Part shown: piece by piece, positions 1 to 64,000 of the stretch
Layout: every line of letters begins with the position of its first letter
How positions within the stretch are numbered: the first letter of the stretch is position 1
Assembly (NCBI GenBank): GCA_016432625.1
Contig: CP066697.1
Coordinates: forward strand, 151,113 to 215,112
DNA length: 64,000 bases
Direction: 5' to 3'
Origin: Candidatus Berkelbacteria bacterium
Lineage (GTDB): Bacteria > Patescibacteriota > UBA1384 > 2-12-FULL-50-11
Program-made: the position numbers and the translations under genes
The notes under the pieces: generated by a model
Told to the model about the DNA's origin: nothing
The model's input: the letters and a program-made list of their open reading frames with translations, nothing else
The model's database searches: none

Positions 1-118
1 GTTCTTGGTAAAAATTTTCGTCTTTTGCAGCGCGTAAAGTTACGAGCTCACTTGCGAGCTGTTCGCCAACGGCAATGCCAATAGCTTTGCGTCCGATATC
101 AAGCCCGAGATACTTCAT
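1..118 (-). CDS. ruvX: Putative Holliday-junction resolvase-like / pre-16S rRNA nuclease RuvX (YqgF) N-terminal fragment; the gene runs off the window start
   Basis: Reverse-strand translation from the ATG at 116-118 gives MKYLGLDIGRKAIGIAVGEQLASELVTL, the typical YqgF/RuvX N-terminal motif (LGLDxGxKxIGxAxxD). Only ~39 aa lie in the window. Confidence 0.55.
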   Translation of the reverse strand, partial: MKYLGLDIGRKAIGIAVGEQLASELVTLRAAKDENFYQE

Positions 119-119
119 C

Positions 120-1880
120 TCAAGGAACCGGCGTCGGCACTACTGCTGGGGCGGTAACACTTTCGTTAAAACCATACTCAACGCTGATCGCTTGCTTTAG
201 GATCGGTAAGCGCTGTATCCACCAGCTTGGTGACATTGATATTTTTACTTCGCTTGCCTCGTAGTTATCTTTAAGAGCTGCTTCGGCGGCGCTGCTGGTT
301 TTGTGGCGAATCGATGAGGAGATATCATTCTTACTGATGTCGGCCACGCCGTACCCTCCACCGGCAATCTCGAAGCTTAAGACCGTTTTGTCTTCGGAAT
401 AACTTTTGAAAGCAATGGCCGGCTCCGATCCCTCAGGGACTTCCAGCCTCTTGCCTTCCTCTACTTGAGCCTCAAGAGCTTCTTTGAGTTTGGCTTTGGC
501 TACCTCTTTGTCGAAAACAATCGCCGAGAGCTCAGCGACCAATTTAGCGGTGGCGGTGTCAGTCTGATCATCCACTTTCTTGTCGACGGAGCGTTCTTTG
601 ATGTTTTGGTTGATCGCTCCATCAAGCAAAGTTTGACCCGCGGCCTTTGTGGTTAGCTCAGCTTTAGCTTCGTCTAAGGCCTGCTTCTCTAGCTCGGCGT
701 AGGCTTTATCAACGTCCTCTTTGGTCAGAACGGTTACCTGTTTGGTCGTGCCGCCCGATGTTGAACCAGTGCCGCTGATGCGGCTCGATAGCCCGTTAAC
801 TGCGAAGCTGACGTTCGCTAGGTTATAACCCTCGCCTGCTTCGCTGGCGGTGATTGCGATATTGACTGAAGATGAATTACAAACACTGCCGCCGCCAGAA
901 AACGACCCGGCTGGAATTGTTGCGGCGCTATTTGTGGTGAAGGTTTTACCTGAGGCCGTGACTTTGCTGCCAGCGGCGACGGCATGGGCGTTACTATCCT
1001 CACAGTTTTTGAAAGGAACTGTCCCCGTTGCTTTCGTGCCAATATCTTTTTTGCCAGTGGCTGTCACAGCTTTTGTTAGTGATTTTTCCGCGACCAGTAG
1101 ATTGCCGACAACACTTGTCGCTTCACTGTCAGCTACCGTCTTAGCGTTAAGTGTTAGGGTTTGAGCTACGGCTTTAGCTGGTAACGTTACCGTTACTGTT
1201 GCTTTCGGTAATAAAACATAGGTGATGCCAAAGGCCAAAATGAGTAGAATTCCAGCAGCAATCAATGACTTCCACGGCATTTGAAAATTGAATTCACGTC
1301 GCGCGGTCGGAGTACGGCTAATTATCGCTGGCAGTTCTTCGGCAGGCGCTCTATCTTGGGGGATAATTTGAACCGGCTCGCTGGGGGTTATCTCTTGGAC
1401 GGTCTCTTCCTTCTCGACTGCAACTGGTTCAGGTGCTGGTTGCGGTGGTTCAGCCTCGATAGCTTCTTCTATAGGTGCTTCAACGGGCTGTTCTGGCGCC
1501 TCTGTTTTTTCACCGCCAATGACTGTCGGTGGAACGTAGCGATGAATCGGTGTGCCGTCAGGCAGCGCCTCGTCCTTAGTAGTGGCCGGCTGAACAGTTG
1601 GCGAGGAGGGTTTTGGTACTTCCCGAACAGTTCCCAAGCTAGCGTAAGCTTCTATCCCGACTTGGGCGGCTAGACGCTGGCCAACTTTATTACCGGTAAT
1701 AATAACCACTTCTTTATTAGATTCTTTTGCTTGTTTGGCGAGGAGTTTTAAGTTAACCAAGCTTTGGAAGAGGGTGCTGTTTTTTGGTACCACAATACCA
1801 ATCTTGCCTCCACCAGCTTTAGTGAGTTTATCAATGACGGAAGTAATCTCTTCGTCTGGTTCTAAGTAGACTGGTTCCAT
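120..1880 (-). CDS. Bitopic membrane protein of unknown function, immediately downstream of the ftsA-like gene: ~200-aa cytoplasmic N-domain, one TM helix, Ser/Thr/Gly/Ala-rich extracytoplasmic region
   Basis: 586-aa ORF. The hydrophobic segment WKSLIAAGILLILAFGITYVLL lies mid-protein with a Pro/Glu-rich linker before it. No FtsZ GGGTGTG motif. Positioned between ftsA-like and ruvX. Confidence 0.5.
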   Translation of the reverse strand: MEPVYLEPDEEITSVIDKLTKAGGGKIGIVVPKNSTLFQSLVNLKLLAKQAKESNKEVVIITGNKVGQRLAAQVGIEAYASLGTVREVPKPSSPTVQPATTKDEALPDGTPIHRYVPPTVIGGEKTEAPEQPVEAPIEEAIEAEPPQPAPEPVAVEKEETVQEITPSEPVQIIPQDRAPAEELPAIISRTPTARREFNFQMPWKSLIAAGILLILAFGITYVLLPKATVTVTLPAKAVAQTLTLNAKTVADSEATSVVGNLLVAEKSLTKAVTATGKKDIGTKATGTVPFKNCEDSNAHAVAAGSKVTASGKTFTTNSAATIPAGSFSGGGSVCNSSSVNIAITASEAGEGYNLANVSFAVNGLSSRISGTGSTSGGTTKQVTVLTKEDVDKAYAELEKQALDEAKAELTTKAAGQTLLDGAINQNIKERSVDKKVDDQTDTATAKLVAELSAIVFDKEVAKAKLKEALEAQVEEGKRLEVPEGSEPAIAFKSYSEDKTVLSFEIAGGGYGVADISKNDISSSIRHKTSSAAEAALKDNYEASEVKISMSPSWWIQRLPILKQAISVEYGFNESVTAPAVVPTPVP

Positions 1881-1925
1881 GTTATTTCGACTCCCCAGAA
1901 GGAGAAATGTGAGTGGTTATGACGA

Positions 1926-3173
1926 TCATTGTTTCAACCCCGTTATTGCTTTGCGCATCATTGACTCTAAAACCGTTCCTGATCCGACCAGATCGAGGCC
2001 AACGTTGCCCAAGGCGAGCGGGGTAACGTCAGCGGGGTCGGTTAAGGACTGGGTCTCATCCTTCATTGTAACAACGTCGCCAGGTTTTAAGAACTGAACA
2101 TCGGGCTGTCTGGCAAATGGCAGGCCCTTGACCCAACCTTTGTCGAGCAGTGCCGTACGCACTTCTGGCAGATTACTCCCGCCGCCGCAGAGTAAGATTT
2201 TCGATGGCAGCAGGTCGGCTTGATCGAATTCTTCTAAAGAAAGTTGTAAGGCGGATATCCAAACCTTGATGTCGTTGCCGAGGGCGTGCTTAACGAGCTC
2301 GGCCTTCTCTGGCTCTAGTTCGTTACGGGAGTACCTTAATTTTGACTCTTCGGCCGCAGGGAATGTCTCGCCCAAAACCGCCGCCACCCTCTTGGTAAAC
2401 GCCCGGCCACCGATGGCAAACATTTTCGTTCCTTCAACGCCGCCGTTTCGTACGACGGCGATATCTGTCGTGCCGCCGCCGATATCAATAAAAATCGCCG
2501 CGAAATCCGTCGACTCTTCATCAAGGCAGCGTGCCACAGCGTACGGCTCAGCCGCGACCGCCAGAAGCTCTAAACCTAGCTCGCGCACGATCGTCTCCAG
2601 CGCCCCAAGCTGTACGATCGGGGCGAATGAGTTATAGACCCCGACTGAAAGCTCCTTACCTTGATAAGAGAGGGGGTTAGAAACCTTATAACCGTCTATC
2701 ACGACTGAAACTATCGCCGCGTTCACTAATTGAACGTCTATTTCTTCCAGGCCAGTCTCTCGGGCAAGCTCGGCACGGGCTTGGCGGAAGGCCTCGGCTT
2801 GGACTTGGTTAACGATGTCTTGCAGCTCGGTCATGGCAATCTGTGAAGCGGGATTAGCCCGGGTTACTTTAACGGAAGTGGTCGTGCCTTTTACTAGTTC
2901 GCCGGCGATACCAACGATCGCCTTTGTTGGCAGGTATTTGGCTTGAGTTGCTGCTTGCTCGATGGCTTTCTCGCAGTTTTGGGCTACACCGTGGATGTCG
3001 GTGACGCCGCCGCCTTGCATGTCGCTTAGGCGCTGCCGTTCGCGGCCAACGCCACGCACTATGCCAACACCGTCGACAACCTCAAAGACGATGGCTTTAA
3101 CAAATTCCGTGCCGATGTCTAAAGAAATTGCCCAATTCGACTGCTGTTTTTTCTTCCCTCCAAAGAGTCCCAT
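1926..3173 (-). CDS. ftsA: Actin-like ATPase cell-division protein FtsA (FtsA/PilM superfamily)
   Basis: 415 aa. N-term ISLDIGTEFVKAIV; GGGVTDIHGVAQNCEKAIEQA; FIDIGGGTTDIAVV; LCGGGSNLP. These match the FtsA phosphate-1, phosphate-2 and adenosine motifs. Confidence 0.7.
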   Translation of the reverse strand: MGLFGGKKKQQSNWAISLDIGTEFVKAIVFEVVDGVGIVRGVGRERQRLSDMQGGGVTDIHGVAQNCEKAIEQAATQAKYLPTKAIVGIAGELVKGTTTSVKVTRANPASQIAMTELQDIVNQVQAEAFRQARAELARETGLEEIDVQLVNAAIVSVVIDGYKVSNPLSYQGKELSVGVYNSFAPIVQLGALETIVRELGLELLAVAAEPYAVARCLDEESTDFAAIFIDIGGGTTDIAVVRNGGVEGTKMFAIGGRAFTKRVAAVLGETFPAAEESKLRYSRNELEPEKAELVKHALGNDIKVWISALQLSLEEFDQADLLPSKILLCGGGSNLPEVRTALLDKGWVKGLPFARQPDVQFLKPGDVVTMKDETQSLTDPADVTPLALGNVGLDLVGSGTVLESMMRKAITGLKQ

Positions 3174-3234
3174 CTAGTCACAAGCTTACCGCCGTACACC
3201 AGATAACGCAACGAGTTGTATCGGTGATTGGAAG

Positions 3235-3744
3235 GTGTATCTTTTGGCTATGGACGAGACTGAGCCACAACCGGGTGACGAAACGTCACCGCCCGAGGAA
3301 TGGCGCGAACCGAGCAACCTTGAAATTGCAGAAGGCGGTCAAGAACAAAGCGCCGAACGTGTTACTCTCGAGGAGCTTTTCCCCCGCTTTGGTTTTGTTG
3401 AGACCGAGGCCATGGTCCAAGCCAGGCAAGCAATTGAGATATTAGCCAGCCAGGGTCCTGTCGAAAGGGAGGCGTTCATGGAGAGCTACCTGACGTACGA
3501 TGACCTTGGAACGGCCGAGGTACTAAGCTATCAAGGCTCAAGCGAGATTATGCTCGGTAAATGTCTAGCCGACGTCAGGTTGATGGTACTCGGCGGTTTT
3601 TTCGAACCGGCACTCGAGCAGATCGATGAAACTATCGAAAGACTTGCTGGAACAGATGCCTTAAACTTCCTTGAAGCTTTTCAGCAGGCTCGCGCTTCGA
3701 TTGAGGTGGAAATAATTGCGCGTGCTAATGAAACCGAGCTTTGA
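3235..3744 (+). CDS. Acidic hypothetical protein
   Basis: 169-aa ORF in intergenic space between ftsA-like and alaS. No recognisable motif. Confidence 0.35.
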   Translation: MYLLAMDETEPQPGDETSPPEEWREPSNLEIAEGGQEQSAERVTLEELFPRFGFVETEAMVQARQAIEILASQGPVEREAFMESYLTYDDLGTAEVLSYQGSSEIMLGKCLADVRLMVLGGFFEPALEQIDETIERLAGTDALNFLEAFQQARASIEVEIIARANETEL

Positions 3745-3756
3745 CTGCTGAGGGCT

Positions 3757-5454
3757 TCAACCCGAAGAATTAAGGCACTTCGCTTTTATCCGGCGGACGC
3801 CCTGCGAAGACGCCTCTTCTTTGACAATCTCGAATTTGCCTAACTCGCCTGTTCGTTTGACGTGTGGGCCGCCGCATAATTCCTTAGAAAAATCCCCAAT
3901 TTTGTATACCGTAACTTTATCACCGTATTTCTGACCAAATTCAGCCAGCGCGCCACTCTTTAGCGCCGCCTCTTTATCCATTTCTTCGCAAACTACGCTC
4001 ATGTCAGCTTTAATTTTTTCGTTGACGATCTGCTCAACTTTTTTCAGCTCCTCATCAGTTAATTTTCGGTCGAAAGCAAAGTCTATTCTTAGCCTGTCGC
4101 TGGTTACATTCGAGCCGCGTTGGACGACCGACTCGCCTAAAACTTGGCGCAGGGCAGCGAGCAATAGGTGATGGGCTGTGTGATGTTGGATGGTTTTCTC
4201 CTCATGATCCGCTAGACCCCCTTTGAATTGTTTGTCTAGGCCCGCGCGCGAAACCTCCTGGTGAGCCGAAAATAGCTTGGCGAAATGTTCCGCGTCAACT
4301 TTCCACCCCAAGCTAATCAAATGCTCCAAAACCATTTCTTTGGGGAAGCCGAATGATTCGTACATGTAAAAAGCAAGTTCGGTAATTTTCTTTTCGTCGC
4401 GATCGTCGCTCGAAGCGAGCCATTTATCGAGGTACCCTTTTGCACGGGTCATATTGCTTTCAAACTGGCTTTTCTCTCTGCCAAAAACTTCCATAATTTC
4501 GGTGGCGCTCTTTAACTCGTATGTCTTGCCGTAAAACGTCCGAATTTGATTAACCGCTTCCTGCCATTTTAATTCTGCTGCGATGTTCGAGCCTAAGAAA
4601 ATTGCCTTCCGTATTAAACGGCGCAAGACATACTCGCGACCTTTATTGGCCGGCGTAATATCGGAGGAGACCAAAAAGACGATCGCTCGCAAGTGGTCGA
4701 TAATCACCCGCGCTTCAACCCTTTTGGATGAACCAATACTTTCAACCCAACTTTTAAACGGCTCGATTTCCCAAACGGAATTCTTACCTTGCAGCGTGGC
4801 ACTCAGGCGTTCCAGGCCGCTGCCGGTATCGACGCCAGGCGTGTCGAGTTTGGCGAACTTGCCATCGCGATCGCAGTGATACTCATTGAAGACCAAGTTC
4901 CAGACTTCAACGCCGTCAATATAAATTTCTGTTGTCGGGCCGCAGGGACCCTCGTCGCCAGTTGGGCCCCAGAAATTGTCTTCGCGAGCGGCGCGTCGAA
5001 TATCTTTAACGCCTAGCACCTGCCAGATTCCCTCGGACTCAGTGTCGGCTGGTATCTCTTTGTCCCCACCAAACACGGTCACATAAACTCGGTCTTCGCT
5101 AACGCCGAGCTCGTCACGAACAAAGCGCCAGGCTTCATCTATCGCCACTTTCTTCATGGCCATGGAACTCTTTTCGCCAAAGCGGAAATTGCCCAGCATC
5201 TCGAAACTTGTTAGGTGAGTGTCGTCGCCGACTTCAGCGATATCGCTAGTGCGGATTACAGGCTGAACTGTGGCAACTTGTGGTGCTGGGGCATCGCTCG
5301 GGTGGGTGTAGAACGGCTTGAACTGTTGCATGCCGGCGGTTGTGAAGAGCACTGAAGGGTCGTTCTGCGGCACAAGCGGCGAAGGCGGCACGACGTCGTA
5401 GCCACTTTCCTGAAAATAATCCAAAAATTTTTGCCGTAAGGAAACGAGGTCCAT
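3757..5454 (-). CDS. alaS: Alanine--tRNA ligase, compact form (catalytic plus editing domains, no C-Ala domain)
   Basis: N-term LRQKFLDYFQESGYDVVPPSPLVPQNDPSVLFTTAGMQQFKPFY (class II AlaRS motif). Editing-domain HHTAHHLLLAALRQVLG (HxxxH) and CGGPHV zinc motif. Only 565 aa. Confidence 0.85.
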   Translation of the reverse strand: MDLVSLRQKFLDYFQESGYDVVPPSPLVPQNDPSVLFTTAGMQQFKPFYTHPSDAPAPQVATVQPVIRTSDIAEVGDDTHLTSFEMLGNFRFGEKSSMAMKKVAIDEAWRFVRDELGVSEDRVYVTVFGGDKEIPADTESEGIWQVLGVKDIRRAAREDNFWGPTGDEGPCGPTTEIYIDGVEVWNLVFNEYHCDRDGKFAKLDTPGVDTGSGLERLSATLQGKNSVWEIEPFKSWVESIGSSKRVEARVIIDHLRAIVFLVSSDITPANKGREYVLRRLIRKAIFLGSNIAAELKWQEAVNQIRTFYGKTYELKSATEIMEVFGREKSQFESNMTRAKGYLDKWLASSDDRDEKKITELAFYMYESFGFPKEMVLEHLISLGWKVDAEHFAKLFSAHQEVSRAGLDKQFKGGLADHEEKTIQHHTAHHLLLAALRQVLGESVVQRGSNVTSDRLRIDFAFDRKLTDEELKKVEQIVNEKIKADMSVVCEEMDKEAALKSGALAEFGQKYGDKVTVYKIGDFSKELCGGPHVKRTGELGKFEIVKEEASSQGVRRIKAKCLNSSG

Positions 5455-6170
5455 TAGCGCAAGAGATTTTGCCAGAGGTCTTCAATCGGGGCGACTTGTT
5501 CCTCGATCTGGTCTATCTGCTGAGTGAAGAGGAAGTTCTTCCAAAACTCGTTCAAGTCGAGCGTAAACAACGAGCTGTCGCGACGCGGCTCAACGTTGAA
5601 CTCCCCGGCGGCCTTGCGAGCGCAAAAGTCGCCGTAGATTTTAATATACGCGTCACGCATCGCGAGGATTCGTTTGGCGTACCCGACGGTGCTTTTGATC
5701 GGGCTGCCGGCTTCGTACAGGCGCACTGCGCCGCCGCCGCCGTTGTAAGCGATCAAGACCTTAGTAAGATTGCCGCCGTATTGGTCGATTAATTCTTTTA
5801 AGTGAAAAGTCCCCATTTGAATTGCCAAATCGGGGTTACCGATAAGCTGGTTGGCGTTGAATTTCGCTCCGGCTTCGGCGCCGTTAATTGTGGTATAGAC
5901 GCGCCTGGCGGTGGACGGAATAAACTGCGTCAAGCCAACAGCGCCAGCGCCTGAGCGAGCGTTTGGGTTCCAGGTGCTTTCAGCCATGATTTTGGCCGCC
6001 TCCAAGTGCACATCGACGCCGTATTCCTTGCTCCATTTGCAGAGCGAATCCTCGTACTTTAACGGGTAAGCAACGCTGGCGAAAAGTACCGGCCCGATGA
6101 CGTAAAGAATCACGCCCAAACCAAGTAGGGCTACAACCGACCAAAGCCACCATTTTATTGATCGCGCCAT
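5454..6170 (-). CDS. Lytic transglycosylase (SLT domain), membrane-anchored
   Basis: N-terminal TM helix. SLT catalytic region with AESTWNPNARSGAGAVGLTQFIPSTA (E...S-x-AGA-x-GLMQ-like). Confidence 0.8.
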   Translation of the reverse strand: MARSIKWWLWSVVALLGLGVILYVIGPVLFASVAYPLKYEDSLCKWSKEYGVDVHLEAAKIMAESTWNPNARSGAGAVGLTQFIPSTARRVYTTINGAEAGAKFNANQLIGNPDLAIQMGTFHLKELIDQYGGNLTKVLIAYNGGGGAVRLYEAGSPIKSTVGYAKRILAMRDAYIKIYGDFCARKAAGEFNVEPRRDSSLFTLDLNEFWKNFLFTQQIDQIEEQVAPIEDLWQNLLR

Positions 6171-6218
6171 TACTAGAAGTGTACCTGATGGGTAGTTTCG
6201 CCGCTACCGCGGGACGTT

Positions 6219-6540
6219 TTAGGCTTTTAATAGCGGATAAATATCAAAAGCGACTTCTTCATAGGGGTGAGCTACTTTTAATTTTGCAATTGCTTGAGGC
6301 AGGATTTCCTTATTAAGCTCAACCTCAATTCTCTCCTCCTCAACTTGCTCATAGTTTCCTGCCTTACCTATGGTTGGGCTAGAATCTTTGTTGCCTCTAA
6401 AACGTCCGGTACCCTTAGTGGAGAAAGAGCAAAAATCGTAATTACCAATTTTCCCCGCGCCAGCTTCGCCAAGTGCCTGTCGCACGACGTCAGCGTGACT
6501 TGTTGGCACAAAGACGACTAATTTGACGAACTCATCCATT
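6219..6540 (-). CDS. NIF3 C-terminal-domain-like small protein (DUF34-related)
   Basis: Motifs AGAGKIGNYDFCSFSTKGTGRFR and AHPYEEVAFDIYPL resemble the C-terminal half of Nif3/YqfO proteins. The ORF-track start at 6683 would overlap tRNA-Leu, so the ATG at 6538-6540 (MDEFVKL) abutting the tRNA was chosen. Confidence 0.5.
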
Positions 6541-6541
6541 G

Positions 6542-6625
6542 TGCGCGAGAGAGGACTTGAACCTCCACGGGATTGCTCCCACAGCCACCTCAAGGCTGCG
6601 TGTATACCAGTTTCACCACTCGCGC
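6542..6625 (-). tRNA. tRNA-Leu (anticodon GAG)
   Basis: Hand-folded: acceptor GCGCGAG/CTCGCGC, anticodon arm CAGCC-TTGAGGT-GGCTG, long variable arm, T-arm GGAGG-TTCAAGT-CCTCT, discriminator A. CCA not encoded. Confidence 0.85.
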
Positions 6626-6642
6626 TTGTAAAATACGAACCG

Positions 6643-6725
6643 TGCCGGAGAGAGGAGTTGAACCTCCATGCCCTTGCGGACACTACGATCTGAACGTAGC
6701 GCGTCTACCGTTTCGCCACTCCGGC
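6643..6725 (-). tRNA. tRNA-Leu (anticodon CAG)
   Basis: Acceptor GCCGGAG/CTCCGGC, anticodon arm CTACG-TTCAGAT-CGTAG, long variable arm, T-arm GGAGG-TTCAACT-CCTCT. Confidence 0.85.
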
Positions 6726-6776
6726 GTTCCGAGTAATTTTACCAGAGTTTCTCCTATTTGAGAGGCCTTAGAGGCG

Positions 6777-8090
6777 CTATTTGACGTACCAGTCGGCGAT
6801 TGACCGATAACGGTCTGAAGCGTTTTGGGCGAGCCAGGGCTTCTGAACGGCGATCGTGTCCTCGGCGATAAAACTTACCGACTCCTGCTTCAGAAATTTC
6901 GCAACGCCCTCTCGCTGCAACGCCTCGTGTAACGATTTTATCGCTGCTGTGCGCTCAGCGACATTAGTCAGCTGGCGCAGGGTATCGATTTGAACGTCGA
7001 TACCGTCATTATTGATGCCGGAAAAATTATTGCCCGGCGGTCGGATTTGAGAGGAGTGCCATAAGTAGGTTGGATCCATCTCGGCGCCGTAATCGATTCC
7101 CGTTAGCAAGGCCTGAAACTGCCGGCTCGGCCCGGCCTTGTCTTGGATTTCGTCCAGCGGTTTTAGCTCTAGGGTGACTTGGGCGCCGAGTGCCTGCCAG
7201 CGCTTAACGAGCTCCTCGGCCAGACCCTTATACGGTTCCTGGTCTGCGGCCGTGAGAGTAAATGGCGAATTTGCTACCGTCGATTCGTCAATCAACGCCC
7301 GACGCATCGCCCCGTCACGAAACGGCGACTTGTTAATGTTGAAAATGACGGCGTAATACTTTGACAACTCAAATGATTGCAGGTGATAGCCTTCCGGCAC
7401 TGTTAAGTTTTCGTTCTCGGCGCCGTCTACCTTACCCTTGTCCAGCGCTTGCTGGAGCAACGCTTTGTCGGCGTAGGTGTGGACGATAACTTTGTTCAAG
7501 TAAGGCCGAACCGCCCCCTCGCGCGGATTGCGACTGAAAATCGTTGTCTTGCCGGTCGCTTTATTAAGCTTGTATGGCCCGTAATCAAATAGTGGCTGCG
7601 TCAGCAGTAGGGGAATATTCGGATTGGCCTTAGTCGTTTTGATCGCAATTTCGTCGCCATCGGTCAGTTCTACAGAGGCAGGGCCAAGTAGCTCCAGACT
7701 ATTTTGCAATTCGGTAAGGATTTCGTTCTTACTTACTTCCTTCAAAAGCTTGAAGAAGTACTCGGTTTTTTCTGGATTGACGCGCCAATCTTGGACAAGC
7801 ACGTTTTCCAACTCGCCATCGTTATTAATAGTAAACAACCCAGTTTTTGTCAGACGCGTCGCAATTTGTTGGACGTCACGCTCAGTGCCGACGAGCCCTT
7901 CAACATAACTGCCACCGGCGGTGGCAGTGCCTTGATTCTGGGCAAACTGGCGGTACCAGAAAGTACCGCTAATAACGATCACTACGGCGAGTAGGGCCAG
8001 GATCACTTTTTCGTAATGGCTGATTATCTGCGTCACTCGCGCCGCGTATCGTTTTTGACGCGCAAAGAAATTGTCCATCGAAGATCGCAT
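6777..8090 (-). CDS. Extracellular solute-binding protein family-5-like (peptide/oligosaccharide ABC substrate-binding fold), N-terminal TM anchor
   Basis: 437 aa with an N-terminal hydrophobic anchor and central/C-terminal regions reminiscent of SBP_bac_5. Assignment by general resemblance only. Confidence 0.45.
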   Translation of the reverse strand: MRSSMDNFFARQKRYAARVTQIISHYEKVILALLAVVIVISGTFWYRQFAQNQGTATAGGSYVEGLVGTERDVQQIATRLTKTGLFTINNDGELENVLVQDWRVNPEKTEYFFKLLKEVSKNEILTELQNSLELLGPASVELTDGDEIAIKTTKANPNIPLLLTQPLFDYGPYKLNKATGKTTIFSRNPREGAVRPYLNKVIVHTYADKALLQQALDKGKVDGAENENLTVPEGYHLQSFELSKYYAVIFNINKSPFRDGAMRRALIDESTVANSPFTLTAADQEPYKGLAEELVKRWQALGAQVTLELKPLDEIQDKAGPSRQFQALLTGIDYGAEMDPTYLWHSSQIRPPGNNFSGINNDGIDVQIDTLRQLTNVAERTAAIKSLHEALQREGVAKFLKQESVSFIAEDTIAVQKPWLAQNASDRYRSIADWYVK

Positions 8091-8116
8091 TGATTCCTAC
8101 TAGACTAGGGAGAAAC

Positions 8117-8341
8117 TCATATCGACGGAATGAGCAACTGGGCAATCACTGCCAGGACAAAAACCGTGGCAAAAATTACAGAAGCTCGTAACAGCAATTT
8201 TTCAATACCTCGGCGACTCCGGTACGACATACCTTCTCCGCCAAAGGCCCCACCTAGACCGGTTCCCCGATGTTGCAGCAGTACGGCGATAACTAGCAGA
8301 AGTCCGGCAGCGATTTGGGCGACCTGTAAGAAACTGGTCAT
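8117..8341 (-). CDS. secG: Preprotein translocase subunit SecG
   Basis: 74 aa, two TM helices flanking the Gly-rich loop LLQHRGTGLGGAFGG typical of SecG. Confidence 0.75.
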   Translation of the reverse strand: MTSFLQVAQIAAGLLLVIAVLLQHRGTGLGGAFGGEGMSYRSRRGIEKLLLRASVIFATVFVLAVIAQLLIPSI

Positions 8342-8422
8342 GTACCGGATATCCTAAGGCTTTGCATGTTTGGCGTCAACCCCTTTTACTCTTTAAGCGC
8401 TTCGATTTTCTACGTTGCTCTT

Positions 8423-8494
8423 GAGGCCACGAGGGGATTTGCACCCCTGTAAAACGGTTTTGCAGACCGTTCCCTGACTACTCGGGCACGTGGC
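8423..8494 (-). tRNA. tRNA-Cys (anticodon GCA)
   Basis: Acceptor GGCCACG/CGTGGCC, anticodon arm ACGGT-CTGCAAA-ACCGT, T-arm AGGGG-TGCAAAT-CCCCT (unusual G55), discriminator T. Short D-stem. Confidence 0.65.
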
Positions 8495-8643
8495 CGATTC
8501 CCGGGTATTGTACCTTTTAGCTCGTTAAAAAACGAGGCTATAGTCTGGCATTTTCGCGAGAGGGGGTCTAAACTGTACGGGCGTATTTACGCGGTACCGG
8601 GGATGGATCCCCGCGAACCTCTTATCAATGCTACAGGTGCAAC

Positions 8644-9366
8644 ATGTCGATAGTCTCACAGCAAAAACGATCATCACTCGCCCCCACGGGGGCCACGACC
8701 AGTTCGGCGAATGGGCTAATCAGCCCGGCACTCGCCAATGCCAGTCTCCATACCTTGGAAACGCTCGGCCACAGACGGCTCCTGGAAACCAGGCGCGTCC
8801 AGTTCGATAACGTTATCGAAAGGCTTAAGGGGGACGGCCTGACTATGAGGGAGCTCAGAGAGCTGCTGCAGAACACATGCCGCGACATTCCTGACGGGTT
8901 GATCCTGTCTGGCGAAGAGTCGCTGCGCCATCGTCACGAAGAGTTGGGGGTGACGCTGACCTGCCGATCCGACGGCAGCGTCGATGTCTGCTGGAGCGTG
9001 TACAAGGGGCGATCCGACGTCCTTCGCTTACTGCTCACCAGCGACGATCAAGGCTTGGAGCTCGAGGAGCTCAGGTACAAGCCGGAAGAGTTTCAGATGC
9101 CAGGTCTGACAGCTCCAACTCGCCACTTGGAATGGCTGCTTCCAGTCTACGACTGGATAGCGGCCCACGACGTCAGGGGGAAGGACCACTTGGCCTGGAA
9201 ACAAGTCGAAGCGCTCTATGGGCAGACCATCCCGTTTGTCCGCCTTGACCGCAAACGCCACAAGACCCTCGAGGATCTCGGACGCATGCCGTCGATGTTC
9301 CAGCCATTACGGCAGGAATTCCAGCGGTTGAACGCGCTTGGATCCTTGATCCAGTTCCAAAGCTAG
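8644..9366 (+). CDS. Hypothetical protein (GC-rich ORF lying between tRNA-Cys and tRNA-Gly)
   Basis: 240-aa ORF with high apparent GC relative to neighbours. No recognisable domain. Confidence 0.45.
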   Translation: MSIVSQQKRSSLAPTGATTSSANGLISPALANASLHTLETLGHRRLLETRRVQFDNVIERLKGDGLTMRELRELLQNTCRDIPDGLILSGEESLRHRHEELGVTLTCRSDGSVDVCWSVYKGRSDVLRLLLTSDDQGLELEELRYKPEEFQMPGLTAPTRHLEWLLPVYDWIAAHDVRGKDHLAWKQVEALYGQTIPFVRLDRKRHKTLEDLGRMPSMFQPLRQEFQRLNALGSLIQFQS

Positions 9367-9427
9367 CCCTGTAGCACCCCGCCCAGAAAGCCCGAGACAC
9401 GACGTCCCGGGCTTTCCTCTTTTTCTG

Positions 9428-9500
9428 AGCGGTAGACCGGTCTCGAACCGGCGACCTTATCCTTGGCAAGGATACGCTCTACCAACTGAGCTACTACCGC
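9428..9500 (-). tRNA. tRNA-Gly (anticodon GCC)
   Basis: GCGGTAG-TA-GCTCAGTTGGTAGAGC-G-TATCC-TTGCCAA-GGATA-AGGTC-GCCGG-TTCGAGA-CCGGT-CTACCGC-T. Canonical cloverleaf. Confidence 0.85.
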
Positions 9501-9582
9501 AAAACTGTTGTAATTTTACCGATTCCGCCAGTAAAGAGCAATTGGCTTGCCCGCTTCCAACAGAAGCGGTAAAGTTTTGGCG

Positions 9583-9906
9583 ATGAGCAAGAAGTCGAAA
9601 CGTAACATTAAGGCTCTACTTGCCAAACGTGCGCAGCTCGAAGAGCTTAATCGCGGCAAGACGAATCTTGTTAGTATCCCTGGTGCGCCGAAATTAGCTC
9701 GACCCGAGGCACCGACTCCGGTGGCCCGGGAACTAAATCGACCGGAACTCCCCGAATACGCTCCGGGCAAGGGAATCTGGCGAACGCTAATTGGCACGGC
9801 AATTATTGCCGTAATTCTTGTTGCTGTTGTCGTTCTAGATAACTCGCGTCATTTCCTGGCGCCATTCGGCGACACACTTTACAACGCCTTGCGCTTGAAC
9901 GACTAA
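9583..9906 (+). CDS. Small hypothetical membrane protein (basic N-terminus, one TM helix)
   Basis: ORF-track 9547..9906; the internal ATG at 9583 (MSKKSKRN) was chosen. TM segment LIGTAIIAVILVAVVVL. Confidence 0.35.
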   Translation: MSKKSKRNIKALLAKRAQLEELNRGKTNLVSIPGAPKLARPEAPTPVARELNRPELPEYAPGKGIWRTLIGTAIIAVILVAVVVLDNSRHFLAPFGDTLYNALRLND

Positions 9907-10035
9907 TTTATGGCGTTGAGCGTTCTAACGGCGGTATAAACCACGGTCGCGATTGCTGCCATTACTAACAAAACCAAGAAAATCTCGACGATGATTTTGA
10001 TTGGGCCTCCTCCGCGTTCCATTGCTTAATTCTAG

Positions 10036-11556
10036 CTACGTGGCGCTAAAGAAGCGATACTGCAGCGCTTCGGCGACGTCCCCCGTCTTAATAGCCTCCC
10101 GGTCGTCAAGGTCGGCAATTGTTCGAGCAACTTTGAGCAATTTATGGTAGCTGCGTCCTGTAATTACGAACTTTACTGCCGCCTTTTCTAGCAAATCCTG
10201 CGCCGCTTGGTCGATCTGACAGATTTTAGCGACGTTCGCGCCAGGGATGTTAGCATTCAGACGACCGGCATTACGTTCCAGCTGACGCGTTCTTGCTCGT
10301 CCGACTTTGGTTCGCGATGTTTTTAGTTCCGCTGTATCACGCTTTGGTGATCGCAGATCGCCGAGCGGCACGGCTTCAACTGCCAAAAACAGGTCGATCC
10401 GGTCTAGGATCGGACCACTAATTTTCTTGCGGTATTGGGAGATTTGATAAGGCGAGCATTGACAATCCCTTTGGGCCGAGTTTAACCAGCCACAAGGGCA
10501 GGGGTTCATGGTTGCGACTAGCATGAACGAAGCCGGGTAACGGATAGTCTGGGCGATTCGCGAGACGTGAACTTCACCGTCCTCCAGCGGCTGCCGCAGC
10601 GCCTCAATGACGTTACGAGGGAATTCTGGCAATTCATCCAAAAATAGAACGCCGCGGTGCGATAAGGAAATTTCGCCTGGTCTTGGGTTACTACCGCCAC
10701 CAACGATGGAGATATGGCTGGCGGAGTGATGCGGCGAACGAAACGGTCGCGATAAACTGTCTAGGGCACGATTCGTCTTCAGCTCGCCGGAGACGCTATA
10801 TAGTTTAACAACCTCGATCATTTCGTCCCTGTCCATTGGCGGCAACAGGGCTCTTAAGCCTCGGGCAACTAGAGTTTTGCCGGCGCCAGGCGGCCCCTCG
10901 AGCAGTAAGTTATGGCCGCCGGCAGCAGCGATTAGTGCCGCTCGTTTGGCTTTCTCCTGACCTTGGATTTGCAACCAGTCGTCATCAAGAATCTCCGACT
11001 GCTCCGGCTCCTCATTTGCTGCCTCTTCTTGCGGACTAAATTCACCGTTAATCCAGCCAATAACTTGCGAGAAGTTTTCTAAGCCGACCAAACTTATTCC
11101 CTCGACCAAGCTGCCTTCGCCAAGATTTGCTCTTGGCATAACAACTGCTTCGTAGCCGTGCTTTTTGGCCCATTCTACAAAAATTAACGTGCCGTGAATT
11201 GCTTGTAGTTGACCGTCCAAAGACAGTCCGGCGACAAACAGCGTTTTTGTCAGTCTTGGATTGGTTTTCAGCTGGTTGTCGGCGAGCAGAACGCCGAGCG
11301 CGATCGGTAAGTCAAAATGAACGCCGGATTTTTTGCGCTCCGAAGGCGCTAGGTGCACCGTAATGCGCGATAACGGAAAAGTAAAACCGGAATGTTTCAG
11401 CGCCGAGCGGACTCGCTCGCGTGATTCCTCGACGGCTTTGTCTGCTAATCCGACGACGATAAAGCCTGGCAAGCCGCTCGATACGTCAACTTCAACTTTA
11501 ACTTCTGAGGCGGCAATACCTTCGGCGGCTACAGAGCCAAGCTTCGCCAGAGCCAT
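10036..11556 (-). CDS. comM: YifB/ComM family Mg-chelatase-like AAA+ ATPase
   Basis: N-term MALAKLGSVAAEGIAASEVKVEVDVSSGLPGFIVVGLADKAVEESRERVRSAL, then Walker A GPPGAGKT, then a ChlI-type AAA+ core. Start moved from ORF-track 11622 to the conserved MALAK at 11556. Confidence 0.85.
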   Translation of the reverse strand: MALAKLGSVAAEGIAASEVKVEVDVSSGLPGFIVVGLADKAVEESRERVRSALKHSGFTFPLSRITVHLAPSERKKSGVHFDLPIALGVLLADNQLKTNPRLTKTLFVAGLSLDGQLQAIHGTLIFVEWAKKHGYEAVVMPRANLGEGSLVEGISLVGLENFSQVIGWINGEFSPQEEAANEEPEQSEILDDDWLQIQGQEKAKRAALIAAAGGHNLLLEGPPGAGKTLVARGLRALLPPMDRDEMIEVVKLYSVSGELKTNRALDSLSRPFRSPHHSASHISIVGGGSNPRPGEISLSHRGVLFLDELPEFPRNVIEALRQPLEDGEVHVSRIAQTIRYPASFMLVATMNPCPCGWLNSAQRDCQCSPYQISQYRKKISGPILDRIDLFLAVEAVPLGDLRSPKRDTAELKTSRTKVGRARTRQLERNAGRLNANIPGANVAKICQIDQAAQDLLEKAAVKFVITGRSYHKLLKVARTIADLDDREAIKTGDVAEALQYRFFSAT

Positions 11557-11564
11557 CTTTGTTT

Positions 11565-12209
11565 CTAGGGTCCAAAAATAATCACAAAGAATCCGAAGAG
11601 GCAGATGGCGATAACGCTCCACCCCATAAAGATTATCGGTAGGCGACGGCCAAGAACGGCCAGAACTGTTCCAGCTACATAGGCCGCGGCGATCAAAACC
11701 AGCGTCAAAATATTTGGCCCGCCTGTGGGTAACGGCTCAGCGGCAGCGGCTTGGAAGCCTTCGCTTGATGCGGCAGCGACTGTCAGGATGCCGCCGGCCA
11801 CGGTTAGCATGGCAGCCAAAGCGGCCTGAGATCGTGAGTAAAGACCAAGAGCTGCGGAGCTGCCGTTTTCGGCAAGCCAATTGTTGAACAGCGCTAACTG
11901 GCCGCGGGGGTAGAACGTGCCGCGGCAATCTGGGCAAGTCCACATCTTAAATCCGGTTGGCCCAGCGTCATGTTCGGATTGTTCTAGCAAAGTTTGGTCG
12001 CTAGGACAGAGGAGATTTATGCTCTGCAGCGAGTAATTAGGTTGGGCTTGGTCAATTTCTGAAACCGACGTAGCCGAAAGCCCTTCGTCAGTGCCGGAAT
12101 CAAACCAAACGCCGCCGCACTGTCCGCAACGGCGAGCCCTCCGGATGTCGCCACTTAGACTGCGAATGGAGACGGGCTCGAACTCGCCTTCGCATAACGG
12201 ACACTTCAT
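11565..12209 (-). CDS. Zinc-ribbon (double CxxC) protein with C-terminal TM helices, function unknown
   Basis: CPLC...CGQC and CPDC...C motifs, followed by a hydrophobic C-terminal region. Confidence 0.45.
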   Translation of the reverse strand: MKCPLCEGEFEPVSIRSLSGDIRRARRCGQCGGVWFDSGTDEGLSATSVSEIDQAQPNYSLQSINLLCPSDQTLLEQSEHDAGPTGFKMWTCPDCRGTFYPRGQLALFNNWLAENGSSAALGLYSRSQAALAAMLTVAGGILTVAAASSEGFQAAAAEPLPTGGPNILTLVLIAAAYVAGTVLAVLGRRLPIIFMGWSVIAICLFGFFVIIFGP

Positions 12210-12302
12210 TTACCCCTCCCGCGCATATCCACACTGTAGCGTAACTGGGTTGAGTTTCAAGAAGTTTCCAGGTAAAATGCCCAAGTTCGAGGATCCGCAG
12301 CC

Positions 12303-13109
12303 TTATCTCAACAACCGTGGACTCGGGCCCGGCGACTTCGGTCGCCGGTTTTTATAACTCAGCCACTTTTTGACTAATATTTCTGCCTCAACCTCGTTTT
12401 TCACGAATTGGATATCGCCGTGATGACGCCACCAGGTTAACTGTCGTCTAATATAATGTCGGCTAGATTTCTGGAACTCCTCGATGGCAATCTGGCGGTT
12501 CATTTTTTGCCGCAGATAAAAACTCGCGAAACGATAATCAAGGCCAAGCTTTTCCAGCCATTCATGACTTACGCCCTGGCTTAATGTTGTCCGTGTTTCA
12601 TCGAGCAACCCGTCAAAAATTCTCTCAAATCGTTCGTCTGATTTTTGATATAACGTCTCGCGGTCAACATCCGGCTGCAGGATCAACGAGTCGAAGCTAT
12701 TACTTCTCCTTCGTTTCGAGAATCGGCCTGCGCCGGGCTCATAACCTTCAAGCAAGGCCGTAACGTAAAGGCCCGTCCCGCCAACAATTATGGGTAATTT
12801 TTCGTGGCTCCAAATAAGTTTTACCGCGTCCTCGGCCTGTTCCAGCCAATCGTTGAGGGTAAAAGGCGTTTCCGGCTCGACGATGTCAACCAGTAGCTGC
12901 GGCACACCCTCAATGATCCTTGCCGGTTGGTTCTGCCACCTGCCCGGCTCACCTTCTTTATTAGTCCCGACGTCTAATCCTTTATAGACCTGTCGCGAAT
13001 CGGCGCTCAAAATTACGCCGTCAAAAACCTTGGCGAGCCGAACGCCAAGGTTTGTTTTTCCCGACCCCGTCGGCCCAACAACGGCCAGAATTTTGTTTTC
13101 GCTTCTCAT
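12303..13109 (-). CDS. miaA: tRNA dimethylallyltransferase MiaA
   Basis: P-loop VVGPTGSGKT; SADSRQVYKGLDVGTNK; GGTGLY. Classic MiaA motifs. Confidence 0.85.
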   Translation of the reverse strand: MRSENKILAVVGPTGSGKTNLGVRLAKVFDGVILSADSRQVYKGLDVGTNKEGEPGRWQNQPARIIEGVPQLLVDIVEPETPFTLNDWLEQAEDAVKLIWSHEKLPIIVGGTGLYVTALLEGYEPGAGRFSKRRRSNSFDSLILQPDVDRETLYQKSDERFERIFDGLLDETRTTLSQGVSHEWLEKLGLDYRFASFYLRQKMNRQIAIEEFQKSSRHYIRRQLTWWRHHGDIQFVKNEVEAEILVKKWLSYKNRRPKSPGPSPRLLR

Positions 13110-13130
13110 TTTTGATACTTTCGAGTTCGG

Positions 13131-13859
13131 ATGCTACTGCTGAAAACACTCTCAAAAGAATTCTACCAGACGCGCAACACGACATTTCCCGTTATCAAGT
13201 CGTTGAGCCTGACGGTCAAGAAGGGCGAAGTCTACGGCTTCTTGGGGCCGAACGGTGCCGGCAAAACGACAACCGTCAAAATGATCGCCGGCCTACTTTT
13301 TCCCGACAAAGGAAGCGTGACGATTGGCAAATACCCGGCCGGATCAAATGAAGCGGCGCAAATTTTAGGCTTCATGCAGGAAAATCCGCAATTTTACCGC
13401 TACTTGAGAGCGAGCGAAGTGTTAGAGTTTGTCGGGGAACTGTTCGGCCTTGAAAAAGAAGTTATCGCCGCTCGGTCGAATAAACTTTTACAGCAAGTGG
13501 GTTTGGAGAAGTTCGCCGACATCGCGGTACGCAATTTCTCCAAAGGCATGCATCAGCGCCTAGCCTTTGCCGTTGCCTTAATGAACGACCCCGAGCTGTT
13601 GGTTCTTGACGAGCCGCTCGACGGACTTGATCCGCTGGGACGACTAGACTTCAAAAAACTGATGGCTACCTGGAAAAAAGAAGGCCGGACTATATTCTTT
13701 AGCTCTCATATTTTAAGCGACGCCGAGGAGCTTTGTGACAGGGTCGGGATTTTGCAGCACGGTCAGCTTCTGGCCGAAGGCAAGCCTCGCGATCTGATTA
13801 AAGGCCAAGCTAAAACTTTGGAAGAGTACTTTGTCAAAACCGTAAGGCAGAATGCTTAA
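13131..13859 (+). CDS. ABC transporter ATP-binding protein (ABC-2 type)
   Basis: Walker A GPNGAGKTT. Signature and Walker B LDEP region present. Confidence 0.85.
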   Translation: MLLLKTLSKEFYQTRNTTFPVIKSLSLTVKKGEVYGFLGPNGAGKTTTVKMIAGLLFPDKGSVTIGKYPAGSNEAAQILGFMQENPQFYRYLRASEVLEFVGELFGLEKEVIAARSNKLLQQVGLEKFADIAVRNFSKGMHQRLAFAVALMNDPELLVLDEPLDGLDPLGRLDFKKLMATWKKEGRTIFFSSHILSDAEELCDRVGILQHGQLLAEGKPRDLIKGQAKTLEEYFVKTVRQNA

Positions 13860-14616
13860 AACTATTTTTGCGATTGCTCGAAACACATTCAAGGAAACAA
13901 TCCGCGACCGCGTTTTATATTCGTTAATCGGTTTTGCGGTTATCGTCATCGCCGCGAGTTTACTAGCGGCGTCGGTCTCGTTAGGCCAGGAAACGCGAGT
14001 AATTCAAAGTTTCGGCCTGACAGCGATGCTCGTTTTCCTACTCATAATTACTATTTTTATCGGTACCCAACTCGTCTGGCGGGAGGTCGAACGCAGGACC
14101 ATTTATATGGTGCTGTCGAAACCAGTCAGCCGCGAGGCATTTTACCTGGGCAAGTTCCTTGGCCTCTGCCTGACTATTCTGGTTGTCATGCTAATTATGG
14201 GCGCGGTGTTTGTGGCGCTGGTTGGTTATAAAACTAAAGCTGTCAGCGGCGTTCAAATTGCGGCGATCGTGATGATGATGGTCGAAGCCTGGCTGCTAAC
14301 CGCCGTTGGAATGTTATTTGCGAGTTTCACTTCGCCGCTTGCTAGCGCCGTTTACGCCTTCGCACTGGCGTTAATTGGGCATTCGGCAACCTCAATTTAT
14401 ATCATCGCCGCTAAATCGACTGGCTTTGCCAAATACATGTTAGAAGCGGTCTACTACGCTTTTCCGAATCTTGAAAAATTCAATCTGCGTAACGAAGTGA
14501 TTTTCAACGCGCCGCTAGACTTCAGTTATTTCTGGACGGCAATGCTATATTTTGTCGGCTATACCGCGGCGATGTTGCTACTAGGCATAGCCATCGTGCG
14601 CAAACATGAGTACTAA
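13852..14616 (+). CDS. ABC-2 family transporter permease
   Basis: 254 aa, ~6 TM helices, 8-nt overlap with the upstream ATPase gene. Confidence 0.7.
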   Translation: MLKTIFAIARNTFKETIRDRVLYSLIGFAVIVIAASLLAASVSLGQETRVIQSFGLTAMLVFLLIITIFIGTQLVWREVERRTIYMVLSKPVSREAFYLGKFLGLCLTILVVMLIMGAVFVALVGYKTKAVSGVQIAAIVMMMVEAWLLTAVGMLFASFTSPLASAVYAFALALIGHSATSIYIIAAKSTGFAKYMLEAVYYAFPNLEKFNLRNEVIFNAPLDFSYFWTAMLYFVGYTAAMLLLGIAIVRKHEY

Positions 14617-15454
14617 TTTTCTATTTCGCCGCCCAGCGCTACTGGCGCTCGTCTTTCTTGTCGTTGCGTACGCAGCGCAGATTTTTACGGACACACGGCG
14701 GTTTTACTCTAACCAGGGCAAGGTGGCGGTAAGCGCCAACATCTATATCGAACCGCAACCGCTATTCCCAGAAACAGCTAAGCTTGTTAGCTTTGGCGCC
14801 CGGGAATTCTTAGCCGATTGGTACTGGCTGAAGCTCATCCAATACTACGGCGGCGGCGACCCGCAGGGCAAATATCGTAAGCTCGGCGAGATGTTCAATG
14901 TCGTCACGGAATTATCACCGAAGTATTCTGCCGCTTACCAAACTGGCTTATTGGTCTTGCCGGGCGAAGGCTTTATTGATGAAGCGATCAAACTGGGTGA
15001 GAAAGGTCAGAAGAATTTACCAGATAAGTGGGAGATGCCGTACTACACCGGTATCGTTTACCACGTCTATAAAAAAGATTACGTTGCCGCTGCGAAAAAG
15101 TTTGACCAAGCCGCAGCGATCCCGGGAGCGCCGGAAACCACCAAGTTATTCGCGGCGATTTATTACAACAAAGCTGACGAACGACAAACCGCTTATCAGA
15201 TTTTCAAAACTGTTTACGAGACAAGCGACAGTGAATTTGCCAGGGACCGAGCCGAAAAATATGTCGAGCACCTCGACGTGTACTTTTTCCTTGAAGATGC
15301 AACCAAGAATTTCAAACAACGTTTTGGTCGCTACCCGGCAACGCTTGATGAGCTAGTGACTCGCGGCGTGATTAAAGAAATTCCTTCTAGCCCGCTCAGC
15401 GTGCCGTTTACAATCAACCCGGAGAACGGACAGATTAGCGAGTCAAAACGTTGA
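14606..15454 (+). CDS. Membrane-anchored hypothetical protein (TPR-like helical), co-operonic with the ABC-2 transporter
   Basis: 282 aa, N-terminal TM helix, overlaps the permease gene end by 11 nt. Confidence 0.5.
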   Translation: MSTNFLFRRPALLALVFLVVAYAAQIFTDTRRFYSNQGKVAVSANIYIEPQPLFPETAKLVSFGAREFLADWYWLKLIQYYGGGDPQGKYRKLGEMFNVVTELSPKYSAAYQTGLLVLPGEGFIDEAIKLGEKGQKNLPDKWEMPYYTGIVYHVYKKDYVAAAKKFDQAAAIPGAPETTKLFAAIYYNKADERQTAYQIFKTVYETSDSEFARDRAEKYVEHLDVYFFLEDATKNFKQRFGRYPATLDELVTRGVIKEIPSSPLSVPFTINPENGQISESKR

Positions 15455-16415
15455 GCTTGGCGCGTAGCGGTGACTTTGCCGCTCGCAGTACAACATCAGC
15501 TAATTTCTCCGCGTCGTGGTAGAGCGGCCGCTGCTCGTCTATTACGTCAGCCAAAATAACTGGCATGCCCTCAATTTCGGTTTTGTCGGTTGTAATATTG
15601 CACACTTGTCCGAGCTTGCCCTCGTTGTTTGATTGGGCAACGACGGTATCATTAACGATCACGCCGTCGAAACGTGTGCCATTGACGTATTCGCGCAAGC
15701 GCCGGACGTGGTCTTCGACGCGATAGTTCTCGGTCTCGCCGCGCTCAGTGGAGGCGTTGCAGACGTAAAGTTTGCTGCCCTTGGCCTTCTCGAAAGCATC
15801 GCGAATCTCCTTAATTAAAAAGTTAGGCACAACGCTGGAGTAAAAACTACCTGGGCCGACAAGAATTAAGTCGGCTTCCTCAAGAGCGCGAACCGCCGCC
15901 GGATTAGCTGTCGCGTCCGGTGGCAGAAGCTGCACCCGTTTGATCGGCGAGCGGTGTCCCAGTACTGAAACGTCAACTTGCCCAAGGGCTGTCTGGCCAT
16001 TTTCAAGCTCGGCCGTTAGATTGACGTTGTCGAAAGTCGAAGGGATAACCTTCCCTTTGACGGCTAAGAATTGACTGGAGGCTTCAACGGCCGACTCAAA
16101 GTCGCCGGTAATATCGGCAAGCGCTAGTAGCAGTAAATTGCCCAAACTGTGCCCAGACAATCCTCGGCCCTGCTTGAAACGGTAAGCGAAAAGTTTGGTC
16201 GCTAGCTCCTCGTCTTTAGCCAGCGCTGTCAGGCAGTTACGGACGTCGCCCGGCGGCAGGATGCCTGTTTCTCGACGAAGACGGCCGCTGGAGCGGCCGT
16301 TGTCGGTCATCGTTACTATGGCGGTAAGTTTAACTGGATAGCTTTTTAAGCCTCGCAGCAAGGTTGCCAAGCCGCTTCCCCCGCCCAAGGCAACAATCTT
16401 CAGATGATCATTCAT
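15435..16415 (-). CDS. yvcK: Gluconeogenesis factor YvcK / UPF0052 (CofD-like)
   Basis: IVALGGGSGLATLLRGLK and the VTMTDNGRSSG region typical of YvcK. Confidence 0.85.
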   Translation of the reverse strand: MNDHLKIVALGGGSGLATLLRGLKSYPVKLTAIVTMTDNGRSSGRLRRETGILPPGDVRNCLTALAKDEELATKLFAYRFKQGRGLSGHSLGNLLLLALADITGDFESAVEASSQFLAVKGKVIPSTFDNVNLTAELENGQTALGQVDVSVLGHRSPIKRVQLLPPDATANPAAVRALEEADLILVGPGSFYSSVVPNFLIKEIRDAFEKAKGSKLYVCNASTERGETENYRVEDHVRRLREYVNGTRFDGVIVNDTVVAQSNNEGKLGQVCNITTDKTEIEGMPVILADVIDEQRPLYHDAEKLADVVLRAAKSPLRAKLNVLTR

Positions 16416-16942
16416 GGCAGTAAAGGATAGACGAAATCATTCTTCTCGTCATCTTTACCCCAGGCCTGCACTGTAAAAGACTCCTCCGCGCTAGCGGTTT
16501 GCCGATTAACTGAGCCGTGTACCGTAATCCTAAAAAGGCCGATATCGTGAAAGTCGCTGACTTTAAACCGGTAAGAATACCGGCCTGTCTCGTCGGCGTT
16601 AACTTGTCGGGTCTCCGGGCGCTCGTAATTACCGTTCGAACCAGCGGCGACGATGTTCAACTCGGCGAAAGGCAGCGCGGTAACTGTAACGACTTGGTAC
16701 TGCCCAAGCTTCATTACCTTGCGGGACAACTCAAGCTTCAACTTAAAGTCCTGTCTTGAGGAGTTTCCAGCTTCTGCGAGTACTGTTTGGGCGATGGATA
16801 TCGGTTCTCTCTGGGCAGCCGATTGCTTATTCCAAGCAACCCCGGCACCAGTCAAAACGACAACCGCTCCGGTAAAGACCGTGTTACGGATAGTTTTGAT
16901 TAAGGCTTGAGTCTGTTCCGGGGTTCTACGCGAGCGGGACAT
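16412..16942 (-). CDS. Hypothetical secreted/membrane-anchored protein
   Basis: 176 aa, N-terminal hydrophobic segment, 4-nt overlap with yvcK. Confidence 0.45.
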   Translation of the reverse strand: MSRSRRTPEQTQALIKTIRNTVFTGAVVVLTGAGVAWNKQSAAQREPISIAQTVLAEAGNSSRQDFKLKLELSRKVMKLGQYQVVTVTALPFAELNIVAAGSNGNYERPETRQVNADETGRYSYRFKVSDFHDIGLFRITVHGSVNRQTASAEESFTVQAWGKDDEKNDFVYPLLP

Positions 16943-17030
16943 TAAGGGTATTGTAGCAAACCATCGCTCGCGTACGCGGTACGGCTGCTTTTCTGGTTGG
17001 CTAAAATGTGGTTATGCTAAGAAAGCTATC

Positions 17031-18008
17031 ATGACAGATGTTTTAGTTATCGGTTCAGGTATGGCAGGGCTTTCAGCAGCGATTTACGCTGCTCGTTATA
17101 ATTTGGAAACGCTTGTTATTGGTCATGAGTTTGGCGGTGCCACCTCAACTGCTTGGACTATCGAGAACTATCCCGGCTACGTCTCAATCGATGGCTACGA
17201 CCTAATGATGAAGGTTAAAGAGCAGGCAGAAAAGACCGGCGCCAAGATTGTCACGGACCGAGTTATTAAACTCGAAAAGAAGAACGATCACTTCGTGGCT
17301 CAAACTTTTGAGGGCGAAATGTACGAAACTAAAACTATTATTCTTGCCTGTGGCGCGGCGCGAAAAAAAATGGGACTGGCACGTGAAGATGAGTTCGCAC
17401 TCGGAAAAGGCGTCCACTACTGCACTACCTGCGACGGCCCGCTCTACAAAGGCAAAACCGTCGCCGTAATCGGTAGCGGCGATTCGGCGGTCAAGGGTAT
17501 AAAGCTCGCCGTACAGTACGCTGAGAAAATTCACTGGCTAATCCGTGGTGAAGTTATTAAAGCCGAGCCGTTCAATTATGAAAAAGTTAAACACTACTTC
17601 GGCGACAAGATTATTGTTCACTACAACACGTCCATTACCGAGCTTTTGGGCGAGAAACGACTTAACGCCGTCAAGCTTAATACCGGTGAGACCCTAGAGC
17701 TTGATGGCTTGTTCGTTGAGATCGGCGCTCTTCCTGAAGTTGAGCTCGCTCACCACTTAGGCGCGGCGCTCGACGAGTTCGGTTTTATAAAAGTAGACAA
17801 CATGATGGAGACTAACGTTGATGGCATCTACGCTGCCGGCGACGTGACGAACTTTTTCGGCCACTTTAAGCAAGACATTACCGCCGCGGCAATGGGTTCA
17901 GTCGCCGCCACTAGCGCTTTTAAGCATATTCAACACGCCCCAACAGTCCAGGAGGCGAAAGCCACGCCCGCCGAGCAGCCATCAACGGTTAGTAATTTGA
18001 ATAAGTAG
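17031..18008 (+). CDS. trxB: Thioredoxin-disulfide reductase
   Basis: FAD motif VLVIGSGMAGLSAA; redox-active CTTCDG (CxxC); NADPH motif VAVIGSGDSAV. Confidence 0.85.
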   Translation: MTDVLVIGSGMAGLSAAIYAARYNLETLVIGHEFGGATSTAWTIENYPGYVSIDGYDLMMKVKEQAEKTGAKIVTDRVIKLEKKNDHFVAQTFEGEMYETKTIILACGAARKKMGLAREDEFALGKGVHYCTTCDGPLYKGKTVAVIGSGDSAVKGIKLAVQYAEKIHWLIRGEVIKAEPFNYEKVKHYFGDKIIVHYNTSITELLGEKRLNAVKLNTGETLELDGLFVEIGALPEVELAHHLGAALDEFGFIKVDNMMETNVDGIYAAGDVTNFFGHFKQDITAAAMGSVAATSAFKHIQHAPTVQEAKATPAEQPSTVSNLNK

Positions 18009-18117
18009 TGGGTCGGGTGGGGATTTCCTCCGCTGCGCTCCGGTATCCCCACCCTCTTGGCCAAGTGCAAAAACCGCCCATGAGGGCGGTCTCTGCATTG
18101 GTGGGTCGGGTGGGGAT
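18008..18117 (-). repeat. Two partial copies of the tRNA-Lys T-loop-to-3'-end segment (ATCCCCACCCGACCCAC) downstream of tRNA-Lys, each preceded by a related ~50-nt sequence; a rho-independent terminator lies between them at 18071..18096
   Basis: GTGGGTCGGGTGGGGAT occurs on the + strand at 18008-18024, 18101-18117 and 18235-18251 (the last inside the real tRNA). ACCGCCCTCATGGGCGGTTTTTTG reads as a terminator on the - strand. Confidence 0.7.
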
Positions 18118-18235
18118 CTCGCGCCTTCGGCGCTTGAAAGCTCCTTCGCTCACGCTCTGTCGCTATCGAACCCACTTCGTGCGTTCTCTCCCCACCACAA
18201 ACGAAAAAGCTGCCAAATGGCAGCGCTTCCGTTTG

Positions 18236-18307
18236 TGGGTCGGGTGGGGATCGAACCCACGACACACGGCTTAAAAGGCCGTTGTTCTACCACTGAACTA
18301 CCGACCC
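18236..18307 (-). tRNA. tRNA-Lys (anticodon TTT)
   Basis: GGGTCGG-TA-GTTCAGTGGTAGAAC-A-ACGGC-CTTTTAA-GCCGT-GTGTC-GTGGG-TTCGATC-CCCAC-CCGACCC-A. Confidence 0.85.
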
Positions 18308-18722
18308 TGAGCTCTGAGCGAGCGCAGGAGTGGAACCGGAAGGCGCGGAAAATGCTGTTATTTTTCGGCATTTGCAGCGCCGAGGGATTCCTTCAAGTTA
18401 TTTTACGGGAAACATGCCTTTTCCTCAATTAGGAAACGGATCAAGAAACGGTTGAGCTTTTGACAGTAGGTGCTATCATTGTTAGACCTTTGCGCTTCAA
18501 CGACGCAGTGCAAGGGAAATCGGAGGGTATCCAATCGTGTCATTTAATAGAAGCAATCTCGTCGCTCATGCGTCCAACAGGACGACCTTCTCCTTCAAGG
18601 GAGGGAACCGCCGACCGGCACCGAACTGCTCGCCTCTGAGCAATCAGCGTCGGCTGCAGAACATCAACGGCGGCAAACGCCAGCAGGCGAAGAAGTAGAG
18701 GCGAATCCGCTTCACACCAAAG

Positions 18723-18762
18723 AAAGGCCGGACACATCCGAGTGTCCGGCCTCTTCCTTATA
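18723..18762 (+). terminator. Rho-independent terminator-like hairpin (GGCCGGACAC...GTGTCCGGCC followed by a T-rich tract)
   Basis: Perfect 10-bp stem at 18726-18754, followed by TCTTCCTTATATTTT. Confidence 0.4.
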
Positions 18763-18771
18763 TTTTAATAT

Positions 18772-19302
18772 TTAGTAATCGGAAGAACTTCTTGATTTCC
18801 CAAGTCCACCTGTCGCAATGAGCGCGATAAGCGGCGCTATCATCCACCATGGGGTGTGGCTAATAAAAATCCGGGCGATTCGTGAGTTCTGGGCGAACTG
18901 ATCCCGCGCCGCCGGATCCATAAACGAGAAAATGGCGGTTAAAATTAAGGCTGAATTTAAAAAACTAAAAATCGCCAGCTCAAAAGCCGAGAGTGCGCCG
19001 CGACCGCTTGAGCCTTTGCCCATACCGGAGCGGATCGAGACCAGTACCGTCGTTAACAAGAATATTCCCGCTGAAATTGTAAAAGGCGAGGCGTTGGCTT
19101 TAATGAATAGCTGGTTGCCGATTGTTTTATCGCCTTGGAAGAACTGCTGCAGCGGCGCGCCCAACACCTGCGCCATCACGATACCGGCGTAAATCGCCAG
19201 TAACGTCACCACAACCTTATCGCGCTGCAACACGAAGCTGTAGCCGATCGAAACGATGAAAAATATTGCTAAAAACAGATCCCAGCTTGGTACGGTTTGC
19301 AC
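18772..19302 (-). CDS. Hypothetical integral membrane protein (4-5 TM helices)
   Basis: 176 aa, multiple hydrophobic helices. Confidence 0.5.
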   Translation of the reverse strand: MQTVPSWDLFLAIFFIVSIGYSFVLQRDKVVVTLLAIYAGIVMAQVLGAPLQQFFQGDKTIGNQLFIKANASPFTISAGIFLLTTVLVSIRSGMGKGSSGRGALSAFELAIFSFLNSALILTAIFSFMDPAARDQFAQNSRIARIFISHTPWWMIAPLIALIATGGLGKSRSSSDY

Positions 19303-19351
19303 TCTTCTTTCCCTCCGCTACTACTTTCTCTAGTTTCAGGAGGAGTGTCAA

Positions 19352-19957
19352 TTAGCGTTGCAGATTGCGGAGTTGCTCGTACAGATCACGTTCTTCGCGT
19401 GAGGGGCGCTTGGGGATTTCAATATGGATAACAACCGTCAAATCTCCCCGACCGCGGCGAGTTTGGGCGCCTTTGCCACGAAAACGAAAAGCCGCGCCTT
19501 CGGGTGTGCCGGGTGGAATCTTCAGCTCGATCTCATCGCCAAAATTGGTTTTGAAACGAACCGTGTCGCCAAGCACCGCTTGCGGGATCGAAACTGCCAA
19601 TTGAACCTGGACTTGAGAGAAGGCTGATTCGAACAAATCCTCAAAAATTGAGCCAAAACCTCCGCCGCCCTGACCACTAAAACTGCTGAAGTCGAAACCC
19701 CCAGCTTGACTCCCGAAACCGCTTTGGCTGCCAAAACCGGCTCCGGCCCGTGCCCCAGCGTGGCCGAACTGATCGTACTGGGCTCGTTTGTTTTTATCCC
19801 CCAGTACCTGGTAGGCCTCGTTTATTTCCTGGAACGCCGCCTTATCCCCACCTTTGTCGGGATGTAATTTGTGCGCTTTCGAACGGTAGGCCTTTTTAAT
19901 TTCGCCATCGCTGGCACCGCGGGGAACACCTAAAACTTCGTAAAAATCTCGAGCCAT
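19352..19957 (-). CDS. J-domain co-chaperone (DnaJ-like; J-domain plus Gly/Phe-rich region plus C-terminal domain, no zinc-finger)
   Basis: [35 protein letters not shown] with the HPD motif, then a GFGSQ-rich linker. Confidence 0.8.
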
Positions 19958-19982
19958 ATTTTCGATATTTTACCCTAAAAAT

Positions 19983-20000
19983 GTCAAGTTTGCTTTACAG
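19983..20000. promoter_or_regulatory. Copy of the 18-bp inverted repeat TGTCAAG-TTTG-CTTTACA (2 mismatches to TGTAAAG-N4-CTTTACA) in the divergent intergenic region between the J-domain gene and the ybjQ-like gene; overlaps a TTGACA -35-like hexamer (minus orientation) and sits just upstream of a TATAAT at 20001-20006
   Basis: Read directly: ...aaatgTCAAGtttgCTTTACAgagTATAATgaattcATG. Same half-sites as the dnaK promoter (26102-26119) and the XRE-Hsp20 gene promoter (51618-51635). Confidence 0.55.
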
Positions 20001-20014
20001 AGTATAATGAATTC

Positions 20015-20338
20015 ATGGATAAGGAAAATATTACAACCTCTTTTGAGCTACCGAATAAGAAAATTGTTAAAAATTTCGGCCTAGTCCGCGGCATAACCGT
20101 TCGCTCCCGATCGATTTTTGGGACAATCGGCGGCTCGCTGCAGACCATTCTTGGCGGCAATATCACCCTGTTTACCGAGCTGTGTGAGAAAACGCGCCAG
20201 GAAGCCTATGCCCTGATGGTCAAACACGCGGAAGAGATGGGCGCCAACGGCATTGTTATGGTTCGCTATGACGCCAACGAAGTTATGAGCGGTGTAACCG
20301 AAGTGCTCTGCTACGGCAGTGCAGTGGAGGTTGAATAA
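20015..20338 (+). CDS. YbjQ/UPF0145 family protein (heavy-metal-binding-like domain)
   Basis: 107 aa ending GANGIVMVRYDANEVMSGVTEVLCYGSAVEVE, the characteristic YbjQ C-terminal pattern. ATG only ~6 nt downstream of TATAAT, so possibly a leaderless transcript. Confidence 0.7.
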   Translation: MDKENITTSFELPNKKIVKNFGLVRGITVRSRSIFGTIGGSLQTILGGNITLFTELCEKTRQEAYALMVKHAEEMGANGIVMVRYDANEVMSGVTEVLCYGSAVEVE

Positions 20339-20565
20339 TGGACGAGGTAAAAAAAGTTAAAGTGAATATGCCTAGAGGCATTACGATCGTAAACCGTTAC
20401 AAAGGACCGGGCGGTGGCGCTTATTTCCTGGGTTTCCTAGGGGCTTTCATTTACTACATGCAAACGGCGGCTACTTTCGGCGATGGTGTTATCGGATTTC
20501 TAAAAGCCCTTGTCTGGCCGGCGTTTTTGGTTTATCACATCTATAAATTCTTGGGGCTCCAGTAG
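20338..20565 (+). CDS. Small membrane protein, translationally coupled to ybjQ-like (TAATGG overlap)
   Basis: 75 aa, two hydrophobic helices. Confidence 0.45.
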   Translation: MDEVKKVKVNMPRGITIVNRYKGPGGGAYFLGFLGAFIYYMQTAATFGDGVIGFLKALVWPAFLVYHIYKFLGLQ

Positions 20566-20574
20566 AATTTAGGC

Positions 20575-21240
20575 CTAAACCACCGATACCTCACCGTTTT
20601 CCACAACTAAATACGTTGCTACCGGGGGTTCGAATATCCCGGAATTTGCGAAATGGTTTTCCTTGTCAACGACTGCCAAATGGCTGTGAGCGCAAATTAG
20701 CCAGTGTTCTTTAGGCAAATTGGTGTTTTTCCAGGCAATCATCTTTTCGTTGTCCTTTCGGTAGATGTGTAAAAACGGCTTGCCGAAGTTTTGTATACAA
20801 AAGCGCTCAATTTTTACCGCGATCTCATAGAACCAGTAAAAATAGGCGATTCGAGGCAGGCGCATGTCTAAAGTCGGGGCAAGTTTGTCGCCATGGCGGA
20901 CATGGAACGTGACGCCGTTTTGAATAAAATCGTATTCGTTACTTGTCAAAACTGAAAACTCGTTCGTTCGCGAGTCATTTTTATATTCCCGGTCGTGGTT
21001 GCCGTAAAGGTAAACTGCCTCCTTGTTTTTGAATAAGCCAAAAAGCTTTCTCCAGTCGAAGGTTAGAAATTCTTCCAAAGTGTAAGCAAAACCTTCCCAA
21101 AGATCGCCGTTAATTATTAGCTTGTCAGCTGGACTCACGGCGCTATTAATTTGGGCGAATTTTATCTCGTTAAACTTTTTACCTAAATGTAAGTCGGAAA
21201 TTATTACCACCTTTTTCCCGCTGAGGTCTTCCGGTGTCAT
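20575..21240 (-). CDS. Calcineurin-like metallophosphoesterase
   Basis: SDLHLG, GDLWEG, GNHD and a later H motif. Classic metallophosphatase signature order. Confidence 0.7.
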   Translation of the reverse strand: MTPEDLSGKKVVIISDLHLGKKFNEIKFAQINSAVSPADKLIINGDLWEGFAYTLEEFLTFDWRKLFGLFKNKEAVYLYGNHDREYKNDSRTNEFSVLTSNEYDFIQNGVTFHVRHGDKLAPTLDMRLPRIAYFYWFYEIAVKIERFCIQNFGKPFLHIYRKDNEKMIAWKNTNLPKEHWLICAHSHLAVVDKENHFANSGIFEPPVATYLVVENGEVSVV

Positions 21241-21324
21241 TGCTTTGCAATTTTACTACAAAGCGGTCCAGCATAAGAGGAATGGGGAGGGTACAGGAAT
21301 CCGCCCGGCGAGTGCCGAGCGGAT

Positions 21325-21588
21325 CTAGTGCGGCCAAAGCACCCGATAGATAGTGATGCTGGCCATGACGACTGGGAAAACGATGCCAAAGAAAGCGATG
21401 AACTTTTTCAGGCCGTTGCTGTGGAAGTATGCCCTCCAGTAAACAACGAAGACGAAGACGTTGATCGCCAGCTGAATGACAGCGGCGATCTGGTTTGCTC
21501 CCTGGAAAACATGGGAGAAGTTGGCGATCAAGAAGAACGCGAACCCCATGCTTCCGGAGAGAATCATCCAGAACGTACTGTTTTTCAC
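21325..21588 (-). CDS. Small hypothetical membrane protein
   Basis: 87 aa, three hydrophobic segments, AT-rich region. Confidence 0.4.
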   Translation of the reverse strand: MKNSTFWMILSGSMGFAFFLIANFSHVFQGANQIAAVIQLAINVFVFVVYWRAYFHSNGLKKFIAFFGIVFPVVMASITIYRVLWPH

Positions 21589-22038
21589 TGCTATTCAACC
21601 TCCGAAGTCTGGTGGATTATATTCCTCAAACCTGTAAAAGTCAAGGATTGGGGCGGCTTTTTCTCGGGTATGCGAAAAGAAAAATAGAGAGCCTAATTAC
21701 CTTTTACTGCATAGAAAAGGAACTGAAGTATAACTTTTGGTTATTCTACAGCCAGTCTCTTTTTCGGCAAACTCACGAATCTCCGTTTCAAACGCTTTTC
21801 TTTTGGCCGTCTCTAACTGAGAGTTGGTCAGAGTACGTGTTACGGAGCTTGATATATTCATCAATCGTGTAGGCCCTCTGCCAATCACACTCCAACACAT
21901 CAACCAAATGGAAAAAATTATTTTCAAGTTTCGCTCTGCGCTCATCAATCTGCTCCCGCGAGCGAAGATCACGGATACCTAAGTATTTTTCATAGATTCC
22001 TTTCGCTCTCAGATGGAAAGAATCCAGTTTGGTTTCGA

Positions 22039-22530
22039 TTAACTCTCTATTTTTCCACCAAGAATTACGGGCGGTATCCAGAATTTCGTTGGCGTGAGTC
22101 CGTACACATTTGCCCTGGCATCTTCTTTCGGCCTGAGCGAAAAATCTTCTGTGACGCTTTCAAAAGTTCCTTTTGGGCATAATATTACTACCACCTTTGG
22201 CATAACGGCCGTGCCGAATTGAATCAACCTGTTCTGGTAGTGAGTCTTTGTCCAATAGAATAAAACTTCAAGGCCTTCACTCTTTTCTTGAAAGGCTTCC
22301 CAGAAGTGTTGAAAATCCATTTTATTGGTAATAAACCCAGAAATTTCTCGATCAATACCCTTGCACCTCAGCGAGATAGTGGCGTAGGGAACGTCTTTTA
22401 CCTTAGATATTACTTCGCCATTTTCAACCGTACTACCAAGCGGTCGGAGTTCGTTAGCTATACATAACTTGCTATCGATAACCGACCACTCATTATCTCT
22501 AAGTAGGACAACTTCTTCTGAGTTATTCAT
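22039..22530 (-). CDS. Hypothetical protein (AT-rich island)
   Basis: 163-aa ORF, no recognisable motif. Local GC noticeably lower than the window average. Confidence 0.4.
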   Translation of the reverse strand: MNNSEEVVLLRDNEWSVIDSKLCIANELRPLGSTVENGEVISKVKDVPYATISLRCKGIDREISGFITNKMDFQHFWEAFQEKSEGLEVLFYWTKTHYQNRLIQFGTAVMPKVVVILCPKGTFESVTEDFSLRPKEDARANVYGLTPTKFWIPPVILGGKIES

Positions 22531-22593
22531 AGCTGAATTTTACTACTTCCTGAATTGATTCAAAGAGAACTGCTCCCTATGCATGTGCCGTTC

Positions 22594-24000
22594 TTATTCT
22601 TTGAGACCCATCTCGGACCGTATATCGCTAATAAAAGTCTTCGCTTTCTCTTCAAGTATATTTTGATCGGGCCTGACACTTGCTAGGAACAACTCGAAAT
22701 ATTTTAGTGCCTTAACTAGGTCGCGCAACTTTTTATAGGCAATGTAGCCAAGCCAAAAATGCAGTTGATTCCTATCAGGATAAGTTTCAAGGAGATTCAA
22801 ACAAAACTGTTCAACCTCTTGGATGGTAAGCCATTCTTCGGAATACTCATGCTCAACAATTTTCCTCGAGGACTTATAAGCCTCGTCGTATTCCGATAAC
22901 CAATAATGCAAAAATGCATCGCTGTACCTCCACTCCTGGGCTCCATTAGCTAAGTTCTTCGCAAGCGCGATTTCTTGTTGCGCCGCCTTCGCATCACCTT
23001 CCTTGAATAGTTCCACGGCTCTTACTAGATGAAAACCGTACTGATTAGGGTAATAACTCTGTGCTCTTTTCGAAAACGTTGAGTACGACGCTAGGTCATC
23101 CTTCAGTAAAGACATTCGTGCTTTTAGCAAATAACTACCTGCCAATAATTGTTTGGCCTTGATCTTTACTTCCTCAATATTTGGAGGTAAATCATTTCTT
23201 TGAAAAAGCTTATCGTCAATTAGGCGCTCGTGGAGGGTTATTGCGAGGTTGACGTCACCAGATAAGAATGCAGCAATACCTACTATGTACTTTGCCGATA
23301 AATAAACAAAATCAGCGGTTAAGGCGAACCCTCTAAATCGGAATTCTTCTAACATCTCCACTTCTTTAGGTAGGGATCTTACAAAGTCGGCAGATAATTT
23401 AAACTGACTGTTTTTGTCTATCGGTGAGTGCACTACTAAACCACTTAAATCAATAAAAATCTTTTCCTTTTCTCCATCAGGACGTTTTTTAACGTCTCCG
23501 AAGACGAAATAGTGTCCATGGACTGTCTCATTTATTGTTCGCGCAATTTCATAGTTTTTTACTTTCTCGGCAATATGGTTGGGTACTTTTACTACTGTGA
23601 CTAACTCACTCAATCCATCTGCGACTAAGTTTTTTCTTACCTGGTCAAGAAAGTCCTTTTTAGCATCTATTTCCTCGAGGTTATCCTCGCTGTAAAGCGC
23701 GAAAACTAATCCAAGCTTCCCCTCGGGTATTTTTGGAAGCCACTTCCTTACTACTATCCAAGCAACTATCTCAATTAAGAGTAATACTACGAGGCCCCAT
23801 CTTAGATAACTGACTCCAAAAAGTTCTAAGAGGGGTTTATAGATAGCCGCAAATATAATGCCCGTTAACACTACCGTGACTAATAATCCGCGAAAACTTG
23901 CAAAGTTAATTCTGATGTATGACAAATAGGGTCGCAGTTTATCAATTGGCATCAGCCTATAAAGAAAGAGAGCTGATAGCTCTCTTTCTTGTTTCTCCAA
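22594..24000 (-). CDS. Hypothetical membrane protein: two N-terminal TM helices plus a large helical/TPR-like cytoplasmic domain
   Basis: 468 aa. TM segments at ~35-85. C-terminal helical repeats (…YWLSEYDEAYK…FWLGYIAYKKL…). AT-rich. Stop abuts the dnaK stop region. Confidence 0.5.
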   Translation of the reverse strand: MEKQERELSALFLYRLMPIDKLRPYLSYIRINFASFRGLLVTVVLTGIIFAAIYKPLLELFGVSYLRWGLVVLLLIEIVAWIVVRKWLPKIPEGKLGLVFALYSEDNLEEIDAKKDFLDQVRKNLVADGLSELVTVVKVPNHIAEKVKNYEIARTINETVHGHYFVFGDVKKRPDGEKEKIFIDLSGLVVHSPIDKNSQFKLSADFVRSLPKEVEMLEEFRFRGFALTADFVYLSAKYIVGIAAFLSGDVNLAITLHERLIDDKLFQRNDLPPNIEEVKIKAKQLLAGSYLLKARMSLLKDDLASYSTFSKRAQSYYPNQYGFHLVRAVELFKEGDAKAAQQEIALAKNLANGAQEWRYSDAFLHYWLSEYDEAYKSSRKIVEHEYSEEWLTIQEVEQFCLNLLETYPDRNQLHFWLGYIAYKKLRDLVKALKYFELFLASVRPDQNILEEKAKTFISDIRSEMGLKE

Positions 24001-26004
24001 TTAGTCTTTTTTGTCCCCGTCATCTTTTGGTTCTTCCGGCACATTTGTGTCCGGGGTGCCATCCGCCTTCGCCGAGGCTTCGTCGGATGAATCGTCTTTG
24101 GGGAGTTCTTCTTCCGGCTTCGGCTGTCCCTCCTGCGCTGAAGCTTCCTCCTTCGCAGATGCTTCGGAGGACGAGTCGGCGGGCGAGTCATACATCGCGG
24201 CGCCGACTTTTTGGAGGGCGGCACTCAATTTTTCCGCCTCCTCTTTGATTTTGTCTTTATCGTCGTTGTGGATGACGGCTTTGACGGCGGTAACGGCGTC
24301 TTCGACTTCGCGTTTGTCGTCCGGTTTGATCTTATCGCCCGCGTCTTTGAGGGTTTTTTCGCTCAAGTGAATAAGGTTTTCGGCGGCGTTTCGTTCTTCG
24401 ACCAGCTCTTTTTTCTTGGCGTCGTCGGCGGCGTGAGCCTCGGCCTCGGTTTTCATCTTTTCGATCTCTTCTTTGGATAGCCCACTCGAAGCCGTAATGG
24501 TGATGTGTTGTTCTTTGGAAGTGGCTTTGTCTTTGGCTTTGACGTTCAGAATTCCGTTTGCGTCGATGTCAAACGTCACCTCAACTTGCGGGACGCCGCG
24601 GGGAGCCGGTGGAATACCATCGAGATGGAACTTACCTAGCGTCCGGTTGTCGGAGGCCATTGGCCTTTCGCCTTGTAAGACGTGGATTTCCACAGATGGC
24701 TGGTTGTCGCTGGCCGTGGAAAACGTTTCCGTTTTTGAAGCGGGAATAGTGGTATTGCGCTCAATGAGCGGCGTCATTACTCCACCCAGAGTTTCGAGAC
24801 CCAAGGTTAGCGGGGTGACGTCGAGCAGAAGAATATCCTTAACTTCGCCTGATAAGACGCCGCCGTTAATGGCCGCGCCTAAAGCAACCGCTTCGTCGGG
24901 GTTAACGCCTTTCGATGGCTCTTTGCCAAAAACATCTTTAACAACTTGCTGAATCATCGGCATGCGGGTCATCCCACCGACCAAGATAACTTCGTCAATG
25001 TCAGATTTGGTGAGTTTGGCGTCTTTCAAAGCGGCTTCGCAGATGCCTCGGGTTTTCTTGATGAGGTCGCCAACTAAACTTTCCAATTTTGCGCGCGACA
25101 GATTCATCTGCAGGTTTTTTGGACCGTCAGCGTCAGCGGTAATAAACGGCAAGTTGATCTCGGCTTCCTGGGTTTGAGAGAGCTCGATCTTGGCTTTTTC
25201 AGCTGCTTCTTTGACCCGTTGCATAGCCATAGCGTCGCCAGTTAGATCGACACCCTCTTTGGCTTTGAATTCGTCGACGATCCAGTTCATCACTTGAATG
25301 TCGATGTCGTCTCCACCGAGGTGAGTATCACCGTTCGTCGAGAGCACTTCGAAGCTGGATTCGCCTTTGTCTTCGCCAATTTCGATGATGGTGATATCAA
25401 ATGTTCCACCACCAAAGTCGTAAACGGCGACTTTCTGGTCTTTTTTGTCTTCTTTGTTAATGCCGTAGGCGAGAGCCGCGGCGGTTGGTTCGTTGATAAT
25501 GCGCTTAACTTCGAGGCCAGCAATGGTGCCGGCGTCTTTGGTAGCCTGGCGCTGGGAGTCGTTAAAGTATGCCGGGACGGTAATAACAGCGCCGTCGACT
25601 TTTTCGCCGAGATAAGCCTCGGCATCAGCTTTGATTTTGGCCAGGATCATTGAGGAGATTTCTTGGGGGGTAGACTCGTTTTCGGCCATTTTGACCTTAA
25701 CGCCATCGCCGCTCTTTACAATTTTGTAAGGCATCAGTTTGATGTCGCGCTGAACTTCTTCGTCAGTGAAGCTACGACCCATTAAGCGTTTAACAGAGTA
25801 GATAGTATTTTCCGGATTGGTGACAGCTTGGCGCTTGGCGAGCGTGCCAACAAGGCGTTCGCCTTTTTTATTGACCGCGACGATGGACGGCACTAAGTTG
25901 CCGCCCTCAGCGGTTGGGATCATTTTGGCTTTACCGCTTTCGATGACGGCTGAAGCCGAGTTAGTTGTTCCCAGGTCAATTCCGATTATCTTAGACATTT
26001 GCAC
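24001..26004 (-). CDS. dnaK: Chaperone DnaK (Hsp70)
   Basis: [18 protein letters not shown], the substrate-binding domain, and an acidic/Lys-rich C-terminal tail. GTG start at 26004 (an ATG two codons in is possible). Confidence 0.95.
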
Positions 26005-26095
26005 CCCATTCTATGTCTGAGATATCCAAAACGGTGTTTTTGATAATCTTTCCCATTTTGAGTAAGCTCTCCTCCTTAATTAGTCTATGTCTAAA

Positions 26096-26127
26096 GAAAA
26101 TTGTAAAGTTTCCTTTACATTTGTCAA
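26096..26127 (-). promoter_or_regulatory. dnaK promoter: TTGACA(-35)-N16-TACAAT(-10), with the 18-bp inverted repeat TGTAAAG-GAAA-CTTTACA (26102..26119) occupying the spacer and -10
   Basis: Gene orientation: cATTGACAaaTGTAAAGgaaaCTTTACAATtttc. Perfect 7-bp arms. Not CIRCE (TTAGCACTC-N9-GAGTGCTAA) and not HAIR (CTTGAGT-N7-ACTCAAG). Confidence 0.6.
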
Positions 26128-26217
26128 TGGCGAAAGATGGCGTAGAGCGTTGAGTTTGAGAGGTGCTTATGAGAAAATGATGGCCGCTCGTAACCACGGG
26201 CAGCAATAGGAGCGGAA

Positions 26218-26967
26218 ATGACCCTTCGAGAAACTTTACAATCCAATCGCCAACCCGACGTCGCCCTGGCGGACGACGTCGCCTTCGCCGTGATCGACTC
26301 GATCCGCCCGTTGATGGGCGCTGAACCACCTCCGGCTCGCGTCGACGGCGACCAAAGCCAACGGATGCGCTCCGCCCGCCTGGCCTACTTCATGCTTCGA
26401 GAACGAAGCGCGCACCTCGACACCTGTTTGCGCGTCATCGGTTCGGAAGAATTTCCGGTCGATGTACTCATTGCCGACTTGAAGGATGCCGAAAAGCGAC
26501 TTCATGCTCGGGCTCACAACGAGAACCAGACACTTAGTTGGCTGGGTCTTGCCGCTGTCGATTTCGATACGGTACTGATAGATGGGAACCAGCACGTCGA
26601 CTTCGACAAAGTCGTTTGTTACGGTTCCGCGACGCAAGAACAAGCCTTCTTTGGCACGATCGCCGGCCTGATGCCGCGACTGGCGTCCGAGGACAACACA
26701 AGCTTCACTAGTCACCTAGCAAAGTCTCTGTGCGCGGCCACGCGCCAGAAGCTCTGCAACGACTGGAACGGTACTGAGCTTTGTCTTGATGCCACGGCGT
26801 TCGGCTTCGCGCTGGGAACACGCGACCTGTATAGGCAGGCACAGACCCTGGCGTTCGAAAACAAGGAGCCGCTGCAACTGGATCATTTCGGCCGAGCAAA
26901 AGGCTGGGAGTCTCTCGCGCTTTTCGCGAGCTATCCGACGATCCGCGCCGCTATCCTGCCCAAATAA
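26218..26967 (+). CDS. Hypothetical protein (GC-rich), inserted between grpE and dnaK on the opposite strand
   Basis: 249-aa ORF followed by a hairpin plus T-run at ~26985-27020. No recognisable domain. Confidence 0.5.
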   Translation: MTLRETLQSNRQPDVALADDVAFAVIDSIRPLMGAEPPPARVDGDQSQRMRSARLAYFMLRERSAHLDTCLRVIGSEEFPVDVLIADLKDAEKRLHARAHNENQTLSWLGLAAVDFDTVLIDGNQHVDFDKVVCYGSATQEQAFFGTIAGLMPRLASEDNTSFTSHLAKSLCAATRQKLCNDWNGTELCLDATAFGFALGTRDLYRQAQTLAFENKEPLQLDHFGRAKGWESLALFASYPTIRAAILPK

Positions 26968-27106
26968 GGCCATGCCCTGACTGAAAGCCCCTCCTCCCAC
27001 CATAGAGGCGGGGCTTTTCACTATCCAAAAAAGTGCTCTAGCAACTGGATTTTCCCACTTTTTAAGATATAATTCGCACACGAACCTATCAGTTCAGGAG
27101 GCAGCT

Positions 27107-27658
27107 ATGCAGAAATTCACCCCGCTTGGCGGACCAATGCTTCAAGGCATTGAGATGCTAGCACGACAACACGGCCTTCGCGGCCAGTTCAGTATTCTCC
27201 TTGCCGTGCGAACGCAGGAAATGATTGCGGACCACGACGAGAGATGCAGCGGCTGGTCAGTAATGGCTAGCGCCCGCAAAGACGGGAAGATACTCATTTA
27301 CCCATGGATGTGGGAAAGGTTTCTTGAAGAGGACGTCGCGACTGCGGTTGGCTGGATGGCCAATACGCTCGCCGAGGAAATCGGGCATCTCATCGATTAC
27401 GAGCGGTTTCCGGCCTGGACGGAAAGCTTGCTGGATTGGCGGTTTCTGCTGATTCGCAATCTCCGAGACCGGCTCGGGAAATCGATCCCGCGCCTACAGC
27501 CGTCGCTCGTCAAGCTCTACGAATGGGCTTACAGGCGCAGCTTCTTTGAGAAAAGAGCGAAGCGCTTCGCCGAGGATCATGAAGAGCAGTACTTCGCTGC
27601 TATCTGGCCTCACTTCCACTACTACAGGGAGGTCTATCTCAACTTGTCACGGGAATGA
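27107..27658 (+). CDS. Hypothetical protein (GC-rich), second gene of the grpE/dnaK-intervening pair
   Basis: 183-aa ORF with upstream TATAAT and GGAGG RBS 6 nt before the ATG. No recognisable domain. Confidence 0.5.
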   Translation: MQKFTPLGGPMLQGIEMLARQHGLRGQFSILLAVRTQEMIADHDERCSGWSVMASARKDGKILIYPWMWERFLEEDVATAVGWMANTLAEEIGHLIDYERFPAWTESLLDWRFLLIRNLRDRLGKSIPRLQPSLVKLYEWAYRRSFFEKRAKRFAEDHEEQYFAAIWPHFHYYREVYLNLSRE

Positions 27659-27681
27659 GCGTAAGCTTGTTCCCGTTTCCT

Positions 27682-28218
27682 TTACCCCTTTGAAACGCGG
27701 ACTTTGGCCGGTTTTATTACTTTGCCCTTAAGCATCCAGCCGGATTCAATTTCATCGATGACGGTTTCTGCTGGCAGGTCGCACGCTTCGTAGGAGATTG
27801 CTTCGTGCAAGTTATGATCGAAATGCGCCCCTTGGGTCGGAATGCGCGTCAGGCCGGCGTCGGCGACGATCGTTTCGAGCTGTTTTTCGATTTGGCGTAA
27901 ACCTTCAAAATAGGCGTGAATCTTTTGAAAAGCCTCTTCGCTTAAGGTTGTTTGGTCGTCGTCAAGTGAAATTGTCGGGGCGTGGGTTGAAGCGCGGTAG
28001 AAATTGTCCAGTACAGGGAAGAGTTTATGCAGCCAGTGGGCTAACGTCCGTTCCTCGAGCACGGCTCGGTCGTCGTGCATGCGCCGTTCTAGGTTAGAGT
28101 AATCCGCCGCCAAGCGTTTGCGACTGTTTTCGGCAGTTTCAAGTTTGGTCTTAATCTCGGCCAATTCTTTTTTGAGCTTATCGATTTCGTTGTCGTTTAA
28201 TTTCTTTTTAGGAGTCAT
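27682..28218 (-). CDS. grpE: Nucleotide exchange factor GrpE
   Basis: N-terminal coiled-coil (EIDKLKKELAEIKTKLE) and C-terminal FDHNLHEAISYE...GWMLKGKVIKPAKVRV, typical of GrpE. Confidence 0.85.
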   Translation of the reverse strand: MTPKKKLNDNEIDKLKKELAEIKTKLETAENSRKRLAADYSNLERRMHDDRAVLEERTLAHWLHKLFPVLDNFYRASTHAPTISLDDDQTTLSEEAFQKIHAYFEGLRQIEKQLETIVADAGLTRIPTQGAHFDHNLHEAISYEACDLPAETVIDEIESGWMLKGKVIKPAKVRVSKG

Positions 28219-28279
28219 GTCAGGAGTATTCTAAAAGACTTTTGTATTAACTTCCAGCCTAAGGTATTACGATTAAAGC

Positions 28280-29482
28280 ATGGGCGTTACTGTTACGCCA
28301 TCACAAAAATTCCTTATTTTTTGGCTGGCCTTGATTGCCGGCCTGGCTGTGGGCTCAAAAATCGATTTGCCGGTGATGACTTTGTTCTGGCTTTTGGCGC
28401 TCTGGCTCTGCTTACTGATAAGTGGCCAACAGGAACGGGTGGAGTTGATCAGTATTATTATGAGCGCCTTTATCGGCGGCTTGGCGGTCTGGCAGCTCAC
28501 TGGTGGCGAGATCTGGTTCAAAGCTGGATTTTTGCAGGGGATTGTGGCGAAGTTAGAACAATTTCGTGACACGATTACTGATCGAATTTTTCTCGCAATG
28601 CCCGAACCGCACGGCTCCTTACTCACTGGGATATTACTTGGCAATCGGGTTAAGCTGGATCGTGACTTGCTAGAAACCTTCAGGGTCGTTGGTCTGAGTC
28701 ACCTTATCGCCGTTTCTGGATATAACTTGAGCATTTTAACCGTTAACGCGCAGGCGTTATTGCGGCCGTGGTTAGGGCGCCGCGCTGTCTTTTTGTCCTT
28801 CGCGCTAATTGTAGCTTTCGTTATCCTATCCGGCGCGCCGAGCTCAATCTTGCGCGCCGCAGTCATGGCATCGGCGTTGTTGCTGGCAACGTATTTGGGT
28901 CGCCCGAGGCGATCGATTAACATTTTGATTTTTGCGGCTGGGTTTTTGGCATTATTCGAGCCGAAGATAATTTTCGAGATTGGTTTTCAACTCTCAATCG
29001 CCGCGACATACGCCCTGGTACGACTGGCGCCGGTTATCGCCTGGTCGTTGGAGCGGTATCCAAAAATACCCGAAACATTACGTTTGATTATTGCTGAGAC
29101 GCTTGCCGCGACTTTAATGACCGCACCAATTTTAATCGCCTATTTCGAGCGCATCTCATTAGTCTCGCCGTTGTCCAATCTTTTAGTGCTGCCGATTATG
29201 CCGATACTAATGGGGATCGGCATTGCTGGGACGGCGTTAGTGCTGCTGGTGCCGGCGCTTGGTAATTTAGCTCTAATGCTTGGCTGGCCGCTTCTGGAAT
29301 GGATCATCCAAGTTTCGCACCGCCTGGGCGGCCTTGAACACGCTGTCGAAGCCGCCTCGCTGCCACTTTGGGCGACCGTATTGATTGTGGTGGGGATGGT
29401 TGTGGCGGTAGAGTGGCTCTTCCTCACTTGGCGGCGGCGCGTTCCGGACATCGCCGTTAACTTCCGTCTCGCACGAATATGA
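28280..29482 (+). CDS. comEC: ComEC/Rec2 competence protein, membrane channel part (DUF4131 plus Competence domain), encoded separately from the beta-lactamase-fold part
   Basis: Multi-TM protein with LLTGILLGNR...VVGLSHLIAVSGYNLSIL, the hallmark of the ComEC competence domain. Confidence 0.8.
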   Translation: MGVTVTPSQKFLIFWLALIAGLAVGSKIDLPVMTLFWLLALWLCLLISGQQERVELISIIMSAFIGGLAVWQLTGGEIWFKAGFLQGIVAKLEQFRDTITDRIFLAMPEPHGSLLTGILLGNRVKLDRDLLETFRVVGLSHLIAVSGYNLSILTVNAQALLRPWLGRRAVFLSFALIVAFVILSGAPSSILRAAVMASALLLATYLGRPRRSINILIFAAGFLALFEPKIIFEIGFQLSIAATYALVRLAPVIAWSLERYPKIPETLRLIIAETLAATLMTAPILIAYFERISLVSPLSNLLVLPIMPILMGIGIAGTALVLLVPALGNLALMLGWPLLEWIIQVSHRLGGLEHAVEAASLPLWATVLIVVGMVVAVEWLFLTWRRRVPDIAVNFRLARI

Positions 29483-30339
29483 GAACTATCCCGCAACTAA
29501 TCGGCGTCCTGACGCTGCTAGCGTTAATTGTTTTTGGTGCCAGCAAATATGATGCTCAGGAATCACACAACGACCTTAGGGTCTGGTTTTTTGACGTCGG
29601 CCAGGGCGATGCCATATTGCTCGATACTCCCGAGAATCAGCAAATCCTAATTGATGGTGGTCCGGACGGCAGTATCTTGCGCGAACTCAATAAAGCCTTG
29701 CCGTTTACCGACAAAGATATCGATCTCGTGATTGTTACCCACAACCACGCCGACCACATCACTGGAATTGTGGAAGTTCTGAGACATTATCAGGTTAAAG
29801 AAATTTGGCTGACGGGTGCCATTCACACCACGAATATCTTCCGAACAATGCTCGAGGAAATTAATAAACGCGGCGTTAAAGCCGAAGTTGTTGCTGCCGG
29901 AAAAACTATTAATTTCGGCAATTTGGGCGGCATAGTCCTCTACCCACTCGAAGCAAAGACCGGTTCGACACCGGAAGACCAGAACGCCTTATCGCTAGTA
30001 ACCTTCTGGCAGTACGGTGGGACAACCCTATTGATGACGGGGGACGCAGGCGTTGAGCAGGAGTCCGAGCTCTTAGGCCGCCAGTTACTTCGCTCGACAA
30101 CAATTCTAAAAGTCGGCCACCAAGGAAGTCACACAAGTTCAAGTGAGGCGTTCTTAAAACTAATCCAGCCCAAAGTTGGTGTTATCTCAGTGGGGGCGAA
30201 AAATCAGTACGGCCATCCGCACCAGGACGTCCTGGACCGTTACCTAAGTTTAGGGATACCGTTGCTACGCACCGATCAAGACGGGACGATCCGCTTCGAT
30301 ATAACGCTAGAGGGGTACTCATATAAAACTGGTCTCTAG
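29479..30339 (+). CDS. comEC: ComEC C-terminal metallo-beta-lactamase-fold domain protein (separate ORF, ATGA overlap with the channel gene)
   Basis: VWFFDVGQGDAILL...VIVTHNHADHITG...MTGDAGVEQE...VGHQGSH. MBL HxHxDH motif pattern typical of the ComEC C-terminus. Confidence 0.8.
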   Translation: MRTIPQLIGVLTLLALIVFGASKYDAQESHNDLRVWFFDVGQGDAILLDTPENQQILIDGGPDGSILRELNKALPFTDKDIDLVIVTHNHADHITGIVEVLRHYQVKEIWLTGAIHTTNIFRTMLEEINKRGVKAEVVAAGKTINFGNLGGIVLYPLEAKTGSTPEDQNALSLVTFWQYGGTTLLMTGDAGVEQESELLGRQLLRSTTILKVGHQGSHTSSSEAFLKLIQPKVGVISVGAKNQYGHPHQDVLDRYLSLGIPLLRTDQDGTIRFDITLEGYSYKTGL

Positions 30340-30372
30340 TCCGTTCGGTTTTTGTCCGGTAAGATAAGATTA

Positions 30373-31101
30373 ATGTCGGGTCATTCTAAGTGGGCGCAAA
30401 TCAAAAGGCAGAAGGGCGTTGCTGACGCCCGTCGCTCGGCAACTTTCGGCAAACTAACATGCGCTATTACGATTGCTGCCCGCCAGGGCGCCGATCCGAC
30501 GATGAATTTTCAGCTGCGGATCGCTATAGACAAGGCCAAAGCTGCCAACATGCCCAAAGATAATATCGAACGAGCGATCGACCGCGGTAAAGGTGGTGCG
30601 GCCGGTGGCTTGGAAGAAATGTCGCTCGAGGCTTACGGCCCGGGCGGCACGGCGTACCTAATTGAGGCGGCAACTGATAACCGTAATCGGACAATCAGTG
30701 AAGTTCGTGCCCATCTAAATAAGTTCGACGGCAAGCTGGCGGAATCCGGCGCCGTCAAATACCTCTTCAAGCACGTCGGGCAGATTATTTATGAGACTGA
30801 TAAACCGGAGGAGCTAGAGCTCTCGGCGATCGACGCCGGGGCGACAGATGTTGAGCAAGACGGCGGGACGGTTGTGGTGACTACTGAACCGAAAGGGCTG
30901 GAAGCGGTGCGCCGTAACCTTGAGGAGCTTGGGTACGAGAGCAACGAGGTCGGCTTAGAATGGCACCCAACCGCAACTGTTCCAGTGACCGATCCGGCCA
31001 TCGCGAAGAAAGTTATTCATCTTAGCGAAGCTCTCGACGTACTTGACGACGTAACGCACGTCTCCAGTAACTTTGATGTACCCGCGGAGCTGATAGAGTA
31101 G
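30373..31101 (+). CDS. yebC: YebC/PmpR family DNA-binding transcriptional regulator
   Basis: MSGHSKWAQIKRQKG N-terminus diagnostic for the YebC family. Start moved to the second ATG at 30373. Confidence 0.85.
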   Translation: MSGHSKWAQIKRQKGVADARRSATFGKLTCAITIAARQGADPTMNFQLRIAIDKAKAANMPKDNIERAIDRGKGGAAGGLEEMSLEAYGPGGTAYLIEAATDNRNRTISEVRAHLNKFDGKLAESGAVKYLFKHVGQIIYETDKPEELELSAIDAGATDVEQDGGTVVVTTEPKGLEAVRRNLEELGYESNEVGLEWHPTATVPVTDPAIAKKVIHLSEALDVLDDVTHVSSNFDVPAELIE

Positions 31102-31107
31102 GACAGC

Positions 31108-31593
31108 ATGGAGGGCAAACGAATTCTTGGCATCGATCCGGGCACGACCAGGCTCGGTCATGGCTTGATAGAAATTATCGAAGGCAAACCGTCGCTAATT
31201 AATCACGGCTGTATTGAAACGACGCCGAACTCCCCCGAAACCCAAAAGCTGTCGCATATTTACGAAGAGATGGTTCGATTGGTGAAAGAAATCAAGCCGG
31301 ACTTAATTGCTGTCGAGATGATCTTTTTTGCTCGCAATTCAACGACTGCTTTTGCTGTTGGCCAGGCCCGCGGTATCGTTCTGTTAGTCGCGGCACAGGC
31401 TAATATCCCGATTGCTGAAGTTGCCCCCCTCCGCTTGAAAAAAATCTTGCTTGGCAATGGCACTGCCAAGAAAAAAGATATTCAACACTTTATTAAAGAC
31501 TACTTCGGCCTTGAGAAGATTCCGAAACCGGACGACGCCGCTGATGCTATTGCCGTGGCGCTGACGCAGTTTTTGGTACCAAAAGCGCTGTAG
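31108..31593 (+). CDS. ruvC: Crossover junction endodeoxyribonuclease RuvC
   Basis: ILGIDPGTTRLGHGLIE...DLIAVEMIFFARNSTTAFAVGQARG...DDAADAIAVAL. RuvC catalytic acidic residues. Conserved yebC-ruvC synteny. Confidence 0.85.
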   Translation: MEGKRILGIDPGTTRLGHGLIEIIEGKPSLINHGCIETTPNSPETQKLSHIYEEMVRLVKEIKPDLIAVEMIFFARNSTTAFAVGQARGIVLLVAAQANIPIAEVAPLRLKKILLGNGTAKKKDIQHFIKDYFGLEKIPKPDDAADAIAVALTQFLVPKAL

Positions 31594-31640
31594 CTTTGGG
31601 CACTTTGACTGGATTCTACATCTGGAAAAGAGTATAATTT

Positions 31641-32909
31641 TTGCTACCACAGCTCCAGAATAAAAAAGAAAAGGAGAGCATGTCTCCATTAAATACCCGC
31701 GGTAAATTAGCCGTCCGCCTTAAGGCGACGGAACCGCGCGTCCGGGTAATCTACGTCTCAACCTACATCCCACGCGAGTGCGGTATTGCGACGTACACCA
31801 AAGACCTTACTAATGCTATAAACCTGCTTAATCCTTATTGTCTGGCGGACATTGTTGCGATCGACGATCGCGATATGAACAAAACCAACTACCGCTACCC
31901 GTGGGAGGTGAAATATAAAATCCAGCAAAACAGCCCGAAGTCCTGGCGCGAGGCAGCCGCTTATATTAACCAGTCCAGCGCGGAGATTGTTCACTTTCAG
32001 CACGAATTTGGTATCTATAGTTCATCTGCTGGCTCTGCCGGTGAGCACGCCGTTTTGCTTGCTGAAGCGGTCAACAAACCGATCGTTGTAACTTTCCACA
32101 CGGTCTTGCCACGTCCAAGCAAGGCTCAACTAGCAAGTGTTCGTAAGCTCGCCAAGCTTGCCACGGCCATCACTGTTATGGTCGGTGCGGCGGTTAAACT
32201 TCTAGTAGATGTCTACGGCATCGACGAGAAGAAAATTGTTGTCATACCGCACGGCGTGCCAGACATTGGCTACACAACCACCAAAGGCGCCAAAGAGTAT
32301 CTAGGCCTCGGAGACGCGACGATAATTTCTGGTTTTGGCTTACTCAGCGAAGGCAAGGGTTATGAATACGCCATCGAAGCGATGCCCGCGATCGTCAAGC
32401 AAAACAGCAACGTCAAACTCCTCATCATTGGCGAAACTCATCCTGTTGTTCTTCGCCATCAAGGCGAGGCATATCGCCATAAACTCCACGCTCTAATTAA
32501 AAAACTCAAATTGTCACGTTCAGTAAAAATGGTAAATCGTTACCTGACGCTTGGGGAAATAATCGATTACCTAAAGGCGACAGATATATATATCACGCCG
32601 TTTTTGGGATTGGAACAGATTACTTCCGGCACGCTCTCTTATGCCATCGGTGCCGGTAAGGTCTGCGTTACTACGCCATATCGCTACGCGGAAGAGGTGG
32701 TGGACGACGATCGCGGCGTGTTAGTACCGCCAAGAGACTCGTGCGCAATGGCCGCGACTATCAACGATCTGCTCGCCCACCCAAGAAAGTGCTCGATTAT
32801 GTCCAAAAAAGCATATGCCTATGGGCGTAATATGATCTGGCCGAGCGTTGCCCTGAGGCATCTAGATCTCTTCGAGATCGTTAAAAAGGTTAGCTATGCT
32901 CGAGCTTAA
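31641..32909 (+). CDS. Glycosyltransferase family 4 (GT-B, retaining)
   Basis: N-terminal RVIYVSTYIPRECGIATYTKDL and C-terminal EX7E region (RYAEEVVDDDRGVLVPP) typical of GT4/GT1-fold enzymes. Confidence 0.7.
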   Translation: MLPQLQNKKEKESMSPLNTRGKLAVRLKATEPRVRVIYVSTYIPRECGIATYTKDLTNAINLLNPYCLADIVAIDDRDMNKTNYRYPWEVKYKIQQNSPKSWREAAAYINQSSAEIVHFQHEFGIYSSSAGSAGEHAVLLAEAVNKPIVVTFHTVLPRPSKAQLASVRKLAKLATAITVMVGAAVKLLVDVYGIDEKKIVVIPHGVPDIGYTTTKGAKEYLGLGDATIISGFGLLSEGKGYEYAIEAMPAIVKQNSNVKLLIIGETHPVVLRHQGEAYRHKLHALIKKLKLSRSVKMVNRYLTLGEIIDYLKATDIYITPFLGLEQITSGTLSYAIGAGKVCVTTPYRYAEEVVDDDRGVLVPPRDSCAMAATINDLLAHPRKCSIMSKKAYAYGRNMIWPSVALRHLDLFEIVKKVSYARA

Positions 32910-33930
32910 AGAGTTTCGTAACCGGCCGGTACTTACCCACTTGAAACGCCTGACAACAAAAGACGGGCTAGTTCAGCACGCCGATAAAGAAGTCCCCGAC
33001 CCGAGTTTTGGGTACTCGATTGACGATAACGCCCGCGCCTTAATGGTCTGCCTCTGGCACCACAAGATATTCGGCGATGAGGCAATTCTACGGCTGGCCG
33101 AAATCTACTTTAACTACGTTAAAAAAGTCGAAAAAGACGGCGGAAGCTTTCACAACTTTCTTAGTTTTACCGAACAAATTTTGGATAACGAGGGCTCGGA
33201 GGACTCTATCGGCCGCGCGATTTGGGCCCTGGGAGAAGCATGTGCAGATTCACCGATGAAGTTCATGAAAGAAGCTGCAGAGGGGTCCTTGAAGCGCTCA
33301 GCGCTAGAGCATCACTTGGAGCATCCACATGTGCGGACAAAAGCATATGTTTTACTTGGTTTAATTTCAGCGAATGACGAAACAATGGCTCGAATTTGGG
33401 CCAATAAATTAGTCGATATTTTTCACGCTAATTCAAGTCCCGACTGGCAGTGGTTTGAGGAAGCTCTGCGTTACGCTAACGGCATTTTGCCGTACGCCTT
33501 GGCGAAAGCTTACATTTCTACCAAAGACAAACGATACCTGGAAATTTCAGAGCAATCTTTCCGTTGGTTGAATGGAGTCTCAAGGCTCGATGACAAGCCT
33601 GCACCGATTGGCCAGAACGGCTGGTACTTCAAGGATGGTGACAAAGCTGAATACGACCAACAGCCACTAGAGGCGGCCGACATGGTTCTTGCTGCCACGG
33701 CGCTCTACGAGGCAACGAAAAACGAGGAGTTTCTACGAAACGCCCTTGAATGGATGAGTTGGTATCACGGCAATAACACCGCTAATAAACCGCTCATTAG
33801 CGAACAGACTGGCGGCATATACGACGCTGTGACGCCAGGCGGTGTCAACGAGAACCAAGGAGCCGAGTCGATCGTCACATATTTGCTGGCCTACCTTGCC
33901 TTGTCCGAGATCGCTCATGAGTCCGCATAA
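32896..33930 (+). CDS. Hypothetical protein, possibly an (alpha/alpha)6-barrel glycoside hydrolase/epimerase-like enzyme; first of the genes following the GT4
   Basis: 344-aa ORF overlapping its neighbours. Assignment only by loose resemblance of helical repeat organisation (low confidence). Confidence 0.35.
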   Translation: MLELKEFRNRPVLTHLKRLTTKDGLVQHADKEVPDPSFGYSIDDNARALMVCLWHHKIFGDEAILRLAEIYFNYVKKVEKDGGSFHNFLSFTEQILDNEGSEDSIGRAIWALGEACADSPMKFMKEAAEGSLKRSALEHHLEHPHVRTKAYVLLGLISANDETMARIWANKLVDIFHANSSPDWQWFEEALRYANGILPYALAKAYISTKDKRYLEISEQSFRWLNGVSRLDDKPAPIGQNGWYFKDGDKAEYDQQPLEAADMVLAATALYEATKNEEFLRNALEWMSWYHGNNTANKPLISEQTGGIYDAVTPGGVNENQGAESIVTYLLAYLALSEIAHESA

Positions 33931-34879
33931 ATTGGGCGTCATTGGCGCTGGGGCTTTTACGGACTTCGCACTCCAAGGTTACAAAGAGCATCTCGACACG
34001 CTTGAATTAACAGCGATCACCGACCCTAAATTGGAGCTCGCCAAGAGTCTGGCCGCAAAATATGGCATAAAAAAAGTATATGCTTCGAACGAGGAGTTGT
34101 TTCAGGATGAGAGTATCAGTATCGTTTTGATCCTGACGCCGCCTAACACTCATTTTGTACTAGCCAAGCAAGCGCTCGAACATGATAAACATGTGTTAGT
34201 CGAAAAGCCGATCGCCTTTAAGGAAGATGACGCCCTCGAGTTAATCAACTTGGCAGACGCAAAATCCAGACAACTTTCCGCCAACCTAGTTTTGCGCCAC
34301 CACCCATTCCACAGAAAAATTGCCGACTACGTTCAGAACGGCTCGCTGGGTAAACTAGAGAGAATCGAGTCGGTCGCTAAACTTGCCGCTTATCCGGTCG
34401 GCCACTGGTACTGGGACGCCAAGATCAGCGGCGGGTTTTTCCTGAACACTTTTTGTCACTTCTTAGACTTGTATGATTTCATCTTTGGCTTGTCGCCAGG
34501 CAGTCTTGAGTCCTCAGGAAGTACCGACAAGGTCGTGACAATTAAATCAACCTATCCTGACGGCCAGAGCGCGACGCTTCAGGCAGATATCCACGTCAAG
34601 AACGAAGACGAGTTTGTGGAGACCGTCTATTTTTTCGAAAAAGCCGTCATTAAAACCCGTGGCTGGCTGCCAGAAGAAATGGCTATAGAGCAAGACGGCG
34701 CACTCAAGACCTGGCGAAATGATGAAAAGTTGCCACTTTATCGCCAGCTACTCGCCGAAATTATGGAGGAACTACTACGACGCGTTGATAATCCCGCCGT
34801 GAAGACGCTCATAACTCACCAGGCCTTGCTTCAAGCGGTCAAGAGCCCTACAAGAGCAGAGCATAATTGGTTAAGCTAA
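33917..34879 (+). CDS. Gfo/Idh/MocA family NAD(P)-dependent oxidoreductase
   Basis: Rossmann N-terminus KLGVIGAGAFTDFALQGY...VLVEKP (EKP motif). Start set at ATG 33917 (MSPHKLGV). Confidence 0.75.
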   Translation: MSPHKLGVIGAGAFTDFALQGYKEHLDTLELTAITDPKLELAKSLAAKYGIKKVYASNEELFQDESISIVLILTPPNTHFVLAKQALEHDKHVLVEKPIAFKEDDALELINLADAKSRQLSANLVLRHHPFHRKIADYVQNGSLGKLERIESVAKLAAYPVGHWYWDAKISGGFFLNTFCHFLDLYDFIFGLSPGSLESSGSTDKVVTIKSTYPDGQSATLQADIHVKNEDEFVETVYFFEKAVIKTRGWLPEEMAIEQDGALKTWRNDEKLPLYRQLLAEIMEELLRRVDNPAVKTLITHQALLQAVKSPTRAEHNWLS

Positions 34880-34972
34880 GTCTCAGGGAGGGAACCAATC
34901 GAACAATACGGCGAGTTTTCCCATCAGGGAGACGAATACATTATCTATCGGCCTGATACGCCCAAACCTTGG

Positions 34973-37297
34973 GTGAACTTTATAACTAACGGCCAATACG
35001 TCGCGCAGGTTTCCCAGACAGGCGGCGGGCATTCGTTTATTGAAGACTCGGCCTATAACCGTATAACCAGGGAAATCCCGGGCGATAACCTCATCGAAGA
35101 CCGCCCCGGGCGTTACGTCTATATCCGCGACAACGATACCGGCGAGTATTGGGGCTTAACCTGGCAGCCGGTCATGAAGAAACTCGACCATTTTCAGACT
35201 CGTCACGGCATCGGCTACACCACCATTGAATCGTCGTACGACGGCATTGATGGCTCAATTACTTATTTCGTGCCACTTGAGGACCCGTGTGAGATCTGGC
35301 AGATCAAACTCAATAACTTTACAGAGCGCAAAAGGCGCCTAAGTATTTTTGTTTTCGTTGAATGGGATCTAGGCGTCAGACATGAAAATATCCTTGAGGC
35401 AGCCTTTAACGATTTGTTTAACGACATGATCTTTAAAGACAACACGATTTTCGCGACCAAACGGCGCTGGAACACTGCCGAGCGGGAGGGTCTGTATTGG
35501 GATAAAGTAGCGTTTCTGACTATGGATCATCAGGCGGATAGTTTTGACTGCATTAAAGAAAGATTCACCGGTATGTACGGTGACATTATTGCGCCGAAGG
35601 CTGTCATCGAAGGTAAATGCACCCGGAGTCAGGGATTAGGTCACCGCGCCGTTGGCGTTTTGCAGAAAAATATCACTCTCGGTCCGAAAGCGCCGGCGCA
35701 TTTCAACGTAATTCTCGGCGCTGGTTACACAAATCCCGAAGCAAAGAGCTTCGTTCAAGCCCAAACTTCGGGCATGCGTCACGCGGCCAAAATCATTGAA
35801 AAGTATCAGAAACCAAGCGCCATCGAACAAGCTTTTGAAGCTGTTCGCGCTCACTGGGAAGAGTATAACGGCCACGTTATGAGTAAATCGCCCGACCCGT
35901 TATTCGATTATTCATTTAATTATTGGAACAAGTATCAGTCTTGGATTACCAGCCACTGGTCTGAGATGGACACATATTATATCGGCGGCGGCGGCACGAT
36001 CGGTTTTCGAGACATGGCGCAGCACTTGATCGGCGTCATGCCAAACGATATCACCCTCGCTCGTAAACGTCTGCTCGAATTGCTCAGCTACCAATTCAAA
36101 GAGGGTCGTACAGTACATAACTGGGACAAGCTGACCAAGCGGGGTCATGTCACTGACCATTCCGACGACACTCAGTGGCTGATTACCTCAGTGTTGTTTT
36201 ACCTGAAAGAAACCGGCGACCTCAAATTCCTCAAAGAGGAAGTCGATTACTACGACACCGGACGGGCCACGATTTTACATCACGTCATTCGAGCGATGGA
36301 TTACAGCTTGAAGCACTTGTCCAGCCGCCATTTGCCGTATCGGATGAGCGCCGACTGGAACGACGCCCTAAATGGGGAACACGAGAGCAAAGGCGAGAGC
36401 CAGATGGTTGCTTGCCAGATTTGTTACAACATCCGCGAACTGGCGCCGTTCTTAAATGAGATCGGCGAGCACGAGTTGGTTGATAAATACCAGCGGATTT
36501 ATAAGAAAATAAAAGAATCTGTTAATCACTATCTTTGGGATGGCGGTTGGTACACTCGGGGTACCGCCAAAGACCATTCCGCTATTGGCTCAAAAAAGAG
36601 TAAAGCCAACAAGATCGATATTAACGCCCAAAGTTGGGCGGTGCTAAGCGGTGTTGCCGACAAGCCCCGCGGTATTAAGGCGATGGACGCGGTCTGGAAA
36701 CACCTCAACACCAAATACGGTCCGGCGATGTTTTTACCTTCATATCAACACCCAGAAGAACGCTACGGCGTGATCTCGCAATTTACGCCTGGCACTAAAG
36801 AGAACGGCGCTATCTTTAACCATCCGGTGGCCTGGGCGGTTATTGCTGAAACGGTTCTGGGGCGAGGGGATCACGCCTATAAGTTCTGGAAAGAGACGAG
36901 TTTCGCCTATCGAGGTCAGGAACCAGAGCTCTATCGCGTCGAGCCGTACGTCTACGCAGAGTTTGTTTACGGTCCGGAGCACCCGGAGTTTGGCCGAGGG
37001 TCTTTCACTTGGGCAACTGGTTCCGCCTCCTGGTTCTGGCGCGCCTGCTTAGATTACATCCTAGGTCTGCAGCCGGTTTTGGGTGGTTTGAAAATCGACC
37101 CATGCTTGCCCAAAGACTGGCGGCAGGTTGAGATCGGCCGCAAGTTCCGTGGTGCCGATTATCACATCCGGATTCAAAATCCGTTCCGCGTTAATCGTGG
37201 CGTTGACCGAATTCTCGTTGACGGCGTCAGAATTACCGGCAACGTTATCGCTCCGTTTAATTCCGGCGTCCACTTTGTCGAAGTAGTCTTAGGCTAA
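34973..37297 (+). CDS. GH94-family disaccharide phosphorylase (cellobiose/cellodextrin-phosphorylase-like). The true N-terminus probably lies upstream of the annotated GTG (see findings)
   Basis: Sequence just upstream in the same frame (EQYGEFSHQGDEYIIYRPDTPKPWVNFITNG) matches the conserved GH94 N-terminus (GxFDDxxREYVITxPxTPxPWINYLG). Followed by GYTTIESSYDGIDGSITYFVPL and the large (alpha/alpha)6 catalytic region. Confidence 0.75.
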   Translation: MNFITNGQYVAQVSQTGGGHSFIEDSAYNRITREIPGDNLIEDRPGRYVYIRDNDTGEYWGLTWQPVMKKLDHFQTRHGIGYTTIESSYDGIDGSITYFVPLEDPCEIWQIKLNNFTERKRRLSIFVFVEWDLGVRHENILEAAFNDLFNDMIFKDNTIFATKRRWNTAEREGLYWDKVAFLTMDHQADSFDCIKERFTGMYGDIIAPKAVIEGKCTRSQGLGHRAVGVLQKNITLGPKAPAHFNVILGAGYTNPEAKSFVQAQTSGMRHAAKIIEKYQKPSAIEQAFEAVRAHWEEYNGHVMSKSPDPLFDYSFNYWNKYQSWITSHWSEMDTYYIGGGGTIGFRDMAQHLIGVMPNDITLARKRLLELLSYQFKEGRTVHNWDKLTKRGHVTDHSDDTQWLITSVLFYLKETGDLKFLKEEVDYYDTGRATILHHVIRAMDYSLKHLSSRHLPYRMSADWNDALNGEHESKGESQMVACQICYNIRELAPFLNEIGEHELVDKYQRIYKKIKESVNHYLWDGGWYTRGTAKDHSAIGSKKSKANKIDINAQSWAVLSGVADKPRGIKAMDAVWKHLNTKYGPAMFLPSYQHPEERYGVISQFTPGTKENGAIFNHPVAWAVIAETVLGRGDHAYKFWKETSFAYRGQEPELYRVEPYVYAEFVYGPEHPEFGRGSFTWATGSASWFWRACLDYILGLQPVLGGLKIDPCLPKDWRQVEIGRKFRGADYHIRIQNPFRVNRGVDRILVDGVRITGNVIAPFNSGVHFVEVVLG

Positions 37298-37483
37298 AAT
37301 AGCGGCTGGCTCAAGTCGATAGTAATCGGTTCGAAGAATTCTGCGGCCCCAATGCCGCTATTTTGCAGTTGAATTAGCAACGCATAAGCGCCGATTGCCA
37401 GAGTTACGAAAAATACAAACGCGTAGAGTAGTAACCAGCGACGTTCCTTGTGGCGCGCACTCATTAGAATTAGACTACATCAA

Positions 37484-39493
37484 ATGCCAGAGCCTATCAC
37501 GCTTTCAAGCAGTATCACCAAATTGTATGGCGTGGGAGAGCAAGTGCAGACCAAGCTCTCTAAGCTCGGCGTCAAAACCGTCAGAGACCTGCTTGAATTA
37601 TTGCCTCATCGCGCCGAAGATCGGACGAACCTTTGTTTGATTAAAGATTTAAAGATCCAAGACGAAGCGGTGATTCACGGCACGATAACTCGTGTCAGCG
37701 CCCGGATGAGCAAGCGCGGTGTTTTGGTAATTGAAGCGAGAGTTAAAGATAACAGCGGCTCGATTAACGCAGTTTGGTTCAATCAACGTTACTTGCTGAA
37801 GAATTTAGAAGAGGGACAAAGCATCAGTCTTTACGGCGCTAAACGAATTGTACCGACAATGGGGAACCCGTTTTTCGTTAAGAAAATTATTTCTAACTTG
37901 GAAATTGCTCCTATATATCCCGGAACCTCGGGTCTGAATCAGGCAACAATCAGCCGATTGATTTCGCAAGTTCGGCCGCTCCTAACCAGCATTAAGGATA
38001 TTATCCCACCCAAAGTCGTGACAGAACTTGGCCTGCCGTCACGTCGGTTAGCGTTGGAAGCGGCGCATTTTTCGCCAAACGAAAAAACCTTAGAACAAGC
38101 ACGCAAGTTACTTGGCTTCGAAGAGCTATTTATACTGTGTTTGCAGGCTTTGGTTGCCAAAGAGTCTCGTCAAGAGGATCGGGCGATGAGCATTAAGCCT
38201 GAGGGTAAAGAAATCGCAAGAATAAAAAGTAGTGTTGGTTTTGATTTAACGGCTTCTCAGGAGGAAGTGCTGTCGGAAGTGATCTCGGATCTAAGCGAAT
38301 CTTACCCGATGAACCGCTTGCTCTACGGAGAAGTTGGTAGTGGCAAGACGGCAGTTGGTTTGATAGCGGCGGCAATGGTCGCCCGACGAGGCAAAAAAGT
38401 GGTTTGGCTTAGTCCAACAACGGCGCTTGCCAACCAGCAAGCGCGGCTAACGGGAGAATATTGTAATAAGTTACAGTTAACTTGTAGTCTACTGACCGGT
38501 CACCATAAGGATCCACATGAAAAGGCGTCAGTTATCGTTGGTACGCACGTTCTTTTGCAAGAGAAGGTTACCTTGGGAGATGTGGGGCTGGTGGTTATCG
38601 ATGAGCAGCATAGGTTCGGGGTCGACCAGCGCAACTTCTTACTGAAAAATCATCCGCACGCCCATTTATTAATGCTCAGCGCTACGCCAATTCCTCGCAC
38701 ACTCGCGCACACCCTCTTCGGCCACTTAGATGTTAGCTATTTGACCGAAAAACCATCACATCAAAAACCGATTGAGACATATGTCTTTGAAGACGATGAG
38801 CGCGAGAAAGTTGAAGCGCATATTAATAAGCGACTCGAAAGCAAACAGCAAGGGTATATCATTTGCCCACTTATTAATCCGACAGGAAATACGACAACGC
38901 TATTCCAAAGCGAACGAAAAGCCGTGACGACTGAGCTGAAGCGTGTTGAAGAGGCGCATCCTACGGCCAAAGTCGGTCTCTTGCACGGAAGATTAAAGCA
39001 GGAAGATAAGGAGGCGGTAATGCAAGGTTTCATGGAGGGGGAGATCGACATCCTGCTTTCCACAAGCGTAGTAGAAGTTGGCATCGATAATAAAAACGCC
39101 ACTTGGATATTAATTGAGGAGGCAGATTGTTTCGGGCTGAGCCAGCTTCATCAATTGCGTGGTCGAGTTGGCCGAGGTGAACGGCCGTCGGTTTGTTTTC
39201 TGCAAAATTCACAAACTACTGAGCACGCAACTGAGAGATTGAAAGCTTTGAGGAACGCTAAAGATGGTTTAGAAATAGCTGAGTTTGATTTAAAGTTTCG
39301 CGGGCCGGGCAATATCGCGGGTTACGAGCAAAGCGGCTTGCCCAATCTTCGTTACGCTGACTTAAATGACCTCGGGGAAATAAAAAAAGCATATACTGCA
39401 GCTAAGGAAATTATGGACGAAGGGTTGAGTAAGTATCCGCTGCTAACAAAACAGCTAAAGAATGGTCAGGAAAATGGACTTGCCGCGGCTTGA
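37484..39493 (+). CDS. recG: ATP-dependent DNA helicase RecG
   Basis: N-terminal wedge/HhH (KLYGVGEQVQTKLSKLGVKTVRDLL); helicase motif I GEVGSGKT; DEQHRFGV; QLRGRVGRG. The ORF-track TTG at 37448 is possible but the ATG at 37484 was preferred. Confidence 0.85.
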   Translation: MPEPITLSSSITKLYGVGEQVQTKLSKLGVKTVRDLLELLPHRAEDRTNLCLIKDLKIQDEAVIHGTITRVSARMSKRGVLVIEARVKDNSGSINAVWFNQRYLLKNLEEGQSISLYGAKRIVPTMGNPFFVKKIISNLEIAPIYPGTSGLNQATISRLISQVRPLLTSIKDIIPPKVVTELGLPSRRLALEAAHFSPNEKTLEQARKLLGFEELFILCLQALVAKESRQEDRAMSIKPEGKEIARIKSSVGFDLTASQEEVLSEVISDLSESYPMNRLLYGEVGSGKTAVGLIAAAMVARRGKKVVWLSPTTALANQQARLTGEYCNKLQLTCSLLTGHHKDPHEKASVIVGTHVLLQEKVTLGDVGLVVIDEQHRFGVDQRNFLLKNHPHAHLLMLSATPIPRTLAHTLFGHLDVSYLTEKPSHQKPIETYVFEDDEREKVEAHINKRLESKQQGYIICPLINPTGNTTTLFQSERKAVTTELKRVEEAHPTAKVGLLHGRLKQEDKEAVMQGFMEGEIDILLSTSVVEVGIDNKNATWILIEEADCFGLSQLHQLRGRVGRGERPSVCFLQNSQTTEHATERLKALRNAKDGLEIAEFDLKFRGPGNIAGYEQSGLPNLRYADLNDLGEIKKAYTAAKEIMDEGLSKYPLLTKQLKNGQENGLAAA

Positions 39494-39911
39494 AGAGCAG
39501 CTTAGTCACCGGTTCGGCTGGGTGGTGACGTTATTTCTTGTTGCTGGAACGGCCTTCATCCTCGGTCGGCAGTATCAACCAAGAATCGAGACGACCTCGG
39601 GGGACGAGGTCGTCAGCGCTAGCCAACCGGCGGGCATAATTCAGGATATTCAACAGTCGCTATCTAGCGGAACCGATACCGACGTTGTCACTTCTAGCGA
39701 CCCTATCGCTGAAAGCACGGGGATTGTTCACCTAAATAGCGCCACTCTTGCCGAGCTCGACAAGTTACCCGGGATCGGTCCAACGAAAGCTCGAGCCATT
39801 ATTGACTACCGGACGGCCAATGGCCCGTTTGTTCGCGTTGACGATCTCGTGAACGTAAAAGGTATTGGACCAGCGACGTTAGAGAAACTGCGTAGCCAAA
39901 TTACCTTATAA
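39462..39911 (+). CDS. comEA: Competence protein ComEA (helix-hairpin-helix DNA-binding, membrane-anchored)
   Basis: N-terminal TM helix and C-terminal HhH pair VHLNSATLAELDKLPGIGPTKARAIIDYR...LVNVKGIGPATLEKL. Confidence 0.8.
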   Translation: MVRKMDLPRLEEQLSHRFGWVVTLFLVAGTAFILGRQYQPRIETTSGDEVVSASQPAGIIQDIQQSLSSGTDTDVVTSSDPIAESTGIVHLNSATLAELDKLPGIGPTKARAIIDYRTANGPFVRVDDLVNVKGIGPATLEKLRSQITL

Positions 39912-39961
39912 CTGCTGAATTTGTTCGAGATTTTTGTTAAAATTAACCAGTTAATTAGGCA

Positions 39962-40044
39962 GCCGGGATGGCGAAATGGTAGACGCACTAGCTTTAGGAG
40001 CTAGCGGGAGCAATCCCATGGAGGTTCAAGTCCTCTTCCCGGCA
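39962..40044 (+). tRNA. tRNA-Leu (anticodon TAG)
   Basis: Acceptor GCCGGGA/TCCCGGC, anticodon arm CTAGC-TTTAGGA-GCTAG, long variable arm, T-arm GGAGG-TTCAAGT-CCTCT, discriminator A. Confidence 0.85.
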
Positions 40045-40141
40045 CTGAACCCAAGGTTCACTACGAACCGCCGAAGGCGGTGAAGTGCCAAGCACGTTAG
40101 TGCGAGCGGTCCTCTCCCAGGCACGGACGAGTTAGGTTAGA

Positions 40142-41173
40142 ATGTGCAAAATGCCTCTGACGGTTCTCGAGGAAAGAATATTAGATTCGATTATTGTTGC
40201 CTCAGACAACGACCCCGCAAAGCCGGAGTTTCCTGCCGATGATCCGAAGTTTCCAGCAACGCCGACATACAAAATCGAAATCCCAGGTTTTAGTAATGTT
40301 TGGCTTAAAGATGAGTCGCATAACCCAACTGGCACCCACAAAGACCGGATGGCCTGGGAGATCATCGTCACCTACCGTGACTTTTTAGTAGCAAAAGAGA
40401 GCGGCCAAGTCTCCGGCGGACTGCCGACGCTGTCCATTATCTCCTCGGGTGGAGCAGCAGTTTCTATCCAGACCCAGTTACGTAAATATAAACTACCGAA
40501 CCTCAAGGTCTTAGCCGACAAGACGACATCAAAAACCATACTGGCTTTTCTGCACCATTTAGGATGCGAACTTTATCTAACCGATTTATCCAGGCGGCCA
40601 TTTAGTACTAGGGAGATTCTGAAGCTAACGAACAATCCTAGCGGTTTCGATATTACTTCAAGCGAAGCGCTTGATCCGACAACAAGATTTTATGACTGGT
40701 TAAGTTATGAGGTTCTTAATAATTCACCGGAATATTGCTTTATCCCTTTCGGGACTGGGAATCTTTACGAGAACATACTCAATATAAATAAGCGGGAGGC
40801 GACGGCCGACACACACGATCCGCGTTTCAAAGGCGATGTTCGGATTTTGCGACAGTGCAACTTTTTTGGCGCTACATCAAACAACCGCAATACCAAAGCC
40901 GACAAGCTATATTCGCCGCACTTGCCGTTCGTACACTACGACGAGCAGTGGATCCGGTTTTATCGCCAAGCCGGTTACTGCGGTCCCGATTCTGATGTCT
41001 TTCCGGTGGAGGAGAAGTACTTCGATGAAGCAATGCAACTAGCTGATGCTAATAACGTGAGGTGTGAGTACTCAGGGATCGCTGGACTAGCGCTAATGTT
41101 GCAGATGAAAGACTCCCTGCCGCGTGACAAGAAAATGTTGATAGTAAATACCGGTAAATCCGTCTCCTCATAG
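40142..41173 (+). CDS. Divergent PLP-dependent enzyme of the tryptophan-synthase-beta/threonine-synthase-like (PALP, fold type II) family
   Basis: KDESHNPTGTHKDR matches the PALP PLP-lysine motif (K-x-E-x-x-NPTGS-x-KDR). A later Gly-rich loop FIPFGTGNLYE is present. Otherwise low similarity to characterised members. Confidence 0.55.
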   Translation: MCKMPLTVLEERILDSIIVASDNDPAKPEFPADDPKFPATPTYKIEIPGFSNVWLKDESHNPTGTHKDRMAWEIIVTYRDFLVAKESGQVSGGLPTLSIISSGGAAVSIQTQLRKYKLPNLKVLADKTTSKTILAFLHHLGCELYLTDLSRRPFSTREILKLTNNPSGFDITSSEALDPTTRFYDWLSYEVLNNSPEYCFIPFGTGNLYENILNINKREATADTHDPRFKGDVRILRQCNFFGATSNNRNTKADKLYSPHLPFVHYDEQWIRFYRQAGYCGPDSDVFPVEEKYFDEAMQLADANNVRCEYSGIAGLALMLQMKDSLPRDKKMLIVNTGKSVSS

Positions 41174-41382
41174 CTGGTGTTACAGCAACTCCCAAAGGTG
41201 CCTGAAAATCGATGAATATGGTCCAGAACGAGGTTTTCGTGCGTCTCCAAACCTAACAAAAGAAGGGCTTGGCGGCTTGATTTAGCGACCTAAAGTGTGT
41301 AAGATTTGGGGCGTCCAAAGCTCTTTTACGGGGCAATGGCGCAAATCTCATCACTGAATGGATCCGAAAGGAGTAGAAAAGA

Positions 41383-42366
41383 TTGAAGTTTCTCCGATCT
41401 CTAAAGGAATACCTCCTCTTTGCCTGGGAATACCTGACGCATGACCCGGGCAAGGGGCGCTACGCCCTCCACATGTTCGCCAACACGGCCGACATGTACT
41501 TTTTCGTTAACAGGGGTGGCGTCTTAAGGGGATCAGAGAACCCGGCCACTCAACTGACTCGTCAACGGCTCGGCGGCAGCTACAAACCGCTCCTGCCTAA
41601 TGAGGACCTCGGTATGGTTATCGAGTGCCTCGAGACTGGACAGCCCAAGGAAATCTTTGGGTTATTCGACGGCAAACGTGCCGTCTGGACCTGCACGCCT
41701 AGGCTCGGAACCGGCGAAGTGATGGTTTGCCTCTCGGTTGAACGAGGGGAGCTAATCCACCAAGCCACGATCCACCCCTTGAGCGGCCTACGTAACAGGT
41801 TGGCCTTCGAGACTGACTTAGACCGGATGCCTTCGGTCGAGAACGGCACCTACGAAGCCATAGTGTTCATTGATGTCGACAACTTTGGCGACTTCAATAG
41901 CAGCCTTGGCCACGAAATAGGTGATTTCGTCATCCGCGAGGTGGGTCATGCCACCAGGGAACAGTTCCGCCAGATCGACATGTCGTACACCTACGGTGGC
42001 GATGAGGAGGTCGTGCGAATGCGCGAGATACCTGGCGAATTTGCTGAAGCGAAGAAGGTCGTGGAACAGACGACCAAACTGCTTCAGCGCAGGATCGCTC
42101 GCATCAAGCACAAGGGCAAAGCACTTGGCATCACCGTCTCGATTGGCGTTACGCTTTTCGAGAGCGGTGAAACCGATCTGCAGCAGCGGATCAAGGAGGC
42201 CGACGACGCCCTCTACTTCGCCAAGGAAACAGGACGAGACAGGGTCTGCTTCTTCCAAGAAGTCGATCCGTCCTGGCTATCCGAACGCCGCAAAGTCGCT
42301 CCGACTATCGGAGCGACGGAGCAGAAACGGCCTGTTGTAGTGAAAACCGCAAAGAGCCCGGCCTAG
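41383..42366 (+). CDS. GGDEF-domain protein (diguanylate-cyclase-like; A-site reads GGDEE) with an uncharacterised N-terminal domain; TTG start
   Basis: VFIDVDNFGDFNSSLGHEIGDFVIREV...YGGDEEVV...ITVSIGVT...ADDALYFAKETGRDRV. GGDEF fold with F-to-E substitution in the signature. Confidence 0.6.
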   Translation: MKFLRSLKEYLLFAWEYLTHDPGKGRYALHMFANTADMYFFVNRGGVLRGSENPATQLTRQRLGGSYKPLLPNEDLGMVIECLETGQPKEIFGLFDGKRAVWTCTPRLGTGEVMVCLSVERGELIHQATIHPLSGLRNRLAFETDLDRMPSVENGTYEAIVFIDVDNFGDFNSSLGHEIGDFVIREVGHATREQFRQIDMSYTYGGDEEVVRMREIPGEFAEAKKVVEQTTKLLQRRIARIKHKGKALGITVSIGVTLFESGETDLQQRIKEADDALYFAKETGRDRVCFFQEVDPSWLSERRKVAPTIGATEQKRPVVVKTAKSPA

Positions 42367-42428
42367 TGCCGGGCTCGACTCTTACCCTCCAAGTTTTGTA
42401 TTAAAGAAACGTCCCTGTAACAATACGT

Positions 42429-43349
42429 TTGATGCTGAAGCGAAAAATAATCCTCGAACCTCGCGATCTTTGGTGGGAAGCTCAGGGCGTGTTTAATCCG
42501 GGGGTCGCTGAATATAATGGTCGCACCTATATGCTTTATCGCGCTTTTGGCCGCGATAATTTGTCGCGTCTTGGCCTAGCAATCTCAGAGGACGGCGAGC
42601 ATTTTGAACGATTTGATCAACCAATGCTCGAAGCGGATGAGCATAATCCGTACGAGCGTCTTGGTGTTGAAGACCCACGAATTACCAAAATCGACAAGGA
42701 TTATTACATCACCTACATCGCCGCCTCCGTCTACCCGGCGGACTATAAAGGGATGAGCGCGCACTCTTTGAATACCCCTGGGGTACCTTGGCGAGTGAGA
42801 GTTTGCGGATACCGAACCCGCGACTTCCGGACCTTCGAGAAGCTCGGCGTTCTCATTCCTAATTTAGACACCAAAAACCCAGCGCTCTTTAGCCGCAAAA
42901 TTCAAAATAACTATTGGTTAATTCATCGAATATCGCTGGCCATCTACGTCTCAGTTTCGACAAACTTGAAACAGTTTGGCGGTGGCTATCAACTGATGCA
43001 GCCGGAAACGGAGTGGGAAGCGGCCAAGGTTGGGGTTGCCTGCCCACCGCTCGAAACTGAGCACGGCTGGCTGATGTTTTATCACGGGGTTGACGAGAAA
43101 TCGGTCTACCATATCGGTGTCGCCCTCCTTGATCGTCAAAACCCCGCCTTTATCCTGAAGCGAACTAAAACGCCGCTCATGAGCCCAGAAGAGCCCTGGG
43201 AGAAGAAAGGCTATGTAAATAATGTTGTGTTCGTAACTGGTGTAACTGAGCGTCGGGGCATGCTGAATTTGTACTATGGGGGTGGCGATAAGGTAGTCGG
43301 TGTTGCTAAAATCTCAATTGATGCAGTACTTGAATCTCTCGATCGCTAA
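42429..43349 (+). CDS. GH130-family glycoside phosphorylase/hydrolase (beta-mannoside-phosphorylase-like, DUF377)
   Basis: FNPGVAEYNGRTYMLYRAFG...LGVEDPRITKIDKDYYITY, the 5-bladed beta-propeller GH130 pattern. Confidence 0.7.
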   Translation: MMLKRKIILEPRDLWWEAQGVFNPGVAEYNGRTYMLYRAFGRDNLSRLGLAISEDGEHFERFDQPMLEADEHNPYERLGVEDPRITKIDKDYYITYIAASVYPADYKGMSAHSLNTPGVPWRVRVCGYRTRDFRTFEKLGVLIPNLDTKNPALFSRKIQNNYWLIHRISLAIYVSVSTNLKQFGGGYQLMQPETEWEAAKVGVACPPLETEHGWLMFYHGVDEKSVYHIGVALLDRQNPAFILKRTKTPLMSPEEPWEKKGYVNNVVFVTGVTERRGMLNLYYGGGDKVVGVAKISIDAVLESLDR

Positions 43350-43641
43350 ATCAGGCTACGATCGGTGGCGATCGCTATCCGAAGAACATCGCCTAACTGT
43401 TAGATGGGCAATGGTGACGGCCATGACGGTGGCTGTCTACTTTTGGGCGCTATTCGTTATGCCAGAGAATCAGACGGTTATGCGTTATTTCTTGAGCCTT
43501 TATGTTGTTGATAGTATCGTTTTCTTCCTTATTTTTCGCGACTATCAAGCCCTTGGCAAGACAATGCTAGTCTTCCTTTTCGCCTTAGAATTGGTCGTCG
43601 CGCTTTACTACGGCTTCAATTATTTGAGCGCTGGGGTATGA
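43300..43641 (+). CDS. Small membrane protein preceding the GT2 gene
   Basis: 113 aa, three hydrophobic helices. Overlaps the GH130 end and the GT2 start. Confidence 0.4.
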   Translation: MLLKSQLMQYLNLSIAKSGYDRWRSLSEEHRLTVRWAMVTAMTVAVYFWALFVMPENQTVMRYFLSLYVVDSIVFFLIFRDYQALGKTMLVFLFALELVVALYYGFNYLSAGV

Positions 43642-45155
43642 AGCCTTTCCACGTTCGGTTGTGGGAGGTAATTCCTGGCTTCATGACCTGGTCAACGATC
43701 ATTCTGCTACTGCTCTTCTCTTTTAGCGAGCCGTATATAGTTGCGACGATCGTGATGATTTACTCGATCTACTGGTTGATTCGAATTTTTATCATGACAG
43801 GCTTTCTAATTGCCGGCTTTGTCCGCTACCGTCGCGAAATTGCCATTGATTGGCAGCAACGCCTCAAAACCGAATTTCCGCTTCGCGAGGAGGAGCTATA
43901 TCACTTGGCAATCGTACCCTCTTACAAAGAGGATATCTCGATCTTACGCCACACTTTAGACTCAATCCGGCGCAGTCATTACTCGCACCGAAAAATGATC
44001 GTGGTTTTGGCTTTTGAGGAACGTGACAAAGAGCTTGCGCCGCAGTACGCGCCGATTCTAACTCGTGAATACGAACACCAATTTGCGAAGTTTATGGTTA
44101 CGCACCATCCGACTGATATCCCGGGTGAAGTTCGCGGCAAAGGGCCGAATATTACCTGGGCGGCACGTCAGATAAAGGAATGGATTGACGACAAGAAAAT
44201 TCCTTATGAAAAAATTATTACCACCACCTTAGATGCGGATAACCGCGTCGACCCACAATATTTCGCGAATGTCGCTTGGGCATTTTTGAGTTCGGACGAC
44301 CCGCATCATAAAACGTTCCAACCGTTGCCGATGTTCTTCAATAATATTTGGCAAGTGCCATTGCCGGTCAAAATTACGGCTCTGAGCTCCACCTTCTGGC
44401 AAATGATTCAGGCGCTTAGGCCGCACCATGCCCGTAATTTTTCCGCTCACGCCCAGAGCTTTAAGGCTTTGGTCGAAACTGACTTCTGGTCAGTTACTAC
44501 TGTGGTCGAAGACGGCCATCAGTATTGGCGGTCATTCTTCCGCTTTAACGGTAATCACCGGATTGTGCCGATCTTTGTCCCGGTCTATCAAGACGCTGTG
44601 CAGGGGGAAAATATGTACGATACATTTCGCGAACAGTACCTGCAGCGCCGTAGGTGGTATTGGGGCGCTTCAGACATCCCTTACGTATTTCATATGTCGT
44701 TTCGTAACAGCAATATCCCCTTTTTCTACAAATGGCTGCAACTAGGACGACTGGTTGAGGCCCATTACTCTCTGGCGACTCAGTCCTTTATTCTGTTGAT
44801 CGGATGGTTGCCGTTGCTGGCGGTTTCCGAGTTTCGTACGACGGTTATTGGCTATAATTTCCCCGCCGTCTATCGCGCGGTTCTGGCCGCGGCTTGGATC
44901 GGCATGATTGCCAACATGACAATCGCCTCAAGCTTGGTACCGCCACGCCCAGGTAGTCGCGGCATGTACTGGCTTATGCTGGCTCGCGAGTGGGTTTTTG
45001 CACCGATTGCCATGCCGATCTCCGGAATTTTGTTTTCTGCCTTGCCGGCGATAGACTCACAGACCCGGATGTTAATAAATAAACCCTTTACCGTTTTCAA
45101 CGTCACGAAAAAAGCCGCAATACCGAGCGGAGTGTTACAAAAGAGCAGTCCTTAA
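43638..45155 (+). CDS. Processive family-2 glycosyltransferase (cellulose-synthase-like; membrane-embedded)
   Basis: N- and C-terminal TM helices. DxD (TLDADN). QYLQRRRWYWG matches the Q(Q/R)xRW motif of processive beta-glycan synthases. Confidence 0.7.
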   Translation: MKPFHVRLWEVIPGFMTWSTIILLLLFSFSEPYIVATIVMIYSIYWLIRIFIMTGFLIAGFVRYRREIAIDWQQRLKTEFPLREEELYHLAIVPSYKEDISILRHTLDSIRRSHYSHRKMIVVLAFEERDKELAPQYAPILTREYEHQFAKFMVTHHPTDIPGEVRGKGPNITWAARQIKEWIDDKKIPYEKIITTTLDADNRVDPQYFANVAWAFLSSDDPHHKTFQPLPMFFNNIWQVPLPVKITALSSTFWQMIQALRPHHARNFSAHAQSFKALVETDFWSVTTVVEDGHQYWRSFFRFNGNHRIVPIFVPVYQDAVQGENMYDTFREQYLQRRRWYWGASDIPYVFHMSFRNSNIPFFYKWLQLGRLVEAHYSLATQSFILLIGWLPLLAVSEFRTTVIGYNFPAVYRAVLAAAWIGMIANMTIASSLVPPRPGSRGMYWLMLAREWVFAPIAMPISGILFSALPAIDSQTRMLINKPFTVFNVTKKAAIPSGVLQKSSP

Positions 45156-45216
45156 CCTTCGCGAGGTATATGCGCAGTGCAATTATCCCCAGCGGCGTCG
45201 TCAGGATTAGCGAGAG

Positions 45217-45831
45217 CTAGTTGTTCTTGAGGTAGAAATTGTGGCTGCAGCTTTGCACGAAGTCGTCTTTGTCGCAGAGCTTGAACCCTAAGCTACCGCC
45301 GGTCTGGAATTCGGTGCTATATGGCTTCAGGTCGGTTGCGGGATCGGGCGCGCTATCGCTCATGTTGACCGATCGCTCAAGCCGACCCATAAGGTAGAAA
45401 CCTTTCGGCGTTTGTGACACGCCTTCGCTGACGGCAGTGTAGATGAATTGCCCGAAGTTGGCGTCATAACACTGTTCGCCGACGTGGAGCTGGTAGACGG
45501 GATCCTGAGGAATAGTGGTGACGTAGACTGGCGCGAGGAATTCTTTGTCGCCGTACGGCGGACAGCCAGAACCGCCAATTTTCTCAAGCTGCCAGCGGGC
45601 GATAAATAATCCACGGGGATTGGCGGTTATCGGCGGATAGTGTCTATTCTCGAGGTAGTACTGCTCTAGACCGTTCTTTATAAGTTGGAGGTCGGTGATT
45701 CGTTGATAATCGCGTGAGCGCACTAACGACGAGTTGTACATGTAGGTAGTAATGGTCACCAGGATCCCGATTATTGAAACAACCGTTAGCACCTCGACTA
45801 AAGTGAAGCCCCGTCGCAATGTTGAACGCAT
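45217..45831 (-). CDS. Type IV pilin / pseudopilin-like protein with a prepilin N-terminal cleavage/methylation motif
   Basis: MRSTLRRG|FTLVEVLTVVSIIGIL, the class III signal peptide (G-F-T-L-x-E). Start moved to the ATG at 45831. Confidence 0.7.
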   Translation of the reverse strand: MRSTLRRGFTLVEVLTVVSIIGILVTITTYMYNSSLVRSRDYQRITDLQLIKNGLEQYYLENRHYPPITANPRGLFIARWQLEKIGGSGCPPYGDKEFLAPVYVTTIPQDPVYQLHVGEQCYDANFGQFIYTAVSEGVSQTPKGFYLMGRLERSVNMSDSAPDPATDLKPYSTEFQTGGSLGFKLCDKDDFVQSCSHNFYLKNN

Positions 45832-45881
45832 AAAGCAAGTGTGCCGCAGAATTGCCCGGAGCGCAAACAAACGCTGGTACA

Positions 45882-46376
45882 ATGCTTCTAATGAGCGATC
45901 TATTGTGGATTTTCAGTTCGGTGGTGCTGATGTTGCCGGCTGTGGTAGGTATTTTCATTCCGGTTGTTCCTGGGATACCGCTGATGTTCTTAGTGGCGTT
46001 AGTTTTTGGTTTTATTAATAAGTTCGCAGCATTGACTGCTAGTGAGCTTGTAATCTTGCTGACAATTGCCCTGGTTTCAATCGCTGTTGATTATCTTGCC
46101 GGGGTCTTGGGCGCCAAATACTCCGGCGCCTCAGCCCGTGCCTTGGTAATTGGTTTCATCTGTATGATTCTCGGCGTGCTTATCTTGCCGCCGTTTGGTG
46201 GCTTGATAGGTTTGTTTATCGGCGTATTGGTGGCGGAGCTCGGAAATCGCACTCACCGCGAAGCAATCAGGGCGGCAACTGGCAGTCTAATCGGCGCCTT
46301 AACGGGAATCCTTATCAATTTCTTGCTAGCGCTACTCTTTATCACCCTTTTCATTATTTTTGCCTGGCCGCGCTAA
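45882..46376 (+). CDS. DUF456-family membrane protein
   Basis: Four TM helices with conserved PVVPG and GxLGA motifs typical of DUF456. Confidence 0.5.
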   Translation: MLLMSDLLWIFSSVVLMLPAVVGIFIPVVPGIPLMFLVALVFGFINKFAALTASELVILLTIALVSIAVDYLAGVLGAKYSGASARALVIGFICMILGVLILPPFGGLIGLFIGVLVAELGNRTHREAIRAATGSLIGALTGILINFLLALLFITLFIIFAWPR

Positions 46377-46409
46377 ATTTTCTTGACAGCCGAAGGTAGC
46401 TAACGGAGT

Positions 46410-47192
46410 ATGGAAGTAATGAAACTCAGGCGGTTACTGGCTTTAACTGTCGGGCGCAATCTGCTTATTGCCGCGGTTTTTGCGTCGGTTGGCGTCGTGC
46501 TACTCTTGACCGCTCCCAAGGAGAAACCTGTACAGGCCCAAGTTGGTGGGCAATACAGCGCCAATTGGGAAGCGACCCACCTACTTATCGCTCGCTTGGT
46601 TCAACCTGACCTGTTAACTAAACAGAAGTGTGAAACCGTGAACTCAGTGACTCGCCCTTACGGTGAGCCCGCTAACTCGGAAGTGGCCATCGGCCCGTCC
46701 CGCTGGGAGGTAAGAGGTCAGATGGATGACGGCTCTCGGTTTAAAGAAATCTGGACCACGGCCCAGATCCCTGCTCGGATCACTTACGGTGAGGGAACCT
46801 GGTACACGAACTGGTTTTTCAACGGTTACTGCAGTACACCTGGCTTAAAGTTAAAGATTATGGGTAACCAGAACCAGGAAGACTGGATCATCGGCTTCAT
46901 GCAGGACAGAAGCCTAGGAATGTCGGCGATGGAATTTCGGACAATCGGTGTCAACGACGCGATGACTAATACTAGTAACTATCCTGATGGTAACGTACGG
47001 AACATCAGTAAAACGACTTCTTGCCAACGAACAAACCGCTGTGTCTTTACAACCGGTCCGTATGCCTGGACGACTTTCCACGAAATCGACCAAGCTACCG
47101 AAAGTAAGTACGAGAATGTCGGAACCTTAATACCTGCTCACTGGGATGTGAGGGGTACGTTATGTCCTGTGGGGGATAACCGTTGTGATTAA
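46410..47192 (+). CDS. Secreted Cys-containing protein, paralog 1 of 3 (novel family)
   Basis: Signal peptide. Shares with the two downstream ORFs the motifs W(E/T)V(R/K)G, FKE(I/V)W(T/S)..Q(I/L)P, TTSCQ, HEID and the C-terminal GD(N/T)RCD. Six conserved Cys. Confidence 0.6.
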   Translation: MEVMKLRRLLALTVGRNLLIAAVFASVGVVLLLTAPKEKPVQAQVGGQYSANWEATHLLIARLVQPDLLTKQKCETVNSVTRPYGEPANSEVAIGPSRWEVRGQMDDGSRFKEIWTTAQIPARITYGEGTWYTNWFFNGYCSTPGLKLKIMGNQNQEDWIIGFMQDRSLGMSAMEFRTIGVNDAMTNTSNYPDGNVRNISKTTSCQRTNRCVFTTGPYAWTTFHEIDQATESKYENVGTLIPAHWDVRGTLCPVGDNRCD

Positions 47193-47469
47193 TATGACGC
47201 CGCAAAAGTTTTCGAACGCAGTTTTGGCCTTGAGCGTGCTAGTTTTGCTTTTGGGTATCTCAACATATTGGCAAAGTAACGCGGAGCCAAATCTTGACTC
47301 AAAGACCTCGGTTACAGAGCGGGACGCCGCACTTTCGAGAGCTAGAATCGGCGACGGCACGTATAGTTTCTCAACTAGCTTCATCCCAGGGCTTGGCTAC
47401 ATCGGCTCTGCCGAGCAGACCAGACAAAAATTTAAGCAAGATAATAAAGGAGCGATAACCAACCAATGA
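47185..47469 (+). CDS. Small secreted hypothetical protein between paralogs 1 and 2
   Basis: 94 aa with an N-terminal signal-like hydrophobic segment. Confidence 0.35.
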   Translation: MINMTPQKFSNAVLALSVLVLLLGISTYWQSNAEPNLDSKTSVTERDAALSRARIGDGTYSFSTSFIPGLGYIGSAEQTRQKFKQDNKGAITNQ

Positions 47470-48170
47470 AGCGTGCTGCTAGTCTGTCCGTCATATTGCT
47501 AGGGATACTAGGTTTAGTTCTGGTTAATTCGCAACAAGTGAGCGCTCAAAGTAGCGACTACACAACCAAGTGGGACGCAAATAGTCTAATCGTTGGGACG
47601 TTGCACCGCCCGATTACTGGTAACTCCGAGGGCGATTGCGTTAATGGCACGCTTCTTGGTAATTACGGCGACCCGGCCGGATCAGAAATCGCCTTCGGTA
47701 TTAATCAGTGGACCGTCAAGGGGCGTATCACTGGCTCGACAAAATTTAAAGAAGTCTGGTCGGCACCGCAGTTGCCTTATGCTTACACCTACGGCGGCAC
47801 TTGGAATGGCAGCTGCCAAAACCTTAAGCTAATTGTCTCCGGCAACAACAGCATGACTGATTGGCTGATGGGCTACATTTCTAATGAAACATATACGCGG
47901 AGCGTAATGGCTTTTCGCTCAGTTGGTATCTCGCAAGGTATCAATAATAAGGTTAACGTCGACGTTTCTCGGGCTGACAACATCGGCAAAACGACGTCAT
48001 GCCAACGCCAGAACAACTGTTTGTATGCCACTGGCGGCTATGGCTGGACGGCTGCGCACGAAATCGATGACGCCCATGCCTGGAAGCCGATCAATGTTGG
48101 TATATTAATGCCTCTCAAGTGGACGATCAGTGGTGATATCTGCGACGGTGGAGACACTAGATGCGATTAA
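47466..48170 (+). CDS. Secreted Cys-containing protein, paralog 2 of 3
   Basis: Signal peptide (LSVILLGILGLVLVNSQQVSAQS). Same conserved motifs and Cys spacing as paralogs 1 and 3. Confidence 0.6.
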   Translation: MKRAASLSVILLGILGLVLVNSQQVSAQSSDYTTKWDANSLIVGTLHRPITGNSEGDCVNGTLLGNYGDPAGSEIAFGINQWTVKGRITGSTKFKEVWSAPQLPYAYTYGGTWNGSCQNLKLIVSGNNSMTDWLMGYISNETYTRSVMAFRSVGISQGINNKVNVDVSRADNIGKTTSCQRQNNCLYATGGYGWTAAHEIDDAHAWKPINVGILMPLKWTISGDICDGGDTRCD

Positions 48171-48901
48171 AAATCATGGCTAATAGATTAGGCATTTTGA
48201 GGGTCTTGGTGGCGGTGCTAGTCCTTTTGGTGGGGTCAATCTTAGTCGGCGACGTGCCGGCCGTAGCACAAGCCAGTGACTACACAATCAACTGGCAAGC
48301 CACTGATCTAATCGTCGCCCGACTTAAGAAACCGAATTACGCACATAACCAGGCGGAGTGCACAACTTGGCGGCTTGACCCCCTTGGTACTCCCATCGAT
48401 TCTGAAGTGGCTATAGGTGTCCATAAGTGGACTGTCAGAGGCGAGCTTCCAGGCTCAGCAAGATTCAAAGAAATCTGGAGCACTCCCGCATTACCGAGAG
48501 CTTTCACATACACAGGTGATTTCATCAATGGCGAATGTCGAAACGGTCGCTTGATTATCGATGGCTTGGCAGGTCCTAACGACTGGCTGACCGGATATCT
48601 CAATGTAAGTAACCTTGGAGTCTCAGCCATGGAAATAAGAACGGTGGGTGTCACAACTGAGGTCGGACATCACAATCTAGACCCAGGCAGTGTTCGCAAC
48701 ATCGGCAATACTACATCATGTCAGGCGAGTGGGGGCGATACTGATCGCTGTACCTACACGACCGGTGCTTATAGTTGGCTCACTCTCCACAGGTTTCAGT
48801 CGGGAATGGATAAGAAGCACATGAATCTCGGTACGATGATCCCGCTCAAATGGTCTGTCAGCGGTACCTTCTGTGAACCTGGCGACAATCGCTGCGACTA
48901 A
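48161..48901 (+). CDS. Secreted Cys-containing protein, paralog 3 of 3
   Basis: Signal peptide. Conserved motifs. Ends GDNRCD like paralog 1. Confidence 0.6.
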   Translation: MRLKIMANRLGILRVLVAVLVLLVGSILVGDVPAVAQASDYTINWQATDLIVARLKKPNYAHNQAECTTWRLDPLGTPIDSEVAIGVHKWTVRGELPGSARFKEIWSTPALPRAFTYTGDFINGECRNGRLIIDGLAGPNDWLTGYLNVSNLGVSAMEIRTVGVTTEVGHHNLDPGSVRNIGNTTSCQASGGDTDRCTYTTGAYSWLTLHRFQSGMDKKHMNLGTMIPLKWSVSGTFCEPGDNRCD

Positions 48902-48915
48902 CGGGCGAAAAATCT

Positions 48916-49053
48916 GCGGTCCCAACGGGAAGTCTCGCAGCTGAGCTGCTCGGAAAGCTCCTACGCTAACGCTCCGTCGCTACCGAACCCGCGGGTTCGA
49001 CACCGCGAGCAGGTAGTAAACACGGCCCGGAAATTCCGCGCCGTGTTCCCTAG
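48916..49053 (-). repeat. Partial tRNA-Glu T-arm/3'-end copy (CGGGTTCG...ACTTCCCGTTGGGACCGC) with a ~50-nt insert in the T-loop, lying downstream of the real tRNA-Glu
   Basis: GCGGTCCCAACGGGA occurs on the + strand at 48916-48930 and 49053-49067. The intervening sequence is homologous to the one in the tRNA-Lys locus. Confidence 0.65.
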
Positions 49054-49127
49054 CGGTCCCAACGGGAGTCGAACCCGTGATTTCCGGGATGAAAACCCGG
49101 CGTCCTAGGCCACTAGACGATGGGACC
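49054..49127 (-). tRNA. tRNA-Glu (anticodon TTC)
   Basis: GGTCCCA-TC-GTCTAGTGGCCTAGGAC-G-CCGGG-TTTTCAT-CCCGG-AAATC-ACGGG-TTCGACT-CCCGT-TGGGACC-G. Confidence 0.85.
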
Positions 49128-49224
49128 AATTTACGAAAGCCTAACAGGTCAATTTTACTGAATACGCCACCAGTTATCAATGCTAAGATGATCGCCAATA
49201 ACCGACTTTCTTGGTAATAATTAG

Positions 49225-50082
49225 TTGATGAGGGGGTTGCTACTTTTTTCGATCGCCGTTTTAGCCGCTGCGGTAGGAGTGGTTTTATTTCTTGTGTCAT
49301 ACGGCGGAAAGATCGCCGGGACGGAGCAACCTAATAGTAAAGTTGTCGCGGCGGATATACCTATAAAAACGCCAGAAACACGCCGTCGCGCGGAAGTGCC
49401 CATCCTGATGTACCACTACATTCGGGATTATAAGAGCGAAACGGACCCGCTCGGCGTCCAACTATCTGTTTCACCGGCGGCGTTTAGGGCTCAGCTGCAA
49501 GCCCTAAAGCGCGACGGCTATTCGACGATTAGTCTATCGGAATTCGCCAAAGGTAATTTTGGCTCTAAGCCGATCGTCCTGACTTTTGATGACGGGTACG
49601 AGGACCACTTCACTACAGCGTTACCGATCCTGCAGGAACTCAACTACACTGCTACCTTTTTTATCGTCAAAAATTTCATTGGGCGTCCTGGTTACTTGAG
49701 TGCTGCGCAAATAAGCATGCTACAGGACGCCGGTATGGAAATAGGCGGCCATTCCACAAATCACGCTAACCTCTCGAAAATGACTTATGAGAAGGCCGTC
49801 GCCGACATCTCCTCTAGTCTAGCTGGTCGCGACAACGTCTTTTCTTACCCCTCAGGGCAGTATACTTACGAGACCCTGGACGTAGTTAGCGGCCTGGGAG
49901 TAACGGCTGCGGTGACAACCGAACAGGGCGTCGCCACAACCGAAACCAACCTGCTGGAGCTGCCGCGTATTAGGGTAAAAGAGAAGACTGATCTAATTAG
50001 CAAGATCGCCGAGCTTAGAGACATCCAAGTACCGTCGAAGGCTTCACAGCCACCGGCCGCTGAGGTAGAATTACAGGAGTAG
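49225..50082 (+). CDS. Polysaccharide deacetylase (CE4 / NodB homology domain), membrane-anchored
   Basis: N-terminal TM helix. LTFDDGY...H motifs of the NodB domain (PIVLTFDDGYEDHF ... GGHSTNHANL). Confidence 0.8.
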   Translation: MMRGLLLFSIAVLAAAVGVVLFLVSYGGKIAGTEQPNSKVVAADIPIKTPETRRRAEVPILMYHYIRDYKSETDPLGVQLSVSPAAFRAQLQALKRDGYSTISLSEFAKGNFGSKPIVLTFDDGYEDHFTTALPILQELNYTATFFIVKNFIGRPGYLSAAQISMLQDAGMEIGGHSTNHANLSKMTYEKAVADISSSLAGRDNVFSYPSGQYTYETLDVVSGLGVTAAVTTEQGVATTETNLLELPRIRVKEKTDLISKIAELRDIQVPSKASQPPAAEVELQE

Positions 50083-50154
50083 CGCGGTTAGCTCAGCTGG
50101 TAGAGCATTTCCTTGACGTGGAAAGGGTCAGTGGTTCGAGTCCACTACCGCGCA
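50082..50154 (+). tRNA. tRNA-Val (anticodon GAC)
   Basis: GCGCGGT-TA-GCTCAGCTGGTAGAGC-A-TTTCC-TTGACGT-GGAAA-GGGTC-AGTGG-TTCGAGT-CCACT-ACCGCGC-A. The 5' nt overlaps the stop codon of the deacetylase gene. Confidence 0.85.
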
Positions 50155-50155
50155 C

Positions 50156-50713
50156 ATGAAAGGTTTAACGCTACTTATTGTGATCGCGCTGGTTATCATC
50201 GGCGCGTTTATGTTGGTTCCAAAAAAACAAAATGAAGGAGGCGCTGTGACAACAACTACCAATAATACTGCCGTAAAAAAAGCAATAATTGAAACCGATA
50301 AGGGCAATATCGAGCTCGATCTTTACCCTGACGTGGCGCCAAAGACTGTGGATAACTTTATTCAAAAAGCTAACGCCGGTTTCTTTAATGGCTTGAAGTT
50401 TCACCGAGTGGAAGATTGGGTTATTCAGGGCGGTGATCCGCTGAGCCGTGATGAGTCTCAAAAAGACTTGTGGGGCACTGGTGGCGGCAATATTGATACC
50501 GAGCTTTCGGACAAACCGTTCGGCGTTGGCGCTTTGGGCGTAGCCAGAGGCAACGAGATAAAGATCTCGAACGACTCGCAATTCTTCATAACCAAAAAGG
50601 ACGCGCAGTTTTTAAACAGCCAGTACACGATCTTTGGTCAAGTCACCGCCGGCATGGACGTCGTTGAAAAAATCGCCATCGGCGACCTCATCAAATCCGT
50701 AACTATTAAATAA
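50156..50713 (+). CDS. ppiB: Cyclophilin-type peptidyl-prolyl cis-trans isomerase, N-terminal TM anchor
   Basis: IETDKGNIELDLYPDVAPKTVDNFIQ...FHRV...GGD cyclophilin signature. The ATG starts 2 nt after the tRNA-Val 3' end. Confidence 0.85.
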   Translation: MKGLTLLIVIALVIIGAFMLVPKKQNEGGAVTTTTNNTAVKKAIIETDKGNIELDLYPDVAPKTVDNFIQKANAGFFNGLKFHRVEDWVIQGGDPLSRDESQKDLWGTGGGNIDTELSDKPFGVGALGVARGNEIKISNDSQFFITKKDAQFLNSQYTIFGQVTAGMDVVEKIAIGDLIKSVTIK

Positions 50714-50723
50714 CAAGCGAAAA

Positions 50724-50763
50724 ACGGGCGAATCTAACTATGCAGGTTATTCACCCGTTTTTC
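50724..50763 (+). terminator. Rho-independent terminator after the PPIase gene
   Basis: ACGGGCGAAT...ATTCACCCGT stem (1 mismatch) followed by TTTTT. Confidence 0.6.
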
Positions 50764-50800
50764 ACCTTGTCCACGACAGTGAGCGTGCTTGGGTGGGGAG

Positions 50801-50850
50801 TGCAGAGGGGTAGGGCAGCGCTTCGCAAGTAGCACCCGTACCCCTCTGCA
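50801..50850. repeat. Perfect 12-bp inverted repeat (TGCAGAGGGGTA ... TACCCCTCTGCA) with a 26-nt loop, between convergent genes
   Basis: Read directly. Function unknown (structured RNA / REP-like element). Confidence 0.5.
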
Positions 50851-50852
50851 AA

Positions 50853-50881
50853 ACAAAAAAGCGCCGTAGCGGCGCCTTTTG
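50853..50881 (-). terminator. Strong rho-independent terminator for the XRE-Hsp20 gene (GGCGCCGCTACGGCGC followed by TTTTTTGTTTTG on the - strand); bidirectional potential
   Basis: Palindrome GCGCCG-TAG-CGGCGC flanked by an A-run (+ strand) and a T-run. Confidence 0.65.
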
Positions 50882-50900
50882 CTTCGCTTGAAAAGCGAGT

Positions 50901-51605
50901 CTACTTCTTCTTCACCTGAATCTTCGTGGTCTTCGGCTTAGCCGGTTCCACTTTCGGCGCCACTATCTTAAGCGTCCCGTTTTCGAGTTTGGCCTCAACC
51001 TTGTCTTCTTTGATCGGCGTGGCAAATCGAATTGAACGACTGAACTCACTGTGTTGCCACTCACGACGCACAACATTCTTGCCTTCTTTCTCATTTTCGT
51101 CGTGCTTTTTAGTGCCAGTGATAGTTAGTGTATCTTCCGTCATCTCGATCTGAACATCGTCTTCGGCGTAACCCGGAACCTGTAATTCGATTTCGTACTC
51201 TTTGTCGGTTTCATGAATATTCATGGCGCCGGCAACGGTGCCCAGTGCTCGCGACCAATCACCACGACCAAAATTACGGTTGACCATCTCGCTCATCTCT
51301 TCTTGCATTCGATCCATTGCCTGAAACGGACTCCATGGTGCTAATTGCATCTTCGACTGCTCACCTCCTTCCTGAATTTCGTTATCGGTTGCTTGCTGAA
51401 CAATGTTTATGCCTTCGATTAAATCCGGCAAATTACAGCGGAAAAATTCCATCAGTGAAATCAAAACTGGCGCGCTAGGCAGATACTCGCCACGTTCAAG
51501 CGAGATTATCGATTGGCGAGATACGTTTAATTCCCGAGCCAATTCTTCTTGGCTCAGATCTCGCTGGGTGCGTAACTGGCGTAGTAATAAACGGAATCGA
51601 GGCAT
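50901..51605 (-). CDS. Fusion protein: N-terminal XRE-family helix-turn-helix DNA-binding domain plus C-terminal Hsp20/alpha-crystallin (small heat-shock protein) domain; candidate novel heat-shock transcriptional repressor
   Basis: N-term LRQLRTQRDLSQEELARELNVSRQSIISLERGEYLPSAPVLISLMEFF (HTH_XRE). C-term ALGTVAGAMNIHETDKEYEIELQVPGYAEDDVQIEMTEDTLTITGTKKHDE...EWQHSEFSRSIRF...GTLKIVAPK (alpha-crystallin domain). Same operator in its own, dnaK and J-domain-gene promoters. Confidence 0.75.
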   Translation of the reverse strand: MPRFRLLLRQLRTQRDLSQEELARELNVSRQSIISLERGEYLPSAPVLISLMEFFRCNLPDLIEGINIVQQATDNEIQEGGEQSKMQLAPWSPFQAMDRMQEEMSEMVNRNFGRGDWSRALGTVAGAMNIHETDKEYEIELQVPGYAEDDVQIEMTEDTLTITGTKKHDENEKEGKNVVRREWQHSEFSRSIRFATPIKEDKVEAKLENGTLKIVAPKVEPAKPKTTKIQVKKK

Positions 51606-51611
51606 TTATAC

Positions 51612-51650
51612 GCCTAATGTAAAGTAAACTTTACATAGCGTCAAGGGAAA
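51612..51650 (-). promoter_or_regulatory. Promoter of the XRE-Hsp20 gene: TTGACG(-35)-N17-TACATT(-10), with the 18-bp inverted repeat TGTAAAG-TTTA-CTTTACA (51618..51635) over the spacer and -10
   Basis: Gene orientation: cCTTGACGctaTGTAAAGtttaCTTTACATTaggcgtataaATG. Same architecture as the dnaK promoter. Confidence 0.6.
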
Positions 51651-51655
51651 GGTTT

Positions 51656-52852
51656 TTACTCAAACCGCAAAGCGTCGACGGGATTTTTACGGGCGGCGCG
51701 AATTGCCGGGAAAAGGCCAAAGACAATACCAGCAAAAGCGCCCATTCCAACGGCTAACATGATTGTTTGCCAGCTCATAACGGGATTAAGCGGGGAGAAT
51801 CTAGCGATTAGTAGCGTCGAGATACGCGCTAAGCCAATGCCGATCAAAGAGCCAAAGAGGGTCAACAGTATTGCTTCGATCAGAAATTGCAACAAGATTG
51901 CACTTTCGGTAGCGCCAACGGCCTTTCGAATACCGATCTCTCGCGTCCGCTCTGTCACAGTGACGAGCATGATATTGGAGATGCCTATTCCGCCGACAAG
52001 CAGGGAGATAGAGGCAATTCCAACCACGAGATAAGCCATGACGTCGGTAATTTGATTGACCGTCGAAAGCAGATCGGTCGGCTTAAAGACTGAAAAGTCA
52101 CTCGTACCGTGTTTCGCGGTAAGCAGGCTTTTAACCTCCGCTATCGCCGGGTCAACGTCTTCAACCGTTTTGGCTTTGACGACAATGCGGTTAACGGCTT
52201 CTGATTTATTAATCTCGGTGGCGACGCTCGCCGGAACCAAAAACATATCGCCGGTCGTAGAAGTGAGATTCAATTCTTGGTCAATTTTGAATAAGCCCAC
52301 AACCTCAAAAGTTGACGCCCCAATTTTGACGCTATCGCCAACTTTAACGCTTATTTGTTCAGCTGACTTCTCGCTTAAGACGATTACCCTGTTCTTATTG
52401 GTAAGGTCGTTGTCGTTGATACTGCGGCCACCGACTATCTTGACGCTGAATAAATCTTCCGCGCCAGGCGTTATACCAACTGGCAGGCCGTTCAGCTTCT
52501 TGTCGTTGTGGTTAACGAGTCCGCCAAAGAAGACGGCGTACTCCATGTCTGGATCAAGTAATTTAGATTTGTCTTGCAAGTGCGTCACATCGTCAACGAA
52601 AATCGTTGACGGTGCCGTTATGCCAGAGATACTCGGCGCCCCTTCTTCAGCTTGTTCGCCCGGCATAATCAGGATCGTCCGTGGCCCAAAGTCCTCAACG
52701 AAGCCGGCAATTTGTTTCTGTACGCCACGGGCGGCCGAAAGCAACGTCACCACGGCGTAGATGCCGATAACGATGCCAAGCACCGTCAGGAAGCTACGCA
52801 GTTTATTGGCCCAGAGTGAGCCGATGGCGCTCCGTAAGCTGTCAAGCAGCAT
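51656..52852 (-). CDS. ABC transporter permease, FtsX/MacB family
   Basis: N-terminal TM, large extracytoplasmic MacB_PCD-like domain, C-terminal FtsX domain (three TM helices). Confidence 0.8.
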   Translation of the reverse strand: MLLDSLRSAIGSLWANKLRSFLTVLGIVIGIYAVVTLLSAARGVQKQIAGFVEDFGPRTILIMPGEQAEEGAPSISGITAPSTIFVDDVTHLQDKSKLLDPDMEYAVFFGGLVNHNDKKLNGLPVGITPGAEDLFSVKIVGGRSINDNDLTNKNRVIVLSEKSAEQISVKVGDSVKIGASTFEVVGLFKIDQELNLTSTTGDMFLVPASVATEINKSEAVNRIVVKAKTVEDVDPAIAEVKSLLTAKHGTSDFSVFKPTDLLSTVNQITDVMAYLVVGIASISLLVGGIGISNIMLVTVTERTREIGIRKAVGATESAILLQFLIEAILLTLFGSLIGIGLARISTLLIARFSPLNPVMSWQTIMLAVGMGAFAGIVFGLFPAIRAARKNPVDALRFE

Positions 52853-53528
52853 TGCTCCTCCGCTCGTCTTTAGTAATCTGGCCGTCCTTCATCTGAATGA
52901 CACGGTCGGCGTAATTTAACAGCTCGGTATTGTGCGTCACCATAACGATCGTGGTGCCAGTTTTATGAATTCGTTTAAAAAGTTCCATGATTTCCAGGCC
53001 GGTCTTGGTGTCTAGGTTCCCGGTTGGTTCATCGGCAAGGATAACTTTTGGCGCCGTGACGAGCGCTCGGGCGATGGCAACACGCTGCTGTTGGCCGCCA
53101 CTTAGCTGATTTGGCCGACTATGCTCACGATCGAGCAAGCCGACGTTTCCTAATACCTCGCGCGCTTTCTGGTCCCGGGAGTCGCCGTGGCGGTATTTCA
53201 ACGGCAACATGACGTTGTCGTAAGCCGTAGTTCGCGGCAAAAGATTAAAAGACTGAAAAACAAAACCGAAGGTCTCGTTTCGATACTTGGCGCGCTGTTT
53301 ACTATTTAAGTCGTCAACTCTTTTGCTGTCGATGATGTATTCGCCAGAATTAGGTACGTCGAGCAAGCCGATAATGTTTAATAGTGTCGATTTACCGCAG
53401 CCGCTCGGTCCGATAATGCCGATGAACTCGCCGTCCCGAATCGTTAGATTAAGGTCATCAAGGGCGTGGATCGTCTCGCCCAGTTTATAGTCGCGGTTAA
53501 TACTTTTGAGCTGAAGCATCAAAAGCAT
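52842..53528 (-). CDS. ABC transporter ATP-binding protein (MacB/LolD-like)
   Basis: Walker [11 protein letters not shown]-loop, signature [15 protein letters not shown], Walker B ILADEP. Confidence 0.85.
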
Positions 53529-53578
53529 CTTATACCCTGTGAAAGTAAAGAAAAAGCCGCCCTGCGGTGACTTTTTCT

Positions 53579-53965
53579 TGGTGGACCTGCCGGGAGTTGA
53601 ACCCGGGTCCGAGAACCTACGAACGAAGACGTCTACAAGCGTAGAAAGTTTAAAGTCTTAGCAGCTGGGCTTGAGAGCTTTCAAAAAACCCGACTGAGCA
53701 ACATCTTATTCTGAGGAGTTGTACCGATGTGCGCACAATCCCGGTTCTACTTTTTGACGCCTCGTTACCTTAGTAGAAGTCAGGTGACGAAACGGCATTG
53801 GCCGTTAGGCTAATGCTGTTGCAAAAGAAGGAGTCGCGAACAAGTTCGCAACACGAGCTTTTGCAGTTTCAAATGCGTTTGCACGTATTTGTTTTGCGCT
53901 CTAAGGCAGGCGCGTCCGCTTGCAGTCCTCGCTGTAAACGTTCCCGTCGAAGCCAGTACAGGCCC
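53579..53965 (-). ncRNA. ssrA: tmRNA (ssrA)
   Basis: The - strand 5' end is GGGCCTGTACTGGCTTCGACGGG (tRNA-Ala-like acceptor with G3·U70 wobble plus the conserved UUCGACGGG box). The 3' end is GGACCCGGGTTCAACTCCCGGCAGGTCCACCA (T-arm plus acceptor plus encoded CCA). Internal reading frame ...GCA ACA GCA TTA GCC TAA (tag ending ATALA*). Confidence 0.8.
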
Positions 53966-54098
53966 GTTAAGATCTTTCTTACCACTTTCAACCTGTTAAG
54001 TCAATGGTACTAGCCCTATTTTGCTTTGAAGCCCTTGCGTTATTTTGCAGCTTAGCTTTAATATTGAGGAGTAGTAATAATCCTGAAAAGGAGGATAG

Positions 54099-54362
54099 AT
54101 GTGGGTAGATATCATAGGTGGACTGATTGGTGGTTTGATCCTTACATGGATTGCCGCCATGGTCGTTAAGAACGCTATGGTCGCGATGATTATCGGTTTT
54201 GTCATAATGATGATCGTCTTCGGCTTTGGTTGGTTGGGCGAGGGTATTAACGTTTACAACGTTATTGCTTCTCTCGTCGGTGCCTTTATTGGGTACTTTG
54301 CAACCAAGGGTCGCTCGGGGAGCACCCCGCCAGCTGCGCCGCCAGCTGCTCCAACCGCCTAA
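54099..54362 (+). CDS. Small membrane protein (two TM helices, Pro/Ala-rich tail)
   Basis: 87 aa, good RBS-like AGGAGGA upstream. A bidirectional terminator follows (54387-54415). Confidence 0.45.
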   Translation: MWVDIIGGLIGGLILTWIAAMVVKNAMVAMIIGFVIMMIVFGFGWLGEGINVYNVIASLVGAFIGYFATKGRSGSTPPAAPPAAPTA

Positions 54363-54422
54363 CTTTAGGTATTTAGGAGACAGAAAAAGCCGCCGTGAGG
54401 CGGCTTTTTCTTTACTGGTAAT

Positions 54423-54992
54423 TTACAAGCTAATTTCTTCGGCGATTTCTTTCATGGCGTCTAACACAATGCCGGTGAACTCATCTAAGGCAATGCCTAG
54501 TTTCGCCTCGCAAAGCTCAATTTTCTCCCGGTCAACACCGGCGGCAAATGATTTTTGCGGCAGCTTATTGAGTACTGTTTCCGCGGTAACGGAAGCAAGT
54601 TTTTTGTCAGGCATAACGAGCGCACAGGCGACAATTAGTCCCGTTAGCTCGTCGCAGCAGTACAGCGCCCACTCCATGAGGCTTTGGGGCGGTTCGTGGC
54701 CGTTGTGAAAGTGGTTATGAGCGAGGATAGCGCCCTTAATCCCCTCATCGCCAAGATCCAAATCTTCGAGCCACTCGACGACTTTTTTGGCGTGGATTTC
54801 CGGAGTGTCGCGAGTAACTTCCCAATCGGCGTCATGAAGCAAGCCAGCAATGCCCCAAGACTCCTCGTCTTCGTTGAAATAGTTGGCAAGCCCCTTCATT
54901 GAAGCCTCAACAGCCAGGCAATGTCGAATCAGGTTATCGCTCTGTACTTTGCTGACAAGCAGCTTGTAGGCTTCGTCTCGACTAACAGGCAT
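54423..54992 (-). CDS. HD-domain metal-dependent phosphohydrolase
   Basis: HCLAVE...GLLHDADW (H...HD) motifs of the HD/HDIG superfamily. Confidence 0.7.
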   Translation of the reverse strand: MPVSRDEAYKLLVSKVQSDNLIRHCLAVEASMKGLANYFNEDEESWGIAGLLHDADWEVTRDTPEIHAKKVVEWLEDLDLGDEGIKGAILAHNHFHNGHEPPQSLMEWALYCCDELTGLIVACALVMPDKKLASVTAETVLNKLPQKSFAAGVDREKIELCEAKLGIALDEFTGIVLDAMKEIAEEISL

Positions 54993-55552
54993 TACTCAAC
55001 CTCTTTTTTGACACGCTCCTCGATTTGCTCAGCGTTTAGAGTCTCCGTCATTTCGGTCAGCTCACTATCAGGCTTCTGAATCCCCAAATGTTGTTGGATT
55101 TCCTGCAGCATCTCCAAGCACTTAGTGATTTCATGCTCGGCTTGAACATTCACCTGGAAGTCCACTTCTTCACGCAAGTCGGCGATATCGGCCTCACGCG
55201 ATTGACTCATTAAGACAAAGATCGCCAGGATAATCGCTTCCAGTGAGACGATGGTGGTCAGCATCACGAATGGGAATGGATCAAAGATTGGGAAGATCGG
55301 CAGCGCCCCACTGTTAACAAGTACCCAGCAGGTGAAGAACAGGACGTTTATCGTCAAGAAAGCGAACGTGCCTGAGCGTGTGGTAACGAAATCGGCGATC
55401 TTTTGCGTTGGCGTTCGATGGGAGTTAGCTTTTGCCTTAAAAGTGCGGTACGCCTCGCGACTTTGTTCCATCTGTTCTGCTTTGTGATTACTGATGGCCC
55501 CTAAAACGTGACCAAGCGTTTCGGTTAACTTGTTACGGTCGTAGCTGTTCAT
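54992..55552 (-). CDS. DUF1003-family membrane protein
   Basis: Start set at the ATG at 55552 (MNSYDRNKL); the upstream part of the ORF-track call looks non-coding. Two TM helices and a C-terminal coiled region typical of DUF1003. Confidence 0.55.
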   Translation of the reverse strand: MNSYDRNKLTETLGHVLGAISNHKAEQMEQSREAYRTFKAKANSHRTPTQKIADFVTTRSGTFAFLTINVLFFTCWVLVNSGALPIFPIFDPFPFVMLTTIVSLEAIILAIFVLMSQSREADIADLREEVDFQVNVQAEHEITKCLEMLQEIQQHLGIQKPDSELTEMTETLNAEQIEERVKKEVE

Positions 55553-55753
55553 AACACTAAAGTAACTTATTCTTCGTGGGGATACCACGGGTGGCAAAGT
55601 CCCTCGCGAGAGCTGTCGCCGCTTTACGGAGCAGAGTGGTGCGAAGCGAAGAAGAAGATGTCCTGAGCCGCTGGCCAGGGCATCTTCATTAGGAACCAAT
55701 CCTCAAACGGTCGACTATTTAACCTCCTAATGCTATACTTGCCCTGTTTTTAC

Positions 55754-55774
55754 GCCCCCGTAGCTCAGTGGATT
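55754..55774 (+). repeat. Partial duplicate of the tRNA-Arg 5' end (GCCCCCGTAGCTCAGTGGATT), 80 nt upstream of the gene
   Basis: Identical 21-mer at 55754-55774 and 55834-55854. The copy lacks anticodon and T-arms. Confidence 0.6.
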
Positions 55775-55833
55775 TTACGCGCTAGCGCTTCAATCCCCTT
55801 CGCTACTTCGGCAAAATGAAACAATAGTATTCT

Positions 55834-55907
55834 GCCCCCGTAGCTCAGTGGATTAGAGCGGGACGGTTCTAACGTCAAGGTCGCAGGTTCGAATCCTGCC
55901 GGGGGTA
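55834..55907 (+). tRNA. tRNA-Arg (anticodon TCT)
   Basis: GCCCCCG-TA-GCTCAGTGGATTAGAGC-G-GGACG-GTTCTAA-CGTCA-AGGTC-GCAGG-TTCGAAT-CCTGC-CGGGGGT-A. One G·A mismatch in the anticodon stem and a G1·U72 wobble. Confidence 0.7.
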
Positions 55908-55955
55908 CTACTTCTACTTGACAAGCTCGGCATTTCCCCCGATTGTAGTGTGTAG

Positions 55956-57005
55956 ATGGAGGGAAGTGTGAACGCCCGCAAACTGGTTATATACGGAGGG
56001 GTTATTTTCTTGTCGTTGACAACGATATTTGCCGTGATTGCCAACAGTAGCCTTTATCGCGCTCAGGTTGCCCTCGAAGAGCCTTGTATCGCCGAGACTG
56101 ACGTTAATGGCGACGGTTTAATCAATAACGACGATTGTACTGGCGGCGGGGGCGGTAACGTTGAGCCTTGTCCTGAGCCCATTCCTGTTGAAGAGGGTAC
56201 GGCAATTACACAAACGGTCCCGAAAGAGTGTGAGGAGGATCCGGTTTGTGAGCCTGACCCACCATTTGATACCGCATTCGAGGGCCACACAATTGGAGCG
56301 TTCGGCAGCGGCGGTAGCGGTGCAAATCAAATTACTCAGCCGCTCAGCACACTACTTGGCGTTGACGCAGCGCTTGCCCAGTCCGGTGGCAGCCAACTGA
56401 GCGAAAGCCGCAAGTTCGAAGAAAAGGCTAAGCAGTTGATACTGCAGTCCTGGGATGAAGTAAAATTCCGCTATGACCGCACGTTGTTGATTCTGCGAAA
56501 TCCGTCCGACTGGTTCAATAATCAATCTAACTTGAATCGTTTTGCCTCTACTTTCTCTAGCGAGATTACCGAAGTTATGACCGACCCGACGCTACCTTAT
56601 TACGAACGTTGGCGTGCCGCCCAGCAGGCTGCGCCGGACGCGTTCAAGCGAGCGATGGAGCAGTTTGCTTATGGTAAAAAGGACAAACATGCGGAAGGAC
56701 ACGTTAAGGTGCCTGACAACGATAACCCATGGAAACTTGACGTTGAGCCAAACTGGTCCGAGTTCGTGACCTCAGGACTACGTAACTTAGAGTTACATGC
56801 AGATGTTTACAACTGGGTTGGCAGTAATAGCGGCTCCTATACGAAATGTGACGCTGACTTTGGGTTCGCTTCTGGCAATAGCTCCAACAGGTTCAAAGGG
56901 CTTAAGCTTAATATTGAACATGGCAGTAATACAACACTCTTCCGTGCCTCAGTTGGCTGGAATCACGGTTTGACCTTCGGGGCGTTCTACCAGAAGTCGT
57001 TCTAA
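55956..57005 (+). CDS. Secreted hypothetical protein with a dockerin/EF-hand-like Ca-binding motif (DVNGDGLINNDDC) and a Gly-rich linker
   Basis: N-terminal hydrophobic signal/anchor. Single DxNGDGxIN motif. No further assignment. Confidence 0.5.
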   Translation: MEGSVNARKLVIYGGVIFLSLTTIFAVIANSSLYRAQVALEEPCIAETDVNGDGLINNDDCTGGGGGNVEPCPEPIPVEEGTAITQTVPKECEEDPVCEPDPPFDTAFEGHTIGAFGSGGSGANQITQPLSTLLGVDAALAQSGGSQLSESRKFEEKAKQLILQSWDEVKFRYDRTLLILRNPSDWFNNQSNLNRFASTFSSEITEVMTDPTLPYYERWRAAQQAAPDAFKRAMEQFAYGKKDKHAEGHVKVPDNDNPWKLDVEPNWSEFVTSGLRNLELHADVYNWVGSNSGSYTKCDADFGFASGNSSNRFKGLKLNIEHGSNTTLFRASVGWNHGLTFGAFYQKSF

Positions 57006-57076
57006 ACAAACTTAAAACGACAAAAGCCGCTGGCGTTATTCACGCTGGCGGCTTTTGGTATTTACTCAGCTGGTCG

Positions 57077-57751
57077 TCAGTTAACGACGTCAAGCCTCGT
57101 GATCCGGAGCTTGCCATCGACCTTGCCGAAGCGAAGGTCTAGACCGAACGACATGCCAGGGCGTGGCCCTTTGGCATCGCGCGAGGTCATCTTGACCTTG
57201 ACACCGTGTTTGGTGAGCTCGTAGGCCTCGAAGTTCTTAATGCCCTCCTCGTTGCCGTTCAAGCTGCCTCGCTCCTTGAGAAACTCAATTCGTTCGGCTA
57301 GATATTCCGGCCAAGCCGGATGATCTGGTCCCTTGACGATCGCAGTCGGGTCGCTACCCGATTGGGCTGTCTCGACGAAGTACTTCGCGAGCGCCAACCG
57401 GGAATCGAGCAGCTTTCCCGAGGCCTCAGCGACGAGCGGCAGCTTGCCGCCGGCCGAGACTTTCAGGCTGAGCTCGAAGCCCGCTTTGTCGAACTTTTGG
57501 GCGTCGTTAACGGCTCGGAAGTTGGTTAGACCATCGGCATCGGAGCGATAGAGGGTAACGTTGCCGTCGGTGCAAAAGGCTTTGAAGTCCTTGAGCGCCT
57601 GTTGCAACCCCACCTGGTTCCGGCCGTCGGTCGTTACCATGAGTAGGGCTTCGGCTGGGTCCTTCTGGGCCCGGGCGACGAAGTCGTCGAGTTGGTCGGC
57701 GCTTGTCAGACACGCAGTTGCAAGCAAAAGAAGTGCGAAAAGATGTTTCAT
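57077..57751 (-). CDS. Secreted hypothetical protein
   Basis: Signal peptide MKHLFALLLLATACLTSA. 224 aa. Confidence 0.5.
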   Translation of the reverse strand: MKHLFALLLLATACLTSADQLDDFVARAQKDPAEALLMVTTDGRNQVGLQQALKDFKAFCTDGNVTLYRSDADGLTNFRAVNDAQKFDKAGFELSLKVSAGGKLPLVAEASGKLLDSRLALAKYFVETAQSGSDPTAIVKGPDHPAWPEYLAERIEFLKERGSLNGNEEGIKNFEAYELTKHGVKVKMTSRDAKGPRPGMSFGLDLRFGKVDGKLRITRLDVVN

Positions 57752-57833
57752 CTGATCCTCCTGAGGGAAACGTGCGCTAATTTTAACCGAACGCTAACCG
57801 TAGATCAATGATAACGAGGCCAATTTTGGTGGA

Positions 57834-58319
57834 TCAAATTTTAATGAGTGTGCCGACAAAAACCGCCACCGCTATTACAACGGCACCGATCAGGGTGATT
57901 TTGATGGCGCCGCGCAGCGGGTGGTGATGCACGAAATAACCCTTAAAGAGGCCGACGCAAAACAGGGCGAAGAGACTAGCGCCGATCGACCAATAGAAAG
58001 CCATCATGGTGTTGTCGAAAATTATATAGGGTAATAGTGGGATTAAACCGATTAGGGCGTAAGAAAAGAGCATAACGATCGCATCGCTAAGTTGGTTCTC
58101 TTTTTCTGCCGGGTCAAGTTCTTTCTCGGAATCCTCGGAGATATAAACTCCAGCTCCCATAGAGATAGCCTCGACCATAATTAGAATTACGCCGCTTAAA
58201 ATAATTTCGCGCGACGGAAGACCTGCGAAGCTAACGCCGGAAAGCAGTCCGACCGTTGAAACCAAGCCGTCTTCGGCTCCGAAGACGAAGTTACGCAGGA
58301 AACCTTTGGAGCCCTTCAT
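57834..58319 (-). CDS. VIT1/CCC1-family (DUF125) putative iron/manganese transporter
   Basis: FGAEDGLVSTVGLLSGV motif plus ~4 TM helices. Start set at the ATG at 58319. Confidence 0.55.
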   Translation of the reverse strand: MKGSKGFLRNFVFGAEDGLVSTVGLLSGVSFAGLPSREIILSGVILIMVEAISMGAGVYISEDSEKELDPAEKENQLSDAIVMLFSYALIGLIPLLPYIIFDNTMMAFYWSIGASLFALFCVGLFKGYFVHHHPLRGAIKITLIGAVVIAVAVFVGTLIKI

Positions 58320-58323
58320 AAAC

Positions 58324-58893
58324 CTATTGTAACGCAATTGTCCCGGCCGTGCCGGCCGGGACAATGATCGGGGTCTTATCGACGCTCTCTAAGCGCCAGA
58401 TTTCATCTGTGGGCTTGCCGGGAAGCTTCTTCCAGCGCAACCGCCACTCAAAGCCTTTCAGCTCTAAGCCTACGGGAATGACACCCTCCGGATAGCGGAA
58501 TCGGACGATCACGAGATCCTGAGTGTCATTCTTCTTGTCACCCATAACGAGCTCGTAGCTGATCGTTTTGCCTTTGAGGGAGGGGTTGCGTTCGAGCTCA
58601 GTCCATCCCTGGGCGAAGTCCTTGATGAAGTAGACGCGCCGTTCCTCTCGGAGACGGTCAAACTCGGTCTCGATGAGCTGGGGATCGAAATACACCATAT
58701 TCTTGACGGCGTCGTAGCCGTCTTTTAGGGTGCCAATAGGCGTTTCCCGACCAACGGCGCGAGTTTTCTCGATCATGACCCGCGTGAGGTTAACCCGAAT
58801 GTCCTCGGAAGGATTCATCGGGAACAACGATGTCGAAGCGTCGGCACAACCTAGGGTTGCAACGACGATAAATGGAAGAACGAATAGTCGCAT
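58324..58893 (-). CDS. Secreted/lipoprotein-like hypothetical protein
   Basis: MRLFVLPFIVVATLGC signal with Cys (possible lipobox). Confidence 0.45.
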   Translation of the reverse strand: MRLFVLPFIVVATLGCADASTSLFPMNPSEDIRVNLTRVMIEKTRAVGRETPIGTLKDGYDAVKNMVYFDPQLIETEFDRLREERRVYFIKDFAQGWTELERNPSLKGKTISYELVMGDKKNDTQDLVIVRFRYPEGVIPVGLELKGFEWRLRWKKLPGKPTDEIWRLESVDKTPIIVPAGTAGTIALQ

Positions 58894-58964
58894 ATTTGCC
58901 TCCGTGCAACGAATGCCTGACAATTTTCGACTAATTTTAAGCGCAAATCAAGAGGCTGGGTTCT

Positions 58965-59930
58965 TTACTTACGGCCAACGTAGGCGACAACGTTACCGCG
59001 TGGGATGGCGCGCTTGGTAACAACGGCCCAACCGGCGAAGTTCATCTCTGAAACATAGACGTATTGGGCGTCGAATCCTTCAACGTAGGCGACGTGTCCA
59101 ACGGGCGATTCCCAAGTTACAGCCACGTCTCCGACAGCTGGTGAGGATTTGACAGGAATGCCGTTTAAGCGGGCATAAGCAGGGTACTGGCCGCCATTGC
59201 CCATCTTTGCCGGCAAGTCAGGACGCTTGTATTTGACCCAGTTGGTGCATTGGCCACGGAAAGCGCCGTTAGTTGGCAGATTGGTAAATTTGCCAACCAC
59301 AGTGTAATCGCCGTAGCTTGCCACTCTAGTACCCCCGCTTCGCGGGGTTGTAGTTCGCTGGTTGCGCTGTAGGCGACGCTGCTTTTCTAGCTCAGCCTGA
59401 CGCGCGGCTTCGCGTTCCTTTTCCTTAATGGCGTTCAATTCGTCTAGCCATGCGAGTGAGGTTGAATCTGGTTTCTCGCTGGACGGAATAAGAATCTCGG
59501 TGCCCGGCTTAATCTTCTCAATATCAGCCACGGCAATGTTGTTGGTCTCTATAAGCTGAGCAACGGTAGTGTTATAGCGACCAGCGATGCCCATCAAGCT
59601 ATCGCCCTTCTCTACGGTATAAGAAAAAGCGTAAAGCTGTTGAACTTCACCAGTAAGAATGGTTTGGCCGATAAAGAGTTGCGGCTTGCCGACAAAACCA
59701 GCGGCTTGCGCCTCGATCTGCTCGTCGATGATTGAAGAGGCGTAAAAGTTCGGGTCGTAGGCCTGGCCTTCCCCAACTGAAAAGGTTAGAAAGACCAAAA
59801 TAAACGAGCCGAAGCTAAGCTGTGTCGAGTAACGGCGGATAAATTTTCGGACGCGCTTGGTTTGTGGCCTGGCAAGATATGACCTCAGAAACAGCCGGCT
59901 GTTGTCGGCACCGTTAATAAGCCGGTTCAA
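58965..59930 (-). CDS. Peptidoglycan hydrolase with LysM and CHAP domains
   Basis: LysM: YTVEKGDSLMGIAGRYNTTVAQLIETNNI. CHAP: GQCTNWVKYKR...GHVAYVEG (Cys/His catalytic pair). Confidence 0.75.
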   Translation of the reverse strand: MNRLINGADNSRLFLRSYLARPQTKRVRKFIRRYSTQLSFGSFILVFLTFSVGEGQAYDPNFYASSIIDEQIEAQAAGFVGKPQLFIGQTILTGEVQQLYAFSYTVEKGDSLMGIAGRYNTTVAQLIETNNIAVADIEKIKPGTEILIPSSEKPDSTSLAWLDELNAIKEKEREAARQAELEKQRRLQRNQRTTTPRSGGTRVASYGDYTVVGKFTNLPTNGAFRGQCTNWVKYKRPDLPAKMGNGGQYPAYARLNGIPVKSSPAVGDVAVTWESPVGHVAYVEGFDAQYVYVSEMNFAGWAVVTKRAIPRGNVVAYVGRK

Positions 59931-60100
59931 TATTGGCTCTAAATGTCTGGAAAGTTTTTTTAGTCGAAGTTGTAGCGAATGAAATGTATCAGCAAGGATA
60001 CGAATCTGCCTCCTTTTGGTGAGACGAGACCCAGTTTACCGGTTATGACTTTTCTGTCAACCCCCAGCTAAGCTTCGCTATTAGAGGAATATACAAATGC

Positions 60101-60481
60101 CTAACGCCAGAAGTCCAGATAGAGGCCGAGCAACAAGGCGACAAACGATGAGGCGAAAATCACGACGGAATTCCACTTCTCTTTGGTGGAGCGCAGGGTG
60201 CCGAAGATATAACGCAAACTACCCTTATCCGTTTCTGTTAGGTCTAGGCTTTCGATCTTTTTCTCTAAGTCATTCTCGACAATCAAGCGCGCACGGGTTT
60301 GAGAAATCTGGTAGCGGTGCAAGAAGTAGATAATAAAGCCGATCGTACCGATGTACCAGGTTAGTTGGACTAACTCTCGGTCGCTGATGATAACAATCGA
60401 ACGATAGGCGAGTGTGGCGACGATCCCGCAAAGAAAAAATAAATAACGGACAAAATTAGAGTGAGGCTTGGGGGCTTCCAT
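60101..60481 (-). CDS. Hypothetical membrane protein (3 TM helices)
   Basis: 126-aa hydrophobic ORF. Confidence 0.4.
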   Translation of the reverse strand: MEAPKPHSNFVRYLFFLCGIVATLAYRSIVIISDRELVQLTWYIGTIGFIIYFLHRYQISQTRARLIVENDLEKKIESLDLTETDKGSLRYIFGTLRSTKEKWNSVVIFASSFVALLLGLYLDFWR

Positions 60482-60565
60482 ATATCTAATTTAGACATAA
60501 ATTATCGGTTGGCCTAGTCTTGTGTTGTTTAGCCGCCGTTGGCCGCCTGAGCAGTATGATAGCGA

Positions 60566-61087
60566 TCAGGCATTCTGACGACAGAGCTTGATAGCTTCGG
60601 TTATCTCTTCCTCGATCCCTTCAATGCACTGGTAATCCAGGATCTCCTTATCGTTAACCCAAGCATAATCGGAAAAAGCACCCTTCTCTGGCCGGACTTT
60701 GCCGGACTTATATTCAGCGATGAAAACCGCAAACATGACGGGAATTTCATCAGGTCGGACAAACATCAAACTCTTTAGATAAGTCATCTTGTCTTTAATC
60801 TGAATCCCGGCCTCTTCGAGAACCTCTCGCTGCAGGAGTTTTTCGATCGGTCGATGAAAATTTGCTACTTCATCATTCAAGGTTCGGTCTGGATGGGTAA
60901 TGTCGAAGTCCTGGTGCTCGAGTTTGCCGCCGATCATCCCCCAAAGGCCGGGAAAAACTTTCTCTGTTTCAGCTCGTTTCAAAATTAAAACCCGCGCATC
61001 TTTGGCGCGGTAGACGACGACGTTGGCGACAAAATAGAACAGCTTCTCAGGTTTAGCGTTGTCGGTGGATATTCTTGAGGGCAGCAT
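60566..61087 (-). CDS. NUDIX hydrolase
   Basis: Nudix box GGKLEx7REVLEEAG. Confidence 0.75.
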   Translation of the reverse strand: MLPSRISTDNAKPEKLFYFVANVVVYRAKDARVLILKRAETEKVFPGLWGMIGGKLEHQDFDITHPDRTLNDEVANFHRPIEKLLQREVLEEAGIQIKDKMTYLKSLMFVRPDEIPVMFAVFIAEYKSGKVRPEKGAFSDYAWVNDKEILDYQCIEGIEEEITEAIKLCRQNA

Positions 61088-61181
61088 GAGTCAATTAATA
61101 ACCTAATTTTTTCCAGGCTACTAGCGTTGAAAACGGTCGAGATTAGCTTTACTATATACCAACCACAACCTGTGGTTTGAG

Positions 61182-61502
61182 GTGAATCTCATGCGATTTG
61201 GTAAAAAGAAGGCGCAGAATCAAGCGCCGGCCGATCCGAACCTTCCAAGTTCAGCCGATGATCCGGGCGCAACACCAGTTGCATCCAAAAGGAGCATCAG
61301 GCTGCCAAGCGTCAGACTTCCCGGTATCTACCCGACAGTCGTCGCCCTCGGCGTTGTTATCATCACGCTGACCGTCGGCGTATGCGTAGCGATAGCCACG
61401 GGAAACTCTCAGCTGGTGACGCCGCTACTCGCTCTCGACGGCGGACTCGCTGTTCTGGCGATGATCTGCTGCGTGGTCGGTGCCGCTAACGGTGCGACGT
61501 AG
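61182..61502 (+). CDS. Hypothetical small membrane protein
   Basis: 106 aa with a hydrophobic C-terminal half. Confidence 0.35.
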   Translation: MNLMRFGKKKAQNQAPADPNLPSSADDPGATPVASKRSIRLPSVRLPGIYPTVVALGVVIITLTVGVCVAIATGNSQLVTPLLALDGGLAVLAMICCVVGAANGAT

Positions 61503-61601
61503 GCTGGGCTCTAGAGACCCGGCCAATCTCTTTAGGCTGCCGCTCCCACGGCAGCCTAAAAAATATTTGCAAATACCGCCAAACCAGTTACATTAGCCTT
61601 A

Positions 61602-62024
61602 ATGACTCCTCGCCAAGTGTTGTATGCTAAAGCGGCCTTCGTAATATCCTTAGTGGCGACAATAGGCAGCTTATATTTCAGTAATGTCGCGCTCTACGCG
61701 CCGTGTGACCTTTGTTGGTACCAACGAATCGCCATCTACCCATTGTTAGCGATCGTTGGAGTTGGCCTAATAAGACATGATAACAATTTACATTTTTACG
61801 CTCTGCCGCTGCTAATGTTTGGCTTAATCGTGTCTGTCTATCAGAATTTACTCTATTACGGCATCGTCGCTGAGAGTACGGCAGTTTGCGGCTTGGGCGT
61901 ATCGTGCGCCGCTAAATACATTGAATGGCTCGGTTTTATAACAATCCCCCTGCTATCACTTATCGGATTGATTACTCTAACGGTGTTAATGTTTGCTTTC
62001 AAAAAAGAAGGAGCGACTAAATGA
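61602..62024 (+). CDS. dsbB: Disulfide bond formation protein B (DsbB/BdbC family)
   Basis: APCDLCWYQRIAIYPL (CxxC plus YQR) and four TM helices. Confidence 0.7.
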   Translation: MTPRQVLYAKAAFVISLVATIGSLYFSNVALYAPCDLCWYQRIAIYPLLAIVGVGLIRHDNNLHFYALPLLMFGLIVSVYQNLLYYGIVAESTAVCGLGVSCAAKYIEWLGFITIPLLSLIGLITLTVLMFAFKKEGATK

Positions 62025-62677
62025 GTTCTGATATGAAGTTTGTCGGTGCGATTGTAGTAGTTGCAGTTCTAGCGATCGTCGGATTTGTTATTTTTGGCAA
62101 AAACGCTAAAACCAGCGATCCCGCGGCACAGGTTGAGGCGGCCGCCTTGACTGACGCTGGCCAGCAAGTCCGTCCTGATTCATACAAAAAAGGTATCGAA
62201 AACGGCAAGGTGATCGTAGTTGAGTGGGGAGATTATCAGTGCCCAGCCTGCCAAGCGGCAGATACCGAAGTAACGCAGATAGTTAGCGATTTTGCCGACC
62301 GCATTACATTTGTTTTCCGCCATTTCCCGTTGCCTAACCATAAATTCTCACAACTTACGGCGACTGCCGTTGAGGCAGCAGGGGCGCAAGGTAAATATTG
62401 GGAGATGCACGCCAAGCTTTATGGTAATCAAGAGGAATGGAGCACGGCTTCTACCTCAAAAGCGGTCGAACTTTTTGTCGGTTACGCTAAGGATCTTGGA
62501 ATCGACACCGAAAAGTTCCGCGCTGACTTGGTGGGACGTGTCTACAACGACAAGATCGCTCGGGATCTCGCGGACGCCGCGGCGATCGGTGTCAGTAAAA
62601 CCCCAACCTTCTTCGTTAATAGCGTCGAAGTTGGCCTGGATGGTTTGCGAACAGCAATTGAAGAGGGGTTAAAGTAA
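62021..62677 (+). CDS. dsbA: DsbA-like thiol:disulfide oxidoreductase (thioredoxin fold), membrane-anchored
   Basis: WGDYQCPACQ (CPAC active site). ATGA overlap with dsbB. Confidence 0.75.
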   Translation: MSSDMKFVGAIVVVAVLAIVGFVIFGKNAKTSDPAAQVEAAALTDAGQQVRPDSYKKGIENGKVIVVEWGDYQCPACQAADTEVTQIVSDFADRITFVFRHFPLPNHKFSQLTATAVEAAGAQGKYWEMHAKLYGNQEEWSTASTSKAVELFVGYAKDLGIDTEKFRADLVGRVYNDKIARDLADAAAIGVSKTPTFFVNSVEVGLDGLRTAIEEGLK

Positions 62678-63454
62678 CGATCCCAACCAGCCCGAGAACA
62701 CTTGCCTAAACTCGTTGAGGTGTTTCTTTTCGTGCGGTGTGTGGCGCATGCCGTTAATAACGTGAAGCTCTTTTTTGCCTGGCAGTTTTCCGACCAGAAT
62801 TTCTTGGTGTTCTAATGGGCAGGATTCGTCGTTACTACCGACAATAATAAGGAGTGGCATGGTGATTTTATTGGCGGAAGGCAAAACGTCGTATCTTAAG
62901 CGATCGGCCATGTGCGACCATTTGAGTTTCTTTGTAACTCCAGGCTTGGAGGTGCTTGGTTGAATCTGCCAACCGGTTCCTTGCCAAACTTTCATGCTTT
63001 CAGGATCCTTTTTGAGTAGGTAATCGTATGAAAGTTGGCCGGAAACTAATGGGGCCATCGGTGCTAAGGCCAACACATTTTCCGGATGGTCTTCGGCATA
63101 GAGTATGGAGCACATCCCGCCCAAACTATGGCCGGCTAGGATAAATGGCTGCTGATACCAGTCTTGGGTTGCAGCCCAGGTTATTACATCGTCATAATCC
63201 TCTTTGTAGTTGGTAACGGTAGCGTCTTCATAATTTCCGTCTGATTCGCCGAAACTATTTGTAGCGTCAAATCTCACCGTCGAATAGCCGTGCCGAAGCA
63301 ACTCTTCGGCAAGAACTTGGATATGCGGCTGTTCTTTAAATCCGCCCAGGCCATGCATGACGAACGCCAAGCCCTTTTGTGGCTGAGCTAGCTCAACCAG
63401 GACGGTAATCTTCTGTTCATGCCGATTGATGATGGATGCCTTCATCCCGCCCAT
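62669..63454 (-). CDS. Alpha/beta-hydrolase fold esterase/lipase
   Basis: Nucleophile elbow GHSLGG. Overall alpha/beta hydrolase organisation. Confidence 0.75.
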   Translation of the reverse strand: MGGMKASIINRHEQKITVLVELAQPQKGLAFVMHGLGGFKEQPHIQVLAEELLRHGYSTVRFDATNSFGESDGNYEDATVTNYKEDYDDVITWAATQDWYQQPFILAGHSLGGMCSILYAEDHPENVLALAPMAPLVSGQLSYDYLLKKDPESMKVWQGTGWQIQPSTSKPGVTKKLKWSHMADRLRYDVLPSANKITMPLLIIVGSNDESCPLEHQEILVGKLPGKKELHVINGMRHTPHEKKHLNEFRQVFSGWLGSLL

Positions 63455-63565
63455 CTTAGATCTGAGAGTTAGATCTGTCGACCCTTGTTACTGGGGGGAT
63501 TAGGAGTATGGTGAGACAGGTTATTGGTGTCAATTTTCGGATATCGGGAATTGAATCCTCACAAG

Positions 63566-63592
63566 AGGTCGCCCGAGAGGGCGACTTTTTGT
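63566..63592 (+). terminator. Rho-independent terminator hairpin (GTCGCCCGAGAGGGCGAC followed by TTTTTGT) with no annotated upstream + strand gene
   Basis: Perfect 7-bp stem with a GAGA loop, followed by a T-run. Confidence 0.5.
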
Positions 63593-63781
63593 AAGCAGCA
63601 TAATTCGGGTACTAAAGATGGACTTTTGGGAAGCTTCGTGCTACGATTGCATAACTTTATGTGATTCCTGGCCACAATTCAGGACTAAGTAAAGCAAATA
63701 TTGCTTTCGGATTGTTGCCCCACAAATAATAGGCGGCACTACTGTCTGGGAGCCCAAACAGTAGAAAGGCTGTAATTATAA

Positions 63782-64000
63782 ATGAATAGTCATATTAAAA
63801 ACCGCAGTCGCGGTTTCAATCGCTTGCGAAGTTTCGGTGGTCGTACGCGACCTGCGAAAACTTCTCGAGTCAACTCGTCAATGTACATCAACAAGGCTGT
63901 TGATGTACCGGACCAAGTAAATGAACCAATCGTCCATCGCTTTGAGGACTTCCAGTTAGCGGAACGGATCGTTGAACGCGTTAAAGCACGCGGTTTCACG
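63782..64000 (+). CDS. DEAD-box RNA helicase, N-terminal fragment (continues beyond the window)
   Basis: Arg-rich N-terminal extension followed by a Q-motif-like FEDFQLAERIVERVKARGFT (F-x-D-x-L-x-x-x-I-x-x-L-x-x-x-GF). Confidence 0.5.
   Translation, partial: MNSHIKNRSRGFNRLRSFGGRTRPAKTSRVNSSMYINKAVDVPDQVNEPIVHRFEDFQLAERIVERVKARGFT

What the first reader, a model, noticed from the sequence alone, without database searches (positions are those of the whole stretch)
50901..51660. XRE-HTH::Hsp20 fusion protein with an autoregulatory operator - a candidate previously undescribed heat-shock repressor
The 234-aa product joins a canonical XRE-family helix-turn-helix domain (residues ~5-60) to a complete alpha-crystallin/Hsp20 domain (~residues 110-215). 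This architecture is not among the known heat-shock regulators (HrcA, HspR, CtsR, RheA, RpoH). Its own promoter carries a perfect 18-bp inverted repeat TGTAAAG-N4-CTTTACA (51618-51635) over the -35/-10 spacer and the -10 box. The same repeat overlaps the dnaK promoter and, with 2 mismatches, sits in the J-domain-gene/ybjQ intergenic region. No CIRCE or HAIR elements and no hrcA/hspR genes are present near grpE/dnaK. A plausible model is that the HTH binds the palindrome while the sHSP domain titrates the repressor onto unfolded proteins at high temperature (inference).
Basis: partly seen in the sequence, partly recalled or inferred. Interest (0 to 1): 0.92.

Follow-up and report, generated by a model that had tools for sequence, protein, structure and literature searches.

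The report
Chaperone-fused heat-shock repressor of Berkelbacteria
A gene in this uncultivated (Candidate Phyla Radiation) bacterium joins a DNA-binding domain to a small heat-shock chaperone. Its palindromic binding site sits in the promoters of the main chaperone genes in many related genomes, so it is very probably an undescribed master switch of the heat-shock response.

Summary
ORF 50901-51605(-) encodes 234 aa with an XRE helix-turn-helix (residues 8-62) and a complete small heat-shock protein (HSP20, 130-231, with a C-terminal I-x-V motif).

TGTAAAG-N4-CTTTACA occurs three times in the window against 0.14 expected. It lies in the gene's own promoter, in the dnaK promoter, and (1 mismatch) between a short dnaJ-like gene and ybjQ.

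The fusion is not an artefact. Two protein searches listed 240 clusters, of which 233 carry both domains. All named ones are Berkelbacteria or other Patescibacteria, annotated only as "Hsp20 family protein".

All 10 orthologues fetched by protein similarity carry the perfect operator between -35 and -10. A metagenome scan for promoter plus operator gave 122 sites:
- 19 before fusion genes
- 16 before dnaK
- 10 before groES
- 5 before grpE
- 1 each before clpP and clpB/C

Six contigs (or genomes) that hold a fusion gene also have the operator at dnaK. No CIRCE element was found anywhere.

New here: a conserved internal Shine-Dalgarno sequence plus ATG (Met86) predicts a second, sHSP-only product, and the long form is near-leaderless.

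The HTH is CylR2-like, and the cylR/cylL intergenic region, where CylR2 binds, holds an inverted repeat with almost the same half-site.

The repressor role is well supported. The sensing mechanism is inferred. I found no publication.

The parts
50901..51605 (-). Gene for the HTH-sHSP fusion protein (234 aa, stop codon included)
   Evidence: ORF list. Pfam HTH_3 plus HSP20. 233 of the 240 listed homologue clusters have both domains.
51420..51584 (-). XRE/Cro-C1 helix-turn-helix domain (residues 8-62), CylR2-like
   Evidence: Pfam HTH_3, E 9.8e-15. PDB sequence matches to 9k3w and CylR2 (2xiu/1utx), E 2e-8 to 1e-5. AF2 pLDDT about 90 over residues 11-60.
51351..51419 (-). Variable, predicted disordered linker (residues 63-85)
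   Evidence: AF2 pLDDT below 50 for residues 69-90. Length and sequence vary between homologues.
51361..51370 (-). Internal Shine-Dalgarno sequence AAGGAGGTGA inside the coding region
   Evidence: Read directly from the sequence. The nucleotide motif is kept in L001-L007 and in 14 of 14 diverse metagenome fusions, even where the encoded residues differ.
51348..51350 (-). Internal ATG (Met86), the predicted start of an sHSP-only product of 149 aa
   Evidence: Met86 is conserved in at least 90% of 69 aligned sequences. Gene callers start some database entries at this position.
51219..51350 (-). sHSP N-terminal region (residues 86-129)
   Evidence: Aligns with the N-terminal regions of Hsp21 and other sHSPs in the PDB. 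AF2 predicts a helix at 93-112.
50913..51218 (-). Alpha-crystallin domain plus C-terminal extension (residues 130-231). The I-x-V motif (I229-Q-V231) lies at 50913-50921.
   Evidence: Pfam HSP20, E 8.1e-21. Foldseek top hits are SpHsp16.0, MjHsp16.5 and wheat Hsp16.9. I229 and V231 are nearly invariant.
51618..51635 (.). Operator in the gene's own promoter: TGTAAAG-TAAA-CTTTACA (perfect)
   Evidence: The same perfect site in the same geometry precedes 10 of 10 orthologues fetched by protein similarity.
51616..51644 (-). Sigma-70-type promoter TTGACG-17-TACATT. The ATG follows 10 nt after the -10 box, so the mRNA is near-leaderless.
   Evidence: Promoter scan and sequence.
50856..50880 (-). Intrinsic terminator after the fusion gene
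   Evidence: Terminator scan: 11-pair stem followed by a T run.
26102..26119 (.). Operator in the dnaK promoter (perfect). The promoter TTGACA-16-TACAAT spans 26100-26127 (-).
   Evidence: A perfect operator in the same position precedes dnaK in six related contigs.
24001..26004 (-). dnaK, a regulated target
   Evidence: ORF list. 91% identical to database DnaK entries.
19982..19999 (.). Operator (1 mismatch, TGTCAAG half-site) between the divergent dnaJ-like and ybjQ genes. It overlaps the ybjQ -35/spacer (ATGTCA-16-TATAAT, 19981-20008).
   Evidence: Sites with 0-2 mismatches lie in or next to the dnaJ-like upstream region of L131, L132, L134, L135 and L136. Perfect sites precede the dnaJ-like genes of L011 and L106.
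19352..19957 (-). Short DnaJ-like co-chaperone gene (J domain plus part of DnaJ_C, 201 aa), a probable target
   Evidence: Pfam DnaJ and DnaJ_C.
20015..20338 (+). ybjQ-family gene, a probable target
   Evidence: Pfam YbjQ_1. The divergent ybjQ/dnaJ-like arrangement with a perfect operator recurs in L135 and L136.

Best explanation
The gene encodes the autoregulated repressor of the heat-shock (proteostasis) regulon of Berkelbacteria and related Patescibacteria.

DNA binding. A dimer of the CylR2-like HTH domains binds the palindrome TGTAAAG-N4-CTTTACA. The half-site centres are 11 bp apart, so both lie on one face of the helix. The palindrome fills the -35/-10 spacer and supplies the -10 box (TACAwT) of sigma-70-type promoters. 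Bound protein would therefore exclude RNA polymerase.

Targets. In this window they are the gene itself, dnaK, and the dnaJ-like/ybjQ pair. In relatives they also include grpE, groES(-groEL), clpB/C and clpP.

Role of the sHSP part. It keeps every hallmark of a working small heat-shock protein. I infer that it provides dimerisation and oligomerisation, and that it is the sensor:
1. On heat or proteotoxic stress it is drawn into sHSP-substrate assemblies, and/or its oligomers fall apart.
2. The HTH pair leaves the operators and the regulon is derepressed.
3. Once DnaK/ClpB clear the substrates, the repressor is released and rebinds.

Two products. The same mRNA very probably yields two proteins. 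One is the full-length repressor, made from a near-leaderless first AUG. The other is a 149-aa sHSP, made from a conserved internal SD plus AUG at Met86. The short form can co-assemble with the long form.

Status of each step.
- Shown computationally: the architecture, the position and conservation of the operator, the regulon content, the co-occurrence in the same genomes, and the conserved internal start signals.
- Inferred: that this protein binds the operator, that it represses, how it senses stress, and that both products are actually made.
For: Architecture.
- HTH_3 plus HSP20 in one ORF.
- 233 of 240 listed homologue clusters carry both domains.
- sHSP hallmarks are invariant or nearly so: the A-x-L-x-x-G-x-L motif near the end of the ACD, P217-K218, and the C-terminal I-x-V.
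- The AF2 model shows two well-folded domains joined by a disordered linker. The ACD is closest to the oligomeric chaperones SpHsp16.0, MjHsp16.5 and wheat Hsp16.9.

Operator.
- 3 sites in the window against 0.14 expected.
- Promoters called independently place the repeat over the spacer and -10.
- A perfect site precedes 10 of 10 orthologues found by protein similarity alone. In each of L001-L007, the loci scanned for this, it is the only site with <=2 mismatches in 13-21 kb.
- Consensus: cTTGACAAAATGTAAAG-N4-CTTTACAwT.

Regulon.
- Of 122 promoter-plus-operator sites in metagenomes, 19 precede fusion genes, 16 dnaK, 5 grpE(-dnaK), 10 groES, 1 clpP and 1 a ClpB/C-type AAA+ gene.
- Second sites in L011 and L106 precede short dnaJ-like genes.

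Same genome.
- Six contigs or genomes that carry a fusion gene have a perfect operator at dnaK. Five of them also have a site near the dnaJ-like gene.
- No CIRCE (<=4 mismatches) anywhere in 890 kb of window plus loci, including more than 30 chaperone loci.

Link between the HTH and the motif.
- The window holds no other HTH of this type.
- Small XRE proteins with the same recognition helix (SRQ[ST]I..[IL]E.G.Y.PS) sit behind the same operator in their own operons.
- The solved relative CylR2 is reported to bind the PL promoter in vitro (PMC3709268). The cylR/cylL intergenic region, where that promoter lies, holds the inverted repeat TGTCAAG-N5-CTTGACA (L141 1166-1184).

Internal start.
- SD plus ATG is conserved in L001-L007 and in 14 of 14 diverse fusions.
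- The duplex energy with the anti-SD is -8.2 to -18.9 kcal/mol. The background mean is -3.9, and 9.5% of background positions reach -8.
- The nucleotides are kept where the residues differ.
- Met86 is conserved in at least 90% of sequences.

Precedent. E. coli IbpA shows that an sHSP can act as an aggregation sensor controlling heat-shock gene expression by titration (PMC10410725, PMC10474464).
Against: - There is no experimental evidence of DNA binding, repression or heat induction for any member, and the organisms are uncultivated.
- The same operator type is used by unrelated small XRE regulators. A second regulator encoded outside the 64-kb window therefore cannot be excluded.
- grpE in this window has no operator. 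groES, clpB and clpP of this genome lie outside the window and could not be inspected.
- Deep-branching short members of 179-222 aa (some named Saccharimonadales) lack the sHSP N-terminal region and the internal Met. Substrate titration through the N-terminal region therefore cannot be the universal mechanism.
- If the short form heterodimerises with the long form, the feedback logic is not obvious.
- In the window the internal SD core lies 13 nt from the ATG, against 10 nt in the closest relatives. That is at the long end of the functional range.
- The absence of hrcA and rpoH from these genomes was not tested genome-wide.
Confidence: 0.72

Rival explanations
1. The protein is the repressor, but sensing is intrinsic. 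sHSP-type oligomers hold two or more HTH domains together at low temperature. They dissociate on warming into dimers, largely long/short heterodimers with a single HTH. Bivalent binding to the palindrome is lost without any need for unfolded client proteins.
For: - Temperature-driven dissociation of oligomers into dimers is established behaviour of sHSPs such as wheat Hsp16.9 and yeast Hsp26 (own knowledge). These are structural neighbours of this ACD.
- Short family members without the N-terminal region still keep the ACD and the I-x-V motif, and one such member examined (L037, 201 aa) still has the operator. This points to oligomerisation as the conserved role.
- A predicted abundant short isoform would favour heterodimers.
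Against: - Nothing in the sequence discriminates this from client titration, and the two can coexist.
- Most members keep a full N-terminal region, which is the main substrate-binding part of sHSPs.
- The oligomeric state is not predictable with the tools used.
Confidence: 0.3
2. The operator is bound by a different XRE-family regulator encoded elsewhere in the genome. The fusion gene is just one more heat-shock gene of that regulon, and its HTH does something else.
For: - The identical motif precedes operons of small stand-alone XRE regulators in many contigs.
- A 68-aa XRE protein exists in a related genome, at L132 14163-14369.
Against: - That 68-aa protein has a different recognition helix and no operator in its own promoter.
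- No other HTH of this type exists in the 64-kb window.
- The fusion's HTH shares the SRQ[ST]I recognition helix with the proteins that sit behind this motif, and with CylR2.
- Every fusion gene carries the operator, which is the signature of autoregulation.
- The HTH residues S18, Q19, R30, Q31 and S32 are invariant across 69 sequences.
Confidence: 0.08
3. The palindrome-containing sequence is an extended promoter recognised by a specialised (heat-shock) sigma factor rather than an operator. Alternatively, the fusion protein is an activator, or a DNA-tethered chaperone without a regulatory role.
For: The motif is always embedded in a promoter-like context with a very conserved -35 region (TTGACAAAA). 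However, the metagenome pattern required TTGAC by design.
Against: - A perfect 7+7 inverted repeat indicates a dimeric binding protein.
- The hexamers match sigma-70 consensus.
- The same palindrome occurs in other registers. It overlaps the -35 at 19982-19999, and it occurs as tandem pairs 21 bp apart in small-XRE operons.
- An inverted repeat of near-identical half-sites lies in the cylR/cylL intergenic region, where the repressor CylR2 is reported to bind (PMC3709268).
- A site covering the spacer and -10 is the classical position for repression, not activation.
Confidence: 0.04
4. The fusion is an assembly, frameshift or annotation artefact, and the HTH and sHSP are really separate genes.
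For: Seven database entries of 147-179 aa contain only the HSP20 part.
Against: - Those inspected are internal-start calls or contig truncations of the same continuous ORF. P0104 is L139 828-1277, inside ORF 576-1277. P0100 is identical to the C-terminal part of P0016.
- The uninterrupted ORF recurs in 233 independently assembled clusters from NCBI, JGI, ENA and Logan.
Confidence: 0.01

Closest known systems
CylR2, the cytolysin repressor of Enterococcus faecalis (PDB 1UTX, 2XIU), and related 65-80 aa XRE regulators paired with small membrane proteins (CylR1-like or DUF2178)
   Same: - It is the second-closest solved relative of the HTH (E 4e-7), after 9k3w, an uncharacterised 65-aa PbsX-family regulator. 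The recognition helix is the same: VSRQ[ST]I..[IL]E.G.Y.PS.
- The cylR/cylL intergenic region, where CylR2 represses by binding the PL promoter (PMC3709268), holds the inverted repeat TGTCAAG-N5-CTTGACA. The half-site differs by one base from TGTAAAG and is identical to the variant half-site at 19982.
- Small XRE proteins of this type sit behind the very same N4 operator in metagenome contigs.
   Different: - CylR2 is a 66-aa stand-alone protein controlled through the membrane protein CylR1 and a quorum signal. It regulates a toxin operon, not chaperones.
- It has no chaperone domain.
- Its operator spacing is N5, not N4.
Chaperone-titrated heat-shock repressors: HrcA/CIRCE with GroEL, and HspR/HAIR with DnaK
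   Same: - A repressor whose palindromic operator overlaps the promoters of dnaK and groESL operons and of its own gene.
- Activity is coupled to the free chaperone pool, giving homeostatic feedback (established knowledge; for example PMC7464140 and PMC8533110, listed).
   Different: - The DNA-binding domains are unrelated. HrcA has a winged helix and HspR is MerR-type.
- The operators differ. CIRCE and HAIR are absent here.
- In those systems the chaperone is a separate protein that binds the repressor non-covalently. Here it is part of the same polypeptide.
E. coli IbpA, an sHSP that senses aggregation and represses translation of ibpA, ibpB and rpoH
   Same: An sHSP acts as the sensor. Sequestration of the sHSP on aggregated proteins relieves repression of heat-shock genes (PMC10410725, PMC10474464, 10.1101/2020.04.20.050740).
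   Different: - IbpA acts post-transcriptionally, by binding mRNA 5' UTRs through the sHSP itself.
- It has no dedicated nucleic-acid-binding domain, no DNA operator and no direct chaperone regulon.
RheA, the repressor of hsp18 in Streptomyces albus (own knowledge)
   Same: An autoregulated repressor dedicated to a small heat-shock protein gene, proposed to sense temperature directly.
   Different: - RheA is a separate protein, encoded divergently from hsp18.
- It controls only hsp18 and itself.
- No sequence relation was tested here.
Canonical oligomeric sHSPs (S. pombe Hsp16.0, wheat Hsp16.9, M. jannaschii Hsp16.5, plant Hsp21)
   Same: N-terminal region, alpha-crystallin domain and C-terminal I-x-V motif are all present, and these are the best sequence and fold matches.
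   Different: None of them carries a DNA-binding domain. No PDB entry spans both parts of this protein (TM-score on the query at most 0.37).
Genes giving two in-frame products from an internal start (ClpB-93/79, IF2 alpha/beta, CheA long/short; own knowledge)
   Same: An internal SD plus AUG within an ORF gives an N-terminally truncated second product that can co-assemble with the long one.
   Different: Here the extra N-terminal part is a transcription-factor domain. The long form would regulate the gene that also makes the short form. This is predicted only.

Membership tests
XRE / Cro-C1 helix-turn-helix (Pfam HTH_3, PF01381) | Sequence match to the HTH_3 profile above the curated cut-off | tested here: met
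   54.8 bits against a cut-off of 23, residues 8-62.
XRE / Cro-C1 helix-turn-helix (Pfam HTH_3, PF01381) | Binds an inverted repeat as a dimer | not testable with these tools
   Only indirect support: a perfect palindrome with half-site centres 11 bp apart, conserved in front of every orthologue.
Small heat-shock protein / alpha-crystallin family (PF00011) | Alpha-crystallin domain | tested here: met
   74.5 bits against a cut-off of 20.8, residues 130-231. The AF2 beta-sandwich has pLDDT 82-87, and Foldseek probability is 1.00 to sHSP structures.
Small heat-shock protein / alpha-crystallin family (PF00011) | C-terminal I/V-x-I/V anchoring motif and a variable N-terminal region | tested here: met
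   I229-Q-V231 is nearly invariant. Residues 86-129 align with sHSP N-terminal regions. The N-terminal region is missing in the short deep-branching members.
Small heat-shock protein / alpha-crystallin family (PF00011) | Forms oligomers and holds unfolded proteins (chaperone activity) | not testable with these tools
   Only monomer prediction was available.
CylR2-like small XRE repressors | Sequence and recognition-helix similarity to CylR2 | tested here: met
   E 4e-7 to 2xiu, with a shared SRQ[ST]I...E.G.Y.PS motif.
CylR2-like small XRE repressors | Operator made of TGT[A/C]AAG half-sites in inverted orientation | tested here: met
   TGTAAAG-N4-CTTTACA here. TGTCAAG-N5-CTTGACA in the cylR/cylL intergenic region. 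The spacing differs by 1 bp.
CylR2-like small XRE repressors | Stand-alone protein of about 66 aa, co-transcribed with a small membrane protein (CylR1/DUF2178 type) | tested here: not met
   The protein is 234 aa and fused to an sHSP. The gene is monocistronic, with its own promoter and terminator. The neighbours are an ABC transporter and a cyclophilin.
HrcA / CIRCE system | CIRCE operator TTAGCACTC-N9-GAGTGCTAA at dnaK/groE promoters | tested here: not met
   0 matches at <=3 mismatches in the window. 0 matches at <=4 mismatches in 890 kb of window plus loci.
HrcA / CIRCE system | HrcA-family protein | tested here: not met
   The fusion protein has no HrcA Pfam or NCBIfam hit. No HrcA hit among called genes within +-10 kb of dnaK (5.7 kb on the upstream side in L135) in six relatives. 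The rest of the genome was not searched.
HspR / HAIR system | HAIR operator CTTGAGT-N7-ACTCAAG and a MerR-type repressor | tested here: not met
   0 HAIR matches in the window. The seven 2-mismatch matches in the loci lie in parB-type or other contigs or kilobases from the motif-bearing promoter, not at the chaperone promoters found. No MerR hit for the protein or near dnaK in relatives.
CtsR, RheA and sigma-32 systems | CtsR box, RheA homology, or an RpoH-type promoter | not tested
   Not searched. The protein's domains (XRE HTH plus HSP20) do not match these families according to Pfam and NCBIfam.

The most novel reading that the evidence does not exclude
One gene acts as a complete proteostasis homeostat. 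A near-leaderless AUG yields a little repressor (HTH-sHSP). A strong internal SD yields a lot of plain sHSP. The two co-assemble. Sequestration or dissociation of these mixed assemblies by unfolded proteins or heat removes the HTH pairs from operators at dnaK, dnaJ, grpE, groESL, clpB, clpP and the gene itself. The chaperone pool would then be, physically, the sensor and the transcription factor of the whole heat-shock response. This would hold in a lineage of the Candidate Phyla Radiation that may have replaced HrcA/CIRCE with it (genome-wide absence of hrcA and rpoH was not tested).
Probability: 0.35. Interest if true: 0.9.

Novelty: new variant of a known kind. Interest (0 to 1): 0.82.

Why it matters
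Heat-shock control in bacteria is explained by a handful of systems: sigma-32, HrcA, HspR, CtsR and RheA. I found nothing published on it for the Candidate Phyla Radiation, a large share of bacterial diversity.

This finding supplies three things:
- a concrete candidate regulator
- its operator
- a regulon conserved across many Berkelbacteria-type genomes

In the known systems the sensor chaperone and the repressor are separate proteins. Here they are a single polypeptide, and probably two isoforms of one gene. That is a compact design for feedback control. It is directly testable with purified protein and E. coli reporters, without culturing the organism.

It also has practical uses:
- It corrects annotation, since these proteins are currently filed as plain "Hsp20 family protein" and are sometimes called from the wrong start.
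- The operator can serve as a marker of stress genes in CPR metagenomes.

Tried and rejected
1. Frameshift or assembly artefact. Rejected: 233 independent clusters have the same continuous ORF.
2. Stand-alone sHSP orthologues (P0099, P0100, P0104 and others). On inspection they are internal-start calls or contig truncations of fusion ORFs.
3. An RNA thermometer hiding the internal SD. The 111-nt region folds no better than shuffles (z = +0.55), and Rfam finds only tRNAs and a tmRNA in the window.
4. CIRCE and HAIR elements. Absent from the window; in the loci only seven 2-mismatch HAIR-like matches, none at the chaperone promoters found.
5. An operator at the window's grpE. None.
6. groES, groEL, clpB or clpP in the window. 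None, so the same-genome test for those genes could not be made.
7. The genome-contig scan with the single protein returned only 8 relevant loci.
8. Searching the cyl locus for the N4 motif found nothing. Reading the sequence showed the related repeat with N5 spacing.
9. The Rumpel et al. 2004 paper on CylR2-DNA binding is not held in the library. The exact footprint is therefore taken from the review PMC3709268 and from my reading of the sequence.
10. Nine literature searches found no description of an HTH-Hsp20 regulator or of CPR heat-shock regulation. Six targeted the fusion or CPR heat-shock control. Three targeted CylR2 or IbpA.
11. A 68-aa XRE protein near dnaK in L132 was considered as an alternative regulator. 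It has a different recognition helix and no operator.
12. Twelve parB-like hits from streptococcus-like contigs and one gdh hit were set aside as unrelated or unexplained.

Full report
**1. What is in the sequence**

ORF 50901-51605 on the minus strand is a single 234-aa reading frame.
- Pfam finds an XRE-type helix-turn-helix (HTH_3, residues 8-62, E 9.8e-15) and a small heat-shock protein domain (HSP20, residues 130-231, E 8.1e-21).
- NCBIfam gives only sub-threshold similarity to named sHSPs and XRE regulators.
- The C-terminus carries the I-x-V motif (I229-Q-V231) that anchors sHSP oligomers.
- Residues 86-129 align with sHSP N-terminal regions.
- An AlphaFold2 model built on a 69-sequence alignment has four parts:
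  - a confident five-helix HTH domain with a short two-stranded sheet (pLDDT about 90)
  - a disordered linker (residues 69-90)
  - a helix at 93-112
  - a confident beta-sandwich (pLDDT 82-87)
- Its best structural matches are the oligomeric chaperones S. pombe Hsp16.0, M. jannaschii Hsp16.5 and wheat Hsp16.9. No PDB entry covers both domains.

**2. The palindrome**

TGTAAAG-N4-CTTTACA occurs three times in the 64-kb window at <=2 mismatches, against 0.14 expected. No shuffle out of 100 reached three.

| Position | Match | Context | Promoter called independently |
|---|---|---|---|
| 51618-51635 | perfect | own gene | TTGACG-17-TACATT |
| 26102-26119 | perfect | upstream of dnaK | TTGACA-16-TACAAT |
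| 19982-19999 | 1 mismatch, not 2 | between a 201-aa DnaJ-like gene and a YbjQ-family gene | overlaps -35 and spacer of ybjQ, ATGTCA-16-TATAAT |

- At the first two sites the right half-site supplies the -10 box and the rest of the repeat fills the spacer.
- The identities of the DnaJ-like and YbjQ genes come from Pfam.
- The half-site centres are 11 bp apart, the geometry expected for a dimeric HTH protein.
- The fusion gene ends in a clean intrinsic terminator.
- Its ATG lies only 10 nt after the -10 box, with no Shine-Dalgarno sequence. The long product would therefore be translated from a leaderless or nearly leaderless mRNA.

**3. Not an artefact, and where it comes from**

- The identical protein is deposited as "Hsp20 family protein" from a Candidatus Berkelbacteria MAG, on a 768,791-bp contig.
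- Two homologue searches listed 240 clusters, and 233 of them carry HTH_3 plus HSP20. One search started from the window protein. The other started from a relative in a second clade whose aligned members are about 30-36% identical to it.
- All named entries are Berkelbacteria, "Patescibacteria group", Saccharimonadales or unclassified "bacterium", and none is annotated as a regulator.
- The few "HSP20-only" entries are the same ORF called from an internal start, or cut by a contig end. P0104 is L139 828-1277, inside the 233-aa ORF 576-1277. P0100 equals the C-terminal part of P0016.

**4. The operator is conserved with the gene**

- Ten orthologous genes were retrieved by protein similarity alone (L001-L007, L137-L139; identity 60-80% where reported). 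All ten have a perfect TGTAAAG-N4-CTTTACA in the same place: TTGAC, 3-5 nt, the palindrome, then TACATT as the -10 box. The surrounding DNA has diverged.
- In each of L001-L007 (13-21 kb) it is the only site with <=2 mismatches.

**5. The regulon**

The genes immediately downstream were classified as follows.

| Downstream gene | Sites |
|---|---|
| HTH-sHSP fusion | 19 |
| dnaK | 16 |
| groES | 10 |
| grpE (usually grpE-dnaK) | 5 |
| clpP | 1 |
| ClpB/C-type AAA+ | 1 |
| small membrane protein and/or 65-80 aa XRE operons | 43 |
| parB-like gene of one streptococcus-like organism | 12 |
| glutamate dehydrogenase | 1 |
| unclear | 14 |

- Additional perfect sites in L011 and L106 precede short dnaJ-like genes homologous to window 19352-19957.
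- The DnaK of L011 is a deposited Berkelbacteria protein.
- The consensus for chaperone and fusion promoters is cTTGACAAAATGTAAAG-N4-CTTTACAwT.
- No CIRCE element (<=4 mismatches) exists anywhere in the 890 kb of window plus loci.

**6. Same genomes**

I searched with the window's DnaK and matched contig lengths or records to those of fusion genes. This gave six dnaK loci from contigs or genomes that also encode a fusion protein.
- For JALHMV010000001.1 the shared record was verified directly.
- All six have a perfect operator in a TTGACA promoter in front of dnaK.
- Five of the six also have a site with 0-2 mismatches in or next to the upstream region of the dnaJ-like gene. It is perfect, and lies between divergent ybjQ and dnaJ-like genes, in L135 and L136.
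- No called gene within +-10 kb of dnaK (5.7 kb upstream in L135, where the contig ends) has an HrcA or MerR-type Pfam hit.
- Gene order around the fusion gene (ABC ATPase, MacB/FtsX permease, fusion gene, cyclophilin) is conserved.

**7. Why this HTH and this motif belong together**

- The window has no other HTH of this kind.
- The 65-80 aa XRE proteins that sit behind the same operator in their own operons share the recognition helix SRQ[ST]I..[IL]E.G.Y.PS with the fusion protein. Those operons are often DUF2178-type membrane protein plus XRE (Pfam).
- The closest solved relatives of the HTH are a PbsX-family regulator (9k3w) and CylR2, the E. faecalis cytolysin repressor.
- CylR2 is reported to bind the cytolysin PL promoter in vitro (PMC3709268).
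- In a cyl plasmid, the region between cylL-L and cylR1/cylR2 contains TGTCAAG-TGTCA-CTTGACA (L141 1166-1184).
- That half-site differs by one base from TGTAAAG. It is identical to the variant half-site at window 19982. The spacer is one base longer.

**8. A second product**

- The linker between the domains is variable in length and sequence, except for a "GGE-xx-M" patch.
- At the DNA level this patch is AAGGAGGTGA (51370-51361) followed by ATG (51350-51348, Met86), that is, a Shine-Dalgarno sequence and a start codon at the ancestral start of the sHSP.
- The signal is present in L001-L007 and in 14 of 14 much more distant fusions from metagenomes.
- In those distant fusions the encoded residues differ (K-E, R-E, G-G) but AAGGAG or GGAGG is kept 4-10 nt before the ATG.
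- Predicted pairing to the anti-SD is -8.2 to -18.9 kcal/mol. The mean over all in-frame positions of the same genes is -3.9, and only 9.5% reach -8.
- Met86 is conserved in at least 90% of 69 sequences.
- Gene callers are attracted to this start.
- In most fusions the first ATG lies 7-13 nt after the -10 box, with no SD.
- I therefore infer two products: a full-length HTH-sHSP from a leaderless-type start, and a 149-aa sHSP from the internal start.
- Caveat 1: in this window the SD core is 13 nt from the ATG, against 10 in the closest relatives.
- Caveat 2: deep-branching short members of 179-222 aa (some named Saccharimonadales) lack the N-terminal region and the internal Met.
- A thermometer-like RNA structure around the internal SD was looked for and not found.

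**9. Mechanism**

Shown by computation:
- a conserved HTH-sHSP protein
- a conserved palindrome in the repressing position of the promoters of the classical heat-shock genes and of its own gene
- co-occurrence in the same genomes
- absence of CIRCE

Inferred: the protein binds the palindrome as a dimer and represses. The sHSP part both holds the HTH domains together and makes binding sensitive to stress. Two sensing modes are possible, and they are not exclusive.
- Titration: the sHSP part is drawn into sHSP-substrate assemblies, as shown for IbpA in E. coli (PMC10410725, PMC10474464).
- Intrinsic thermosensing: oligomers dissociate into dimers with one HTH, so bivalent binding is lost.

I rate the repressor role at about 0.7-0.8, the two-product prediction at about 0.75, titration at about 0.4 and intrinsic thermosensing at about 0.3.

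**10. Comparison with what is known**

- Functionally it resembles HrcA/CIRCE-GroEL and HspR/HAIR-DnaK, which are repressors with chaperone feedback. It is a member of neither, because the domain and the operator differ.
- By descent, its DNA-binding domain is CylR2-like and its C-terminal part is a canonical sHSP.
- Six literature searches aimed at the fusion or at CPR heat-shock regulation found no description of this architecture or of CPR heat-shock control. The three searches on CylR2 and IbpA did not turn one up either. The library lacks most subscription journals, so an overlooked report cannot be excluded.

**11. Verdict**

- The analysis adds a regulon, a phylogenetic range, an experimentally characterised relative of the HTH, and a predicted two-isoform design.
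- I class it as a new variant of a known kind (a chaperone-feedback heat-shock repressor), of high interest because it is directly testable.

Noticed in passing
window about 26005-26070 (- strand), dnaK leader: A 21-codon upstream ORF ([21 protein letters not shown]) begins with the same five codons as the dnaK start of relatives (MGKII), and its stop overlaps the ATG of MSKIIGID. Relatives L131-L136 have a simple 45-55 nt leader with GGAGG and no such ORF. It looks like a partial tandem duplication of the dnaK 5' end, or an assembly quirk.
   Followed up: partly
window 53579-53965 (-): A full-length tmRNA gene (Rfam RF00023, 118.6 bits), just upstream of the ABC-transporter genes that precede the fusion gene.
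   Followed up: no
window 46410-47192, 47466-48170, 48161-48901 (+): Three tandem paralogous genes for proteins of about 235-260 aa. Each has an N-terminal hydrophobic segment and shared motifs (FKEIW, TTSCQ, C-terminal GD(N/T)RCD). Function unknown.
   Followed up: no
window-wide; for example ybjQ promoter 19981-20008 with ATG at 20015: Leaderless or SD-less starts seem common. Only 11 of 44 long ORFs have a 4-mer SD core within 20 nt of the first ATG (a crude count). Several -10 boxes end 6-10 nt before the ATG.
   Followed up: partly
metagenome loci, for example L021, L036, L056, L077, L085, L087, L093, L103, L127, L128: The same operator precedes operons of small membrane proteins (DUF2178 type) plus 65-80 aa XRE regulators. 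It often occurs as two copies about 20-40 bp apart (exactly 21 bp in several loci), one of them with the TGTCAAG variant half-site. This is a CylR1/CylR2-like family whose signal is unknown.
   Followed up: partly
L141 1166-1184 (E. faecalis cyl plasmid NZ_CP124896.1): The region between cylL-L and cylR1/cylR2 holds TGTCAAG-N5-CTTGACA. Its half-sites are nearly identical to the Berkelbacteria operator, but the spacer is one base longer.
   Followed up: yes
L015, L016, L019, L027, L055, L068, L073, L089, L091, L109, L114, L117: Twelve streptococcus-like contigs carry the promoter-plus-operator pattern 29 nt before a parB/spo0J-like gene (L089 is cut before the gene). It is unclear whether this is chance or a site for a resident CylR2-like regulator.
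   Followed up: no
L139 828-1277 within ORF 576-1277; P0100 compared with P0016: Public gene calls sometimes start the fusion gene at the internal Met. This yields 'HSP20-only' entries of 147-152 aa and hides the HTH domain.
   Followed up: yes
L108 (site before a 418-aa glutamate dehydrogenase gene): One operator-bearing promoter precedes a Glu/Leu/Phe/Val dehydrogenase gene (Pfam). It may be a lineage-specific regulon member or a chance match.
   Followed up: no
window 27682-28218 (-), grpE: grpE is separated from dnaK by two ORFs on the other strand and has no operator in its upstream region. In several metagenome contigs, by contrast, grpE-dnaK operons are preceded by the operator.
   Followed up: partly
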